A stretch of DNA of 64,000 nucleotides from a virus (lineage: Duplodnaviria; Caudoviricetes). Of the stretch, positions 1 through 64,000 are shown in pieces. The number at the start of each line of letters is the position of its first letter. Within the stretch, counting starts at the first letter, position 1. Location: IMG/VR virus record IMGVR_UViG_3300011008_000004, positions 1 to 64,000 of that record; one strand, written 5' to 3'. The notes below the pieces were generated by a model, which did not search any database, had not been told where the DNA came from, and saw only the letters and a list, made by a program, of their open reading frames with translations. The position numbers and the translations under genes are program-made.

Positions 1-225
1 TGAACACTGCGTAGAATATAATTCTGTAAATGAATTCTTCATATAGATATCTGATTTAATAACTTCTAATTCTAGTATCGGCGCTGATTCAAATGGCGAA
101 TTATTTATGTTTTTTACAATACCTATAAATTCTAATTGATATAAAGCTATTGCGCTATTTATTTTGATCTTATCATCATTAACAAAAGTTTTTAACGTAA
201 CAACGTCACCTATTTTAAATTCCAT
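1..225 (-). CDS. hypothetical protein, runs off window edge (MEFKIGDVVTLKTF...)
   Basis: ATG at 225 with GAGG SD, open to position 1. Confidence 0.6.
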   Translation of the reverse strand, partial: MEFKIGDVVTLKTFVNDDKIKINSAIALYQLEFIGIVKNINNSPFESAPILELEVIKSDIYMKNSFTELYSTQCS

Positions 226-253
226 TTTTAACCTCTTTTATTGATTATACAAA

Positions 254-1093
254 TTAAGCGCTAAAACCTAAATCAAAATCTTGTAAATTATCTGTAGGAA
301 TTTTACTTCTAATTTCTTCAATATTTACGCCTTTGCCAAAATTAAAACCATAATCATCTACTAAACTCCAGATAAATGACACACTTTGAATTCTATTTGC
401 TTTTACATAATCATTTAAATAAGCAGGAATTTCAGTGTCTTTCATCTTAGTAAGCGTTAAACTAAATGAATAACTCCACTGCCAAGCATATCCACCACTT
501 GAAGTTTTTCTGCCATCTGATACAGACCTTGGCACATCTCCAAAATTCTTAACAAACCAATCTTCAAGATAATCTGGCATCTTAGCGTTTATAGAACCTG
601 TATGTTTTGCTAACCAACCTAAAGCATAATATAAATTACTTGATTTAGAAAGTCTTTCTTTCGATAAGCTATTTACTTTTTCAAGCGTTTTAGCAACTTT
701 CTTTTTATATTTCTCTTCCGCTGCCTTAGCTTCTTCTGCAGCTTTTATCGCTAATTTACGTTTCTTATTTTGCTCTTCTTGAATAGCTTTCATATTATCG
801 TCATCTTCTTTCATGATTCTAAGATCTTCTTTAATTGAAGTAAAATCAAAATCTTCTTCAAGTTTCAAGATGCCTTTATTTAAGCAATACAGTAAAGTCA
901 TTTGTTTAGTGCATGATGGATATTCAATTGTAACATTGATATCATAATCATTACAAAGATTATTGCCTGTAGTATTTACTGCGTTAGTAATAACACCTAC
1001 TTCATTAGTCTTAAGACTTTTTACTTTTTTACCTACTAAATCGTTTATCATATTAAATCCTCCAAAACTGATTCTATTACTATTATATAACAT
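254..1093 (-). CDS. hypothetical phage protein (279 aa, coiled-coil middle; true start probably ATG 1051)
   Basis: ORF track; GGAGG precedes MINDL. Confidence 0.75.
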   Translation of the reverse strand: MLYNSNRISFGGFNMINDLVGKKVKSLKTNEVGVITNAVNTTGNNLCNDYDINVTIEYPSCTKQMTLLYCLNKGILKLEEDFDFTSIKEDLRIMKEDDDNMKAIQEEQNKKRKLAIKAAEEAKAAEEKYKKKVAKTLEKVNSLSKERLSKSSNLYYALGWLAKHTGSINAKMPDYLEDWFVKNFGDVPRSVSDGRKTSSGGYAWQWSYSFSLTLTKMKDTEIPAYLNDYVKANRIQSVSFIWSLVDDYGFNFGKGVNIEEIRSKIPTDNLQDFDLGFSA

Positions 1094-1149
1094 TCATTTG
1101 CATTTGTAAACTATTTATGCAAACTTTTTTCATTTTTTTTTATTTTTTT

Positions 1150-1416
1150 TTAAATTACACTTTCACCGAATCCGCTTAACATCGAATTAGTTATAGTCCA
1201 AATTGCTTCAGTAGAAGTTTTAGATTTTCTAATATTGTTAAGAAGTCTATTAGATGCTTTAGTATTTATACCTGCTTCATTGAATAAGTTTTCTACTAAA
1301 TTCAAAACATCATTCACTGAACCTTTATTAGCTACATCTTTTACAGATTCATAATTAGCGTTTAAGACGCTTGTCATAGATTTTTCATTTACTTTACTTA
1401 AATCAATTTTATTCAT
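1150..1416 (-). CDS. hypothetical protein
   Basis: ORF with SD and own sigma-A promoter. Confidence 0.75.
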   Translation of the reverse strand: MNKIDLSKVNEKSMTSVLNANYESVKDVANKGSVNDVLNLVENLFNEAGINTKASNRLLNNIRKSKTSTEAIWTITNSMLSGFGESVI

Positions 1417-1446
1417 AAAATTACCTCTTCTATATTTTATAGTTAT

Positions 1447-1475
1447 ATTATATCATACAATATAAAAATAGTCAA
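1447..1475 (-). promoter_or_regulatory. sigma-70/sigma-A promoter TTGACT-17-TATAAT
   Basis: consensus boxes with 17-nt spacer; -35 lies in an inverted repeat (1469-1498). Confidence 0.8.
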
Positions 1476-1503
1476 CTAATTTTTAAACTAGTTGACTACT
1501 AAA

Positions 1504-2232
1504 TTAAATTCTCTTCGTTAAAACTCTAACATGTAATCTCTGAACAGAACCTTCAGCGAATATAGATTCTACTCTACATTTGCCATTTACGCCAGTAACT
1601 ACGCCATTTAAAGTCGCCATGCCTCTAGCGCCATATGTTAACTCAACATTGCGCCAGTCAGTAACTTCTCCAGTGATTGATTTTATTCTATTAAATAGTT
1701 CAATAACAAAGTGTTTAGCGTCCTTCTTGTTGTCTTCTATGATCTCAGAATCAGTTTTATAAGCTAGTACAGTCCAATCGTATTTTGAATAAGTGTACAT
1801 CACATCTTTATACTTTTTAACTTTTTTAACTTCTAAAATTTTATCTCTTCTAGCGATGTCAAACTCAGTCCATCTTTCTTCTAATTCTTTTTGAAGTTCT
1901 TTTAAACATTCAGGAACTTCTCTTACATACGAATCTTCTACATTAGAAGCATCTTTAAGTTGTTCTTCGTAATCAGCTAATTTCTTTTTAGATTCTTCAA
2001 TAACTTTATTAGCATTCTTTATATCATCTTCTAGAGTTTCAATATCATACGCTAACCAAAAAGCGTTATTATTAGATTTTATAGATTCTTTATCGAAGAT
2101 ATCTATTCCTAAATCATTTAATTGTTTTTGTTTCTTTGCAATTAAATTAGTTTTAGTTTGAATAGTTTTAGTTTTCTTTTCAATAGTATTTTTAAGATTA
2201 CTAATTCTGTCTTGTAATGTAGATAATTCCAT
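1504..2232 (-). CDS. coiled-coil hypothetical phage protein
   Basis: ORF track, SD, promoter. Confidence 0.8.
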   Translation of the reverse strand: MELSTLQDRISNLKNTIEKKTKTIQTKTNLIAKKQKQLNDLGIDIFDKESIKSNNNAFWLAYDIETLEDDIKNANKVIEESKKKLADYEEQLKDASNVEDSYVREVPECLKELQKELEERWTEFDIARRDKILEVKKVKKYKDVMYTYSKYDWTVLAYKTDSEIIEDNKKDAKHFVIELFNRIKSITGEVTDWRNVELTYGARGMATLNGVVTGVNGKCRVESIFAEGSVQRLHVRVLTKRI

Positions 2233-2261
2233 AAATTTAACCTCTTTTATTTTATAGTTTA

Positions 2262-2290
2262 ATTATATAACAAAAATAAAAACAAGTCAA
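2262..2290 (-). promoter_or_regulatory. sigma-A promoter TTGACT-17-TATAAT overlapped by terminator hairpin
   Basis: consensus boxes; AACAAGTCAAC/GTTGACTTGTT inverted repeat. Confidence 0.8.
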
Positions 2291-2326
2291 CTAATGTTGA
2301 CTTGTTTTCTGTTAACAATATAGCAT

Positions 2327-2469
2327 TCTAGAGAATAATTTAACGGGTTTTTTCATTTTTACGTGCTCTACCACTGAGCTACTCCCCGATGATCGGGGAG
2401 ATAGGACTTGAACCTATGACACCGTGCACCCAAAGCATTTTTTGAAGTAACCGTTAATCCGCTTCTAGA
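2327..2469 (-). ncRNA. Y-RNA (YrlA)-like RNA containing a circularly permuted tRNA-Pro(UGG)
   Basis: order is anticodon loop TTTGGGT, T arm ATAGG-TTCAAGT-CCTAT, CTCCCCGA-TCA-TCGGGGAG (acceptor closed by a loop), D arm GCTC-AGTGGTA-GAGC; enclosed by TTAACGG/CCGTTAA and TCTAGA stems. Confidence 0.75.
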
Positions 2470-2489
2470 TATTACTATCAAAAATTAAA

Positions 2490-2585
2490 ACGTGAATAAT
2501 ATGAAGAGTACAAAATGCTTAAATTTGGTTTAAGTGGTTTTATATTTAACAGATATATCCGAAGTAACTCTTCAAGCCGCTACGT
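2490..2585 (-). ncRNA. second Y-RNA-like RNA with the same scaffold (AGCGG..stem-TTACTTC...stem-ATTATTC)
   Basis: TGAAGAG/CTCTTCA stem replaces TTAACGG/CCGTTAA; carries ATAT-CTGTTAA-ATAT anticodon-like hairpin. Confidence 0.6.
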
Positions 2586-2605
2586 CTCTTCTATATTAAG
2601 TTGTT

Positions 2606-2680
2606 TGGTTGGGAAAGTTGGATTTGAACCAACGAATTAACGTTTTAGAGACGCCAGCCTTACCACTTGGCGATTTCCCA
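2606..2680 (-). tRNA. amber suppressor tRNA, anticodon CUA, Gln-type body
   Basis: TGGGAAA/TTTCCCA acceptor, GCC-AAGTGGTAA-GGC D arm, loop CT-CTA-AA, T arm, encoded CCA. Confidence 0.93.
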
Positions 2681-2926
2681 ATATATGTATATTTTCATAT
2701 ACAAAATTCTATGTAAAATCTAACAATAAATTAGACATTATTTTCAAATCATTTTTGTATTTATCACCTCTAATAAATACATAGTTTGATTAGCGATTGT
2801 TAGTCATTATATTCATTCTATTTGTTCTTTTTGCCAAAATTAAATAATTGAGCATAAACAGCTAATGCTAACAAATCGATGTTATTAAGATCAAACATCT
2901 TCGCTTCTCCTTTTTATATAAGAATT

Positions 2927-3029
2927 TAGGCTGTTTATCGAATTCCATTTACCACTGCTCCTATTACTCTCAAGCAAGCTTACTAACGTCCCAAGCGTTT
3001 TGCTTCTCTTTGTTGCTTCGTGGCACCTA
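2927..3029 (-). ncRNA. unknown structured ncRNA motif, copy 1
   Basis: AGGTGCCACGAAGC...GCAGTGGTAAATGGAAT..GATAAACAGCCT; second copy at 7561-7687. Confidence 0.6.
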
Positions 3030-3066
3030 TTAAGACATTTGATCTATTAAGTTTTAATTTATATTT

Positions 3067-3077
3067 ATAATTTAGCT
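3067..3077 (-). promoter_or_regulatory. putative phage late/alternative promoter motif AGCTAAATTAT
   Basis: same intergenic motif at 8717, 13857, 48897 and a variant at 52903. Confidence 0.5.
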
Positions 3078-3095
3078 TAATGCTAAGTATATACA

Positions 3096-3431
3096 TGGTG
3101 GACCTGCAGAGACTTGCACTCTGGTCTTACCTAACTATTTAATAGACTTTTATATCACAATCATAAGGGGGATATTTAGACTACCCACTCCACCACTTTA
3201 TTTTGAGAAAATAAAGAAAACAAAATCTATGATTTTATTGTCAGCATAGATACTATGACTATCCAAATTCCTAAACCTCAGAAGTTGTTTTGGAGACTCT
3301 TCGTTTTGGCCTTGAATTAAACTCAAGCAACTGCTTTCATATTAGCATTTAAATTTAATGTCACTTTATGTAAGTAACCAACATGTGAATCTACTAACCT
3401 CGTTTAAGCAATCGAATCTATAAACAGGCCC
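3096..3431 (-). ncRNA. ssrA: tmRNA; predicted tag (A)ANMKAVA* at 3323-3346
   Basis: 5' GGGCCTG..GATTCGA, 3' T arm plus CAGGTCC-ACCA, G3:U70 Ala determinant, short tag ORF ending AVA. Confidence 0.88.
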
Positions 3432-3437
3432 ATGTGC

Positions 3438-3935
3438 TTAAAAATTTAATATATTATATTTATACAATCCTGAATCTATTTTTTGAGGTTCCCATTCTAA
3501 TAATTCTAAATCATGATCTTTAAACCAACTTTGTAACATTGGTCTTTCAGCACATTTACATGATTTCTTTTCATGCACCATTAGAACTATTATAGGTTCT
3601 TCTTCAAAATGTTCCATAGATTTAATTTTATTACCGATATTTTCACATCTCTTTATAATATCATCGAAATCTAATGTATCTAAATATTCTCTATACTTTT
3701 TCATAAAGTAACACGGAATAGGAAGTTTGCAATCTCTACAACAGTCTCCCTCTATCCCTTTTGGAGGATTTAGAATATCAGCTCTTAAGCCATTATAAAC
3801 ACCATTTTTATCTTTATAATAATGACCTTGTTTTACATTATAAAACCATTTAGGGTCAAAAGCTGCAGTGCTTATAGGTATCATATTAGGACTGAAAAAT
3901 CGTATTTGATAAAAATAACTTATATAGATTTTCAT
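3438..3935 (-). CDS. DUF488-like protein
   Basis: N-terminal IYISYF and C-terminal HEK..C.C.ER resemble this family. Confidence 0.5.
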   Translation of the reverse strand: MKIYISYFYQIRFFSPNMIPISTAAFDPKWFYNVKQGHYYKDKNGVYNGLRADILNPPKGIEGDCCRDCKLPIPCYFMKKYREYLDTLDFDDIIKRCENIGNKIKSMEHFEEEPIIVLMVHEKKSCKCAERPMLQSWFKDHDLELLEWEPQKIDSGLYKYNILNF

Positions 3936-4011
3936 GTTTTTATAGTTTTTAGTTTCAACTTTCGTTTACTTACAATTCTAACCATCGTGAAGGTAACTAT
4001 ATTATAGAATT

Positions 4012-4084
4012 CAGCCGTTGAAAGATTCGAACTTCCGACAACAGGAGTCAAATTCCTGTGCTCTACCAATTGAGCTAAACGGCT
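4012..4084 (-). tRNA. tRNA, anticodon UUG (Gln); atypical A1-U72 body
   Basis: full cloverleaf, loop AT-TTG-AC. Confidence 0.8.
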
Positions 4085-4093
4085 ATGTTATAC

Positions 4094-4169
4094 TGGAGCG
4101 ATAGACGAGAATCGGACTCGCAACATCTACCTTGGCAAGGTAGCACTCTGCCAATTGAGTTACTATCGC
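4094..4169 (-). tRNA. tRNA-Gly(GCC)
   Basis: cloverleaf, CCA. Confidence 0.92.
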
Positions 4170-4173
4170 AAAA

Positions 4174-4251
4174 TGGGTTGAGAGACGTGATTTGAACACG
4201 CGATCTCCAGGGCCACAACCTGGCGCTTTAACCGACTAAGCTACTCCCAAC
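4174..4251 (-). tRNA. tRNA-His(GUG) with encoded G-1
   Basis: cloverleaf, C73, CCA. Confidence 0.92.
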
Positions 4252-4254
4252 ATT

Positions 4255-4332
4255 TGGTCCTGCATCTTTGATTCGAACAAAGGACTTCACGCTTATCAGA
4301 CGTGCTATCTAAACCAACTGATATAATGCAGG
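4255..4332 (-). tRNA. tRNA-Ile(GAU)
   Basis: cloverleaf, CCA. Confidence 0.92.
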
Positions 4333-4338
4333 ATATAA

Positions 4339-4415
4339 TGGTCGACGTAGAAGGATTCGAACCCTCGATCTACAGTCCGTAGCCGTATGGTTTAATTCCG
4401 CTAGCCTATACGTCG
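4339..4415 (-). tRNA. tRNA-Arg(ACG)
   Basis: cloverleaf, CCA. Confidence 0.88.
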
Positions 4416-4428
4416 ATTAAATATAATT

Positions 4429-4504
4429 TGGTACACCTTACAAGAGTCGAACTTGTATAAACCGCTTAGAAGGCGGTTGGTCTATTCCATTAGCCTAAAG
4501 GTGC
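4429..4504 (-). tRNA. tRNA-Arg(UCU)
   Basis: cloverleaf, CCA. Confidence 0.92.
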
Positions 4505-4510
4505 ATACAT

Positions 4511-4912
4511 TAAGCTGTAAGCCAGAGCTTGAATTACACTCACAGCGAATATAATATCCTCTCCTTAAACCTGTCCAAGCAGCTTTAAGCGTATTCAGTT
4601 CGCCTTCACTGACAGCCAGCATCTTTATCCCTTGCGTGATGCACGTCGTTCTGCTTGGTGTTTGCTCGCCTTACAGCCCTTTCTCCTTTCTATCTTTTAA
4701 GGCCCAGTGGTTGATCAGTGCTCTGGGGAACCTTTTACGGCTCATTTGTTTTCGGATGCTCTTCCTATCTCTACTTAATCTGATTAACTGTTACACAATC
4801 GCTTCGACACTCTTGAGTTGGTCGACGTTGCCACACCTTTTACTAATGTCTTGAACCCATCCTTTTCAGGCCAGCATCTCAAGATCACTAATAAATTTCA
4901 TCCTCTCCTCAC
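4511..4912 (-). ncRNA. candidate structured ncRNA (~400 nt)
   Basis: GC-elevated, no credible ORF, hairpins such as GCTGTGAG/CTTACAGC, inside RNA island. Confidence 0.4.
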
Positions 4913-4936
4913 AATTAACATATTAAGTTTTGAAAT

Positions 4937-5067
4937 TGGTCACTTATAAAAGAATTGCACTCTTGTTTAACGTCTCCCGTGATGTCGGAATATCGTCTCT
5001 TGGTTTTAGGATAATCACATCTATTTTTCCTACGACCTTAGCGTTCTCCTAACTGAACTAATAAGTG
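4937..5067 (-). ncRNA. tRNA-like RNA with ~70-nt insert replacing anticodon arm
   Basis: acceptor CACTTAT/ATAAGTG plus ACCA, D arm GTTC/GAAC, degenerate T arm. Confidence 0.65.
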
Positions 5068-5215
5068 ATATATTGATGTGCTTGCATTCCTATTTGCTTA
5101 TTCTCGGATGGCACACCCTTCATCCAAAGTTCGCTTCACCTACAGCGCACTGCCGCATCGTTATTTCTACAGCTAACGAGGTCTGGGACATTTTAGGAAA
5201 CGCTGTCCAACGTAT

Positions 5216-5302
5216 TGGTCGGCAATTTCAGAGTTAAACTGAAGTCTCTCATAGTACGCTATTAGCCTATACTACAATGCTCTTTCGTTGAGCTATTCAC
5301 CG
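5216..5302 (-). ncRNA. tRNA-like RNA with elongated anticodon arm
   Basis: D arm GCTC/GAGC, TTGTAGTA/TACTATGA stem with 13-nt loop, T arm TTCAG/CTGAA, ACCA. Confidence 0.6.
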
Positions 5303-5309
5303 ATATCGG

Positions 5310-5445
5310 AAGGGTACCCAAGATTTGCACTTGGCGCCTTGATATGATCTCAATATAAAAATATGCGCACTATTCTATAAGTATCTATATCTGTGCTGCT
5401 TCCCACTCTGATGATATCTTCAGGTGTGTCTACACTACGTACCCC
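5310..5445 (-). ncRNA. tRNA-like RNA with mini D arm and large insert
   Basis: GGGGTAC/GTACCCT acceptor, CCAAG-TGCAAAT-CTTGG T arm. Confidence 0.6.
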
Positions 5446-5459
5446 ATAAAATTATTATT

Positions 5460-5760
5460 TTCAAGATGCCATCCCATGATTTAGTTTAGAGTCAATCAGC
5501 GGATTACCAGTCTCGCCTAACTAAACCTATTAATGTAAGCCCCTGTTCTCTGTACGCCTTACATATACACCATCTAACGTAGGTAAAATAACAAAACCTC
5601 GATTTCGTGCCACAATTTGCTCCACTGCTAATTCCGTGGACAAAATACCCATCAATTGAAAGGACTAGTACCATCACCTTTCTGTACACCTGCTTACTAT
5701 CGTGCTTTAGGGAGTTATCACTCCCTCTAGGAGTTTTTGTCAGACTCGGTATCTGACTAC
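5460..5760 (-). ncRNA. candidate structured ncRNA (~300 nt)
   Basis: hairpins GTCAGA/TCTGAC, AGGGAGT/ACTCCCT, GAAAGG/CCTTTC. Confidence 0.4.
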
Positions 5761-5762
5761 CG

Positions 5763-5843
5763 ACACCATTATCAGATTCAAACTGATATCTACACTTTTC
5801 GTTGTTACTACAAGTGTTGCACTTTCATTTATGCTAAATAGTG
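5763..5843 (-). ncRNA. tRNA-like RNA with enlarged anticodon loop
   Basis: CACTATT/AATGGTG, D arm GCAT/GTGC, ACACT/AGTGT stem with 16-nt loop, T arm. Confidence 0.6.
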
Positions 5844-5904
5844 ATGCATGCTTGTCTATTCCAAGCGGCCATTCATTCTCAACTTCCGTCGAAGTTTATG
5901 ACTT

Positions 5905-6033
5905 GCAAGACAATAGGATTCGAACCTATAGAAGACCTTATGACGGTTTATTCTTCTGACGGGTTTTCCCTAAAGATTCCCTGTGCATGCTTTAGGTACT
6001 GGCTCGTCTGAGTTCCCTGACTCGCTGATCTTG
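5905..6033 (-). ncRNA. tRNA-like RNA with large anticodon-position insert
   Basis: CAAGAT/GTCTTG acceptor, D arm GAGT/ACTC, ATAGG-TTCGAAT-CCTAT. Confidence 0.5.
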
Positions 6034-6138
6034 ATACGTATGGTTTGTTTGCTTAGTCTTCTGCAGAGACTAAACCCCTCTTTACAATTACTCGGTCTCC
6101 TTCTGAGCAACAATCGCTACTTTCTATATAGTAGTGTC

Positions 6139-6213
6139 ACTCTCATATAAGATTCAAACTTATATCTTCGACTTTTTGAAACATCGAGGCTCTACCAATT
6201 AAGCTATTGAGAG
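6139..6213 (-). ncRNA. tRNA-like RNA with 10-nt anticodon loop (GTTTCAAAAA)
   Basis: cloverleaf otherwise near canonical. Confidence 0.6.
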
Positions 6214-6359
6214 ATCTAGATGGTTTTGTTATAAACCTTTTGCGCAAACTTTCTAATAATAGGTCTATCTTATTTTCGAGGACTCTAGTTTCCTTCTAGA
6301 GAAACGCTACTTAACTTCCAGTAGTTCCATAAGGCTCATACCCTACAACCTTCGAGCAG

Positions 6360-6431
6360 TCTCTTATAAAGGATTCGAACCTCTGACACACTCCTTAACA
6401 TGGAGCCGCTCTACCGCTGAGCTAATAAGAG
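6360..6431 (-). tRNA. tRNA-Asn(GUU), no encoded CCA
   Basis: cloverleaf, loop AT-GTT-AA. Confidence 0.85.
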
Positions 6432-6469
6432 ATAAAATGTAAATAATTTATTTAATCATTTACAAGTAT

Positions 6470-6498
6470 ATTATAACACACTAAAACTAATATGTCAA
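6470..6498 (-). promoter_or_regulatory. sigma-A promoter TTGACA-17-TATAAT driving the tRNA cluster
   Basis: perfect consensus. Confidence 0.85.
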
Positions 6499-6642
6499 CT
6501 AATTTTAAATATTTAAGAGGAATTGGGTGCACCTCTTCATATAGACTTTACCCTATAATCTACTTTGTGAAGTTACTTCTCTATAAGTATAGCGATTATT
6601 ACTCTTGATCTATACTAACGAACTTCCAATGATTCATTTCGC

Positions 6643-6715
6643 AGCGCAGCGATGGATTCGCACCATATTCCTCAACACATTGTCGAAGTTCTAACTTTTT
6701 TGAATTACACTGCGC
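6643..6715 (-). ncRNA. degenerate tRNA-like RNA
   Basis: GCGCAG/CTGCGC acceptor, ATGG-TGCGAAT-CCAT T-like arm, 5-nt anticodon loop. Confidence 0.45.
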
Positions 6716-6721
6716 ATTATA

Positions 6722-7224
6722 AGCAGTTGTCGTATGCCTTACACTATCATCATAGATAACGGCTTAGTTTTAGCCAACATATACATCTATTACTTTTGTG
6801 CTTACGTCAGTCCTTATTAACCCGCTACATGCGGTTCATCCCATAAGAACGTAGGTATTATCACTTTCAAACACCAAGTTCGCTATTCCACTGAGCATCT
6901 TACAGGATATATCGGAGTTTTACCGAATTATAATTTTAATGTATAAGACCTCGAATAAGACTATTCTTATCTTAACTTATACTAACCTCGGTAGCAGTCG
7001 ACTATTTCCGCGGTCTTTTACCAAATGGAAGGGATTTAATATTTATGATACTTAACATGTTTGTTAATACACAAGGAATTCCAAGGACATTTAAGTTGCC
7101 TCACCTTTTAGATAAGTATCTATATAATTGAAGGTTTAGGTATACCTCCCACAAGGATTTCCACTGCAAATTAAGTAGCTGACTTAATTCACATACCCTC
7201 TTTGAAGTTACACGCATATCTGCT
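6722..7224 (-). ncRNA. candidate large structured ncRNA (~500 nt; ROOL/GOLLD size class)
   Basis: ends pair (AGCAG-ATATGC with GCATAC..CTGCT), multiple hairpins, no ORF. Confidence 0.5.
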
Positions 7225-7325
7225 GTTACTTCCAAACAATAACGCAATTCTGGACTTGCGTAATATCCAGACCCGACACCTCGATTTGAACGAGACTATG
7301 GCGGCCGACTCCGCTATCGAGATAA

Positions 7326-7432
7326 ATGAGATAGAATAGACTTGAACTATTCAACGACCACCACGTCTTCGGGAATCGAACCCTGTACCTCTTACATCCT
7401 GTAAGAGTGCCTTACCTTTCAGCCATATCTCA
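7326..7432 (-). ncRNA. tRNA-like RNA with two T-arms
   Basis: TGAGATA/TATCTCA, D arm, CTCTTAC/GTAAGAG arm, GGG-TTCGATT-CCC then AATAG-TTCAAGT-CTATT. Confidence 0.6.
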
Positions 7433-7435
7433 TAA

Positions 7436-7553
7436 ATACTCTCTGTAGTTGCAAGTCTACAACTTCCTCCTTTGAAGGGAGGGGAACTTTCCATTGACAT
7501 TTAAGTCAGACGTGTAAAACCATCATGGTAACCAGCATTTATTCTAAAGAGTA
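7436..7553 (-). ncRNA. tRNA-like RNA with UCA anticodon and ~50-nt D-loop insert
   Basis: TACTCTT/GAGAGTA, CCTCC-CTTCAAA-GGAGG, TGTAG/CTACA arm with 8-nt loop. Confidence 0.55.
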
Positions 7554-7560
7554 TATTTGT

Positions 7561-7687
7561 TAAGGCTGTTTATCTCATTCCATTTACTACTGCTTCTTGC
7601 ATCTGTGATTCGTATAATGATTGATTTACGAATAATTACAAACCAACTAGCTCAATCAAAACTTATCAATAGCTTCGTAGCACCTTA
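7561..7687 (-). ncRNA. unknown structured ncRNA motif, copy 2
   Basis: AGGTGCTACGAAGC...GCAGTAGTAAATGGAATGAGATAAACAGCCT, directly behind a promoter. Confidence 0.6.
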
Positions 7688-7703
7688 ACTTATTTTCAAT
7701 TTT

Positions 7704-7732
7704 ATTATACAACACTTCTCGTTATATGTCAA
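7704..7732 (-). promoter_or_regulatory. sigma-A promoter TTGACA-17-TATAAT
   Basis: perfect consensus. Confidence 0.85.
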
Positions 7733-7790
7733 CTAAAAATGTTATAGAGAACGAAAAATCTTATAGCTATTTTACAACTATAAGATTTAA

Positions 7791-7827
7791 TGGGTGCAGG
7801 CCTGGGAGTCGAACCCAGTATAGCATG
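7791..7827 (-). other. orphan tRNA 3' half (T arm, acceptor strand, CCA)
   Basis: CTGGG-TTCGACT-CCCAG-GCCTGCA-C-CCA. Confidence 0.65.
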
Positions 7828-7852
7828 TATTGTATATACTTATTTATTATTA

Positions 7853-8686
7853 TTATACTTTTTTATTATTGCGATTCGGTGATTGTCTGCCTTTTAACTT
7901 ACAGTTACCTTTATGCCAGCCTTCAAGTATATATTTATCTAAATCATCTACATTAATATAAATATTTATAGAATCATTTGTAATTTGAATCTTATTTTTA
8001 TTTTTTGGAGCTTTTCCTTTAAGTGCTTCTGATACTTTTAATCTAGTCTCATTTGAAACGACTCGGTTTTGTGCTTTTATTTTTCTGCTTAGTAACTTTT
8101 CAGTGGATAATGAAGGTCTTATTGAGCAAGATTTCGAACAAAACCTACCTGAACCATATTTTATAGACATCAGTTTTCCACAAGTTTCACAATAATGCGC
8201 TTCACTTTCCCAAGAGTTTATCTCAGATTCTTTTAATTTTTTTCTACTATTTATATTAATAGGAGAGTTCCAACTATTGTATTTTTCAAAACGTGTAGCC
8301 TTTGATTTTTTATATCTCTCTAGCAGTTGTTCTTCTGATAAGCTTACTTTTTTATATTTATCTCTTAATAGTTGTTTTGTCTTATCTGAATGATGTCTTC
8401 CTTTAAATACAGGGCCACCTTCACCTCCTAAAGTTAAATTATAGCAATTAGGATCTGCAACTAGCGCTTCAGTAACTAATTCCTTCTCTTTAGCATTCAT
8501 TTCTTCTTCTGTAGAAAATACAAACAATATTTCTCGGGTAAAATTAGCTTTTCCATACTTTTTTATAGCTTTTACTAAAGCTATACCTGAGCCTAAATAG
8601 CCGTCATTTAAATTCTTACATTGATGCTTACCAATATAAAATTTTTGATTTAACATATTAGTCGTTTTATAAATTATATATAGCAT
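7853..8686 (-). CDS. GIY-YIG homing endonuclease (Seg-like) with NUMOD3-type DNA-binding repeats
   Basis: YIIYKTTN..NQKFYIGKH..YLGSG; YNLTLGGEGG; GRHHSDKTK. Confidence 0.9.
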   Translation of the reverse strand: MLYIIYKTTNMLNQKFYIGKHQCKNLNDGYLGSGIALVKAIKKYGKANFTREILFVFSTEEEMNAKEKELVTEALVADPNCYNLTLGGEGGPVFKGRHHSDKTKQLLRDKYKKVSLSEEQLLERYKKSKATRFEKYNSWNSPININSRKKLKESEINSWESEAHYCETCGKLMSIKYGSGRFCSKSCSIRPSLSTEKLLSRKIKAQNRVVSNETRLKVSEALKGKAPKNKNKIQITNDSINIYINVDDLDKYILEGWHKGNCKLKGRQSPNRNNKKV

Positions 8687-8759
8687 AAAATATTCCTTTA
8701 TTTTTATTTACTATATATAATTTAGCTATACACAAATATCAAAAACTATATGATGTGTA

Positions 8760-9820
8760 TTCCACTCGTCTGCGATATAACAAGATTGACGAGTTACTTT
8801 ACTCCACTTCTGTGTTTATTATCACTTTATGGATCTATTCAACAGTGTTAGGCGTTACTCTACATCTTCAATCTATATGATACGCTCTATTGCGGCTACT
8901 GGTTGAGCTTACCAGCTCCTCATCTCTTGATATTATCTCACTCTTATCTGCCAACTTAAAAGACTATAACGTTATGTAATATTATTTAGGACGTAAACAA
9001 CTAAACGTCACACAGGTTATTAGACAATTTACCGAGAATTTCCTTACCCTTTATGTATTAGATTTCTCCCTCTAATCAGGAATAAGCCCAAACTTACTCA
9101 TTGAAGAATATCTTCAAAATTCCCCAGCTTTCTAGAAGTCCACTAACCGCTTTCGGTAGCACATAGGCTACCAATTGCGACAACATTCAGTACTGGGTGG
9201 TGGAACTATTATCTATTGAAAGTCCGCTCGATTTGTGCATTGTTAAGAGGCATGATTGGATCTATCAAACAATTTGGCGATTCCCAATATTTCTATTCTG
9301 CTCGCCAACAGAACTATCGAAACGACAATCCTTGGGAAAGGCATGTCCAGTACCAACTACAATGTAGTCGCACCTGATTGGATTGGATACCAACCTTAGT
9401 CATGCAATTATTGGCAGTTACTCAAACTCCATTTGACTCAGACAATTTCAAACTCCGTATAAAGAGATAAACATTTGAACTGTTGCACCAATAACCTACC
9501 ATATTACTCTTGGCATAGAGCAATGCTTGAAAATCAAGTTTAACGCATAACGCCAATCTCTTAAACTTCCACATTACAAAGTTTGTTCATTTGATAACCT
9601 CTAACCCAATTCTCGTGTGCATCTTACTCGGTTATCATTGATATCCATCCACATACCTTTAAAGAATTCGTAGTTTAATTGAACTAAACTTGGACTCCAT
9701 TGATTAACAGAGGTTATAAATCAATTTCACAATCCTATCTCACTCCGTTTACATCTAACAGTCTCGAATACTGTAATGCCGTCCTCACGGGGTCTCCTAA
9801 TTCGGATATCAGTTCCCTAA
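8760..9820 (-). ncRNA. candidate very large structured ncRNA (~1 kb)
   Basis: no ORF of 60 aa or more, raised GC, dense hairpins, longer-range ATAACCTCT/AGAGGTTAT pairing. Confidence 0.5.
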
Positions 9821-9826
9821 ATATAT

Positions 9827-10111
9827 TTAATTTAACCAATTAATAAACAGACTTATAACGTCTAAGTTATATTCTGAATCTTTATTGACAACTAAATCTA
9901 CTACAAAACCTTTTGAGAATAATTCATCTTTGATTTTATTAGCTGTTTCTAAACCTACTGAAGTTAAGTCCCAGCCATTAATCATATGGCTATTATTTTT
10001 AGCTTCTTCTTTAATAGCTTTATATATTCTATTAATCGTACTTCTAGAACTATCAGCTATTTGTTTCGCTTCTTCAGCGGTTATCACTGTTATTTTACTT
10101 TCTTTTTCCAT
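9827..10111 (-). CDS. hypothetical protein, paralog of 53841..54119
   Basis: shared ITA.EA..I.D / KGF.V motifs. Confidence 0.7.
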   Translation of the reverse strand: MEKESKITVITAEEAKQIADSSRSTINRIYKAIKEEAKNNSHMINGWDLTSVGLETANKIKDELFSKGFVVDLVVNKDSEYNLDVISLFINWLN

Positions 10112-10195
10112 GCTTCTTCTCCTACCGCTTAAGGACTAAGGCCACTATGGAATCGGCCAAGGGAATCCTAATCATTTAAAGACTGATCAATCTTA

Positions 10196-10271
10196 TGGTC
10201 GGGGTGGCGGGACTTGAACCCACGACCTCTTGATCCCAAATCAAGCGCCCTACCAACTGGGCTACACCCCG
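10196..10271 (-). tRNA. tRNA-Pro(UGG)
   Basis: canonical cloverleaf, CCA. Confidence 0.95.
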
Positions 10272-10341
10272 ATAATACAGGCTCCGGTTGCAATAGAGAT
10301 TCTTTCGAACACATCTATGCCAGCGGAGCAATATTTATAAA

Positions 10342-10545
10342 TTAGTATTCAGTTAATATAGCTACATCATTTGTAAATTCAACTAATCTAACGAATGAAT
10401 CTATATCAGTATCAGATAAATCATAAAATTTTCTAAAATTTTGTACAGCTTCTTCTATATTGTCAGCTTTTGTAATTGCGACATCATCTGAAAAATCATG
10501 ATCAGTCATAACATTAGGTTTAGAATATACATATAATTTTGGCAT
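10342..10545 (-). CDS. hypothetical protein
   Basis: ORF with AAGGAG SD. Confidence 0.7.
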   Translation of the reverse strand: MPKLYVYSKPNVMTDHDFSDDVAITKADNIEEAVQNFRKFYDLSDTDIDSFVRLVEFTNDVAILTEY

Positions 10546-10702
10546 ATAATCTCCTTAATATAAACAAGAGTATAAATTTACTTATTAGCTAACCGATTCT
10601 TAACTAATATCTTCTATCCTGTAAAGATTCCTATACAGCGGATCTGTAACCAAAGATGTTCTACATTTAATGGATCGTACTATTTGAACTAAAGTAAATC
10701 AG

Positions 10703-10779
10703 TGGCGACCTCGATGGGTGCTGCCCCCACTATCTCCAGCGTGACAGGCTGGCGAATCTGCTTGTTTTTCCTCAAGGCC
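10703..10779 (-). tRNA. tRNA-Asp(GUC) with non-canonical T loop (GGCAGCA)
   Basis: anticodon arm CCAGC-CTGTCAC-GCTGG, G73-CCA. Confidence 0.8.
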
Positions 10780-10974
10780 AGGTAATCTATTTGACTTGTC
10801 ATCATCTTAAAGTACTAACAATAAATAAAAATACTAAGGTAAATAGATAATACCTTTGTTATGTAGTCTTATGACTTTACAAGACTATAACAATCATCTT
10901 ATAAACTCTCATCCTCTCTTTCGCTGGACGTGCGCTTAGGTTTTCTTGACAAGAGTACTAAGCATTATACTCTA

Positions 10975-11050
10975 TGGTGGACCCAATCGGGATCGAACCG
11001 ATGACCTCCTGCTTGCAAGGCAGGCGTTCTACCAACTGAACTATGAGCCC
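10975..11050 (-). tRNA. tRNA-Ala(UGC)
   Basis: canonical cloverleaf, G3:U70, CCA. Confidence 0.95.
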
Positions 11051-11131
11051 AGGTCTTCTGTCTCTCCAGAATGTCAATTGTCTTTCCAATTCGCCACAAC
11101 AAGAGTAGTAAAAACTAAATACTATTTTAAC

Positions 11132-11731
11132 TTATCTATAATTTTTCCAAGATCTTTTATTATCATCGTATAAATCATAAAACGTTTCACCATACGTTTC
11201 TTTAGCGTAATTTATATATTTAAATATGCTAGTAATATCTATTATACGTAACTTTAATTCTTTTTCAAAAGCTTTAACTTTATCATTATAGCCACCACAC
11301 CAGTTGTCATCAACAGTAACATTATGCCACTAATATATACTACCTCTATAATTACATATTATAGGTCTATTAGAAGATCTCTCTAAGTCAAAAGCATTTA
11401 AGCCAATATGTTTAATAGAGTTAGGTAATATAACTAACTTAACATTTTGACAATTGGCGAATGCATAACTACCTATGTCTATAATACCATTAGGTAAATT
11501 TAAAGTTGAAAATTCATCTGTCTCATACATAAAATTATCAGGTATCGTAGTTAAGTAAGGCATTGGATTTATACCAGATTTATATAATATCTCAGTAAAA
11601 CATTTAGTTGCCTCTACATAATGTATACTGAAACCCAGCTAATCATATATAGGTTTAAAATTAAAATTGTCTATGTCGTCTTTATACTTCTCTATCTATT
11701 CTTTTACGATATCTACTATATAGTCTTTCAT
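11132..11731 (-). CDS. BspA-type LRR protein (code 15, 3 TAG)
   Basis: open frame with TAG=Gln; LPNGIIDIGSYAF repeats; ATGA overlap with upstream gene. Confidence 0.85.
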
Positions 11732-12402
11732 TCTTGAATTTGTAACTCTCTTACGCTTATATATTTATCATTAAATTGATCTACTGGTTCTTTCTCACAA
11801 TAAACTTGTTTAACGTTTGTTTCATGCTCTAGCTCAAATCCTAAATCATATGCTTTACATACGAACGTGAATTGTTTAGCAGTGCCATCATAAGACAATA
11901 CTGTTAAATTAGGACACTCCTAAAATACACCTTTTCCAATATAAGTCACGTGCTGTAAATGTAGTATATGTAAATTTTGGCAATCTTTAAATGCATAATC
12001 TTCTATAGATTCTAATTTATTAGATAAATTTACTGTTTGTAACTATCTACAATGTTTAAACGCCATAGATTCAATTTTTCTAACACTATCTGGCATATAA
12101 ATCTTCTTTAATTCACGACAATTACGGAATGCTCCCATGTGAATAGATTCAATGCCATTTGGAATTCTAAACTCTTCAAAATCCCATCCAGCAAAAAATC
12201 CAACAGGAATATATTTTAAATCATCTAATGGACTTAATCCTGCGTCAATTAAAATACGAGTCATATCACCTATTTCTTCCATAGAACTTAATGTTTGGCC
12301 TCCAAGATAAGCATCACTATATAATTTTCCAAACTTACATGCATTTATATCATCAGCATGTTTTTCTAAAAACTATTTCAATGTATAAGATATATTCATC
12401 AT
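11728..12402 (-). CDS. BspA-type LRR protein (code 15, 3 TAG)
   Basis: LRR periodicity continues across the TAGs; ATGA overlaps at both ends. Confidence 0.85.
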
Positions 12403-13202
12403 ATCATATTTTCCTATTCGAAATTAGTGCCATCTATATGGACATCGCCATCATTACAATGCACTCTAGTTACAGTGTAAGGTCTATTTAGCCAAGTGCT
12501 ACAATGATCATCTGCATTACTTACAACACTCTGCCAATCTAATTTACTGCCATTAAAATCTATGGTACTTAAATTATCACACCCAATGAAAACTCTTTCT
12601 CCTAAATGTATTTTAGGATTATCAATTTTTATATATTCTAATTTACGACAACTGTTAAATGCGTCATTGTCTATGCTCTCTAAATTTAGTCCTGTGTAAA
12701 CTCTTGTAAGATTAGCACAACCTAAAAATGCTTTAGACATTAAATCACATAAACTATTTGGAAGTACCACAGTATTTAAACTTCTACATTCACTAAATGC
12801 GTATGGCTCTATAGTCTTTAAACCTTCTGCAAATCTTATGCTAGATAACATGCTGCATTCAGCGAAAGCTGAATCTTGAATTAATACACATTGACTATCT
12901 TTTTCAAAGTCTAAAGCTCTTAAATTTTTACATCTAAAATAAGCATAATCTGCTACGTATTTAATATTCTTAGGGATATTAACAGTTATCAATTTAACAT
13001 CATAACTATTATAATTCTCAGGAATATAAGTTAAATAACTTAAAACAGGTATGCCTGCACTATATAGCACTTCAGTTAATTTATGGTTACTTATACCTTG
13101 AACTGTTATAAGTTTATTATACAGTTCATCTAATTTATTTTCATTTAGAAGTTCTTTATATTCTTCTAAAAATTCATAAAGTCTTTCTTCTGATTCTGTC
13201 AT
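12399..13202 (-). CDS. BspA-type LRR protein
   Basis: IEPYAFSECRSL repeats; TAG read-through gives a TGA overlapping the next ATG. Confidence 0.88.
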
Positions 13203-13831
13203 TATTTCAAATCCAATAAAACATTATATAATTCATCATTAAAAACTATATCGTCAAAATTATCATTAAATCCAGCATAAGGTTCAATGAAACTATAATT
13301 ATTAATTATAATATAACATATTAAACTATAAAAGTCAACTGCTTCATTCTCATTAGCTGCTTCTTTATAAAATTCAGCTAATTCATTAGATACTTCAAAT
13401 TCTACTATAAGAGTAGGGTGATTTGGATCATTATCATAGTTAAAATGAGCATTAAATAATTTCTTATCAAAACAGTCTATAACTGCTTGTTCAGCAATAT
13501 TTTGAGCATGAGTAGTATCACCTTCAGTATGTGAAGCAAGTCCTCCAGCGTCAGTCATATAACCTTTAGCATCAGCGTAACGAGCATCATGTCCATCATT
13601 ATCTTTTAATGTTCTACAATTAAATCCACCTGCTTCTGAATAATTAGCTTGAGCATGAGCGCCATAACCATTGGTAAAACTATAATCGCCTATAGCAAAA
13701 CAATCAGAATCTTTTGCTTGAATACTGTGTAATCCAGTACCTAATTCCCAAATATCAGACTTCTTTGTTTCTCTTTTAAATTCATTTCTGAGACTTTCTA
13801 ACTAATCTGGAGTAACAAAAGGTATTCCCGT
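13202..13831 (-). CDS. adhesin/fibre-like protein with YadA-head-like repeats (code 15; apparent ACG start)
   Basis: frame open from ACG after GAGG SD through one TAG; AIGDYSFTNG, SHTEGDTTHA repeats. Confidence 0.6.
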
Positions 13832-13974
13832 AAATAAACCTCATAATATATTATAAATAATTTAGCTTCTATGATATATGTTTATGTAATAAAAACAAAA
13901 ATGTGTCATAGTTGATTCGCTATGACACATAGACTATTTTATAAAGGTATACAAATACCTCTAATTATTTAGCT

Positions 13975-14388
13975 TCACTTAATTAGCTCAGGAGTATCAT
14001 ATATGTTCCCTACGACTTCAAAGTTATCACTTGTATAGTCTGTAGGGTTCAACCAAACATAAGCATTGCTAATCGGAATGAACGCGAATGTACATACAGA
14101 TTGTTTATATTCTATTACATGAAGTTCAGAATAAGATCCATCTGTTACATTAACTATATCTCCTTCAAAAATTTTCTTGCCATTTTTATCTATTAAACCT
14201 ATGTATTGTTCAACTGTTTCTTCAAACACAGCTTCTGGTTCACCTATATCGTAGTCATATGTTTTAGTGCCATCTATTATAAAGTATTTATTTGCTTCTG
14301 TTCCATAGTAGTCTGTTTGATGAATTAGTCCGCCATAAACCCATTCATTATCTAAAACTCTTTTCGCTCTAAATATAAATTCTTTCAC
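13975..14388 (-). CDS. YopX-family protein
   Basis: FRAK..WVYG; QYIGLIDKNGKKIFEGDIV; EVVGNIYD. Confidence 0.9.
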   Translation of the reverse strand: MKEFIFRAKRVLDNEWVYGGLIHQTDYYGTEANKYFIIDGTKTYDYDIGEPEAVFEETVEQYIGLIDKNGKKIFEGDIVNVTDGSYSELHVIEYKQSVCTFAFIPISNAYVWLNPTDYTSDNFEVVGNIYDTPELIK

Positions 14389-14919
14389 TTATATTTCCTC
14401 TAGTAATTTTGGATTGTCATATTTGTTTCCAATTATTTTTACAAAATCTATACAGTTATCTAACTCATTAAAATTCCAATATAATTCCCACAATGATATA
14501 AAGGTATCACACATACAAGCCTCTAATGGATTATTACAGCTTGTATAAAATAGAATATTTTCATCTATCTTCTCCCAGTTGATATTATGTGAATATATTC
14601 CAAATGCACCTTTATCGAAAACAATTTCACCTTTCATACCGAAGAAAGATACTATATCACCCTCATATATTTCTACATGATTATTATCATATATACCTGT
14701 AAATTGACATAAAGTATTTACATCTATATCAGCTCTCAGATGTCGATTCGGTAAATCCCAATCAGTCATTTCTTCAAAAACAATCTGATGAATGTCATTA
14801 TCTTTATCTGCATCATTGTCTTCTTTAAAACAATGTGTTGTTCTATGCAAATGAATGTATTGACCATATCGCCATTTGTTAGTGTCTATATCTCTAGCTC
14901 TAAACTTAATGTCTGTCAT
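14389..14919 (-). CDS. YopX-family protein
   Basis: IKFRA; QFTGIYD..EIYEGDIV; IIGNKYDNP. Confidence 0.9.
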   Translation of the reverse strand: MTDIKFRARDIDTNKWRYGQYIHLHRTTHCFKEDNDADKDNDIHQIVFEEMTDWDLPNRHLRADIDVNTLCQFTGIYDNNHVEIYEGDIVSFFGMKGEIVFDKGAFGIYSHNINWEKIDENILFYTSCNNPLEACMCDTFISLWELYWNFNELDNCIDFVKIIGNKYDNPKLLEEI

Positions 14920-14921
14920 GA

Positions 14922-15254
14922 TTATTCACCCAACATTATCTTTCTATATGTTTCAACAGATATCTCGCTATTCTCGTAGTCTATCTCAGCTTGTAATTCT
15001 TTTTTAGAAGCAAATGTATTTGGAAAGTATATATTACTTCTTATTTTCTCTACCGCATCTTTTGAAGATATATCGCTTTTAGATTCATCAACGCATATTT
15101 CACTTACAATGAAAGCGCTATGTTTGCATTTCTCTAAAAGATAAATAAGCTGTTTCTTTGAGTATTGTTTAAAGTTACTGTTTATAGTTATCTTTTTAGC
15201 GACTTTAATCTTATTTTGTTCTTTGCCTTTTTCTAAAATTTCATCTATTTTTAT
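14922..15254 (-). CDS. hypothetical protein not in ORF track (no in-frame ATG)
   Basis: ~110-codon open frame filling the gap (..IDEILEKGKEQ..). Confidence 0.45.
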   Translation of the reverse strand: MKIDEILEKGKEQNKIKVAKKITINSNFKQYSKKQLIYLLEKCKHSAFIVSEICVDESKSDISSKDAVEKIRSNIYFPNTFASKKELQAEIDYENSEISVETYRKIMLGE

Positions 15255-15852
15255 AAACCATATACCTTTGGAAGTCTATCATAAACATCTTGTGCAATAG
15301 AATCTATAGTAACGATCGTATCATGCCAACCGGCGTAAGCATTAGGTAACCACATGATTTTTACAATACAATTCTTTTCTTTACAAATATTTATTGCTTC
15401 AGTTATGTCATTAATTGTTGGTATTCCACCATCAACTATAAAAGTTTCTAATTTAATTAACATTTTATTTTCTCCACTAAAAACATATTTTCAAATACAT
15501 AATCTTATACTATTTCAGTATTACTTTTTTCGTTAATCATTTTTAAATATGGTAAATATGGCCACATTGTTAATGTATAATCAGTAGCATCAAAACCAAT
15601 ATGATCTATATAGAAACCATTTTCCGCATAATTACTACTATAAATTATTTTTAAAGTATATCCTTGAAATCCTTTAATACTGTAGCATACAATATCTTTA
15701 TCTCTTTTGTGAGGAAATTCTTCTAATTCTTCTTTAATGATATCATACGCATATTTACCTATAAGTATATATGGATTATTGTAAAGCTTATGATTCTTTA
15801 ATTCATCAATTTGTCTAAATTTAGTTACAACATCAATAAATGTATCTAGCAT
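15251..15852 (-). CDS. two small hypothetical proteins (15251-15463, 15505-15852)
   Basis: ORF track, tight packing. Confidence 0.65.
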
Positions 15853-15862
15853 ATTATTCCTT

Positions 15863-16348
15863 TTACTTCAACTTTTCTATAGCTTCCCTTACCAAATCTT
15901 CATTTAACCCGCCAGTATGATTAGTACCAGACCATTCACTTTTAACTAAATGTGGCATTAAATTATACTCTTCAAAATCATTAAAAATATCATCATCTAA
16001 AATCACAAAATTATCTACTTTATTTTCTTTTACGTAATTATAGATGCCTTCTCCTCTATGAGCTAGATTTGTTTCATATCTCGTTGTAGTATCGTATATC
16101 TCTAAGTTATGCTCTCTTAATTTTTCTCTGAGATATTTACCCACTTTGTAATGAAACCCATCTGACATATACTTCTCATAGTCTATTTTCCAAGTTGATG
16201 TAAGTACAATCTTAGCATCTGTTGCATCTATAATTTGTTTTAATAAAGCTACCTTTGGTCCATCTATTCCAATGAAACCTTGACATCTAGCTTTAGAAAA
16301 AGCAGAATTAACTACACCATCAATATCTAAAAATATTACTTTATTCAT
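15863..16348 (-). CDS. HAD phosphatase (Swiss-army-knife RNA-repair type)
   Basis: FLDIDGV, IVLTSTW, FVILDDD. Confidence 0.85.
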   Translation of the reverse strand: MNKVIFLDIDGVVNSAFSKARCQGFIGIDGPKVALLKQIIDATDAKIVLTSTWKIDYEKYMSDGFHYKVGKYLREKLREHNLEIYDTTTRYETNLAHRGEGIYNYVKENKVDNFVILDDDIFNDFEEYNLMPHLVKSEWSGTNHTGGLNEDLVREAIEKLK

Positions 16349-16541
16349 TTCCGCCTCACAATGTTATTTATTTTTTAATTGTTTATACTTACAGTACATT
16401 ACTGCCTGTAGACTCTCTCCCCAGGTATTTGGTAGATGTTTGCAATCTACTCTATAACTTGCCTGGCCACTGTGAGTATCTTTTTGTATTCTTTTACAAT
16501 ATTTGCATTCTTGACAATATTTAGTTTCTTCAAATGTCATA

Positions 16542-17081
16542 TTATTTTCTCCCTAACGTAAATAGCCAATATACTATATCATATATAAGCCTAAAAATTT
16601 TAATAATTGCAAAAGCAATATATAATACTGGAAAAGCAACAAAAAATATCAAATACATTATAAGAGACCCGAACCAGTTAAGTTTTGTATCTTGGTATAT
16701 TTCTATAGGATTTTTACCGAGTATTTGCGTTTTAAATCCCATGTAATAACATACACCAAGTAAACTGCTAAGACCACCTATTGCAATATAAGATAACAGT
16801 ATAATTAGTAATATTTCACTCATAATTTACTCTCTTCCTACTGTAAATAAGATTTTAGGTATAGCATAAAATATGTAGCCTAATGGGCAAACTATAATCA
16901 ATAGAATAAATATAGAAACTGCTCCAAACCAATTTACTTTAATATTATTATAAATTTCTTTTGGTGATTTATATATAACCTTTAATTCATCTTCTTGAAT
17001 CGTTGCTGCTGTAAATGCAATAAGAGTAATTAAAGAAATTAAAGCATAAATTATTAAAATTACTATTAAAGTTTGAGACAT
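16542..17081 (-). CDS. two paralogous small membrane proteins (16542-16823, 16827-17081)
   Basis: shared P.EIY...K.NWFG and LFT.GR motifs. Confidence 0.75.
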
Positions 17082-17085
17082 ATTA

Positions 17086-17965
17086 TCACTCCTCTATTAA
17101 AGTGTTAGGTTGAATAGCTCCCCCGTTGTCATCATAAAAATCATCATGAATTTCGAAGTTGAATCCGCGTGATTTGTACTTTTCATTTAAAATCTTCCAC
17201 TCTTTTTGAGTTAAACTCCTATTTATCATTCTTAAAGCAGCATCTTTATTTAAACAATAACTTTCTTCACTTTGTGGATCAGTTAATAAAATCGCACCAG
17301 GATAACCTGTTATATCGTCTATAAATCTTTCATCTTCTTCAAGACTTTCTATTTCATCAAAATGTAATACAGTACAGGTTGGACACATATGTAAGATCTT
17401 ATTTTTACCTATAATTACATGTAAAATTTCTGGATGAGACGAGTATCCACAAAATTGACATCTTAAATTCTTTTCATCGCTATAATCACTTAAACTCATA
17501 CATTCCTCATTAAAATACAAAGTTATTTCTTGGTTTGTTTTTCCAATCAATATATTCTTCTTCTAACATTCTGCTTATAGATTTATAAGCATTATCACAA
17601 AGCCATATCTTTCCTATACAATAATCCTCTAAAATCTCTGGAGAAAACATAAATCTATACATCTTTAATACTTCACCGTCATAGTTTTCCGCTAGTTCTT
17701 GAGGATCATTCTCTAATTCACTTATTTTATTAAAAAGTCTTTCTCTAGATTCTTTAGTTATAAATATACTTTGATTTTTATCTAGACTACATGTAGCTTT
17801 GGCTTTTGGCTTTGCTCTTTTCAAACCTAATAGTTTATGACTATCATTGGAACTAGGCACAACTGCGTCTATAATAAGATTATTTTTATCTTCTTGAATT
17901 TGAGCTGCACTCTGATGACAATCATATACTTTAACTACGTCAAATGTAACTTTCTTTTCTATCAT
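17086..17965 (-). CDS. two hypothetical proteins (17086-17550 with CxxC pairs; 17510-17965)
   Basis: ORF track. Confidence 0.7.
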
Positions 17966-17977
17966 GTTACTTCCCCT

Positions 17978-18406
17978 TTATGCTTTATTCCTAGTAAAAT
18001 CAATATTAGTCAATTCAAAATTTTCCACAACGCTACATCCATTTTCCGTAGGTTTTAAAGCGCCGTAACCATAAATAGTCATACAGTTTTTCTTATCACA
18101 AAACATATTATAATCTAAATTTTCCTCTAACAACTTGTCCTTAAGAGTGTTAAGAGTTTCGAATTCACCCCAAAGCACATTATCTTCCCACCAATAATTA
18201 AGGAGTCTATGCGAAGCAATATTCATAGGTAGATCGCCGTAGTTATTTAACACTCTATCATCCAAAAGATAGCCAAAGAAACAACCGCTATCTATTCTTT
18301 CTTTAGTTATAGGTGAATTTAAAGCATCCTCTATAGCTTCTTTTGAGTATACTCTTCCATTTCCATTCGGAATATCGCATCTAATAATTTCACTTTTAAA
18401 TTTCAT
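17978..18406 (-). CDS. T4 gp21-like prohead protease homolog, possibly degenerate
   Basis: PNGNGRVYSKE, ASHR, GEFETLNT motifs. Confidence 0.6.
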   Translation of the reverse strand: MKFKSEIIRCDIPNGNGRVYSKEAIEDALNSPITKERIDSGCFFGYLLDDRVLNNYGDLPMNIASHRLLNYWWEDNVLWGEFETLNTLKDKLLEENLDYNMFCDKKNCMTIYGYGALKPTENGCSVVENFELTNIDFTRNKA

Positions 18407-18446
18407 ATATCATTACCTAATTACGAAAATCATTTTTTTTTACTAA

Positions 18447-19550
18447 TTACTTTTCTCTATCCCATATAACATAATCGTAAGCGGTATCCATTTGTCTTTG
18501 TGGCATATTCTCTATTTCATCCCATTTCGAATAAAACATGTCAGCGCCATTCGTTCTAACAAATACCCAACCTTTATCATATAATAAATCCTTTGCTTTA
18601 TGACCTAATTGTTCAAATGGATCGCCGTCTTCTTCAGTGCCATCTATCCATTTATTTTTTATGCAAATAGCATATGCTGCAATGTGATGAGAAGCAAAAT
18701 CACATGAATAAAAATCACCATCTGGAGAGATAAGTCCATAAGTATGAAACACACCCTTTTCTAATGGCTTATATTCTCCCTTACGTTGATAATAAAATTC
18801 TCCGCCATCACATAAAGTATATTCTTTTTTATCATTTAATAACTTGTCTGGTGCTAATTCTTTTACTACTTTGTCTATTTGATCTTTAGTAAATTTAGTT
18901 TTTGCTTCTTCCTTTTTCAAATGTAGCTCATAAGATTTTTGTCTGAGTTTTATTTGAGTAATATCTTTGCTAGTATAACAATAAGCGTTTCTTGTAAGCT
19001 CATTGTTCCAATAGTCATATAAACGTTTCCAAAACGCTTCAGTATCATCAACTGTTTGAATCTTTTTATCTACGAATTGTAATGAAATAGAGTATAATCC
19101 GCCTTGAAATAACCAATCACTATTAGCAGGTTCTTTTTGAAAATATTCCCTTAAATGTTTAATGTCTCCTGGTGCATCATAATATTCAATCTGCTCTTTC
19201 ATGTGTTTATATGAATAACAAGTAGCAAATGGATCTACATATTTTATAGGATGAAGATTTAATTCAAGCTCTAGTTCAGCTTTAACTTTATTAGATTCTT
19301 CTCTCTGCATGTATTCAAGATATTCTTTAGTTTTATTACAATCTACTAACTCACCCTCATTTATACCTTGAACAGTCTTAGTACCAGTAATAATTTCAGT
19401 AGCTATCTCTTCTGAAATTCCAAAGGATTCTTCTAGTGTTTCTACACCCCAACTAAAAGATTTACCTTCATAAAAGATTCTATTTCTAATAAAATCACAT
19501 AACCATTCACAATCCATTTGAAATGATAATGTTTCAACGTTATTATTCAT
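18447..19550 (-). CDS. hypothetical protein (GLISPDGDFY..H C-terminal motif)
   Basis: ORF, own promoter 19593-19621. Confidence 0.8.
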   Translation of the reverse strand: MNNNVETLSFQMDCEWLCDFIRNRIFYEGKSFSWGVETLEESFGISEEIATEIITGTKTVQGINEGELVDCNKTKEYLEYMQREESNKVKAELELELNLHPIKYVDPFATCYSYKHMKEQIEYYDAPGDIKHLREYFQKEPANSDWLFQGGLYSISLQFVDKKIQTVDDTEAFWKRLYDYWNNELTRNAYCYTSKDITQIKLRQKSYELHLKKEEAKTKFTKDQIDKVVKELAPDKLLNDKKEYTLCDGGEFYYQRKGEYKPLEKGVFHTYGLISPDGDFYSCDFASHHIAAYAICIKNKWIDGTEEDGDPFEQLGHKAKDLLYDKGWVFVRTNGADMFYSKWDEIENMPQRQMDTAYDYVIWDREK

Positions 19551-19625
19551 ATATGCACCTCTATAAAATTACATCTTACTTATTGTAATTTAATTTTAAC
19601 ACAATTTGTCATATATGTCAACCAA

Positions 19626-20867
19626 TCACATTAGATTTTTATAGATAGGATATTTATTAGTCAATTTATTCACTTCAGCAGTTACTTCTTCAAACGCTGA
19701 TTCTTTTTCTTTTATAACTTTTATAATAAGTTCAGCAACTTTTTCGCAGTCTTCCTCTTTGAATCCACGAGTAGTTATAGCTGGTGTTCCAATTCTTACG
19801 CCACTTGTAATTGTAGGCTTCTCAGGATCATTAGGAATTGCATTCTTATTTACTGTTATATGAACTGCATCTAACATGGTTTCAAGGTCTTTACCAGTAA
19901 CTTCAGTTCCTGTAAGATCTAATAACATTAAGTGATTATCTGTTCCACCTGAAACTAATCTAATTCCTGCTTCTAAAAATTTCTTACTCATAGCTTGTGC
20001 GTTACGTAAGATTTGTTGTTGATAGTCTTTAAATTCAGGTTGCAATGCTTCTTTAAATGCTACAGCTTTTGCTGCTATAATGTGCATTAAAGGACCACCT
20101 TGTGTTCCTGGGAAAACAGCTTTATCTATAAGCTTGGCATACTTTTCTTTACACATAATCATTCCACCACGAGGACCTCTTAAAGTTTTATGCGTTGTCG
20201 TCGTTACAAAGTCTGCATATGGAACAGGTGATGGATGTAAACCTGTTGCTACTAGTCCTGCAATGTGTGCAATATCAACCATCAAATAAGCGCCGACTTT
20301 ATCTGCTATTTCTCTAAATTTCTTAAAGTCTATAATTCTTGGATAAGCAGAAGCGCCAGCTACTATAATTTTAGGTTTATGTTCTAAAGCTAATCTTTCT
20401 ATTTGGTCATAATCTATAAAACCTTCATCAGTAAGACCATAATTTACTGCATTGAAGTATTTACCTGATACAGCTACTTTACAACCGTGTGTCAAGTGTC
20501 CACCGCTTGGTAAGCCCATTCCTAAAATTGTATCACCTGGATTTAACACTGCAAAGTAAACTGCAAAGTTAGCATTAGCACCGCAATGAGGTTGAACATT
20601 TACATATTCGCAATTAAATAATTCCTTAGCTCTTTCTTTTGCTAAGTTTTCAGCAATGTCTACAAATTGACAACCACCATAGTATCTAGAACCTGAATAT
20701 CCTTCAGCGTATTTATTAGTTAAAATACTGCCTGCAGCTCCTAGAATCTCTTCAGAGACAATATTTTCACTCGCTATAAGTTCTATATTATTTTGTTGTC
20801 TTTCCAATTCCTGCTTAATAGCACTATATACTTCGTTATCTTTTTCTTTTAAATTTTTAAAATCCAT
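19626..20867 (-). CDS. glyA: serine hydroxymethyltransferase
   Basis: [35 protein letters not shown]. Confidence 0.98.
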
Positions 20868-20974
20868 TTAACGCCTCATATAACATAATTTTATAAATAA
20901 TTATACATTTTTAGTTTATTAAAAATGCTGAAGATTCATAGATTCCTCAGCATTTAATGTTAATTTTTATTTAA

Positions 20975-22093
20975 TTATTCAATTTCTTCATCTGATAGAT
21001 GAACATGTTTTGATAACTCTCTTTCAGTTGAGGCGTAGTTGCCTACATCTAAATTTATGCATTTATCAATAGGATCTACTTCTCTTTCTTTATCCTCTAC
21101 TAAAATACGAGCTTCAAGTATTTCATATTTAATGAATTTAGATGAATTTTCTTCTTCAAACTTCTTAACTTTTTCAGCGTTAAGTCGTGTCTTAAATATT
21201 GAAGACTCTCTTGGTTTTACATATTCTACATGTTCTTCCACTTTAGTTGAACCAGTAACTTTTGTATGCCATGTTTTACGAATTAAATAACCTTCTTCTA
21301 AAACTTTCATTTGTTTAATCATCATTCATCCTCTATTTTGAATTCTTCAATAATGAATTCTTCGCTATTTTCAAACAATTTCTTTAACTTCTCAGCTGAA
21401 TCATCCGGGAGTTTCATAAAAGCTTGTTTAGTTTTCATGAGTCTTTCTTCAACGTTATCTAATTTAGGTACAAATGTAACACAGTAATCTTTTAACTTCA
21501 ACGTGCTATCTATGTAAGCTTTTAAATATTTAGTAGGTATTTCATAACCATTATTTAACTGTTCCTCTAAATATTTCTTATCAAGTTCAAAATCAGAACA
21601 TGACTTGTCACTAGTTTGATCTTTCCAACTATGCACCCAATTACCTGGAACGTTTAAACCACATTCATAGCCAACTTCAGGATCATTTATACACTTTTTA
21701 CAAAATAAACAGTTTTTCATAATACATTTTCCTCTATAATTAACACATCATACATAGAGTTACAATCATAATTATAGTACACACAATAGCGCCACCTAAA
21801 AATATTATGCCTAACGTCTTTCCTGTCTTTCTCTGCTTCTCTTGTTGCTTTCTAACTTCTTCATCATATTTATTTTTAACTTCTATATACTCTTTAAGAA
21901 GTTGTTCTTTATTCGCACAGTCAATATTCCTATCTTTACAATCCGCTATTGCTATTTTAAGTTCATTTATAGCATGAGTTAAATCATCTGAATTAGCGAA
22001 ACCTAATTCCTTTATTGAATTATTTATAGCTACAAGACTCGCGGCCGCAGCAATACCTATTAAATTATTATTAAAATTTCCTTGAAAACTCAT
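20975..22093 (-). CDS. three hypothetical proteins (20975, 21322, 21740)
   Basis: ORF track, overlapping stop/start. Confidence 0.7.
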
Positions 22094-22413
22094 TCGGTTA
22101 ACTCCCTTGCTTTTTGTGAAATATGTCTATTAGTCAATGATTCTAAATTACTCAATTGTTTACATCTTACGTTATACCACATTTCCTGATTAGCTAATGC
22201 TATAATTTGCGCAGTCCATAATTCTACGTAATTCATGTTAATCCTCACTAACTAACTCGATTTTTGTAGCCTCAAAAGTTGCATAAATGTTATAACAATA
22301 GTGTTCTACTATGTCATAAGCGTTTAAAATATCTCTCGCTTCTACTATTTGTTCTTTATCTACATCTATTCCTTCTTTATAGGAATGATAACAAACTCTA
22401 TATTTCTTCATAA

Positions 22414-23815
22414 TTATCTTGTTGGTGTCGAAAGACTCATCTTTATGTCATCTGGGACATTATTCTTCCATACGAATGAATTCTTTAAAATATATTCATT
22501 ATACTTATTAGCGGTTTCACAAGCTCTCATATAGGATTCTTCAGCCCAACGTTGTTTTTCAGAATCTTGACTATCTTTGTATAAGTTATATCGACTAACA
22601 TCCGTATTATATTCGGCTATCATTGCTCTGCAAGTATCTTCTACTTGTTTTTTAGTCTCATAATTAGTATCGTCTTTTGCATGTTGTAAATTAGTTTTCC
22701 ACGTTTCCATAGTTCTAATACCACTTTGTGTACAATTTGCCCAAACTCCAAAACCAATTAATAACGCAGCCAAGATGCTACATATTACAATTATAATTTT
22801 TCTCATTATTAGTCACCTTCTACCGTAATTACTGGATTTTCTATAATGAATGGAATATCAGAATATAGATAAATACCGCTCCATTCTACATATTTACCAT
22901 CAGTTGTAAAGAAAAATACGCCATCATCGTTAGAACCATAGCTGCCATCAACATCAGCTAACCATTTATTTATACGTGCTGATTCTCCTGCACTATATTC
23001 ATAATACTCGCTGTCAGGAGTTAAGTAAGAATTTAATGATGTAACTTTACCATCTACAGTAAATCTACCGACTACTGCGCCACTTTCAGTCATAAGAATT
23101 ACGTAACCCATAGGACGAGTAATTGCGCAAGGTAGATTCATCGCTTTTTCTCTTTGTCCATTCACCCAATACGCTCTACGAATAAGATTATATCTCTCTA
23201 AAGAATAATTTATATCAGCAGGTGTGGGTTGTGATTCTGCTAGATTTCTAGCAATTTCTAATGTGTATAGTCCGCCGTAAACTTCTTTATAAGCTTCATT
23301 ACAAGGACATATGCTTGCATCACGTATCTCTATTTCATAATCTTTCATAATTATTTACCAAAATATAAGACTGTTTTCCAAACTCTTATATTTAATTTAT
23401 CATTTTTAAGAGCTTTAATCTGATTGTTATTTTCAATGTATAAATTTATCTGATTTTGAACTAGTTCATTAGCTTTCAAATCAGGATATACTGAAGTCAA
23501 CAACAATAGCTTTTCGCCATTTAATTCTGAAATATCTATATCACCATAAATTTCTTTTTCATAATCCATGTAAGTTTCAATAACAGATTTTACGCTTGCC
23601 TCAATCCTAGTATTTTCTTCTTCGTACATAGCAATTTTATCTTCATAAATAGGCTCTTCTGCTATTTTTACAAAACCTATGATCATTGCTGCTGCAGTAC
23701 TAACTGCAGCCATAGCGCCTAAAATTGTCATAGCAAGCCAACCTTCTGCATACTCATAAAAGGCACATCCTACAATAATCATTGCTATAAATAATACTAA
23801 CAATATAATTAACAT
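22414..23815 (-). CDS. three membrane/secreted-type phage proteins (22414-22806, 22809-23348, 23351-23815)
   Basis: N-terminal TM segments in first and third; tight operon. Confidence 0.7.
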
Positions 23816-23818
23816 ATC

Positions 23819-24995
23819 TCACCTCTTCATTACAACTATAGTTGTATACAATTCTTTTGTTACAACTTTTTTATTTTGAACTAATTCTATCGTAAATACG
23901 ACACTATTATCTACAAACTCACTCGGACTAACTCTTATAGGAACAAAACTTCTAGCTTTTTGTTCGCAATACTTCACAGCTTCGTCTCGTGTGTTAGTCG
24001 TCTTAAGAATTACTTTATCGTGCTTAACTCTGAAATACTTATCAATGTCTTTAATCATTTTAAGCCTCATCTCATAAACTTAACTTGTTTTTTCTTATTT
24101 GCTATATCATAAAGAAACTCAATATCTTCTTCAGATAGAACAACACTTTTATTTTCAGTGTCTCTTGCAAATATAAGCATATTAAAAAGTAAATCACTTA
24201 CATTACCAAGAACTCTATCACTCTCATATACTTCATGTAACACGTCTTGTTTAAGATAAGGAAGAAGTTGACCAAACTCACTTTCAGACAATTTATCATT
24301 ATAGTCCTGTACGTTATCTTTGTATTCTTCTTCAGAGTTGAACCAATAACTCTTAGTCATCTATGATTACCCCATATTCTTTCGCTATATCTTTTATATA
24401 ATCTACCGATACATTTGACACTGAATCTTCTAAAATCTTTTTAATAACTTCTTTAACTGTGTCTAATTTTATAGATTCATTAATACTATGTTCAGCAGTT
24501 AAATCCATGCATAAGCCTTCAATATCATCTTGATATGGTTTTAAGTTACCAAAGTTCTTTCTCGCTAATTCAATAGCGATTCTTGTTGAAAGATATTCTG
24601 TTTCATTAGTCATTACTCTTCCATACTTATTAAGAGATTTTTCATTTTCTCTATAGATAACATTACTAATGATATTTTGCATGGCTAATGCTTCATTCTT
24701 TTCTGTATTAGTCATATCAACATCCCTTATAAACTGTTGGTTTTCCTTTTAAGTAATTAGTGCAATTTCTTTGTATATAAGTTTCTTCTGTACCTTTACC
24801 GGGAATGTTGCATTGGATAAGCTCTCCACTTAACCAATAATTATTTCTTCTAGTGCAATTAGCACAAGTTAAACATGTTTTATTTCTAGGATTATTATCA
24901 CACATAGCTTCGTGATCAGCTATCGCATCTTCAGAAACTATAGTGCCACAATAATCACAAATATAAGCTATCTTACCCATTACACTTCCTTCCAA
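23819..24995 (-). CDS. four small hypothetical proteins (last is Cys-rich)
   Basis: ORF track. Confidence 0.65.
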
Positions 24996-25288
24996 CCATT
25001 TCTTTGAATTATTCTTCTCATGTTTTCTACACCAACTGGATTCATCGAATGAATATGAATAGGATAATTTCTACCAGTTTCTTCAAGCCAGTCTAAAAGT
25101 TTAATATAATCTCCGCCAAAACAAGTAAAAGCTCCAGCGTCATGATCTATGTCAATAAGCTCTATTTTATAATAATCATCGTTATATGATTCATACAATT
25201 CAATACGAGCTTTAGCTTCATCTACGCTTAAACAAGTTGTATTATAGCCCTCTGGTGCAGGTCTAACATCATCTATCCAAAGTTTCAT
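24980..25288 (-). CDS. cyclic-phosphate-processing receiver-domain protein
   Basis: KLWIDDVRPAP, DIDHD, IHSMNPVG. Confidence 0.8.
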   Translation of the reverse strand: MKLWIDDVRPAPEGYNTTCLSVDEAKARIELYESYNDDYYKIELIDIDHDAGAFTCFGGDYIKLLDWLEETGRNYPIHIHSMNPVGVENMRRIIQRNGWKEV

Positions 25289-25491
25289 AATATCACCTTA
25301 TAAAATTACACCATATTTACAGAGTGAATACACTATGAAAACTATAATGCATCCTATCGATGTTAAAAGACATCCTACTGCATAATGAAAATCTTTATCT
25401 TCAAATCCTTTAGCGAATTTTGATATATTAAGTACAACTTGAACTACTAAAAATAAAACTAATCCCCAAATAATTTTCATAAATAACCCCT

Positions 25492-25917
25492 TCAATAAAT
25501 AAGTCTTTCTTTACAAACGCCATCATTTGTAGTGTAAATAATTTTTCTAATTCCCATAGATTTTATTAACTGCATACATCTAGGACATGGTCTACTTTGA
25601 GCTAAATGACCATTATTATCTTTTCTATAAGTATAAAGTGTTGCATGACTTAAATCTGCATGACTTTTAATATATGGAAGAAGTGCCATTGTTTCAGCAT
25701 GGAGTTTACCATCACAACTACACTTAAAATATTTACTGTCAATATCTCTTTGAACACTGTGCTTTTTACTATTGCTATTATGACCAGAACTAACAATTCT
25801 ATGTTGATCTACAACTACACAACCTATTTTACATCTGTGATCACTTAGTACTGATATGTCTTTCGCAGCTTTCAAATAAGCTTTCTCTCTTTTACTTAAC
25901 GACACTCCATCATCCAT
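25492..25917 (-). CDS. cytidine/deoxycytidylate deaminase-family protein
   Basis: HAE...PCPRC zinc motif. Confidence 0.85.
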   Translation of the reverse strand: MDDGVSLSKREKAYLKAAKDISVLSDHRCKIGCVVVDQHRIVSSGHNSNSKKHSVQRDIDSKYFKCSCDGKLHAETMALLPYIKSHADLSHATLYTYRKDNNGHLAQSRPCPRCMQLIKSMGIRKIIYTTNDGVCKERLIY

Positions 25918-26024
25918 ATAATTTCTCTCTATTTTAATTTTATAATTATATTGTAAACCATTAACACTAATAAGTCAATTAAATAGATGTTAAAGAGAAA
26001 TCTGTTCTCTTGTATAATTTCAAA

Positions 26025-29000
26025 TCAATCATTTATAGTTATAATCGCAGGATTTACAACACCTTTAGCTTCAGGAACTCCATACTCGCCATTATGCCAA
26101 GCTCTTAATTCTTCGCCATATTCCCAAATTTGTGATAAAATTGATACAGCACAACCATACATAAATCCAGTTATACCTTCAGTATCTGCTTTATGAGAAG
26201 TAGTCTCAGCTATCTCATTTAACTTTGATCCTTTAGCTATTTCTTCTTCCATAAGTTCGGCCCAACGCTTGACATAAGTTATAACACCATTGCTATATGG
26301 ATCACTACTATTTACTCTCTGACATTCTTCCCAATCTTTTTCTTTACCTTTTAAAATTTTCATAATTGTATTCCTTAAATTTTATTTTTTATATCTACAT
26401 ATTTCATTGTAAATGACTTTACATCTATCGGTTTTACTTCAACTAGTTTAGGAATTGCTTCATTTAAGAAGTCTTGATCGTATAGAACAAAATTAACAAC
26501 GCAGTATTTAATCAATTGAACTAAATCTTCTTTGGTTTCTATTTTGGTCATTTGATCAGTGACATATTCTCTAATCTTATTTTCAGTCACTTTTTGCATT
26601 GTTTATTCTCCTTAAACCATTTAATTAAAGATTTCCAGTACTTTTGATCACAATCTTTTTTATAAATAATTGTGTCTTTCTTATTTTCAAATTCTAAACA
26701 AACAGCTGTAACTTCATCTCCAAATTTGCGTAAATCACTAACTGTCATCTTCACTTTACTAACACACATAATATATCTCCCTATAACTATATACTATAAT
26801 ACTTTTATTAAAACGTCAACTAGATGAAAAAAGACCTCTGAAAATTCAAAGGTCTTTTAGTTAAAAATCTAATGTATCACTTTTACCGAATCTCTTGTAT
26901 AATGTTCTTCTATCTCTCGGTTTAAAGATAAATTTATCAACCCAGAAAAATATTAAACCACCTATAAAATTTGCAATTATAGTTGGAATCCAAGGTGTTC
27001 CTGACGATTCACCTAATAGCTGTAGAACTATAGCGAGAATAGGTGTTGATAGTTGCCACCTTATCAAATATATAATATACTGTAAACCCAAATTCATATC
27101 TCTCATCTCAATTACCTCAACTGTTTTCTACAAAATTCTTAGCAACTTCATCAATACAGCGATGTAACTGTTCTTTAAGATACATTTCGCAAGTAATTTC
27201 TTTTAACTGCTTTACAAGGTCCTTAACGGTATCCTCTTTCACTGTTTTAAGTTGTTGTATATATTCTTTCTCTCTATCAAGACAACCTTTTATTTGAGGT
27301 TCTATGATCTTATATACACAATAGCGTTGATATTCACACTTACCCATTTTCACATAAGTTTCACCATCTATCTCGATCACATTATTTGTTTCACTCATGC
27401 GCCACTATCTCCCTTATACCAATAACATTAGGATGCTTATTTCTAATGCCATAACTATAAGTTATATACTCACCTGTTACAAGATCTATGCTCCCTACAA
27501 AACCACTATCATTAATATAAACATATGGATTTTCTTTATCATGTTTAATTTCCAAGGAACTGTCAGCGTAGATATTTTCAAGTCTCTTATTCTTCAGTAT
27601 AACAACTAACTTATCAATGCTGATGTTCTCAGGAAATTTATCGCATATTTCATTTAAATCAAAGTATTGATGATTTAAGAAAACACTTTTACCTAAAGCT
27701 TTCTTAACTTCAATAATCTTATTGTTCAAAATATCTTGTTGTTTATAGAGACTCGCTATTTCATCATCGAGTTCTTTTACATAACCAAAATCAGGATAAA
27801 TCATGCTCTTACTCACTTACTACCTCTTTTCTTATCATACGCTTCAAATGAATCATTTAACGTATTAGATTCAAACCAACAAATACCGAGCTTATTACTC
27901 TTACACTCGAATTTATCAATCATTTTATCATATCTCTTCCAGATAGCTTTTATTTCAGGAGGGTCATTATCACTTCTTAGTGAGTAGCAACCAGGTTTAG
28001 TAACTAAATCTTCATTACCTTTTATAGGTACTCTTATCTCATATTTTGGAGACCAACCTTCACCCATAGGTTTTATAGTTGCTCCTGTAAAATATATAGG
28101 TAAAATATATTTCTTATAAAAGTTTAAAATCTTCTCTTCAGTATATTTATTGAATTTCTCTTTTCTATCTGCCCACTTTTTATGAGCTATAAATCTTTTC
28201 TTAGCTTCTCTTCTAGTATGATATTCTTCGTTGTAGTTCCAGCCTCTAAGATGTCTACAGAACGCTAGATAAGGTTCAGTTCTAATAAAGTTAAAGAAGC
28301 TGGAGACTTTATAATAGGTATCGCATTTATCGTCTTCTTTTGGAACTATTGTAAAGTCTAATGCAAGTTCAGAAGCAGAAGGTTTAAACTTATCAATGTC
28401 ATCTTCGTATTGAGCAAATAGTTGGCCTTCAACATATTTGGCTTCTTCTTTTTCAGGTTTGTCCCACCAAATACCGAATAACCAACCAGGACATTCTTTT
28501 ACATGAAAATGAAATACCGAATTAGTTCCAGTACCAAATATAAAATAACCATCAAGATAATTTAAATCTTCGAAAGTTATTTCACCAGCTTTATATATTT
28601 TATCGTATGTAGCTCTACTTCTTAAAGTATTGTTAACTACTTTCATGAAAGTAATAGACGCTTGCTTAAATAGTTCTGATGTATTTTCAGCGTCTGCTTC
28701 TTCTACAGATTTCTTATAGATATCCGCAATAGTTTTAAGAGGATGTTCTTTCTTTATATCTTTAGTTTCTTCAATTATCTTATTTTCAGTTTCACTCATA
28801 ATTTACCTTCCATTAAATCAATATATAATTGATCGTAAGCTTCTGCTTTACCTTTATGATAACTTGATTTACTAACATCATCTGTATTCATAGCGTTAAC
28901 AATATCTTCATGTTGACGCATTTTAATATAATTTAAAAGACTTTCTTTATCTATCACATCTCTTCGTATTTCAGTAACAGTGTCATCTACACCTGTAGTT

Positions 29001-29290
29001 GTGATAACGCTAGATATATTTCCTGGATCAAATACATATGGACTTTTAATGTTTATCACCTCATTTAAAAGATCTTGTCCTAATTTAGTTAGTGAGCCAT
29101 CTTCATTCATATAACCGGCGGACACCATATTAGCTGGATCTACTGTGATAGATGTTATAGTTTGTGCTGAAGTATAACTACGAAATTGCTCACAATCTTC
29201 AGCTTCAGTATCACAATCTTTATTACACCAAGTCATGCCTGCCTCAGCAATATAACCTTGATATATACAATCTTTACATTTTTCACTCAT
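26025..29290 (-). CDS. run of hypothetical proteins (26025, 26375, 26587, 26861 GtrA-like membrane, 27117, 27391, 27813, 28796)
   Basis: ORF track, SD sites, promoter at 26791-26819. Confidence 0.65.
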
Positions 29291-29316
29291 ATGTATTTTA
29301 CTTTTTTAATATTATA

Positions 29317-30078
29317 TCAAACAACTTCACACTTATCAACCGTTTTTACAGATAGTTTTCTCCAATTCAAATAGCCATAAACGCAATTAGCTGTCCAGAA
29401 AATATATTGAGCAATCATTATTCCATTTCCTAAAACAATGAACATTACTAAACTCATTACATCTTCAATAAACCAGAAAATCCATTGATCAGAATAACCA
29501 AATACCATTAACATCTGTCCTGCTAAAGGAACTATTGTAGTTACGCTATCTAAAAATGGAGCAGGATTCTCCGAACCTGTTAACCAGATATTCACTGAAG
29601 GAACAAACTTTAACAACATTGCAAATAGAAGAATAGATATAACTGTAGCAGCAGATGTAATCGCCCAGGAGAATGATGTCATATTTTTAGTTTCAACAGT
29701 AGTTTCTTCATCTTTTCTGCGGTATCTCTTAATCCAAATAAATATCCCTATAATCATTGTAACAGCGTAGACAATATTTTCAGCTGTTTCGCCACCTAAA
29801 CCACAGGGAATTGCTACACCGAATAAATACGTAAATAATTGAATATATCCGAAGAAGTATTGGCTTATCTTACCTCTTGAACATAGTACAACTGAAATTA
29901 CACCTGTAATTCCTGAAATAGCTGTTATAGCTAAATAATCATCATGCAAACTTGAAATAGTCGCAGCTAATATAATTGCTACTACTTGTAACAATAGACC
30001 AAACGCAAGAAAACACCAGTCAAATGTTTTCATTCCATTTACAAATTCTTCTTTTAACAATTGTTTAAATTTGTTCAT
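29317..30078 (-). CDS. pnuC: nicotinamide riboside transporter PnuC
   Basis: multi-TM; GKISQYFFG, PFLDS.TT, QWIFW, YGYLNW. Confidence 0.88.
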   Translation of the reverse strand: MNKFKQLLKEEFVNGMKTFDWCFLAFGLLLQVVAIILAATISSLHDDYLAITAISGITGVISVVLCSRGKISQYFFGYIQLFTYLFGVAIPCGLGGETAENIVYAVTMIIGIFIWIKRYRRKDEETTVETKNMTSFSWAITSAATVISILLFAMLLKFVPSVNIWLTGSENPAPFLDSVTTIVPLAGQMLMVFGYSDQWIFWFIEDVMSLVMFIVLGNGIMIAQYIFWTANCVYGYLNWRKLSVKTVDKCEVV

Positions 30079-30092
30079 AATCCACCTTTATA

Positions 30093-31415
30093 TTAATAAA
30101 CTTGTATATATACATACTTTGTTACACACTGTTTCTTTACAGCTTCTTTAAGATATTTCAAACACGCATTCTCTGAACCTTCATTCAGATTCATCAGTTC
30201 TTCATATAAATATATTCCAGTTGTTGAACAATAATCTACTGTGCCATTTGCGGCCACAACTACTGGCGCTGTTTTAACTAGCTCAAGACCTTCGGTCCAA
30301 GGATCACTATTCTCACCTAAAGTAGTTTTAGATAAAGTAAAGAAATCATCATATGCGTACTTATTATACATCTTAGTGTAGTTTCCACTATCTTTCTTTT
30401 GAGGAAGCTTCTTTGTATTACTTCCAGAGTAATGTAAATCAAATCCCATATTAGTTGGTCTCCTTCATGCTAATTCCAAATGTATCTAAAGCTTTGTCTA
30501 TATCTTCTATAACACTCTCAATACTAAGAACATCTCTACCATGATTATACACATTTGCTTTAATTTCTTGCGCTAAATAAATCATTCCCCATTTTTTCAT
30601 ATTGTCATCAGGATTTTTAGGCGTAAAATCATATTCATCATCTGTCATCTTAACTTTTTTACGTATTTTATCTTGTAGTGATTTAAGTTCTTTAGTCATA
30701 GATTCAGATTTTTCAGTTAACTTATCTAAATCATCTTTAGATATTACAAATATTCCAGGATTATGAGTAGCTTCGCATGATTCAGCTGCGGCCTTCTCCA
30801 TAGTTTCTAATATTTGTTCATTAGTTGTTTTATGTTTATTAAAAGAATTCATCACAACTTCTCTATAAAACTTATCTTCCTTACTCTCTTCTTCACCTAA
30901 AACAAATTGTCTATAGTTAGAACAACCTTCAGCCCACGACATGTCCTCACAAAAAACACCTGGACATCTTTGAGATCCACAACCTTCACAATATTTTTTA
31001 TTAAATTCTTCCTTAGTCATTATTGTTGACATCAGTAACTTCTTCCTTTTTAACTTTTTGTTCAGTTTTGTTAAGTTGCTTAAATACTATCTCATTAAGC
31101 GCATTGAACTTTACTATAAGTTCATTCATTCTATTTGCTAACGCAATAATTGATTCTGAAGAATTCCCATTAATATCTTCAGTTGTAATTAATTCTATTG
31201 ATTCTATCTTTTTCATTTTAATCATCTCCTAATCTATCCTTTAAATAATCTTTTGCTTCGACTAAACTATCATATGCTGCCTGTGTAAGTTTCATTACAT
31301 CGTAAAACTCATCATCAGTTAAACTTCTACTATGTTCATACATCTCTGTTTCTTGAAAATATATAATTTGTTGTTTTATATCACTTAAACTATCTATCAA
31401 ATCTACTTTACTCAT
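30093..31415 (-). CDS. four hypothetical proteins
   Basis: ORF track. Confidence 0.65.
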
Positions 31416-31416
31416 T

Positions 31417-32517
31417 TCAATCCTTATATAAATTATTTATATAGTTTTTAACCTTTAAGAAATTATTATAATAATCTCTACCTTCAAGTTCTTCATACTT
31501 GTAACCAAAATTATCGTAGAAATTTCTTAAGTTATCATAAAATATTCGTCTTATGTTATAATCAGAATCTGGCATATATCGTTCGCCGTCATCTGTTATA
31601 TCTTGTGTTGAAGGTTTAAGTAAAAATATCTTATCCCATTTAACTGTTTTAGAATACACTCTTGCAAGATCTTCTAATAATTGATAATCTTCAGGTTTTA
31701 ACGCAAAATTTGATCTATTCTTATAAGACCAAGCATACATTAAAGTAACCATATTATCTGTATCGCTTATAAATACACCTGGATTTTGAGGACTACAAAT
31801 AAGTTCTTCATTATACTTGTTTTGTTCGTAAATATTATAAATAAAATCTTTAACAGTAAATTCGTTATCTGTCTTTATCTTACAAATATCTCTGCCCTTC
31901 TCATAAGAATAAGGAAGATTAAAATATTTACCAATATCTCTTGTTAATGTAGACTTACCTTCTGACGCTGTTCCTGCTATTAAAATATTATGACTAAAAT
32001 ATGATCTAAACGGTGTAGTAATCTTATTCCAATGTTTTAATGGTTCTGTTCTACATAACGTTCCCGATACTGGGTTTTCAATACGATTAATGTATGCAAC
32101 TTTTGGAATATAATAAATCCACTGCCAATTTCTTTTTATAGCACTTACATAAGATTGTTCACCGACATACCAATTAAAATTATGTGTGGTTTGTTTTCCA
32201 AGTAATAACTTATTTCTTATTTGATCAACTACTTCTGACATCCAAATTTTCCAATTACTATCAGACATAGATTCATCAAGTCCTAACTCAGTATCGTTTA
32301 TCTTACAAACAATAACGGTATCATCAGTTAAAAAATTTGATATGATTCTAAATCTTTTCTGTAAAGGTAAAATATCTCCACCTCTATCGTCATCATATCC
32401 GCAAACAAAAACAAATGTAATATCATTTTCTTTCTTTGCTTGCATTATAAGATCCATATGACCTTGATGTAAAGGACAATAAGTCCCAAAAGTTATTCCT
32501 ATATTCATAATTATCAC
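31417..32517 (-). CDS. nadR: NadR-like NMN adenylyltransferase / ribosylnicotinamide kinase
   Basis: FGTYCPLHQGH (HxGH), SGT..R, P-loop GTASEGKST, DDGER. Confidence 0.85.
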   Translation of the reverse strand: MIIMNIGITFGTYCPLHQGHMDLIMQAKKENDITFVFVCGYDDDRGGDILPLQKRFRIISNFLTDDTVIVCKINDTELGLDESMSDSNWKIWMSEVVDQIRNKLLLGKQTTHNFNWYVGEQSYVSAIKRNWQWIYYIPKVAYINRIENPVSGTLCRTEPLKHWNKITTPFRSYFSHNILIAGTASEGKSTLTRDIGKYFNLPYSYEKGRDICKIKTDNEFTVKDFIYNIYEQNKYNEELICSPQNPGVFISDTDNMVTLMYAWSYKNRSNFALKPEDYQLLEDLARVYSKTVKWDKIFLLKPSTQDITDDGERYMPDSDYNIRRIFYDNLRNFYDNFGYKYEELEGRDYYNNFLKVKNYINNLYKD

Positions 32518-32537
32518 CTATAATATTTTACAATATA

Positions 32538-32583
32538 ATTATAAAACAAAAGCTGAGAAATGTCAACTAATTTTCTCAGCTTA
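32538..32583 (-). promoter_or_regulatory. terminator-promoter composite (TTGACA in hairpin loop, TATAAT 17 nt downstream)
   Basis: AAGCTGAGAAA/TTTCTCAGCTT flank TGTCAA. Confidence 0.75.
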
Positions 32584-32590
32584 AAATAAA

Positions 32591-34000
32591 TTATAGATTA
32601 TAATAATCTTTCAATGCATCTATATTGTCTAGTATCTTTTGAATCACTGGTTTAAATGCTTTCTTTATTTCTTCAAGATCTTGTAAATCTTGTTTAACTA
32701 TTTCTAAACAATCTACCATTTCATCTACATCTTTACAATCACATGAAGGATTTTCATATGTATCAATTCCAAATTTAAGATTACCTTCATTTGAATTCAT
32801 ACATAATGTATGATCTAACTTTTCTAAAGCTTCTAATCCTGTCATTACTTCATCTCCTTAGATTTTTTTTTTAGAATCTACATTAGACTCTGTTAACTTA
32901 AATAAATCTTTAGGACATGAACAATAGGTGCCATTATCTTTATTTATTACATACATTGCATTTTCCATTTCAAATATAGCTCTATTATTATCACTCATGA
33001 TTAACTTATATTCTTTACTTCTCGCTTCAAGCGGTAAACATAGTTCTATAAGATTCCCATTTTTAATATAATTTACTATAGGGTATACCAAACAAATACC
33101 TTGCATAAATCTATCAGTAATAATTACTTTATTATTATCATACGATAAGAACTTGTTTAATTTTCTCTGATCATCTAAATCAGATTCTAATTGTTCTATT
33201 CTACGTTTAAGTTCTCTAACTATTTTATTCATGTTTTTTCTCCTTATTTTTCTTAAGTTCTTCAACTATTCTATTCTTTTCTTCATCTGCATAACTTATT
33301 TGTTTCTTCCTTTGAAGATCTATAATATGTTTAAGTTGATCTGAACTTAATAAGTATAAATGTTCATACACTACACTTTCTCTCTTACTTCTATCAGGAT
33401 GACAACTACCAGCATAATAACATTGACACCCACAATCTTTTTCATTAGGGTATAAAGGATAACCACAAATAGGACATATAGCATTTGGATCTCTTTTAAC
33501 TTTATCTTTAGCCTTTTTTAATTCAGCTTTAGCTTTCTTTCTTACATCTTCATAAAAGTCACATTTAGTTCTGTCTCCGCCGCAGCTACAAGGATCACAT
33601 TCTCTAGTGCCATAACATTCAGTAACTTCTTCATCAATATAATCTTTCTTTATGCCATGTGCATAGTAGTAACCTTTTTCAAAATCATTTAAATAACGTC
33701 TCTCTTTTCTAACATGATAACTATCACACTTTTTCATTATTTAACCTCTATACCTAAATTTAATACAGCTCTCGCTATCGGAAATACACCGCAATCATAT
33801 AATAAAATTGTTGCTAAGTCTTTATCATACGTTACTTTATATCTAGTGATTTCATGACAAATAATTAAGTCATTTAAAAGACTATGCAACTTTTTCTTAC
33901 ATTCATCTAAATTAGAATTACTTGAACAAAACTCAGTCATTTTGTAAGCAACCTTTGTTGTATATACTATTTCAAAATCTCTATAAAGTTTATCATTCAT
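32591..34000 (-). CDS. four hypothetical proteins (33225-33737 Cys-rich)
   Basis: ORF track. Confidence 0.65.
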
Positions 34001-34430
34001 GATTCTTTTCTAAAAGTTTAACGTTATCAAATACATTACCTATAACTTTATAATCATTAAAAGACCAAGTTATAAAATTCATAAAGTTGTTTTTACATGT
34101 GTATAATCCATAGTTATCGTCATAAACTATATAGCCTATCTTTTTAGCACCTCTACCATATACATCGACATCTTCTACTTGATTCACAGTTACTTCTACG
34201 ATATCACCTTCAAATATTTCTACATCGTTTTCGTCTATAATTCCTGTAGACATTCCTACAGTATAAGGATCTACTTCATCAGCGTCTAAGCCATTGATAT
34301 AGCCTTCATCTAAATCATATGTAGTACCTTGCTTAGCTAAAACGTCATCACCTATTAAATAACCTTTAACCCATTTGCCTGTAGCTTTGGATTTACCTCT
34401 ATGTAAATTCTTATTCATAACATACCTCAT
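33993..34430 (-). CDS. YopX-family protein
   Basis: WVKGYL; TGIID.N.VEIFEGDIV; VIGNVFDN. Confidence 0.88.
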   Translation of the reverse strand: MRYVMNKNLHRGKSKATGKWVKGYLIGDDVLAKQGTTYDLDEGYINGLDADEVDPYTVGMSTGIIDENDVEIFEGDIVEVTVNQVEDVDVYGRGAKKIGYIVYDDNYGLYTCKNNFMNFITWSFNDYKVIGNVFDNVKLLEKNHE

Positions 34431-34447
34431 TATATATTTACAAATTT

Positions 34448-34492
34448 ATTGTAAAACAAAAGTGACCAAATGTCAACTAATTTTGGTCACTT
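34448..34492 (-). promoter_or_regulatory. terminator-promoter composite
   Basis: AAGTGACCAAA/TTTGGTCACTT flank TGTCAA; TACAAT at 17 nt. Confidence 0.75.
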
Positions 34493-34499
34493 AATCAAA

Positions 34500-37400
34500 T
34501 TATTTGTTCTCTTCATCTACTAAGTCTCTATAATCTATTTCTAAATTTTTATTAGCCCATCGACCAAATTGTGTCTTATAATAATTAGGGTGTTCTTTCA
34601 AAAATTCATTTAATTGATTATTATAATCTTCTTCATCTAAGAAATATCTATAAGTATTATCTGGCATTTCTCTTTCTATCATAACTATTTCATCGGAATC
34701 TACAAATTGAAATTTCCCTTCATCATCACAATCGTAGAATCTTTGACACCATTCTACTTCTATAGTTTCGCCATCCGTAGTTACGTGTATATCATTATAG
34801 TATCCGCACTCAGATTTACTTGCAAACATTAATAAACTGTTTATAAATTCTAAGTGAAGACCTTTCTTAACATCTTCTTTTCCAAAAAATTGTACATTAT
34901 AATTTCTATTCATTCTATCACCTTATTTGCTAATTCTAGAATATCATGAGCTACTTTAATCATTGGTTTAACTATTTGCCATTCAGCATCAGCTATATCT
35001 AAAATTCTAGTGTCAACACTAGTTATTTCACAGCAACCGTGTACATTGTCCCATGCAATGTCCATAATTACATAATAATTATTTTCACTAAAACTCGATA
35101 ACTTATCTATGCATAAGCCTTCTTTTTCACTTACTTCTTCATGATTAATTTTGGTTATAGTGCATAATCTATAATTATTAGATTCTACAAGTACTTTCAT
35201 TTACATACCTCAACGATCTTCTAGTAAATCACAAGCGTAATCAGACAAATTTGTTTTAGGATATATTTCAAGTGCGTAATAAAGAATTATTGGAAATCCT
35301 GGTATCTCTAATAAGATCCAGAGTATATTACCAGTGAACGCTGAAGGCAGCGCTAATGCAGTAATAACTGCTATGATTGGTAAACATAACGTTGCAAGTA
35401 AAATTAGAACTCCAAAACAAAATTTTAAAAATTTCATATGCTACACCCCTTATGCAATGAATAATCATGCGCATTTTTTATAAATTCAGCTACTTCAGGA
35501 AATTTATCTACTTCAAAGCTGAATGTTACAGTTGCAATGTTGCTATATAAACTACACTCATTAGTAACTGATTCAATATGATGTCTAATGAATTCTAAAA
35601 TCTTAAGATCTCTAAAGATTAATTCATCATAGTCTTTATTTCGTTTATATTTATATCCAACATTAACCAGTTTATCACTTGACTCAACTAACGATTTATA
35701 CGCTTCTAAGCCTGTCATTAGATACCTTCTTTTTTACGTAAATCTAAATACGCCGATGTAAGCCTCTTAATATGTTCCTGTGTTCCAGGATAAGGCTCGA
35801 TCTCATCTTCTCTCACAAACACTGGACAGTTTATGTCTTCTGCTTTTAGTTGACCACACTTATATGCACTATATGCACGATCAAATTCAAATAGTACACC
35901 ATATTTCTTTTTATCATATCTAATCTGGTCTACTGGAAGTCTCTTAACTATAACAGCTCTTCTAATAGGATCTTTAAGAATTACTTCATCATTTACATCG
36001 TATAAATAAGATAATTCTAAAATTGTTTCTTTCAATTTCTCAGTAGCTTTAATTTGCTTTTTTAATTGTTTTTTAATTTTCTTAGCATATTGATCGGCTG
36101 TTTCTTTATCTAAATATCTATTAACTATGAAATCAACCGTAGGCACGTCTGATTTAACTACGTTATATAGTTCATTAGAAATATTGTTACTAACTTCCAA
36201 ATCTATTTTCTTTATACGTTCACTCATCAATTATTCACCTTATCATATCTTGTATATTTTAACGTTAAGTCTGCGTCATTTAAATTAGACCAAACATAAT
36301 CTATAAATATATTCCAGTTATTTTGAACTTGTTCAAACATATCTATCTTCTTAGATATGTCTAACTCTACGCTGTGTCTATAAGTAACTGGTTCACTCAC
36401 TAATTTTTCAAGTTCTTTATGCGTTATTGACGTAGGCCAGTCTGTTAAAACAATCTCACATTCACATCTAGACCAGAAATAGTATCTTAAAACTGTTTCT
36501 AATCTCTTAGCAAATACTTCATCTTTAAACTTATTGTTAAATCCACCAGCTTTCATACAAGTCTCTGGATTAAATTCTACGTTCATACCATTTTTATTAT
36601 AGGCATAGAACCAAGTTTCATTGAATTTTTTATAACCTTTTTTATATTCTTTACGAAGTTCAACTAGTTCTTCTCTTATAAAATCATAATCAAGAATATT
36701 TACTAACTCAATTTTATTGCTTGAACTTCTATGATACACATTAAAAATTAGTTCTTTCTTCATTCACTATATTCCTTAACTTTTTGCTCACAACTCCAGC
36801 ACATCATTGAGCCTCTATAAGTTTCGTCCATAGGTTCACCACACACTACACATACAGGTCCATTAGATGAAATCTTAGATACGTTATAAGCTGGTTTTGT
36901 CTCTATAGGTTCTACTAAATCATCTATGACAGCGATAACTATACCTACTTCATCTGTACAGTCTCTAAAACCGTCTATAGCTGGACAGATAGAAATTACT
37001 TCATTATCTCTATATGGACATTTCTCTACCTCAGGATGTACTTTGAAATATTCTTCTTCACCAGGACCTATAGCTATTTGCCAATCCATTCCCTTCCAAA
37101 GCAAATCCCACTCCCAAATCATGACTTTATCATCTTCTGGATCTGGAACTTTATGTTTATTATATAAATAAACCACATCGTTATGACTTACATATTTCTC
37201 TACAAATTCTACTAATTTCATCTTCACTCCTATAGCTTAAATAGAACAATTCCTGCTAAAAGTCCAATTAAAAAGCAAATCGCTGTTATTAACCAGTTCA
37301 TATCTCTTTACTCCTCACTTTTATATAGTATAGTCTTTAAATTCCTTGATTGTTTCTACGTTTGCGCTAATCATGCCATCATCTCTAACTTCATGTAAGA

Positions 37401-39230
37401 CAATATCACCATCTTTATTAACACAAACAACTACATCCCACATATCATTGCCGTATTCATTTCTTGCGCACAAAAGGACAAGCTTATTTTCTTTAATGGC
37501 TGCGATATTAGCAACAAGTAATTCACCTAAAACTTTTACAGCAGGGTTTTCATAGTTAGTACAGAACTTAATACCTGTAGCATATTCTGAATTAGAGTAT
37601 TCTGCTTCGTTCCTATATCTATTACCCCAAAGAACATCATCATAAAGTTCTTCGTTATTAGCTTCTTCAAAATCAATAATATCCCAATAATTTGCTACGC
37701 GTTCTCCATACCCTTTAGCTAAGATAAGATTATTTTCATCACCTGTAAAAATCTCATCTAAATATCTTTTAATTTCTTTTTTATCTAGTTTCATTAGTCG
37801 CAATCCTCTTCATTAGTTACTAATTCGAACTTCATTTCGTCAACATAATCATACCAGATAGATTCTTTACCAGGTTCGCAGCCATAATTTACTAAACCTA
37901 CTAAATATCTATCTCCTACTTTAATCATATTCACGAAATAATAGTAATTGCATTCTTCATCTTCATGATCTTTAAACCAAACTCTAAATAAGTCGGTATC
38001 TTTTACACAATTACTAAACCACGCTTCTATATCACCACAGAAGTTTTTACTTCTTTCATAAAAATCTTTATTTGTCATATAAAATCTCCTAAAGAATTAT
38101 ACAGATTTACTCTGTTCAGAAACAATATAATCATATAATTTTTCAGGAGATGATATGTCATAAAAGACTTCTTCATCATTTATAAATTCACTTATGCATT
38201 TATTAGATCCAGGTTCTCTACCAAAATCTCTTTCATACATAAAGTAACCTATAATGTCTCCACCATCAAATACATCATCAATTCTGTAATCAATTTTCAT
38301 GAGATCGCATAGCATCTTTCTCATCTTCTCAATAACATCTGTGAAGATAAAAATGCTATTAACATTTTGTGCACCAAAACACTTCGAGAGGTCCTTATTG
38401 AACTTTCGCTCCTTCTTAATTAGATTGTCTATATAATTTATATACTCTACAAATCTATCCTTAGAAATCATTGTTTTACATTCCTTATATATTACTTCAA
38501 CCAAGCGTCTCCAATGCTATTAAGATACTCTTTATCAAAATTCTTTTCTATAAAGTCATATCTATCGATGTCAGGAATTACTTTCTCTTCAATTAAAAAA
38601 GCAACATAATCTTCATAATTCATACAATCTATAATTGTCTTATTAGTTACGTCAAATTCTTTAGCAGTTTCGTCTATAGCTTTTGATACACTTTTAAGTT
38701 CTTTCTTATTTCTTTCAATAGCATCTCTATACTTATTCTCTAATTCAATTTCCTTTAAAACATCCATAATTGTGACACCTCAAAATTATTTTTATAAAGA
38801 TATTATACACTAATAGCGTTAAAAAGTCAACTATAAAATAAAAGCTACTCTTCATTGAGTAGCTTCTTTAGTAAATTTCTAGTTGGTCTTCATAGTACCA
38901 AACTACTTTTAAATATTTTAAATTATCAACTTTCTTATACTGATGTGTTACAGCATATACAAACTTATCTTTATATTTAAGCTTGTCTATTATAACACCT
39001 GTAGATTTTGAACCTTCAATTTTTACTTTAGTATTTATTTGAAAACTAAACAGATTCTTATATTTCAATAAATTTGTGTATCTTATATAATCTTCGCATG
39101 TCCTAATATCTTTGTCTATATCTATTTGAATTTTTAACAAGCCTTTTGGATATAAGCTACAAATATACACTATAAATAATATTGTAAGCATAGTCCAAGC
39201 GATTATTTGAACTATCATATCAAAACTCAT
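34500..39230 (-). CDS. run of about 12 small hypothetical proteins
   Basis: ORF track; promoter at 38802-38830. Confidence 0.65.
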
Positions 39231-39694
39231 ACTTTCTCCACAATGTAAATGTCTTTATGATACATTTCAGATAAGTCTTTTAGATATTCTTCTACAAATT
39301 CCCAATTACCATGAGCTAATCCACATCCTATATTTTTAGGAACATATATCTTATTATCGCTACAAGAATACATATCTACTATATCACACAAACCCTTAAA
39401 TAACGCAGCGTAATTAGTGTATCGTTTATCTTCACGTCCATAATTAAATTGGCCATAAACATTAGCGATTATAATATCTTTACTAGGACTATAGTAACAT
39501 ACTCTACCTAAACAATTAAATCGTGCAGAATAAGTGTGAGTATTTAAAAAAGTTTTATACTCATCAAAAACTTTAGGCCATTTATCTCTAATAGCTTTAG
39601 CAAGCCCACTCCCCATCACAGATTGGCAATTCACTTGTTGACAAATTATTCCAGACTCTATTTCAGTTATATCACCTTGAATATATTTTAACAT
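39227..39694 (-). CDS. macrodomain (ADP-ribose processing) protein
   Basis: GDIT, QQVNC..VMGSGLAKAI, IGCGLAHG.W. Confidence 0.9.
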   Translation of the reverse strand: MLKYIQGDITEIESGIICQQVNCQSVMGSGLAKAIRDKWPKVFDEYKTFLNTHTYSARFNCLGRVCYYSPSKDIIIANVYGQFNYGREDKRYTNYAALFKGLCDIVDMYSCSDNKIYVPKNIGCGLAHGNWEFVEEYLKDLSEMYHKDIYIVEKV

Positions 39695-40182
39695 TATTTC
39701 ACCTCAGATTTCTTGTAATCTTCACCAGTACAATCTTTATAGGCTTTCTTAAGAACTTTTGTAAATTGGTAATGCTCTATAGGATCTTTAACTAAAGATG
39801 TTAAGACATAATTCACTAAATCATACATACAATCTTTCTTATATCTTTGTCTATATTCAATTGGAAAATCATTTATTGCTTCAGTATATCTAGCTTCTTC
39901 TACACTCTGATATTCTGAATAATTTTCACAATCATCACAAGGAGCATATTCCTTAAATCTTTCACCGTAATCTATAGTGTAGACACAAGTTTCGCATTTA
40001 TTCATTACCAATGTCCTCTTCTTTGCACAATAGTTTAAGTAGAATTAATGACAGCATAGATTCATCTTGTTCCTTAAAACAGTACTCTTGATCTTCTGCT
40101 GTGATTTTAACTCTAGTAGGAAGTTTATATGTTTTACCATTTACTTTAATTCTAGAGACTACTTCATCTTTATACATGAATA

Positions 40183-40623
40183 TCAACCTCTAAGAATTTT
40201 ATTAACTAACCCAGCAATCTTACTCTTATCAAAAGAATTACCGACTTCTTTTATAGTTGCTCCTATAATCTTTCCTTGATTAGATTCTCCTGAATCTACA
40301 ATCTTTTTAATAATGGTGATAACTTCATCTTCAGACAATTCTTTAGGAAGATATTGAGACAACTCTTTTACTTGATTCTCTAAAACTATAAATTGTTCTT
40401 GTTCAGGTTTATAATAAGATTGAGTTTCCTTTAACTCTTTAATTATTTTAATAATTAAACCTTGAACTGCATCATCAGGAAGTTCTTTCATAGTTACAGG
40501 ATACTTACCTGATTTTTCTTCATTTATCATTCTTGCAACTACTTGTTCATAAGTAGCCTTTAATTCTTTATTTTGAGCTTTTCTTGCGTCTATAAATTTG
40601 TTTTTAATTTCTGTTGCTAACAT
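40183..40623 (-). CDS. GatB/YqeY-domain protein
   Basis: YLPKELSEDEV, GKIIG motifs. Confidence 0.8.
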   Translation of the reverse strand: MLATEIKNKFIDARKAQNKELKATYEQVVARMINEEKSGKYPVTMKELPDDAVQGLIIKIIKELKETQSYYKPEQEQFIVLENQVKELSQYLPKELSEDEVITIIKKIVDSGESNQGKIIGATIKEVGNSFDKSKIAGLVNKILRG

Positions 40624-40642
40624 ATCACACCTCTATTATAAT

Positions 40643-41059
40643 CTATATACAATACGTATGATATAACTTAGTTAGTTTACTATACTGCTTTTCACTAAAA
40701 TCTTTTTGTCCACGTCTATACTTTTCTAGTAAATTATGATAGCATATTGCTAAATATTCTGCATTATGTTCGTCATATTTAAGTGGTTCGTCATCTTCAT
40801 GAGTATAAACACCCGACATCAAAAAATTTGAAAAATAATTTCTATAATTATCCCAAGACTTTATAGAGATGCCCCTATTAACCATCTCTACTAAAACTTT
40901 ATTAGAGTAATAATATAAGTAATCTTTTGGATACTTATAAATATAGTTTATCAAAATATGTTTATCTTGTTTCTTAAAAATAGAATTTAATTCTCGCCAT
41001 TGTGCTAATAGCTGACTTTTAGGTAAATATGGAATTAAATCTATGTGCCATAATCTCAT
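40643..41059 (-). CDS. pyrimidine-dimer DNA glycosylase (DenV-like)
   Basis: MRLWH..LIP.LP..QLLAQWRE. Confidence 0.85.
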   Translation of the reverse strand: MRLWHIDLIPYLPKSQLLAQWRELNSIFKKQDKHILINYIYKYPKDYLYYYSNKVLVEMVNRGISIKSWDNYRNYFSNFLMSGVYTHEDDEPLKYDEHNAEYLAICYHNLLEKYRRGQKDFSEKQYSKLTKLYHTYCI

Positions 41060-41212
41060 AGTAAATCTCCTTAATATAATTTACAATAATATTATAAATC
41101 ATTTAACTTAAAACGTCAACTAATTTATAACTACGCATAAAATAACGCATGTCAACATAGTCAACACGCGTTATTTTAATTATAAAGAAAAATAAATTAT
41201 ATTAAGTAAACT

Positions 41213-41488
41213 TTATTTTAATATTTTATCTATGCACTCTTGAATAAATGTGCAGTAGTCATCCCACTCTTCAATCGGTAATACGCCCATAGCTTGTTTT
41301 CTTAAAATAGATAATTCTTTAGACAGCGATATTTTTTCACGAATCAACTGTTCAATCTTTCTATCGTCATCAACTCTATCATTAAGTAACTTCATATCTT
41401 CACCTAAAGATATCAGTGAATCTATTGCGTCTATTTCTTGTGCATTAAATCCAAATCTATTTAATTTATTACGTAAAATTGATTTCAT
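41213..41488 (-). CDS. hypothetical protein directly downstream of DGR RT
   Basis: ORF track. Confidence 0.65.
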   Translation of the reverse strand: MKSILRNKLNRFGFNAQEIDAIDSLISLGEDMKLLNDRVDDDRKIEQLIREKISLSKELSILRKQAMGVLPIEEWDDYCTFIQECIDKILK

Positions 41489-41490
41489 AT

Positions 41491-42525
41491 TTACTATTCC
41501 TTAATTATTTTATATTTTAATAAACTATAATATAGCTCATTTAATAATTTTATTTTCTATAAATTATCTGCTCTTGCTAAATAAGTTCTATAGCAAGTAT
41601 AACTGGTTGTGAACTCATTAATAGACTACTTAAAAATCTTTTTCTTAAGTTTTCTTCGTAACTTTTTCAGATACTAAGTTGTAGCTATCTAATAAACTTT
41701 ACCTTTATCATTTAATAAAAATTTAAAACCTAAAAATGTGACTCCCTTATATAGATGTGTGTAACTTGTTTTATCTTTATTTATCTATAAATCAACATCA
41801 TTAAGTTGCTAAGCTATCTTATCTATGTATGTCTAAGGCGAGCTATTAACAATCAATATCATATCATCCATATATCTAATATAAAACTTAACCTTTAAAG
41901 TTTCTTTTATATAATGATCAAGTTTATCTAAATATATCAAACCTAAAATCTAAACCAGCTATGATCCTGCGTTATAACCTATAGCATTATCATTATCGTA
42001 AACTTTTAATATATCATGAACTTTTGAAAAATATTCATCTTGTAATTTCTGTTTAAACAATGCTTCGCTTCTATTATGTCTTATGTTATTATAATACTTT
42101 TTAACGTCTATATGAATTAAATAACCTTTATTATCTCTATAAATTTCATAATACTGCCTTAAAAATTTCTTTAGAGATTGTCTAGCATAATCTGTGCCTT
42201 TATGTTTCTAACAAGCACAATTATAAGTTATTAAAGATCTAGTCATTGTTGGATATATCACTAAATCATTTAATAGTCTCTAATATATTCTATCTCTAAA
42301 TGATATTGCAAGTACTTCTCGTTCTTTTGGATCATGTATTTTAAATTTTTTATGTTTACGCTCTACATATGTATTACTATTTATTTCAGAATATAACTTA
42401 TATGTTTCTTCTAATTGATTTAAAACGTAATGCTAAACTGTTTTCTTCCATTTTACACCGTGAGAACATTTATTGCAACTATCATACAAATTATTAAAAG
42501 TATAAATATTATTAATATCTTTCAT
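41491..42525 (-). CDS. DGR reverse transcriptase (344 aa, 13 in-frame TAG read as Gln)
   Basis: PKER..FRDRIY(Q)R, CAC(Q)KHKGT, DVKKYY, GS(Q)LV(Q), YIRYMDD, FLGF; missed entirely by code-11 ORF calling. Confidence 0.93.
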
Positions 42526-42692
42526 TGCAGATCAATAAGTATGTAACAATTATGTAACTAATCTTACGTGCAGAATTAATTATCTCACTATAAGACTAGT
42601 TACCTTGTTACACTTTGTTATTAAGAGAGTTAAGCTCCTTTTATGAAAACACAATATAACGTCACTATGTGATGTATCTTTTTATGCTCTAG

Positions 42693-42798
42693 TAAAATCG
42701 GAGAAACGCCATTACTATTGTATGCGTTGTTGTTGTTGAGGTTACCTGAAGTATTCAGATTCCACACATTGTTAGAATTACTACGATTAGGCGATCTA
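42693..42798 (-). repeat. DGR template repeat (TR)
   Basis: AAC/AAT-rich; differs from VR only at adenines apart from one codon indel. Confidence 0.95.
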
Positions 42799-42831
42799 CA
42801 GCGACACTCTCTATATTAGACTATTCAAAAT

Positions 42832-43247
42832 TTAATTATTTTGAATACGCTTAATATCACTATTAATCCACTTTAATGGTGTTTCTTTGATATTTAAAAC
42901 ATGACCAACAACATATTCTACACGATTACTCTTAGATGAAAAGCTTTCATGGCAATGTCCCATATAGACAAGAAATCTATGCAATTTTGTATCGCTAATC
43001 TCTATAATCTATATCGTTCATCTTTATTTTTATCATCTAATTTAGTGTTATTCGCTTTCCATAAATTAGTATGAATATCTATTGCTAACTAATTCAATCT
43101 ATCAGTTATAGACGTTTGAAATATTGGCAAAAATATTCTCTAATTCTTTGTTATCTTTAAAATATAAATAGCGAATGACTATGATTCCATAAATAAGTCT
43201 AATGTATTATCACTATTTTTATTACGTTTCCAAGCAGGTACTGACAT
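42832..43247 (-). CDS. avd: DGR accessory Avd-like protein (code 15) with apparent -1 frameshift near 42932
   Basis: MSVPAWKR..AN..R...(Q)..A..DIA..FHL; C-terminal RVEY..W.NSD.KR lies in the -1 frame; sits between VR and TR. Confidence 0.75.
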
Positions 43248-43259
43248 ATCACCTCTTAA

Positions 43260-43283
43260 TGTAATGCAAATGGTTGCATTACA
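43260..43283. promoter_or_regulatory. DGR target-recognition hairpin downstream of VR
   Basis: TGTAATGCAA-4nt-TTGCATTACA, 13 nt past target stop. Confidence 0.8.
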
Positions 43284-43296
43284 ATTAGTTAATTAT

Positions 43297-44940
43297 TTAA
43301 ATTGTAAAAAGCGGAGAAACGCCATAACTATAGTAAGCGCCGAAGTAGGTGCTGAGGGAACCTGAAGTAAGCAGACACCACACAAAGTGAGAACGACTAC
43401 GAGAAGGCGATCTAGTCCAAACATATTGATTAGACGTTTTAGCTGTAACTGACTACATTACACGATTACTATTTGCATCATTTTTTACAACACCACCATT
43501 TTTCCATAACCAATAATCTGTTACAGTGCCTTCATAGCTATTCACTGAACCCGCAAGTTCAGTGCCACTTGGTAGAGTAAATTGACAATATAATTTATTG
43601 TTAGGTAATTCATAGCCACTTCTATTATAAACGCCATAAGCTACATTATCTTCAATACAAGCCAAATCTTCTGATTTCCACCAGTCTTTAAAACCATGCT
43701 TATTTACGTATGAAGTAGCTAATACGTCGCCTACGTGAGAAGATGAAAACCAATCTAAACCAGAACCATTTAACCATTTATATAAATTACTATCTTCAAT
43801 TATATTTGAACCGTATCTCATTAGATTCATAGTTGAAGTGATACCTGAACCTGGAGCAAATGAGTGTTTAAATACGTATTTGCCCTCATTCGTATCTTCC
43901 CAAGTCTGTATACTATCACCAACTTGATAATCTTCACCTTTAGTTAAAGCCGTAAAACTTTGGTCACCTAAAACTTTATTAGTGCCATAATAGTAATATA
44001 AACTATCTTCAAATAATCCTGTCGCTTTTTCTTGTTCCCTTTCATCACACACTTTTGACACCAATGTGTAAGCTGACTGAATTAATGCACCAGTAAACGT
44101 AACATCTTCACCATCGACTTTTTTAATCATGTTGTCAGATACGTCTAAAACTCTAAACGGCATAGTGTAAGAAGTATTAGTATCTGGATCAGTTAATTCA
44201 CAGTCAAATGTAAATGAGTTGTTTTCATTACTTACTAACGCTTCTCTTTTCTACTCTAAAGTTATAGAATCTAAAGCTAAAAATTCTTTTACAGATTGAA
44301 TTGTCGTTATGCTAGATGTGTTATCATAAGTTACACTAACTGTAACATTGTCTGACAACGTACCCTACATATTGATCGCATGTGGATAAAAACAAACAAC
44401 ACTATCTAAAGTTATAGGTGAAGGACATACTACTTTATAAATCTAATTCAATGGTAGTGAGAAATTTATAGGCGCATTAGATGAAGTGCCTACAGCTATT
44501 TGATTATCATTATCATCTAAAATAGTAATGGTTACATCTGTTAATGGTGTTACTACTGAATCAATTAAAGTAGCTAATGACACAGAAAGTGTTCTCTTAG
44601 TTTCGCTTTTTACGTAATCTACAACAGCCTTACTAGTGGGCGTGTTATCATCTGTAGCGTTATCATCGATTTCTACATCAAATAGCTGTGTTGATGCATA
44701 CACTTTACCGCTCTATTCATATATTGTTTTAATATAGCATCCATCTAACCCAACTAAATCTACATTCAAATTGTTTATAGCTGCCTATCTATTTTGCGCT
44801 TCAACTGCACACACATTAATCATTGAACTATCGTCAGTTTTAATGTATAACTCACCTGTTTGCAAATTAACCACAGGTTGACCTATAGCTGAAGCATCAG
44901 CCGGTGTAGGTACACCTCTTTTTCTTCTAAGTTGTAACAT
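43297..44940 (-). CDS. DGR target: tail-fibre/receptor-binding protein (547 aa, 6 TAG) with C-terminal CLec-like variable domain
   Basis: track ORFs 44443 and 43453 join in frame via TAG; ends WTRSP...GVSPLFTI. Confidence 0.9.
43306..43414 (-). repeat. DGR variable repeat (VR)
   Basis: aligns to TR with 23 A-to-N substitutions and one extra codon. Confidence 0.95.
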
Positions 44941-44973
44941 TTATAATCAAACTCCTTAATTTTTAAAACTAAT

Positions 44974-46131
44974 TTACGGTATTAATGCAAATTTTTTATA
45001 AAATACGTATACCTCTGTTGGACTAGTGTCAGCGTTAGCTGCGTTATTTATAGTTACAGTTATACTACTAGACGCAGTATACAAACTAAAGCTTGTGTCA
45101 AATCCTGTAGTACAAACCTACCAACCTTTTCTAGAACCAGCCATTGAACCATCATAGTTAGGAATTAGTATTACAGGTGATCCCATACTAATAAATCCTG
45201 GATAGCCGTTGTACCATTCTCCACCTGATAGACTCATACTAGCGTTGGAATATCCCGTATACTGATAAACTATTAAGCATTCTTTAAGTCCTAAACTTAT
45301 AGTCTATGTACGAGATGCACATTTAGTCAATGTGCCATTAGCGCCTATTAATGCGCAATATAATGCAGCACTAAAAGCATTAGATACTTGATACGGATAT
45401 GCCCAATTAGGCCAGTTCCAACCATAAGTGTCAGTAGCACCATTATATGTAAGATACGCTTCATTATCAGCTAATGGACCACTTTTAAGTAAGAAATATT
45501 TACGCCAAGTGTACGTACCTTTAGACGTGTTAGCTGCGATACATGAAAATAAATCACCAGTAGATGTATTGCGATATAACTAACCTACAGTTCCAACTGT
45601 AGAAGTTGTTGGATCAGACGTGCCATAAATCAACTAAGATTGTATCTCTGATGTAATAGTAGATTCTAAGTTAGATTTTAAACTATAAGCACCTCCTGCT
45701 GTGAAATATAAATTACTCTCAGATGTAGGCGTATTTGTCTATGCATAATTCGCTACATTAGCTAAACCAACATCAGATTTAGTGATTGTAATATCTGAAC
45801 TTAACGCATGATTATTCACTTTTAAAGCTTTATTAACCTTGTTTTCATCTAATGAATTTATAGATACTTGTAAAGAAGATTCTGCTTGTTTAGATCTATT
45901 TATCTCATTATTTAAGTTATTAGATAATGTAAGATTTAAACTATTTATAGCATTCTAACGGCCATTAGCTTCTATATCACTAACATTTTTAAAAGATGTA
46001 ACACGACCTTGATTATCTTCAGATGTAGCTATGTACAATTCACCTGTGTCTAATCTAACAGCCGGTTGTCCTACATGCGAGAAATCATTAACTGTAGGTA
46101 ACCTATCTTTAAATCTTTTTAATAAAATCAT
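44974..46131 (-). CDS. tail-fibre-like protein (385 aa, 6 TAG)
   Basis: shared GQP.V.L.TGELYI N-terminus; VNNHALSSDITITKSDVGLANV fibre repeat. Confidence 0.85.
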
Positions 46132-46210
46132 AAATATTTACCTTTAAAAAATTTAATTTATGATTTTAACTAAAAAAAAAAACACGAAGACAAGTATGCA
46201 TATAAAATTA

Positions 46211-47305
46211 TCAATAATAGTTAGACCAGCAAAATATAGGTTTACCTTTAATGCTAGTTACTGATATATTCACATTACCTGTAGATACTAGTGAAAATGA
46301 AAGTGTATATGTACTAGATGACGTAGTTATTTTAATTGGTAAATCAGCTTCCCATAAACCTCCACCACCAGCGGCAGAAGCTCCGCCACTACAGTGCATC
46401 ATTAAATCAAAAGACAATCCGCTAGGTAACCAACTTGGTTTAGTATATGAATAAGTTTTAGTTGTAGTCTTATTGGCCGTTACAGATATGATACTACCAG
46501 TGCCTGCGGTCATAGCTATATTCAAATCTAACCAACAAAAACGTCCTTCTTTACGTAAAGAATGATTATCTATGCTTTTGGAGCCAGTAGCGCTGTCAAA
46601 TAGTTGCCAAATATCTACTGACTCCGAATTAAAACCCAAATTAGTTAACCTCGATTCTATAGAACCTTTAGTTGAATCATACCCAGATAACGCTGTCTAA
46701 TTAGCGCTATTTAATGAAAATGTGGTATCAGTCAATGATAAGCCAGTTCCAGCTATATATGTAGTATTAATCCAAGGAACAGTTACATAAGCTTTATTCT
46801 CTGCTCCAAGCTTAACAGCATAATGCTGAGCAGTCTCACTATAACCAATTTTAATACCACCTAGAGCTGTCACAGTCGCTGATGGTAAAGTATAAACAGT
46901 ATCTGTAAATTTTGCATCTGAAGGAACACTTTTAGATATAGTATAACTTATCTATTTTATAGAACCATCACTATCAACATACGTAGGCTATATGGTAGAA
47001 CCTATCATAGGATGTGATGAATAAGTCCCAACTTTTGATGCATAAGAAGAATTAGTTGATTTAAATGATGCGTATGTGCCATCAGTTATTTTAACAATTT
47101 CTGTATCTGTATAATTTTTAGCATTAGATTCCGCTGTATTAGCTCTAGTTATAGATAGTGAATCTACTACACTACAAACATTTTTAATGGTTGAATTATC
47201 TGTTTTAATGTATAATTCACCTGTATTCAAATTCACTATAGGCTGTCCTACATCACTAAAATCTGAAGAAGTAGGAACGCCTTTCTTTCGTCTAAATAAA
47301 ATCAT
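46211..47305 (-). CDS. tail-fibre-like protein (364 aa, 3 TAG)
   Basis: same N-terminus; SVPSDAKFTDT, YTLP.AT...LGGIKIG, VPW.NTTY fibre motifs. Confidence 0.85.
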
Positions 47306-47367
47306 TATTAAATCTCCAATATGAATAAATTAACTAAAAAAAACCTGAACATCAAAATGACATAAAT

Positions 47368-47398
47368 AAAAGACTGTCTTTTTAGACAGTCTTTTTTT
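47368..47398. terminator. intrinsic terminator
   Basis: AAAGACTGTCT/AGACAGTCTTT with A/T tails. Confidence 0.75.
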
Positions 47399-47810
47399 AA
47401 TCTACTATTATATCTATCTTAGATATCAAATTATGTAACTCCTATTCTGTAACAGTTACACCTGTGTTTTTAAAATTTCTCAATAAGAGTTGTTTAAATA
47501 TGTACTCATCATCTATGTATGAATCCGTTTTAATGTTAAATAATGCGCTATTAAATTCACTATCAATAGCTACATCACAGGAAATTATTTTGCTATTAGC
47601 TGGATTCTCTGTATTATAGTTGTATATGTGATGTAAATAAATATTACATCCATTTATACACATTAAAACAAATAATATCGTTTCATTTAAATACTAAGAA
47701 TTTATATAACAATCCCTTTTCCACCATAATATATCTTTAGCATTGTGAATATTATTAAATTTAACTTTCTAATCAGGAGTCATATTAGTTAGTAATTCTT
47801 CTAAAGTCAT
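47397..47810 (-). CDS. hypothetical paralog family member (3 TAG)
   Basis: MTLEE..N.KDI..FVLMC.N resembles 47820, 49825, 50247. Confidence 0.7.
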
Positions 47811-47819
47811 TATAAATCC

Positions 47820-48221
47820 TCAGTTTAAGAAATTTATTTCTAAGTCATTTATGAATCTAGCTAACTCACTAACTGTAGTTTCTACATTGCATTCTACTCT
47901 AAAATAGTAAGTTAAAAGATCAATTAATTCTACTGGATTAGTAATTTTATTTGAAGTATCTACTCTAAATAACTCATACATAGTATGTTTAACTGGCTCT
48001 GTAACACATATATGAATTGATTGTTTATCAGGATCTGGAAAAATATCTAGTGGAATTTTATTTACACAAGCTAAAACAAATCTAAATACTGGAGCAAATA
48101 TATACTTTCCTCTAGCTCTATTACCATAATTAACAACGCCATAGATATCTTTAACATTATTAATTATAGATCTTTCTTCTTCATCTATGTTATTCAATAC
48201 AGTTTGCAATGACGCCATCAC
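47820..48221 (-). CDS. hypothetical paralog family member
   Basis: NNVKDI..FVLACVN. Confidence 0.7.
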   Translation of the reverse strand: MMASLQTVLNNIDEEERSIINNVKDIYGVVNYGNRARGKYIFAPVFRFVLACVNKIPLDIFPDPDKQSIHICVTEPVKHTMYELFRVDTSNKITNPVELIDLLTYYFRVECNVETTVSELARFINDLEINFLN

Positions 48222-48232
48222 TATATATTTCC

Positions 48233-48853
48233 TTATTCACATTGCTCATCTAATGATTTAGCAGTATTAATTAAAATTTGTTTTAGTTGTCCGTCTATAT
48301 GAAATCTTTCAGCATTTTGTTCGATGCTCTTTAATAGATTACCATCATTCATTCTTAAAATAGCAGCTTTCCAGTCACAAAACATCTCAACTAAATCTAC
48401 AAGTGTCATATCTGTTACACCGTTTATGAAATGTTCTGGATGATGTCTATTTTTACTTGAATTATAATGATGATCTAAAGCAGGTTTTAAGGCTTCTAAA
48501 CTTGCTTTATATTCTTCACTATCGTACTCTAATGTAGATAACTTTTTAGTATGCTGAGCAAATAATTCTACTTCAGGAGATTCCATTTTACTAGCATCAT
48601 GGTCTACACCTCTTAAAGTAAGTTTGTCAGTTATAAACCTGATGTACTTTCTAACATTCTCTATGTGCTTTTGAGTTTCAACATTACATTCAGCTATAGT
48701 CATTACGTCTGGATTCTTAGCAGGCTCTATGACTAAATGTTTAGTTTCTCCACATCCTTCACATAATTCTGCTTCTTCAGTATAGGTTAAATCTTCGTCT
48801 TTTGCATTTGGATCAACCTTTTCTTTATAGCAGTTTTTACAATACTTTGGCAT
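48233..48853 (-). CDS. HD-like (DUF5662-type) protein with N-terminal Zn ribbon
   Basis: HDASK, HHY..NRHHPEH, EMFCDW. Confidence 0.8.
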   Translation of the reverse strand: MPKYCKNCYKEKVDPNAKDEDLTYTEEAELCEGCGETKHLVIEPAKNPDVMTIAECNVETQKHIENVRKYIRFITDKLTLRGVDHDASKMESPEVELFAQHTKKLSTLEYDSEEYKASLEALKPALDHHYNSSKNRHHPEHFINGVTDMTLVDLVEMFCDWKAAILRMNDGNLLKSIEQNAERFHIDGQLKQILINTAKSLDEQCE

Positions 48854-48925
48854 ATTTTACCTCATAATCTTTCATTGCTGTTAGATGGTGATTGTTTAAT
48901 TTAGCAGCTTTTACTACTAATTAGA

Positions 48926-49699
48926 TTAGAAAACCACCACTTTTAATTTAGGAAATATACTTTGAAGTAATTCTACAATAACTTCTTTCCTTCTTTCACA
49001 ACCTACAGTAGCTAACTTTGAAAGTTTCTCTAAATTACTTCCAGACAACATACAAACTATTTCTAAAAGTAATCTTTCAGCAGCGTCTATGTACACTTCA
49101 GAGTCTGTAATTACATCATCATATTTACTAATAGGATTCATTCTTTCGATGTCTAGAATGTTTCCTATGACCTTAGGATTGTTTCTATGATTAGTGTATT
49201 CATATTTCAAGTAATAATCATTGGTTAAACCATTTAAGTAAGTTGGACCAATGATTTCATAATCATTATTAGCAGCTTTAAAACGATTTTCGGCAAGTCT
49301 TATCATTGTAGAAGTTTTACCACAACCTCTTGGGCCCGTAATAATTACAACTCCTCTATAACCACTTACATCCATTCCTTGTGAATTATTAAAATCAGTT
49401 ATAGGTATAAATTCATCACCATTCAGTTTAACAGTATTAGTTTCATTATTTTTATCTTTATATACTAAATTTTCCCAATTTCTAATATCTACAATGGCTT
49501 TAGCATCTAAATCTCTTTCATCACTATCTGAACCATAATTTAATAACGCTATTTTACCTACATCGAAATATATGCTTAAAATAAAATTTTCATCAACAGC
49601 TGTAAGACCTACACCTCTTATCTCAGAACTTCTGTCCATATACATAATTTTCTTTGTATCTATACTTGTTTTATTTTCATCATGACATGTGTATAACAT
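48926..49699 (-). CDS. P-loop-containing hypothetical protein
   Basis: GPRGCGKT. Confidence 0.65.
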   Translation of the reverse strand: MLYTCHDENKTSIDTKKIMYMDRSSEIRGVGLTAVDENFILSIYFDVGKIALLNYGSDSDERDLDAKAIVDIRNWENLVYKDKNNETNTVKLNGDEFIPITDFNNSQGMDVSGYRGVVIITGPRGCGKTSTMIRLAENRFKAANNDYEIIGPTYLNGLTNDYYLKYEYTNHRNNPKVIGNILDIERMNPISKYDDVITDSEVYIDAAERLLLEIVCMLSGSNLEKLSKLATVGCERRKEVIVELLQSIFPKLKVVVF

Positions 49700-49824
49700 A
49701 ATTCACCTCTATAGATATAAAATACAAAATAGAAAGTAAAAAAGCCTACACTATGTAGGCTTTTTCTATATATTCACTTCGCAAATAATCTAATCACAAA
49801 TAATCTAATCATTTCATTATGTAA

Positions 49825-50250
49825 TTAGTATGCGAAAGTTATTGTTGTCATACGTAATAGTTTCTTAATATTTTCAAGCGTAAATGATGGTTCTTCATTC
49901 ACGACTAAGTGTAAATTCTCTTTTATGAATATCGCTAATTCATCTGCATCGTGAGGTATTTTAACATCATTTGGATATGTCATATATAATAACGCTAAAT
50001 CTGAATCACTAGCACCTACACTTAACACTTTATGAGAACCTGCATTTACAGATATAACTCTTAGTTCAAAACCTTTTATACAACACAAAACAAACTACGT
50101 GTATGTTTGATAATCTATAATATGATCTGGATCATTTAGTAAATTAGTCCAATTGCCTTCATCGTCAGATCCAAAATTATCTATATCTTTAATTGTTTTT
50201 ACATTATCAATTTCGTATTTATGATCTTTCAAGTATTCTTCAAATGTCAT
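49825..50250 (-). CDS. hypothetical paralog (1 TAG)
   Basis: MTFEEYLKDHK start overlaps upstream TGA; paralog of 50247. Confidence 0.8.
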
Positions 50251-50693
50251 TCTTGTGGCTCCTTAAAAATAACATTAGTCATATTTAAAAATTCTAAAAT
50301 AATATCTTTATTTGAATACTTTCTTGTAAAATAAGGCGATAATTCTAGATATAAATAATCTGCTAAACTTTCTTTATCTGTAGGAATGTCATGTCCATCT
50401 ACATTACTATATGTCATTATAGGATACTTTTCATCATCTGCAAAGAATACAAACACTAAGTCGCTGCTATCTTTTTTATCACTAGTTGCAGCATATATCG
50501 GTAATACTTTAATAGTGACGTGATTAGCACAAGCTATCATAAATCTAGCGTACATAATATAAAAAGTCATGTAATCTTGCATAGGACTAGATATACGCAT
50601 AATTTCTTCTTGCCCAAAATTAGTTATATCTTTTGCAGATTTTAAATTATTAAGTTCATCTTTATGTTCATATAAATATTCTTCAAAGGTCAT
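50247..50693 (-). CDS. hypothetical paralog
   Basis: MTFEEYLYEHK. Confidence 0.8.
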   Translation of the reverse strand: MTFEEYLYEHKDELNNLKSAKDITNFGQEEIMRISSPMQDYMTFYIMYARFMIACANHVTIKVLPIYAATSDKKDSSDLVFVFFADDEKYPIMTYSNVDGHDIPTDKESLADYLYLELSPYFTRKYSNKDIILEFLNMTNVIFKEPQE

Positions 50694-50695
50694 AA

Positions 50696-51535
50696 TTAAA
50701 AATCCAATAATACATCACTTAATGCTGTGTTATATTCTGCATCTGTAAAAGAAGAATCAAAGCCATATGAAGGTTCTTCAAATATATATCCGTCTACAAA
50801 AGTACGACATAAATCTTCTATAATTAAATTAGTAGCTCTGTAATAAATTGTAGACCACTCATCTATATCGGATATATCTTTTATTAGTTGTTTAATAGAC
50901 ACAGTTACTTCTACAATATCATAATCTTTTACTTCTGTCTTCTTAGACCAATTATCTTTTTCGAAACTTTCTATAATAGCATCTATAGCTGATTTACTAG
51001 CATCATTAGCCACAGCGGATTCTGTAGCTTGTAGAGCTGCTTGCAATAAAGCAGATGTTCTATCACTCTCATCTAATTGCTGCAATTTAAACTTATTAGC
51101 TTCGTCTATTTTTATGCCACCATTTTGAATCTCATCTAAAACGTAGTCGTAATCTTGACTATCATAATTCCAATCTTTTATAACGTCGTATGGATCTTCT
51201 ACGAGTCTAATGCAAGTTTCTATATCTATCATATCTCTTGGCTTGCTATTATATATTTCATCTTTATATGAATTATAAATACTATCAAGTTCATTTATCT
51301 TAACTTTAATAGTAACATCATCAACATTAGAGGTAATCTCAGTTATAGCTTCATTATTAGACTTAGTATAAACTATACCAGCCTTTAACATTACAACAGT
51401 GAATGTGGCGAATTCTGTATCATCAAGATTATACGCTTCTTTAAATAGTTTATCTATTTCATTGTCAATTAACAAATTCTTATGTTCTTGTATAAAATCA
51501 TTTACTACGTTTATAGTTTCATTATCAACAACCAC
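50696..51535 (-). CDS. acidic protein sharing the LRR family's N-terminal domain
   Basis: FI.EHK.LL..N..D.L...FT.....AGI. Confidence 0.7.
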   Translation of the reverse strand: MVVDNETINVVNDFIQEHKNLLIDNEIDKLFKEAYNLDDTEFATFTVVMLKAGIVYTKSNNEAITEITSNVDDVTIKVKINELDSIYNSYKDEIYNSKPRDMIDIETCIRLVEDPYDVIKDWNYDSQDYDYVLDEIQNGGIKIDEANKFKLQQLDESDRTSALLQAALQATESAVANDASKSAIDAIIESFEKDNWSKKTEVKDYDIVEVTVSIKQLIKDISDIDEWSTIYYRATNLIIEDLCRTFVDGYIFEEPSYGFDSSFTDAEYNTALSDVLLDF

Positions 51536-51537
51536 AA

Positions 51538-52224
51538 TTAATTCCTCTTGTATTCACTCTTAATGTCAGCTACGCCATCTGAACATCTAACTCTAGTTCC
51601 TAAATCAAATATAGCTTCAAATTTAGCATTTAATATATTTCTAAAATCTTCACAAGTCCCATCATAATAAACATCTGAAGTATCGTAACCTAAGGCGCCT
51701 TCACCTATATAATATATAGATATTGGAAGACTTAATTCTCTTAAATCTCCACAACTGTCAAGACAATGTATACCTAAGTGTTTAATAACGCCAAGATCTA
51801 TTTTACTAAGTTTCTTACATTGATGAAAAGCGTCTTCTCCTAAAGAAATAGTATTAGTTAACTTTACGTTAGTAAGATTGTCACATCTACAAAAACAAAA
51901 GGCAGGAATAATTTCCTTATTAGCTACGAGTCTGTTTATATTACTATCATTTATAGCTTCACAGTCATAAAAACATCCTATAGGAAGCGTAGTCTTATTA
52001 GTAAAATAATCTATCACATCAATTCCTGCAGACATTAGAAGGTCTGTTAGATAACTACAAACTATGCCTTGTATACAAGCAAATTCTCTAGCGAAAGTAT
52101 CTACATAATCGCTACCAACTAACTTATATAATTCTTCTAAGTCATTCTTATTTAAAGCTACTTCAGCACTTGGAACTTCATCAAAAAATTCACTGAATAT
52201 TTTAAGTTGTTTTTCATTTAACAT
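51538..52224 (-). CDS. BspA-type LRR protein
   Basis: IPAFCFCRCDNL, LGEDAFHQCKKL repeats. Confidence 0.85.
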   Translation of the reverse strand: MLNEKQLKIFSEFFDEVPSAEVALNKNDLEELYKLVGSDYVDTFAREFACIQGIVCSYLTDLLMSAGIDVIDYFTNKTTLPIGCFYDCEAINDSNINRLVANKEIIPAFCFCRCDNLTNVKLTNTISLGEDAFHQCKKLSKIDLGVIKHLGIHCLDSCGDLRELSLPISIYYIGEGALGYDTSDVYYDGTCEDFRNILNAKFEAIFDLGTRVRCSDGVADIKSEYKRN

Positions 52225-52261
52225 AAATTATTTCCTATGCTTATAATAAACTCTTGTAAAT

Positions 52262-52882
52262 TCATAATTCAATAATCCCATCTAAACATTGAATTTTACA
52301 CGTTTTAGGAATACCGTAATCCCATTCATACTTCTTATCTACATCATTCCACTCATCTATAGTGCCATCAAATATAATACTATTTAATTTTTTACAATAA
52401 TTAAACGCATAGTCATGAATAGATTGCAAACCCTTATGTAAAATAACTTTAACTAAGTTGCAATTACTAAAAGCATAAGAATGGATATATTTAACACTAC
52501 TTGGAATATCAATCTCAGTAAGACTATAACATCTAGAAAAAGCTTCAGATCCAATACCTTCAAGTTTATCATGTAATCTTATCTATTCTAATTTATGACA
52601 ATCCATAAAAGCGCCACGAGAAATAAATGTACAATTATTTGGAATCGCTATCTAAGCAATATCACTCTCTAATAGAAAAAAGTCAGGAACATTGCTAGTA
52701 TACAATAAAGGATCAATTCCTGCTTCAAAAAATAACTCAGTAAACTAGCCAATATACTGCCAATATGATTTTTTATAATTATAAATATTCTCATATAACT
52801 TATCAAACTAATTACTGTTCAATAAACTATAATTAGGTTCTTCGCTTAATATGGTTTGTATGTCAGATTGTGATAAACTCAT
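52262..52882 (-). CDS. BspA-type LRR protein (code 15, 4 TAG)
   Basis: IPSSVKYIHSYAFSNCNL repeats; missed by ORF track. Confidence 0.85.
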
Positions 52883-53172
52883 ATACTAATTTTCCTCGAT
52901 ATTTATTTTAGCTTAAATATGAAAAACACATGACAGCTATATAAAATACTATCATGTGTTAAATATCAATTTAACGAGAGCAAAACACTATATCTATTTT
53001 AGCATCACTATTTTTCTCTAGCGCGATGTAGGGAGCCTTTCGCGCCTCTTTTTTCTGCTATTTATGGCTATTTACATCACTTTATTACTATTTTATGTAA
53101 TAAAACTGCTACTTGAAACATACAAGTAATATTATGTATCACTAGAAGTCTCTATTCACTCTCTAGACTTAG

Positions 53173-55264
53173 TTACTCTATAGTCTGTATAAGCTTCTGT
53201 AGTTCTGGGTCTTTATCTATCTCAGTTAGATCTAGAATCTCTGGATTTAATAGTTTCTTAGATTTTATATATTCTTCTAGCTCTTCTCTTGTTTTGAACT
53301 CTCTATATTCTATAGTATATTTATTTTGAGTTAAATCTCCATTAGATATTACTATGTACTTATAGTTCTCTCTATATTTTTGAACTATAAATCTATCTAG
53401 TTCTTTAGCTAGTTCTGTGCTTATTTGATCAGCTACATCTGAGACTATGTTAAAATCTTTTTTCATTTTATAGTTGCTTCTTGTATTGCTTTATTAGTTT
53501 ATCTAGTTCTAATATTCTTAAATCGTATGAAGATCTTTTGTTCTTGACATTCTCCACAAATTCATCTAGACATTTATCTACTTGTTCTAAATACTCTTCA
53601 TTAGTTAATATATCATGACCACATTCATCGTCTAATTGCTTAAATGACTTAGCTAATTCTACTCTATAGTCTTCTCTATGTTGAGTACACTTTATTAGTT
53701 CTACGTCTCTAGCATTTTCCATCATTTCTTTTTCATGCTCATAATGATGAATCATAGTTTTTGCTAATGATGCATCTAATTTATCGGTATTTCTCTTTGG
53801 TCTATAGCCATCTCTAATATCTTTACTCATACAAACTCCCTTACCATTTTACTAATATATAATGTGGATACTCTTCTCTTTCCCCACCAACTCGTAGATC
53901 ATATTGAAGTTCAACTTCGAAACCTCTACTCTTTAACTCCTTAATAAGATCTTCAGTTAGCTTCTTACTTATCTTGTACACGCTATAAGAATACTCTGTT
54001 TCGCCATTTATAGCTACACCTCTAATGCCACTATAAATATCATCTCTAACTCTCGTAGATTCAATAGAATCACAAAGATTTCTAGCATCTTTGGCTGTTA
54101 TTACTAAAACATTTGACATTATACTTTTCTCCCTTACATATATGTTCTAAGCTTTTCTTGTAAGCTTCTTATAGTCGCTATTTCAGTAGTAAGTTTTCTG
54201 TATTCCATAGAACCTACTTGTTCTTCTTCTAATAATATATTATCAATATGTTTCTTATCTTCTAAAATATTAATTATATTTAAAGCATCTATAAATGTTA
54301 ATTCTCGTTTCATTATTTATCACCTTTAGGTTTTATAACGCTTCTACACTTAGGACACACGTAACAATCTTTTATATTCTCTACTGTTACTATAGCGTCA
54401 TTCTCAAGCTTTGATTCTTGACACAATCTTCTAATAGTTGTTGTACCATTTTTATAATAGTATTTTTTACATGTAGGACAATAAATTGAATCACTATTAA
54501 ATTTATTTATTTTATTTTCAATAGCTTTAAGATTATTCTTAGCTTGAGTAAGTTCTCTTTGAAGCTGTTTATAATATAAGTCAGCAGCGATTGCTGTTTT
54601 ATATTTAGAAGCATCAATAACTACTTCATTTATTTTGTTAGTTCTTATGAAGTCTTTGCATGAATTGCCTTCAACGCCTTTCTTACCCACTTCACACCAA
54701 TATAAACCTTGATTGACTAAGTATTTCATGTGTTTGCATTTCAAACAATTCATGCTATCACCTCTCTTACTTCATAATTTTCTTACATATGATATTCTTT
54801 ATTTTGTCTAAATAAGTTATTCTATCTAAAATGTATTGATCATTTAATTCTGGATTGTACATTATTAAATTCTTTTTCTCAATTAAAGTTTGTTCTTCTT
54901 TATTAATTAAAGCTATGATATCTAAATAATTCTGAGTACTAAATTCATCTGAGTCTTCCTCATCAGTAGGTCCTTCATATACATTTATCATATCAGCTGT
55001 AAACACATACTTTTCAATACCTTGTAGCTCTATATCTTCAGCATATAAATATATTTCATTATCGCTCACATATTTATGCACTGAAAAATACATTCCACAA
55101 AAACGTTTCATAGCATCCGTAAAAGCCAAATTAGAACTTTTATAGTAGATATCACCATAACTATTTGTACTACACTTTTTGCTGCTTATATCTCTTTTAA
55201 ATTCTTCTAATGTTTTAACTTGTACTACATTATTTCTTTCTAAATTCAACATATGTTGCCTCAA
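53173..55264 (-). CDS. five or more hypothetical proteins (53173, 53468, 53841, 54313 Zn-finger, 54767)
   Basis: ORF track. Confidence 0.65.
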
Positions 55265-56535
55265 TTTGCATGATATTTTACAATAAATTCGTTGTCAACT
55301 GCTTTAAAAGAAGATTCCCCATCTAAAGCTCTCAACACTATACCTTCTCTCATTCCGCCATCAATTATCGATTCACCGCCTGCTAAAGCTAATAAATCAT
55401 CACAAGTTTTTGGAAGCTCAAAAGGATTATCTAATGTGTCTAAAACAGGAACACAAGCAAGATATCTATCGATGGATCTCTCTGATTCTTCCCATAAATC
55501 TTTGTTTATTTTTTGAATAACATCAACCATCTCTATAGGATTTAATCTTACAGGAGCTTTACCATTTTCTTTATAAATGTAATTAAATATAACAAGTTTA
55601 TGTTCTTTTCCATAGTTTCTTTTTTGAATTGAACCGCCATAAGTTTCACCTTGAATAGTTATATATTCATATTCAGGATGCTTATTAAGAATATAATTTA
55701 ATACCATATTCATATCATACTTAGCAGCCATTTCTAAATAAACATTACCATCAGAATCTTTATAGAAATTTCTCAATTCTTTTTCAGGAGTATTAAATAC
55801 TATATTTCTAGAACATACAAGCATTTCTCTCTTTTTAGGTTTTGCTTGTTTCATAGTAAAGGTAGTTGAAGTACCATCAATCTTTTCAGTTCTTATCCAT
55901 TTCTTATTAAGAGCTTTCATTTGATTGAAATTATTCTGACATCTCTCCTCGTCTGTTTTGATAACCCAAGAAGGCCAATCAGTTTTCTTGTCCTTTTTCT
56001 TACCCATAAAGAAGAAGCAAATCTTTCTTCCCCATTCTCTCTTCATAAGCCACTTACCAAGCTTAGTCTTAAAGAATTTCTTATGACGAGCTTGCATAGA
56101 TGTATATTTAGAATAATCTGCTTTTCTTTGATTATCTTCTTTTTCCCAATAAGTTATTCCTAACTTTTCAGTCAAAAATTCGCCTATAGCGATATCTTCT
56201 TTTAACTTACATTGATTTAAAGTCATTATCAATCCTGCAGATATTGCTTTACCTTTACAGAATTTTTGAACTTTAATCTTATGTCTATCTGCTCTCTTAT
56301 TTCCAGTAAATTCATCTATGCCTTCATTTAAGAAGTTAAAAATATCAGTATAAGGACATAAAGAATCTGGTTCAATAAATACGCACTTATCACCTATCTT
56401 AAAATCGTTTATTCCAGCTATGCAAGTCCAACCATTTACGTAATAAGTACAAATTTTATCATAACCTTCAATTCTTTTCATATCCGTTATAGTTGCTACA
56501 TAAGCTAATTCTCTTTCACCTTTTGAGTTTAACAT
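55261..56535 (-). CDS. RNA ligase (Rnl2/DRB0094-type with N-terminal OB-like domain)
   Basis: TEKIDGTS motif I, QGE, REGIV, SFKA. Confidence 0.85.
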   Translation of the reverse strand: MLNSKGERELAYVATITDMKRIEGYDKICTYYVNGWTCIAGINDFKIGDKCVFIEPDSLCPYTDIFNFLNEGIDEFTGNKRADRHKIKVQKFCKGKAISAGLIMTLNQCKLKEDIAIGEFLTEKLGITYWEKEDNQRKADYSKYTSMQARHKKFFKTKLGKWLMKREWGRKICFFFMGKKKDKKTDWPSWVIKTDEERCQNNFNQMKALNKKWIRTEKIDGTSTTFTMKQAKPKKREMLVCSRNIVFNTPEKELRNFYKDSDGNVYLEMAAKYDMNMVLNYILNKHPEYEYITIQGETYGGSIQKRNYGKEHKLVIFNYIYKENGKAPVRLNPIEMVDVIQKINKDLWEESERSIDRYLACVPVLDTLDNPFELPKTCDDLLALAGGESIIDGGMREGIVLRALDGESSFKAVDNEFIVKYHAN

Positions 56536-56547
56536 GATTCACCTCAA

Positions 56548-58437
56548 TTATTTATTCTTGTCTTTAGACAACATTCCTCTACATTTTGGATAACTCTTAC
56601 AGCCATAGAATTCTCCATAAGGTCCTTTTCTTAACACCATAGGTCCACCACAAATTGGACATGTTACTCCAGGAACAACTACAGCAGGAGTTTTAGGTGT
56701 TTTTGGAATACTAGCGCTATTTTTAGTTGCTGATTTAACGCTAGTTTCTAATTTATTATAAAAATCATTTAAGAAGTCTAACTTCTTTAATTTGCCACTT
56801 GCTACAGTATCCAACTCTGCCTCCATTTCAGCTGTATAAGTTAAGCTTATAAAGTTTGGAAACGCTAAATCTAAATATTTAGATAATGCAATACCTTTAT
56901 CTGTTGGAACTATACGTTTATCTTCAACTCTACAATAGCCTCTATTCTCATCTAAAAGTGTTGCAACTATAGACGAAAATGTTGATGGTCTACCTATCGA
57001 TTTCTGCTCAAGTTCTTTTACAAATGTAGCTTCATTGTATCTAGCAGGTGGTTGAGTAGCTTTCTCTAAACTCTCTAAAGAAGTTTCTTCTAACTTCTCG
57101 TCTATAATAAACGTATCTTTAGCTAATTCATCTTCTTCATCAGATTCTTTATAACTATATACTTTCTTATAGCCATCAAACTTTAACTCTTGAGAATTAA
57201 ATGTAAATTTATGATCTCCATTTAATATTTCATAAGTAGTTTCTGATGTTATTGAAGGAGCCATCATCGATTGAACAGTTCTTCTCCAAATCATATCATA
57301 AACTTTCAAAAGTTTTTCATCAGTTATATATTGTTTAAGATAGTCTTTAGTTATATTTAAATCTACTACTCTAAAACATTCATGCCCATCTTGAACATTT
57401 GCAGCTTTTTTAGGTTGTTTTAGAGGGGCATAATATGCTTGACCATACGTATTTTTTACATAACTCTCTAAAACTGGAATAAATTCCTTAGCCATAGAGG
57501 TTGAGTCAGTTCTTAAATAAGTAGTTAAAGCTATATGTTGTCCATTAACATTTATACCTTCAAACAACTTTTGAGCATAACCCATCGCAGTCTTAATTCC
57601 TACACCTAACTTTGAAGATACTTCTTGTTGAAATGTAGAAGTTGTAAATGGAGGTTTAGCGTTGCTAGTCTTATCTTTCATTGTTATATTTTTAATAATA
57701 TAATCTTTACCTTTACAATCACTAGCAATTGCTTTTGCTATAGCCTCATCAGTTATTCTTTTAACCTCTTTCTTAGTGGTTCCAAAATACTTCGCTTTAT
57801 ATGGATGCATGTTTTTATTAAAATGTAGCAATACATCGTAATATTTTTCAGGTTTAAAATTTTGAATTTCTAACTCTCTGTCCACTAAAATTTTAAGTCC
57901 AGCACTTTGACATCTACCAACTGATTTAGCACTTACCTGTCTTCTAGCAATTGGTGATAATCTAAAACCTACCATCTTATCTACACACATACGACAATGA
58001 CTAGAATCTACTAAATTATCATCTATGTCTGTAGGATTCGCTAAAGCATTAAGAACTGCTGTCTTAGTTATTTCGTGAAAGGTTGCTCTCTTACACTTCT
58101 CTTTTGGAATCTTTAAGAATTTCTTTAAAGACCAAGCAATAGCTTCTCCCTCTCTATCAGGGTCAGAACAAATATAAATCATATCAGATTTATCTACTTC
58201 ATCTTTAAGTTTCTTAACAACGTCTTTCTTATCGTCAGATACGTTTATATTCATCTTAAAACTATTATCTGGTTCAATTCCTGTATTCCAATAAGAACCT
58301 TTCTTATCAGACAATTCACTAATATGTCCAACTGAAGCCATTACTTTATAATTATTTGGTAAAAATTGAGAAATCGTCTTAATTTTGTTAAGTTAAGGCG
58401 ATTCTACGATGATAAGATATTTTAATAACTTACCCAT
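56548..58437 (-). CDS. topA: type IA DNA topoisomerase; in-frame TAA at codon 15
   Basis: IVESP, ASVGH, DPDREGE, GRCQS, TYLRTD, C-terminal Zn ribbon. Confidence 0.92.
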
Positions 58438-58489
58438 AGAATCAAAAATCCTCCTTAAACGCGTAATTTATATTTTAATTATACAACTT

Positions 58490-59509
58490 TTAGTTTATTG
58501 CTTTTAATAAACCTTCAGCTGTAAGTCTACATTCTACTAAATCTTCTGCTCTATCAACAAGTGGTTCTGGTAATGCATACACTGACCCATTAACTGTCAA
58601 GTTCATAGTTCCTATAATCTTAAAACCTTCTTTAATATTTATAGTTGTTCCTTTATATATAAATTCAGTCTTATTATCAAGTAAGCTCTGAAGGAACCTG
58701 AGTGACTCAAAAGGCAATAGATTTATTTCATCTAATGTTATAGTTTCACCATTCATAATTGCTAACGCAAGAGCTGAAGGTTGAAAAGTTGCTTTGCCAT
58801 CATTAAATGTGAAATCTTCCATAAGATCTGAAGGTAACATCGCTGAGTGACAAACCATACACTTCCCATTGGTCTCTTTCAAAGCTTGTGTAGTTTTACC
58901 AGTTCCTTGTGGACCATAGTAAATCTTAAATCTTTTATTTATAATATTAGTTGGATTCTGCTTAGATAATATATCTAAAATCTCTGTAAATTCTTTGGAT
59001 GACATCTTATCTAAAATTGTAGATGCATAAGAATTATCAGTTAACTTAAAATAATTCTCAACATATTTACGTGCTCTATCATTCTTTAAATTTACAATTG
59101 TGTTTACAAATCTAAAATTAGGTTCAAACTGAAATTCTGAAAAGAAATTTATAAGTCTTTCTAAAGCTAATAACGCAACAGGTTTAGTTTCATCACTGCT
59201 TACAGTTGCTTTAAGTTGGTCATTCACTTGAGTAGGAACTTGTTGATCAATCATACTTTGTGTACTTATAAATGGATTAGGCGTATTGTCAACATCTACG
59301 TGATTGTCTAATAATTCCTTTATTAAAGGTTCTATTTGTGCTCTCTTTTCATCATCATCTAAATTTACACTATTTTGAATTTTATATATGTTAACTAACT
59401 TCGAAAATTCAACAGGATTATGAATAGTCTGCCAACCACCAAATATGTCTGTTTTCATAGTATGACTACCGCTCATCAATGTGATTGTTTGTCCTGTAAT
59501 TAACTTCAT
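58490..59509 (-). CDS. MoxR/dynein-related AAA+ ATPase
   Basis: GPQGTGKT, LDEIN, IIGTMN. Confidence 0.85.
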   Translation of the reverse strand: MKLITGQTITLMSGSHTMKTDIFGGWQTIHNPVEFSKLVNIYKIQNSVNLDDDEKRAQIEPLIKELLDNHVDVDNTPNPFISTQSMIDQQVPTQVNDQLKATVSSDETKPVALLALERLINFFSEFQFEPNFRFVNTIVNLKNDRARKYVENYFKLTDNSYASTILDKMSSKEFTEILDILSKQNPTNIINKRFKIYYGPQGTGKTTQALKETNGKCMVCHSAMLPSDLMEDFTFNDGKATFQPSALALAIMNGETITLDEINLLPFESLRFLQSLLDNKTEFIYKGTTINIKEGFKIIGTMNLTVNGSVYALPEPLVDRAEDLVECRLTAEGLLKAIN

Positions 59510-59568
59510 AATATAACCTCACCACTAAATCTTTTTATAATTATAACACTATAAATGCAATAAGTCAA

Positions 59569-61266
59569 TTAAGTGCGTCTAATAAGCTGTAATAATGCTG
59601 CATATGTATTTTTATATAATTCGTTTACATATTCTTTTGATATAATTTTATGAGCCATAGGACAGTATTTATTAACTTCCTTCTCATTAGAATCATCTAC
59701 GATTATAACTGTATTTACATTATTAAATGCTTCCCAATTTGATACTATATTTCTACCTACAGTCTTATACTTATGTTCATGATTTACGTGTCCATCATAA
59801 AGTACAATATTCATATTTACTGCATTATCAAACTGTTGTTTCTTAAATGTATCAAATATATCATCAGTTAAAACTGTGCCATCATATGAGCTCTGCGTTC
59901 TATTGTATCTCGGTCTAAGCTTCTGTCCTACACCACATGATATTAAATCGTATGAAAAATCTGGAACAGCTCTTTCAAACTTAGTTAAAGCCCATAATAA
60001 TGTGTTAACTTTTTCATCGTTCTCTTGAAAACTTCCAGAACAATCTATAAACATATTTAAGTGCATTTTAGAATAAACACTTGCGTGTCCTTTTCTGTTC
60101 TGTTGCAAGAAGTATTTATAGTCATCTCTCGCTATATTTCTCGGTGTAATAACTCCTGAATATGCAGCTATAGACGAACCATTGTTTTTACGTGTAGTTT
60201 TTAATAATGATATTAAACTATCTATCATATCGAATACAGCTTTATCCGCTTTCTGCTTCGCTTTATCATCATCTTTACCAGGACGATGCCAAGTACTTCC
60301 AGCTTTATCTTTGCTATCATCTATAATAGTGTAAAAATCGTCATAATCCCCTTCACTGACATCGACTGAACCCATAGTCTGTATATTAGAGAACTTGTTT
60401 AGTTGACCGCTTTCATTATCAGATGAATTTCCTTCGTCACTTTCATCGTCTAATTCTTCATCTAATTTATTTAAATCTTCTTCAGATAATATAGAACTTA
60501 ATATATTCTTTAATTCTTGTAAGTCTTTAAGTTCTTTAGCACTCTTTCTCTTTTTACTTTTAGACGATTTAAATTGTTGGGATTGCTGTGATTCACTACT
60601 TAATGCACTATCTTCACTATCAGCTTCCATTAAATCTTTTAGCGATTGCTCAATTCGTAAATCACTTGGATTAGTTTCATTATACCATTCAACAAATCTT
60701 TCATATAAATACTTCACATCATACTCATAGTTTCTAATAGATTCTCTAATATTAGTATCTATTTTTGACACTGCAATATCTAAGTGTGTATATTTATCGA
60801 TTAAATTATGAACTTCCTCTAAAAACGCTACAGGACCAATTCTATATCTTACTAATTGATACCAAGCATCCCACTCATTTTCAGGAGGTTGATTATTAAA
60901 TCCATTTAATTTTTTACAAAAAGCTTTAAAGTCTGTATCTAAATAATAATTCTTTAAAATAGATTCTATTCTCTCATCTTCAAATACGTTTATAATCATA
61001 TCTATTTTTAAAATTCTTGGCGTCAATAATGCATGTGATAACTCATGAAATATCAAATGTCTTACACTACTTTCAGCGTCTGCATCAGTTCTAATAAGTC
61101 TTGCGTTATCACTTATAGTTGGATAAGAAATAACTACGTTACCACGTGATAAATCAAAATATGTATCAGCATTATCACCAATAGATACTTCTACATCTTT
61201 GCCGACATAATAGCCTATTGGAACTTTAGAAATATAATGTTTTAATATTTCTTTAGTTAATTGCAT
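59569..61266 (-). CDS. VWA-domain protein with N-terminal HExxH (AAA partner)
   Basis: HELSH, N.FED.RIE, acidic linker, DCSGS MIDAS, YDG. Confidence 0.8.
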   Translation of the reverse strand: MQLTKEILKHYISKVPIGYYVGKDVEVSIGDNADTYFDLSRGNVVISYPTISDNARLIRTDADAESSVRHLIFHELSHALLTPRILKIDMIINVFEDERIESILKNYYLDTDFKAFCKKLNGFNNQPPENEWDAWYQLVRYRIGPVAFLEEVHNLIDKYTHLDIAVSKIDTNIRESIRNYEYDVKYLYERFVEWYNETNPSDLRIEQSLKDLMEADSEDSALSSESQQSQQFKSSKSKKRKSAKELKDLQELKNILSSILSEEDLNKLDEELDDESDEGNSSDNESGQLNKFSNIQTMGSVDVSEGDYDDFYTIIDDSKDKAGSTWHRPGKDDDKAKQKADKAVFDMIDSLISLLKTTRKNNGSSIAAYSGVITPRNIARDDYKYFLQQNRKGHASVYSKMHLNMFIDCSGSFQENDEKVNTLLWALTKFERAVPDFSYDLISCGVGQKLRPRYNRTQSSYDGTVLTDDIFDTFKKQQFDNAVNMNIVLYDGHVNHEHKYKTVGRNIVSNWEAFNNVNTVIIVDDSNEKEVNKYCPMAHKIISKEYVNELYKNTYAALLQLIRRT

Positions 61267-61342
61267 AGCTTTTCCTCCAATTTAATTATATTATACACTA
61301 TAGTCTTAAAAATGTCAACAAAAAAGTCGGTTATTCACCGAC

Positions 61343-61810
61343 TTAATTCTCTAACTGACTCATATCTATTTGAATTAGCTCTAAACCCGCTTCTTCGGCA
61401 ATCTGTAATGCTAAATCATCTGGATATGATTCTATATAAAACACTCGCTTAATACCACTATTTATAAGTAGTTTAGTGCAAGTTGTACAGGGTTGTGTGG
61501 TTATATAAGCATCACCGCCGTCTATAGAAATTCCTAATCTAGCTGCTTGTGTTATCGCATTCTGCTCAGCATGAGTTGCCATACATCTGTCTAGCCACTC
61601 ACCTGATTTACACTTCTCTCTAAGACAATAACCTCTATCTAAACAAGATTCTACGCCAGAAGGTGCACCATTGTAACCAGTTGCAACAATTCTATTATGA
61701 ACAGTTATTACGCATCCAACTTTTCTAGATAAACAAGTAGTCCATTTAGATACGTCTACAGCCAATTTTATGTATCTTTTATTCCATTTTGTCAGATTCA
61801 CTAACTTCAT
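61343..61810 (-). CDS. dCMP deaminase
   Basis: TGYNG, HAEQNA, PCTTC. Confidence 0.92.
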   Translation of the reverse strand: MKLVNLTKWNKRYIKLAVDVSKWTTCLSRKVGCVITVHNRIVATGYNGAPSGVESCLDRGYCLREKCKSGEWLDRCMATHAEQNAITQAARLGISIDGGDAYITTQPCTTCTKLLINSGIKRVFYIESYPDDLALQIAEEAGLELIQIDMSQLEN

Positions 61811-62264
61811 CTTCTTCTTTCAAAAACAGTAACGCTAATATAATAGCTATTATAGCTACTAATGCTGTTGTGGCAACCATAGATATCATTGGTATAAATA
61901 CTATAAACCAACTAATCATTAGTACACTAGATAACTTCAATATGCCTAAAACTAAAGTGGCTAATACACACATAATAAATAATGTATTCCAGACAATACT
62001 AAATACTTTCTCTGTTTTATTTATATTTATTTCTTTTTGCATCAATGTAAAGCCAAAATCTTTTAAAGCTAATTGAAGTTCATATAATTCATCATAATCT
62101 TCTTCGCACATATATGTAACTTTAAACGGATTCTCTGAATCAGGTATATTTGAATGTTCAAATATATCTCTAATTTCAGCTAATGTAACATCTTTCTTTT
62201 TAGCGAATTTAGATGTAGATTTTATTAATTTTGAATTACTATATAGATCTAATACTGATATCAT
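61779..62264 (-). CDS. membrane protein
   Basis: two C-terminal TM helices. Confidence 0.7.
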   Translation of the reverse strand: MISVLDLYSNSKLIKSTSKFAKKKDVTLAEIRDIFEHSNIPDSENPFKVTYMCEEDYDELYELQLALKDFGFTLMQKEININKTEKVFSIVWNTLFIMCVLATLVLGILKLSSVLMISWFIVFIPMISMVATTALVAIIAIILALLFLKEEDEVSESDKME

Positions 62265-62273
62265 TATGCTACC

Positions 62274-62756
62274 TCACAAATAAATAACTTTAGTCTCTAT
62301 CGGTTCTGAAACAAGATTACATAATTTACATGTAACTTTAACAGCCTCTTCAGCACTATGTCCAAGATATAACGCAGCTAATGCGAAATCTCTTCCAGAG
62401 CCAATAGCACTAAAATCGTTAACCCTTAAAACTTCAAAACCGCCGATATAAAATACTTTTGATTTATAAATCATTATATAAGAATTATCAGATTCAAAAT
62501 CAAGATAACTTTGTTTCCACTTACAAAACTCATACATAAAGTCTATAATATCTTTTTCAGTGGCATCTGCAGGTTGGTGTGTTTTAGCAAATATATTTAA
62601 TAAACCAAATTCTCTAATATAACCACAAGAACCAATAATCATATTATTAATTTCTGTTAATTTACACACTTGTTCTTTAGTATTACCTCTTAAACCAATT
62701 GTATCAGCAGAAATCTCTATTTTATCTTTATAAACTTTTACAGCAACAACGCTCAT
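62274..62756 (-). CDS. Ntn-hydrolase / proteasome beta (HslV-like) protein
   Basis: N-terminal S-V-V-A, AD, AIGSG..FAL. Confidence 0.7.
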   Translation of the reverse strand: MSVVAVKVYKDKIEISADTIGLRGNTKEQVCKLTEINNMIIGSCGYIREFGLLNIFAKTHQPADATEKDIIDFMYEFCKWKQSYLDFESDNSYIMIYKSKVFYIGGFEVLRVNDFSAIGSGRDFALAALYLGHSAEEAVKVTCKLCNLVSEPIETKVIYL

Positions 62757-62757
62757 C

Positions 62758-63081
62758 TTAAACCTCTATTTTTAAGAATTCATCTACACTTAAATTCTTA
62801 TCATCTATATAATAATCGGCGCCAACTTTACGCCCTGCTTTTCCAAATCTAGCAAGATTAGCGTCAGTGTGGTCATTTATATAATCACATATTAAACCAT
62901 ATGACTTCAAAAATTCAACTGCCTCATCCAATAATTCATCAGTTCTACAAGTCCAAAGAACTATAGTATGACCCTGTTTCTGTAAAGCTATAGTCTTGTT
63001 TATAACATCTAATTTTGGTGAACCAATTGCTGGATAAGCATTATTTACTAATGTTCCATCAAAATCTACTGCGAAAATCAT
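62758..63081 (-). CDS. HAD-family hydrolase
   Basis: AVDFDGTL, WTCR, YIDDK. Confidence 0.85.
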   Translation of the reverse strand: MIFAVDFDGTLVNNAYPAIGSPKLDVINKTIALQKQGHTIVLWTCRTDELLDEAVEFLKSYGLICDYINDHTDANLARFGKAGRKVGADYYIDDKNLSVDEFLKIEV

Positions 63082-63083
63082 TA

Positions 63084-63990
63084 CTAATCAATAACCTCAA
63101 TATTAAGAAGATTATCTAAAGAACACAATAAGAATTGTGAACCTTCAGAATCTTTTTCTTTAATAGCACCCATGCTAATCAACGCTTGTTTAGTAATAGG
63201 CGTACCATCTTCAAGAAAATAACTAGCAGTTCCTGCAGATGGATTAGCGAATTGAATATATTTCTTTTCAGGATCTTTCTTATTTTGAACTATACCAACA
63301 TAGTCTGTCTTTTCAAACCAAGATGGTCTACTTTGAATTCCTTGTTCAAGTCTTTCTTGTAATTTTTCTTTTACACCTGCAATATCTTCATAGTTAACAC
63401 CAAATTGTGCTTCTATAATAGAATGCTTAATAAATTTAATACCTTTAAGACCTTTCTTGTCAGATCTCATTTCAATTCTTACTTTATCACCAGATTGTAA
63501 CTTTTTTGCTAAAACTTCATTTAAATTCATAATAACACCTCTTTAATTTTATAGTTTAATTATAAACCATTTCATCAAATATGTCAACTAGAATTACTTA
63601 TTTAGATACTTCTCTTTATTTAAACATCTTTCGCATGTCTTTCTACAATCATCTAAAAAGAAATGCATGTCAATAACTGCATCAAATGCACTATTATTTT
63701 GTTCTATAAATCTATCTTGCGCTTTACAACCTTTTTCGCATGTAAATCTACAATATTCGTCTTTTTCACCAAATAAAGCTATGATCTCTTCATCGGTTAA
63801 ATTAGAAGTCGTATTCATCATCTATATTACTCTCCCGAAATGCTTCAGTTCTTTCATCGTCACGAATTTCATCTTCATATTCACTGATAGCTCTATCTAA
63901 ATCATAGTTTAAAATAGACTCAGAATACTTTTTAGTGGTAGCTTCTTTTACGATATCTTTAATTTTTTCTCTAAAATAATAACTATCCAT
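63084..63990 (-). CDS. three hypothetical proteins (63084, 63594, 63802)
   Basis: ORF track; promoter 63559-63587. Confidence 0.65.
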
Positions 63991-64000
63991 ATCTTTTTCC

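Follow-up and report, generated by a model that had tools for sequence, protein, structure and literature searches.

The diversity-generating retroelement (DGR) of Bordetella phage BPP-1 (mtd-avd-TR-brt) consists of a target gene with a 3′ variable repeat (VR), a hairpin, avd, a template repeat (TR), a spacer and a reverse transcriptase (RT) gene. Mutagenesis is restricted to adenines, the TR is rich in AAY codons and the Avd protein, which is required in this system, is a four-helix bundle. In Zeta crAss-like phages, DGRs whose RT genes contain in-frame ambers occur together with tRNA(CUA) and with C-lectin tail-fibre targets (PMC12386605, 2025); the authors of that study noted that amber codons hamper DGR detection and made no claim on timing. 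Stop-codon recoding has been proposed by Borges et al. as a regulator of late genes, with in-frame stops delaying a homing endonuclease until late infection. In their scheme, standard-code early genes and code-change genes (suppressor tRNA, release factor) lie beside recoded structural modules that are scattered across the genome; DGRs and reverse transcriptases are mentioned 0 times (bioRxiv 10.1101/2021.08.26.457843).

The locus described here has this element order, adenine-only differences between TR and VR and a TR rich in AAY codons, and its avd has a homologue modelled as a four-helix bundle. It lies at positions 41491-44940 (minus strand) of a 64,000-nt stretch of viral DNA, called the window below (positions 1 to 64,000 of IMG/VR record IMGVR_UViG_3300011008_000004). 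Read with TAG as Gln, it is, judged from its sequence, a DGR of the BPP-1 type, running from a VR-bearing fibre target through hairpin, avd, TR and conserved spacer to the RT. The best overall explanation is that a BPP-1-type DGR resides in a phage reading TAG as Gln, with enzymes that depend on the code switch (probability about 0.8). A preliminary description of the window had listed the same elements under this reading (target with 6 TAG, hairpin, avd, TR, RT with 13 TAG), and all were located. Its designation as a complete DGR does not hold for the assembled sequence, because of a frameshift in avd and the unequal lengths of TR and VR.

The phage genome is complete (214 kb, 30% G+C, gut-type). 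Reading TAG as sense raises its coding density from 76% to 90%, whereas reading TGA as sense yields 78%, no comparable gain. In total, 264 in-frame TAG codons are spread over 84 of the 267 genes, such that about a third of the genes are recoded and 183 are TAG-free; by construction, no gene in this set terminates in TAG. The genome encodes two suppressor tRNA(CUA) genes, one of which (2606..2680, minus strand) has a Gln-type D-arm and acceptor, as assigned by comparison with E. coli tRNA-Gln. In the RT, TAG occurs at Gln positions conserved in 22 standard-code RTs, and in avd likewise at a Gln conserved in its homologues; from the RT comparison, a residue other than Gln was rejected. The phage also encodes its own RF2, which contains SPF and GGQ motifs and zero TAG. 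This protein is ~60% identical to RF2 of Christensenellales/Clostridia, and, going by RF2 similarity alone, the host lineage is likely Clostridia/Christensenellales. A profile search of the phage genome for Terminase_6N gave no match. A sigma-70-like promoter motif lies ahead of a TAG-bearing gene in 6 of 23 cases, compared with 17 of 25 for a second motif, RCTAAAWTA (Fisher p 0.005). No sigma-70-like sites were found within the fibre/DGR unit, the next one being located just downstream, at 41119. For the tRNA(CUA) genes, expression timing is presumed from promoter motifs only.

The RT gene (41491..42525, minus strand) encodes 344 aa with 13 in-frame TAG, is full-length and retains its catalytic motifs; both YMDD and GSQxxQ are present. 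As anticipated in the preliminary description, standard ORF calling misses the DGR: under table 11, the minus strand of the RT region contains no ORF of at least 40 aa, and the target is broken into pieces. The RT assignment was borne out by HMM searches of the TAG=Gln translation (RVT_1, E 7e-11; phrog_1423, E 2e-60), and tblastn matches are phage DGR RTs. The best solved homologue is PDB 8ub7_A (E 2e-20, 328 aa), labelled merely 'Reverse transcriptase' in the search output, which we take to be the Bordetella bRT. TAG is used for 13 of the 19 Gln codons (68%), four of them at positions (82, 106, 189 and 192) where close standard-code DGR RTs have an invariant or near-invariant Gln. The claim that TAG occurs within conserved motifs is correct, as conserved Gln residues of RDRxYQR, ACQKGKG and GSQxxQ are all encoded this way. 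The DGR-diagnostic motif (I/L/V)GxxxSQ is present as GYNAGSQLVQ, with both Gln residues encoded by TAG. Between TR and RT lies a spacer (42526..42693, minus strand), presumed to be the 3′ part of the DGR RNA, which contains a small conserved hairpin (42659..42675) and whose first ~110 nt are conserved at the nucleotide level in the closest relative. Directly 3′ of the RT is a TAG-free ORF of 91 aa (41213..41488, minus strand), whose membership in the cassette is uncertain; the closest relative has a counterpart in the equivalent place, also 91 aa long (36% identity, E 1e-10).

The target gene (43297..44940, minus strand) encodes a tail-fibre-like protein of 547 aa with 6 in-frame TAG, carrying the VR in a C-terminal domain that is probably of the DUF6273 type, a domain described as C-lectin-like (PMC10743442). 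PF19789 (DUF6273) was detected in all eight target homologues (42-56% identity), while the target's own DUF6273 signal is below the Pfam threshold, and an AF2 model has low confidence in the VR-bearing domain (pLDDT <50). Searches of Pfam, NCBIfam and PHROGs gave no match for the target itself or for avd itself, and PDB searches with profiles of both returned nothing useful. Two fibre paralogues (44974..47305, minus strand; 385 aa with 6 TAG and 364 aa with 3 TAG) have the N-terminus and an upstream motif in common with the target and form, together with the DGR, a TAG-rich island. A strong terminator-like hairpin with a 12-bp stem (47368..47395) lies just upstream of this fibre/DGR unit.

The VR (43307..43414, minus strand, 108 nt) makes up the final ~36 codons of the target gene, and the TR (42694..42798, minus strand, 105 nt) contains 35 adenines and 13 AAY codons; the genome has no second TR/VR pair. 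All 22 substitutions between them fall at TR adenines and the 70 non-adenine positions are identical, a pattern with a chance probability of about 3e-11. The VR is one codon (3 nt) longer than the TR within an (AAC)n run, with five codons in the VR and four AAC in the TR. Thus, the adenine specificity reported in the preliminary description stands, and its count of 23 substitutions becomes 22 plus a 3-nt indel. Its statement that the TR cannot mutate to stops holds for the AAY codons, but an AGA at the 5′ edge could become TGA. Such stop-proof codons are a generic property of DGRs and are not linked to recoding. The 3′ ends of TR and VR have the G+C-rich, IMH-type sequence GGCGTTTCTCCG in common and diverge right after it, making this a putative IMH. 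Between VR and avd, at the position of the BPP-1 hairpin/cruciform, is a hairpin with a 10-bp stem and a 4-nt loop (43260..43283, minus strand; z -2.75).

The avd gene (42832..43247, minus strand) is located between target and TR, the synteny expected for a DGR. It was assigned through its homologues, hhalign and a structural model of one homologue, P0003. hhalign matched the PF22296 bAvd group (95% probability, E 3e-8) and the model folds as a four-helix bundle (TM 0.83-0.87 against 2GSC/2RLD), with bAvd 4DWL at rank 33. Q82, encoded by TAG here, is invariant among the homologues. A 1-nt frameshift at 42930..42935 splits the gene: frame 0 encodes 105 homologous residues (1-105), and the final 33, forming helix 4, are read in the -1 frame, ending at 42832..42834. 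Earlier, 4-5 TAG had been counted in avd; the single-frame ORF with TAG as Gln (42894..43247) contains 5, the true gene after frameshift correction 4. Comparison with homologues suggests contraction of an A-run from AAA to AA. A programmed -1 frameshift was rejected, with no slippery X XXY YYZ at CAT CTA AGA and no homologue sharing the shift. Exact-pattern scans, of viral contigs with the frameshift flank and of metagenome contigs with the adenine-masked TR/VR pattern, found no near-identical genome. As assembled, this DGR copy would carry either a 1-nt assembly error or a recent inactivation. Because of the avd frameshift and the TR/VR length mismatch, its present activity is unproven.

The closest relative is a standard-code phage of 37 kb, encoding an RT that is 58% identical and free of TAG, in which all 12 Gln codons are CAA. 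It has the same gene order, the conserved spacer and a hairpin at the same place as the one between VR and avd. The two ends of its contig carry two VR alleles with 18 differing positions, all at TR adenines, and its DGR is thus visibly diversifying. Since the module is common to this standard-code relative, we infer that it became amberised after its arrival in the recoded lineage.

Two tRNA(CUA) genes, a phage-borne RF2 and the 183 TAG-free genes argue that the DGR depends on suppression. In a standard-code host, translation of RT, Avd and fibre would stop at codons 31, 23 and 52, the positions of their first in-frame TAG, until the suppressor tRNA becomes available; the sequence thus supports that none of the three DGR proteins would be producible without amber suppression. 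cDNA synthesis and retrohoming would then be confined to the recoded phase, probably middle or late in infection. As RT yield would scale with the 13th power of suppression efficiency, the 13 serial ambers would act as a dose throttle besides a timer. The preliminary description had gone further and seen in the code switch a gate on receptor diversification. The dependence on suppression is retained, given the early TAG codons and the phage's own tRNA(CUA) and RF2. Evolved gating does not follow from it, as every TAG-bearing gene is equally dependent and a general model of this kind is published; adaptive gating of receptor diversification would be a further inference.

Several explanations can be weighed for the placement of these codons. 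We put a little short of even odds on TAG having drifted as a neutral by-product into weakly expressed genes of a recoded unit, in which case the dependence on suppression is real and has no DGR-specific role. This would fit the presence of TAG in 84 genes, neighbouring fibres among them, and is already predicted by the general model (10.1101/2021.08.26.457843); ambers also occur in 7 of 18 Zeta crAss DGR RT genes, for which no special role was claimed (PMC12386605). It accounts poorly for the excess of TAG over pooled recoded genes and its near-complete replacement of CAA at conserved Gln, observations that would instead suit an adaptive gate or throttle, in which selection concentrated TAG in the DGR enzymes and limited retrohoming in time and dose. 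Among all genes of at least 100 codons, avd (4.3%) and RT (3.8%) have the highest TAG density genome-wide; the earlier claim of the highest TAG count for the RT is true of the window (13) and fails genome-wide, where one gene has 14. The RT share of 13/19 Gln codons compares with 38% pooled over recoded genes (binomial p 0.007), and 7 of the 8 Gln positions common to the RTs of this phage and its closest relative are TAG here and CAA there (p 0.006), each requiring two nucleotide changes; both tests are post hoc, with small numbers from one genome. Among the other genes dense in TAG are nuclease-like or homing-endonuclease-like ones (NUMOD3, RecU-like, zinc-finger), and large late-block genes without any TAG exist. 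Nonetheless, such a gate is possible rather than probable: an inefficient codon may simply be tolerated where expression is low, TAG is also present in the fibre paralogues and in many structural genes, and a broken avd fits poorly with strong current selection. A broader version, in which the code switch throttles self-directed DNA-modifying enzymes, with TAG selectively concentrated in DGR RT, Avd and homing-endonuclease-like or nuclease genes among TAG-free genes, and serial ambers setting a time window and a very low retrohoming dose, is speculative and would be unlikely on present data.

The broken avd also raises the question of whether the DGR is a relic, recently inactivated and no longer working in this phage. 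The frameshift costs Avd its helix 4, and the VR exceeds the TR by one codon. Inactivation is nevertheless improbable, with 0 non-adenine differences across 70 positions, a full-length RT with catalytic motifs and a conserved spacer; moreover, the A-run contraction could be an assembly error, and the additional codon of the VR is consistent with slippage of the RT along the AAC repeat. Finally, the host itself might decode TAG as Gln, leaving no switch at all. No point in favour of this was found, and it is very hard to reconcile with a phage that supplies its own RF2 and tRNA(CUA), the latter from two genes, and leaves 183 of 267 genes without TAG. Furthermore, two Christensenellales genomes that were checked each encode two class-I release factors; the second factor of one (G002) has the RF1-type motif PET...GGQ, and no motif was recovered for that of the other (G001). 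Standard-code Firmicutes and Bacteroidetes have been reported as hosts of recoded gut phages (bioRxiv 10.1101/2021.08.26.457843). A BPP-1-type DGR whose enzymes depend on the phage's code switch remains our preferred reading.

The locus provides a fully anatomised case of how DGRs in recoded phages escape standard gene callers and DGR-finding tools; here, even the Gln of the diagnostic SQ is encoded by TAG. Together with its diversifying standard-code sister (RT 58% identical), the recoded cassette forms a natural pair for testing amber timing or attenuation of a mutagenic enzyme. It is not a new kind of system, because the principle (Borges et al.) and the co-occurrence of ambers and DGRs (PMC12386605) have been published. 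Compared with BPP-1, the target domain is probably of the DUF6273 type instead of Mtd, the Avd belongs to a divergent subgroup to which PF22296 gives no direct match, and all three genes need amber suppression, in a 214-kb recoded phage with a frameshifted avd. The DUF6273-target DGRs of phages of Faecalibacterium and other gut Firmicutes (PMC10743442, PMC11792537) differ in residing in small, temperate, standard-code phages. With the Zeta crAss-like DGRs, the locus shares in-frame ambers in the RT of a tRNA(CUA)-bearing phage. Those belong to Crassvirales of Bacteroidota and mostly lack avd, whereas here the phage has a genome of 214 kb and a likely Clostridia host, avd is present and the TAG density of the DGR tops the genome. 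In contrast to the model of Borges et al., the delayed enzyme here would be a mutagenic RT.

The cassette at 41491-44940 on the minus strand is a genuine diversity-generating retroelement (DGR) in a recoded phage. Reading the minus strand of 41491..44940 with TAG as glutamine gives three ORFs: a 547-aa target with six TAG codons, an accessory (avd) ORF of 117 aa with five, and a 344-aa reverse transcriptase (RT) with 13. Under table 11, no minus-strand ORF of at least 40 aa lies across the RT region; the RT is indeed invisible to standard ORF calling, as the preliminary description had stated. The translated RT matches RVT_1 (E 7e-11), phrog_1423 (E 2e-60) and PDB 8ub7_A (328 aa; E 2e-20), and its tblastn matches are phage DGR RTs. 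For comparison, 22 relatives in IMG/VR that use the standard code and carry no in-frame stop were aligned with the RT. TAG occupies position 82 (RDRxYQR), which is Gln in 20 of the 22, and position 192, which is Gln in all 22; it also occupies position 106 (ACQKGKG; Gln in the ten closest relatives) and position 189 (Gln in the nine closest). The two glutamines of the RT's GSQxxQ motif are those at positions 189 and 192, and YMDD is intact. The placement of TAG at glutamine positions of the relatives indicates that TAG means Gln in this phage.

The record containing the window is complete (214,257 bp with direct terminal repeats, the window being its first 64 kb), has a G+C content of 29.7% and carries nearly all genes on the minus strand. 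Across the whole genome, coding density rises from 76% to 90% when TAG is read as sense, whereas treating TGA in this way brings no such gain. The 264 in-frame TAG codons are spread over 84 of 267 minus-strand genes, leaving 183 without any. Two tRNA(CUA) genes are called, both on the minus strand: one at 2606..2680, and a second call of 98 nt within a TAG-rich structural block (genome 163136..163233). Compared with E. coli tRNA-Gln, the tRNA(CUA) looks Gln-type in its first half, UGGGAAAUCGCCAAGUGGUAAGGC. A phage release factor 2 (RF2) with SPF and GGQ motifs is encoded in a single TAG-free ORF (genome 76081..77181, minus strand; region L082). About 170 nt downstream of the first tRNA(CUA), positions 2334-2442 of the window (minus strand) contain tRNA-like halves whose order is permuted, the T-arm and 3′ acceptor preceding the 5′ acceptor and D-arm; they match YrlA, a Y RNA-like family, over its full length but below the gathering threshold (41 bits against 69; E 2e-7). 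Rfam also calls a tRNA at window 6139-6213 (minus strand; 40.7 bits) that is absent from the ARAGORN list.

The target has eight homologues (42–56% identity), all ending in DUF6273, which published work describes as a C-lectin-like domain of DGR targets that bears the variable repeat (VR) at its end (PMC10743442, PMC11792537). Its framework (RSPxRS...W...G...P.FTI) is conserved, with variation at the intervening positions; the AF2 model is unreliable in this C-terminal DUF6273/VR region. The target N-terminus is common to two upstream paralogues, one of which has weak matches to tail-fibre PHROGs, and these two share an upstream motif with a fourth gene in the late block (164.6-166.1 kb). The three in-window fibre genes, DGR target included, begin with a common MI(L/Q)...RK N-terminus. 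Exactly three coding-strand copies of GTTTTTTTT(T)AGTTAA occur, each upstream of a fibre paralogue (window 46166-46181 and 47330-47345, genome 166092-166107); either leader duplication or a regulatory site specific to fibre genes could account for this motif.

Repeat comparison places the template repeat (TR) at 42694..42798 and the VR at 43307..43414, both on the minus strand, with no further VR elsewhere in the genome. All 70 non-A positions of the TR are identical in the VR. The substitutions all fall at TR adenines, as reported earlier, but number 22 rather than 23 (11 A>T, six A>C and five A>G, with 13 adenines unchanged), a pattern with a chance probability of ~3e-11. The repeats also differ in length by one codon: four AAC codons in the TR correspond to the five codons AGC ACC TAC TTC GGC in the VR. 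Because the TR length equals that of both repeats in the closest relative, and in most target homologues, the extra codon probably sits in the VR, where RT slippage along the AAC run would be expected to produce it; a later deletion in the TR is a conceivable alternative. The proposal that TR mutagenesis cannot create stops is nearly true, given 13 AAY codons, except that an AGA codon at the 5′ edge could become TGA. The interval between VR and avd contains a hairpin with a stem of 10 bp and a loop of 4 nt.

The cassette was also described as complete, which does not hold for the sequence as assembled, since avd is frameshifted. The avd ORF matched nothing in any HMM library searched. Its homologues (123–151 aa; proteins P0003-P0005 at ~57% identity, and avd genes adjoining related RTs) extend ~30 residues beyond the point where the window ORF diverges, and the C-terminal part absent from that ORF can be read in the -1 frame. 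Residues 1-105, to ...AFHL, come from frame 0; re-reading one base gives a further 33 (KSNRVEYVVG...), with a stop at 42832..42834. The protein so joined is 138 aa long, a length similar to those of its relatives, and the true gene has four TAG codons. A profile of the avd group aligns with a group of canonical bAvd proteins of PF22296 (hhalign 95%, E 3e-8). The AF2 model of P0003 (pLDDT 84) is a four-helix bundle nearest to 2GSC and 2RLD (TM 0.83–0.87), with bAvd 4DWL among the matches listed; 2RLD is titled as S23 ribosomal protein family, which we take to be the Avd superfamily. Helix 4 begins where the frameshift occurs. No slippery site is present, and the homologues suggest an AAA-to-AA contraction; the shift reflects an assembly error of 1 nt or else a recently inactivated gene.

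The closest relative, the standard-code IMG/VR contig IMGVR_UViG_3300033463_000483 (36.9 kb, 33% G+C), has the same order of target, hairpin, intact avd, TR, spacer, RT and 91-aa ORF, with no in-frame TAG. The RTs are 58% identical, and the spacer is conserved at the nucleotide level over the ~110 nt that adjoin the TR. The relative's RT uses CAA for 12 of 12 Gln; at seven of eight shared Gln positions the window has TAG. Its overlapping contig ends (L083:6160-6391 and L098:1-260) carry two VR alleles with 18 differences, all at TR adenines, between identical flanks. These alleles show within-sample DGR diversification, with the assembly broken at the VR, and a DGR lineage active in nature. 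The TAG-free, helical 91-aa ORF comes immediately after the RT in each phage (window 41213-41488, minus strand; L098:1872-2147; 36% identity, E 1e-10) and may be a fifth cassette gene.

Without suppression, translation would stop at codon 31 of the RT, 23 of Avd and 52 of the fibre, so the cassette proteins would depend on tRNA(CUA). This much of the earlier idea that the code switch gates diversification is sound; adaptive gating is possible but unproven. The phage RF2 shares ~60% identity with its counterparts in Christensenellales/Clostridia MAGs, from which we infer a host in that group; the two matched genomes examined each have two class-I release factors, and in one of these genomes the second factor has a PET...GGQ motif. 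Two intergenic promoter-like motif classes were found (examples at window 41091-41119, 48905 and 3069-3078). The sigma-70-like TTGACx-N17-TATAAT is almost exclusively intergenic and mostly precedes TAG-free genes (TAG-bearing in 6/23), whereas RCTAAAWTA precedes TAG-bearing genes in 17/25 (p 0.005). A strong terminator (47368..47395) precedes the fibre/DGR unit, which lacks internal sigma-70-like sites; the next such site, at 41119, lies just past its end. The closest motif upstream of the first tRNA(CUA) is of the RCTAAAWTA class. The timing of the code switch relative to this unit would be read from such motifs.

Among genes of at least 100 codons, avd and RT have the highest TAG density, and TAG makes up 68% of Gln codons in the RT against 38% in pooled recoded genes (p 0.007), an excess that hints at selection, in one genome and by post-hoc tests. 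Other TAG-dense minus-strand genes encode a NUMOD3-motif protein (genome 108169-109065), a RecU-like nuclease (105488-105973) and a C2H2 zinc-finger protein (68159-69448); these are of mobile-element or nuclease type and set among TAG-free genes. Borges et al., who make no mention of DGRs, set out the general code-switch principle and applied it to a recoded homing endonuclease.
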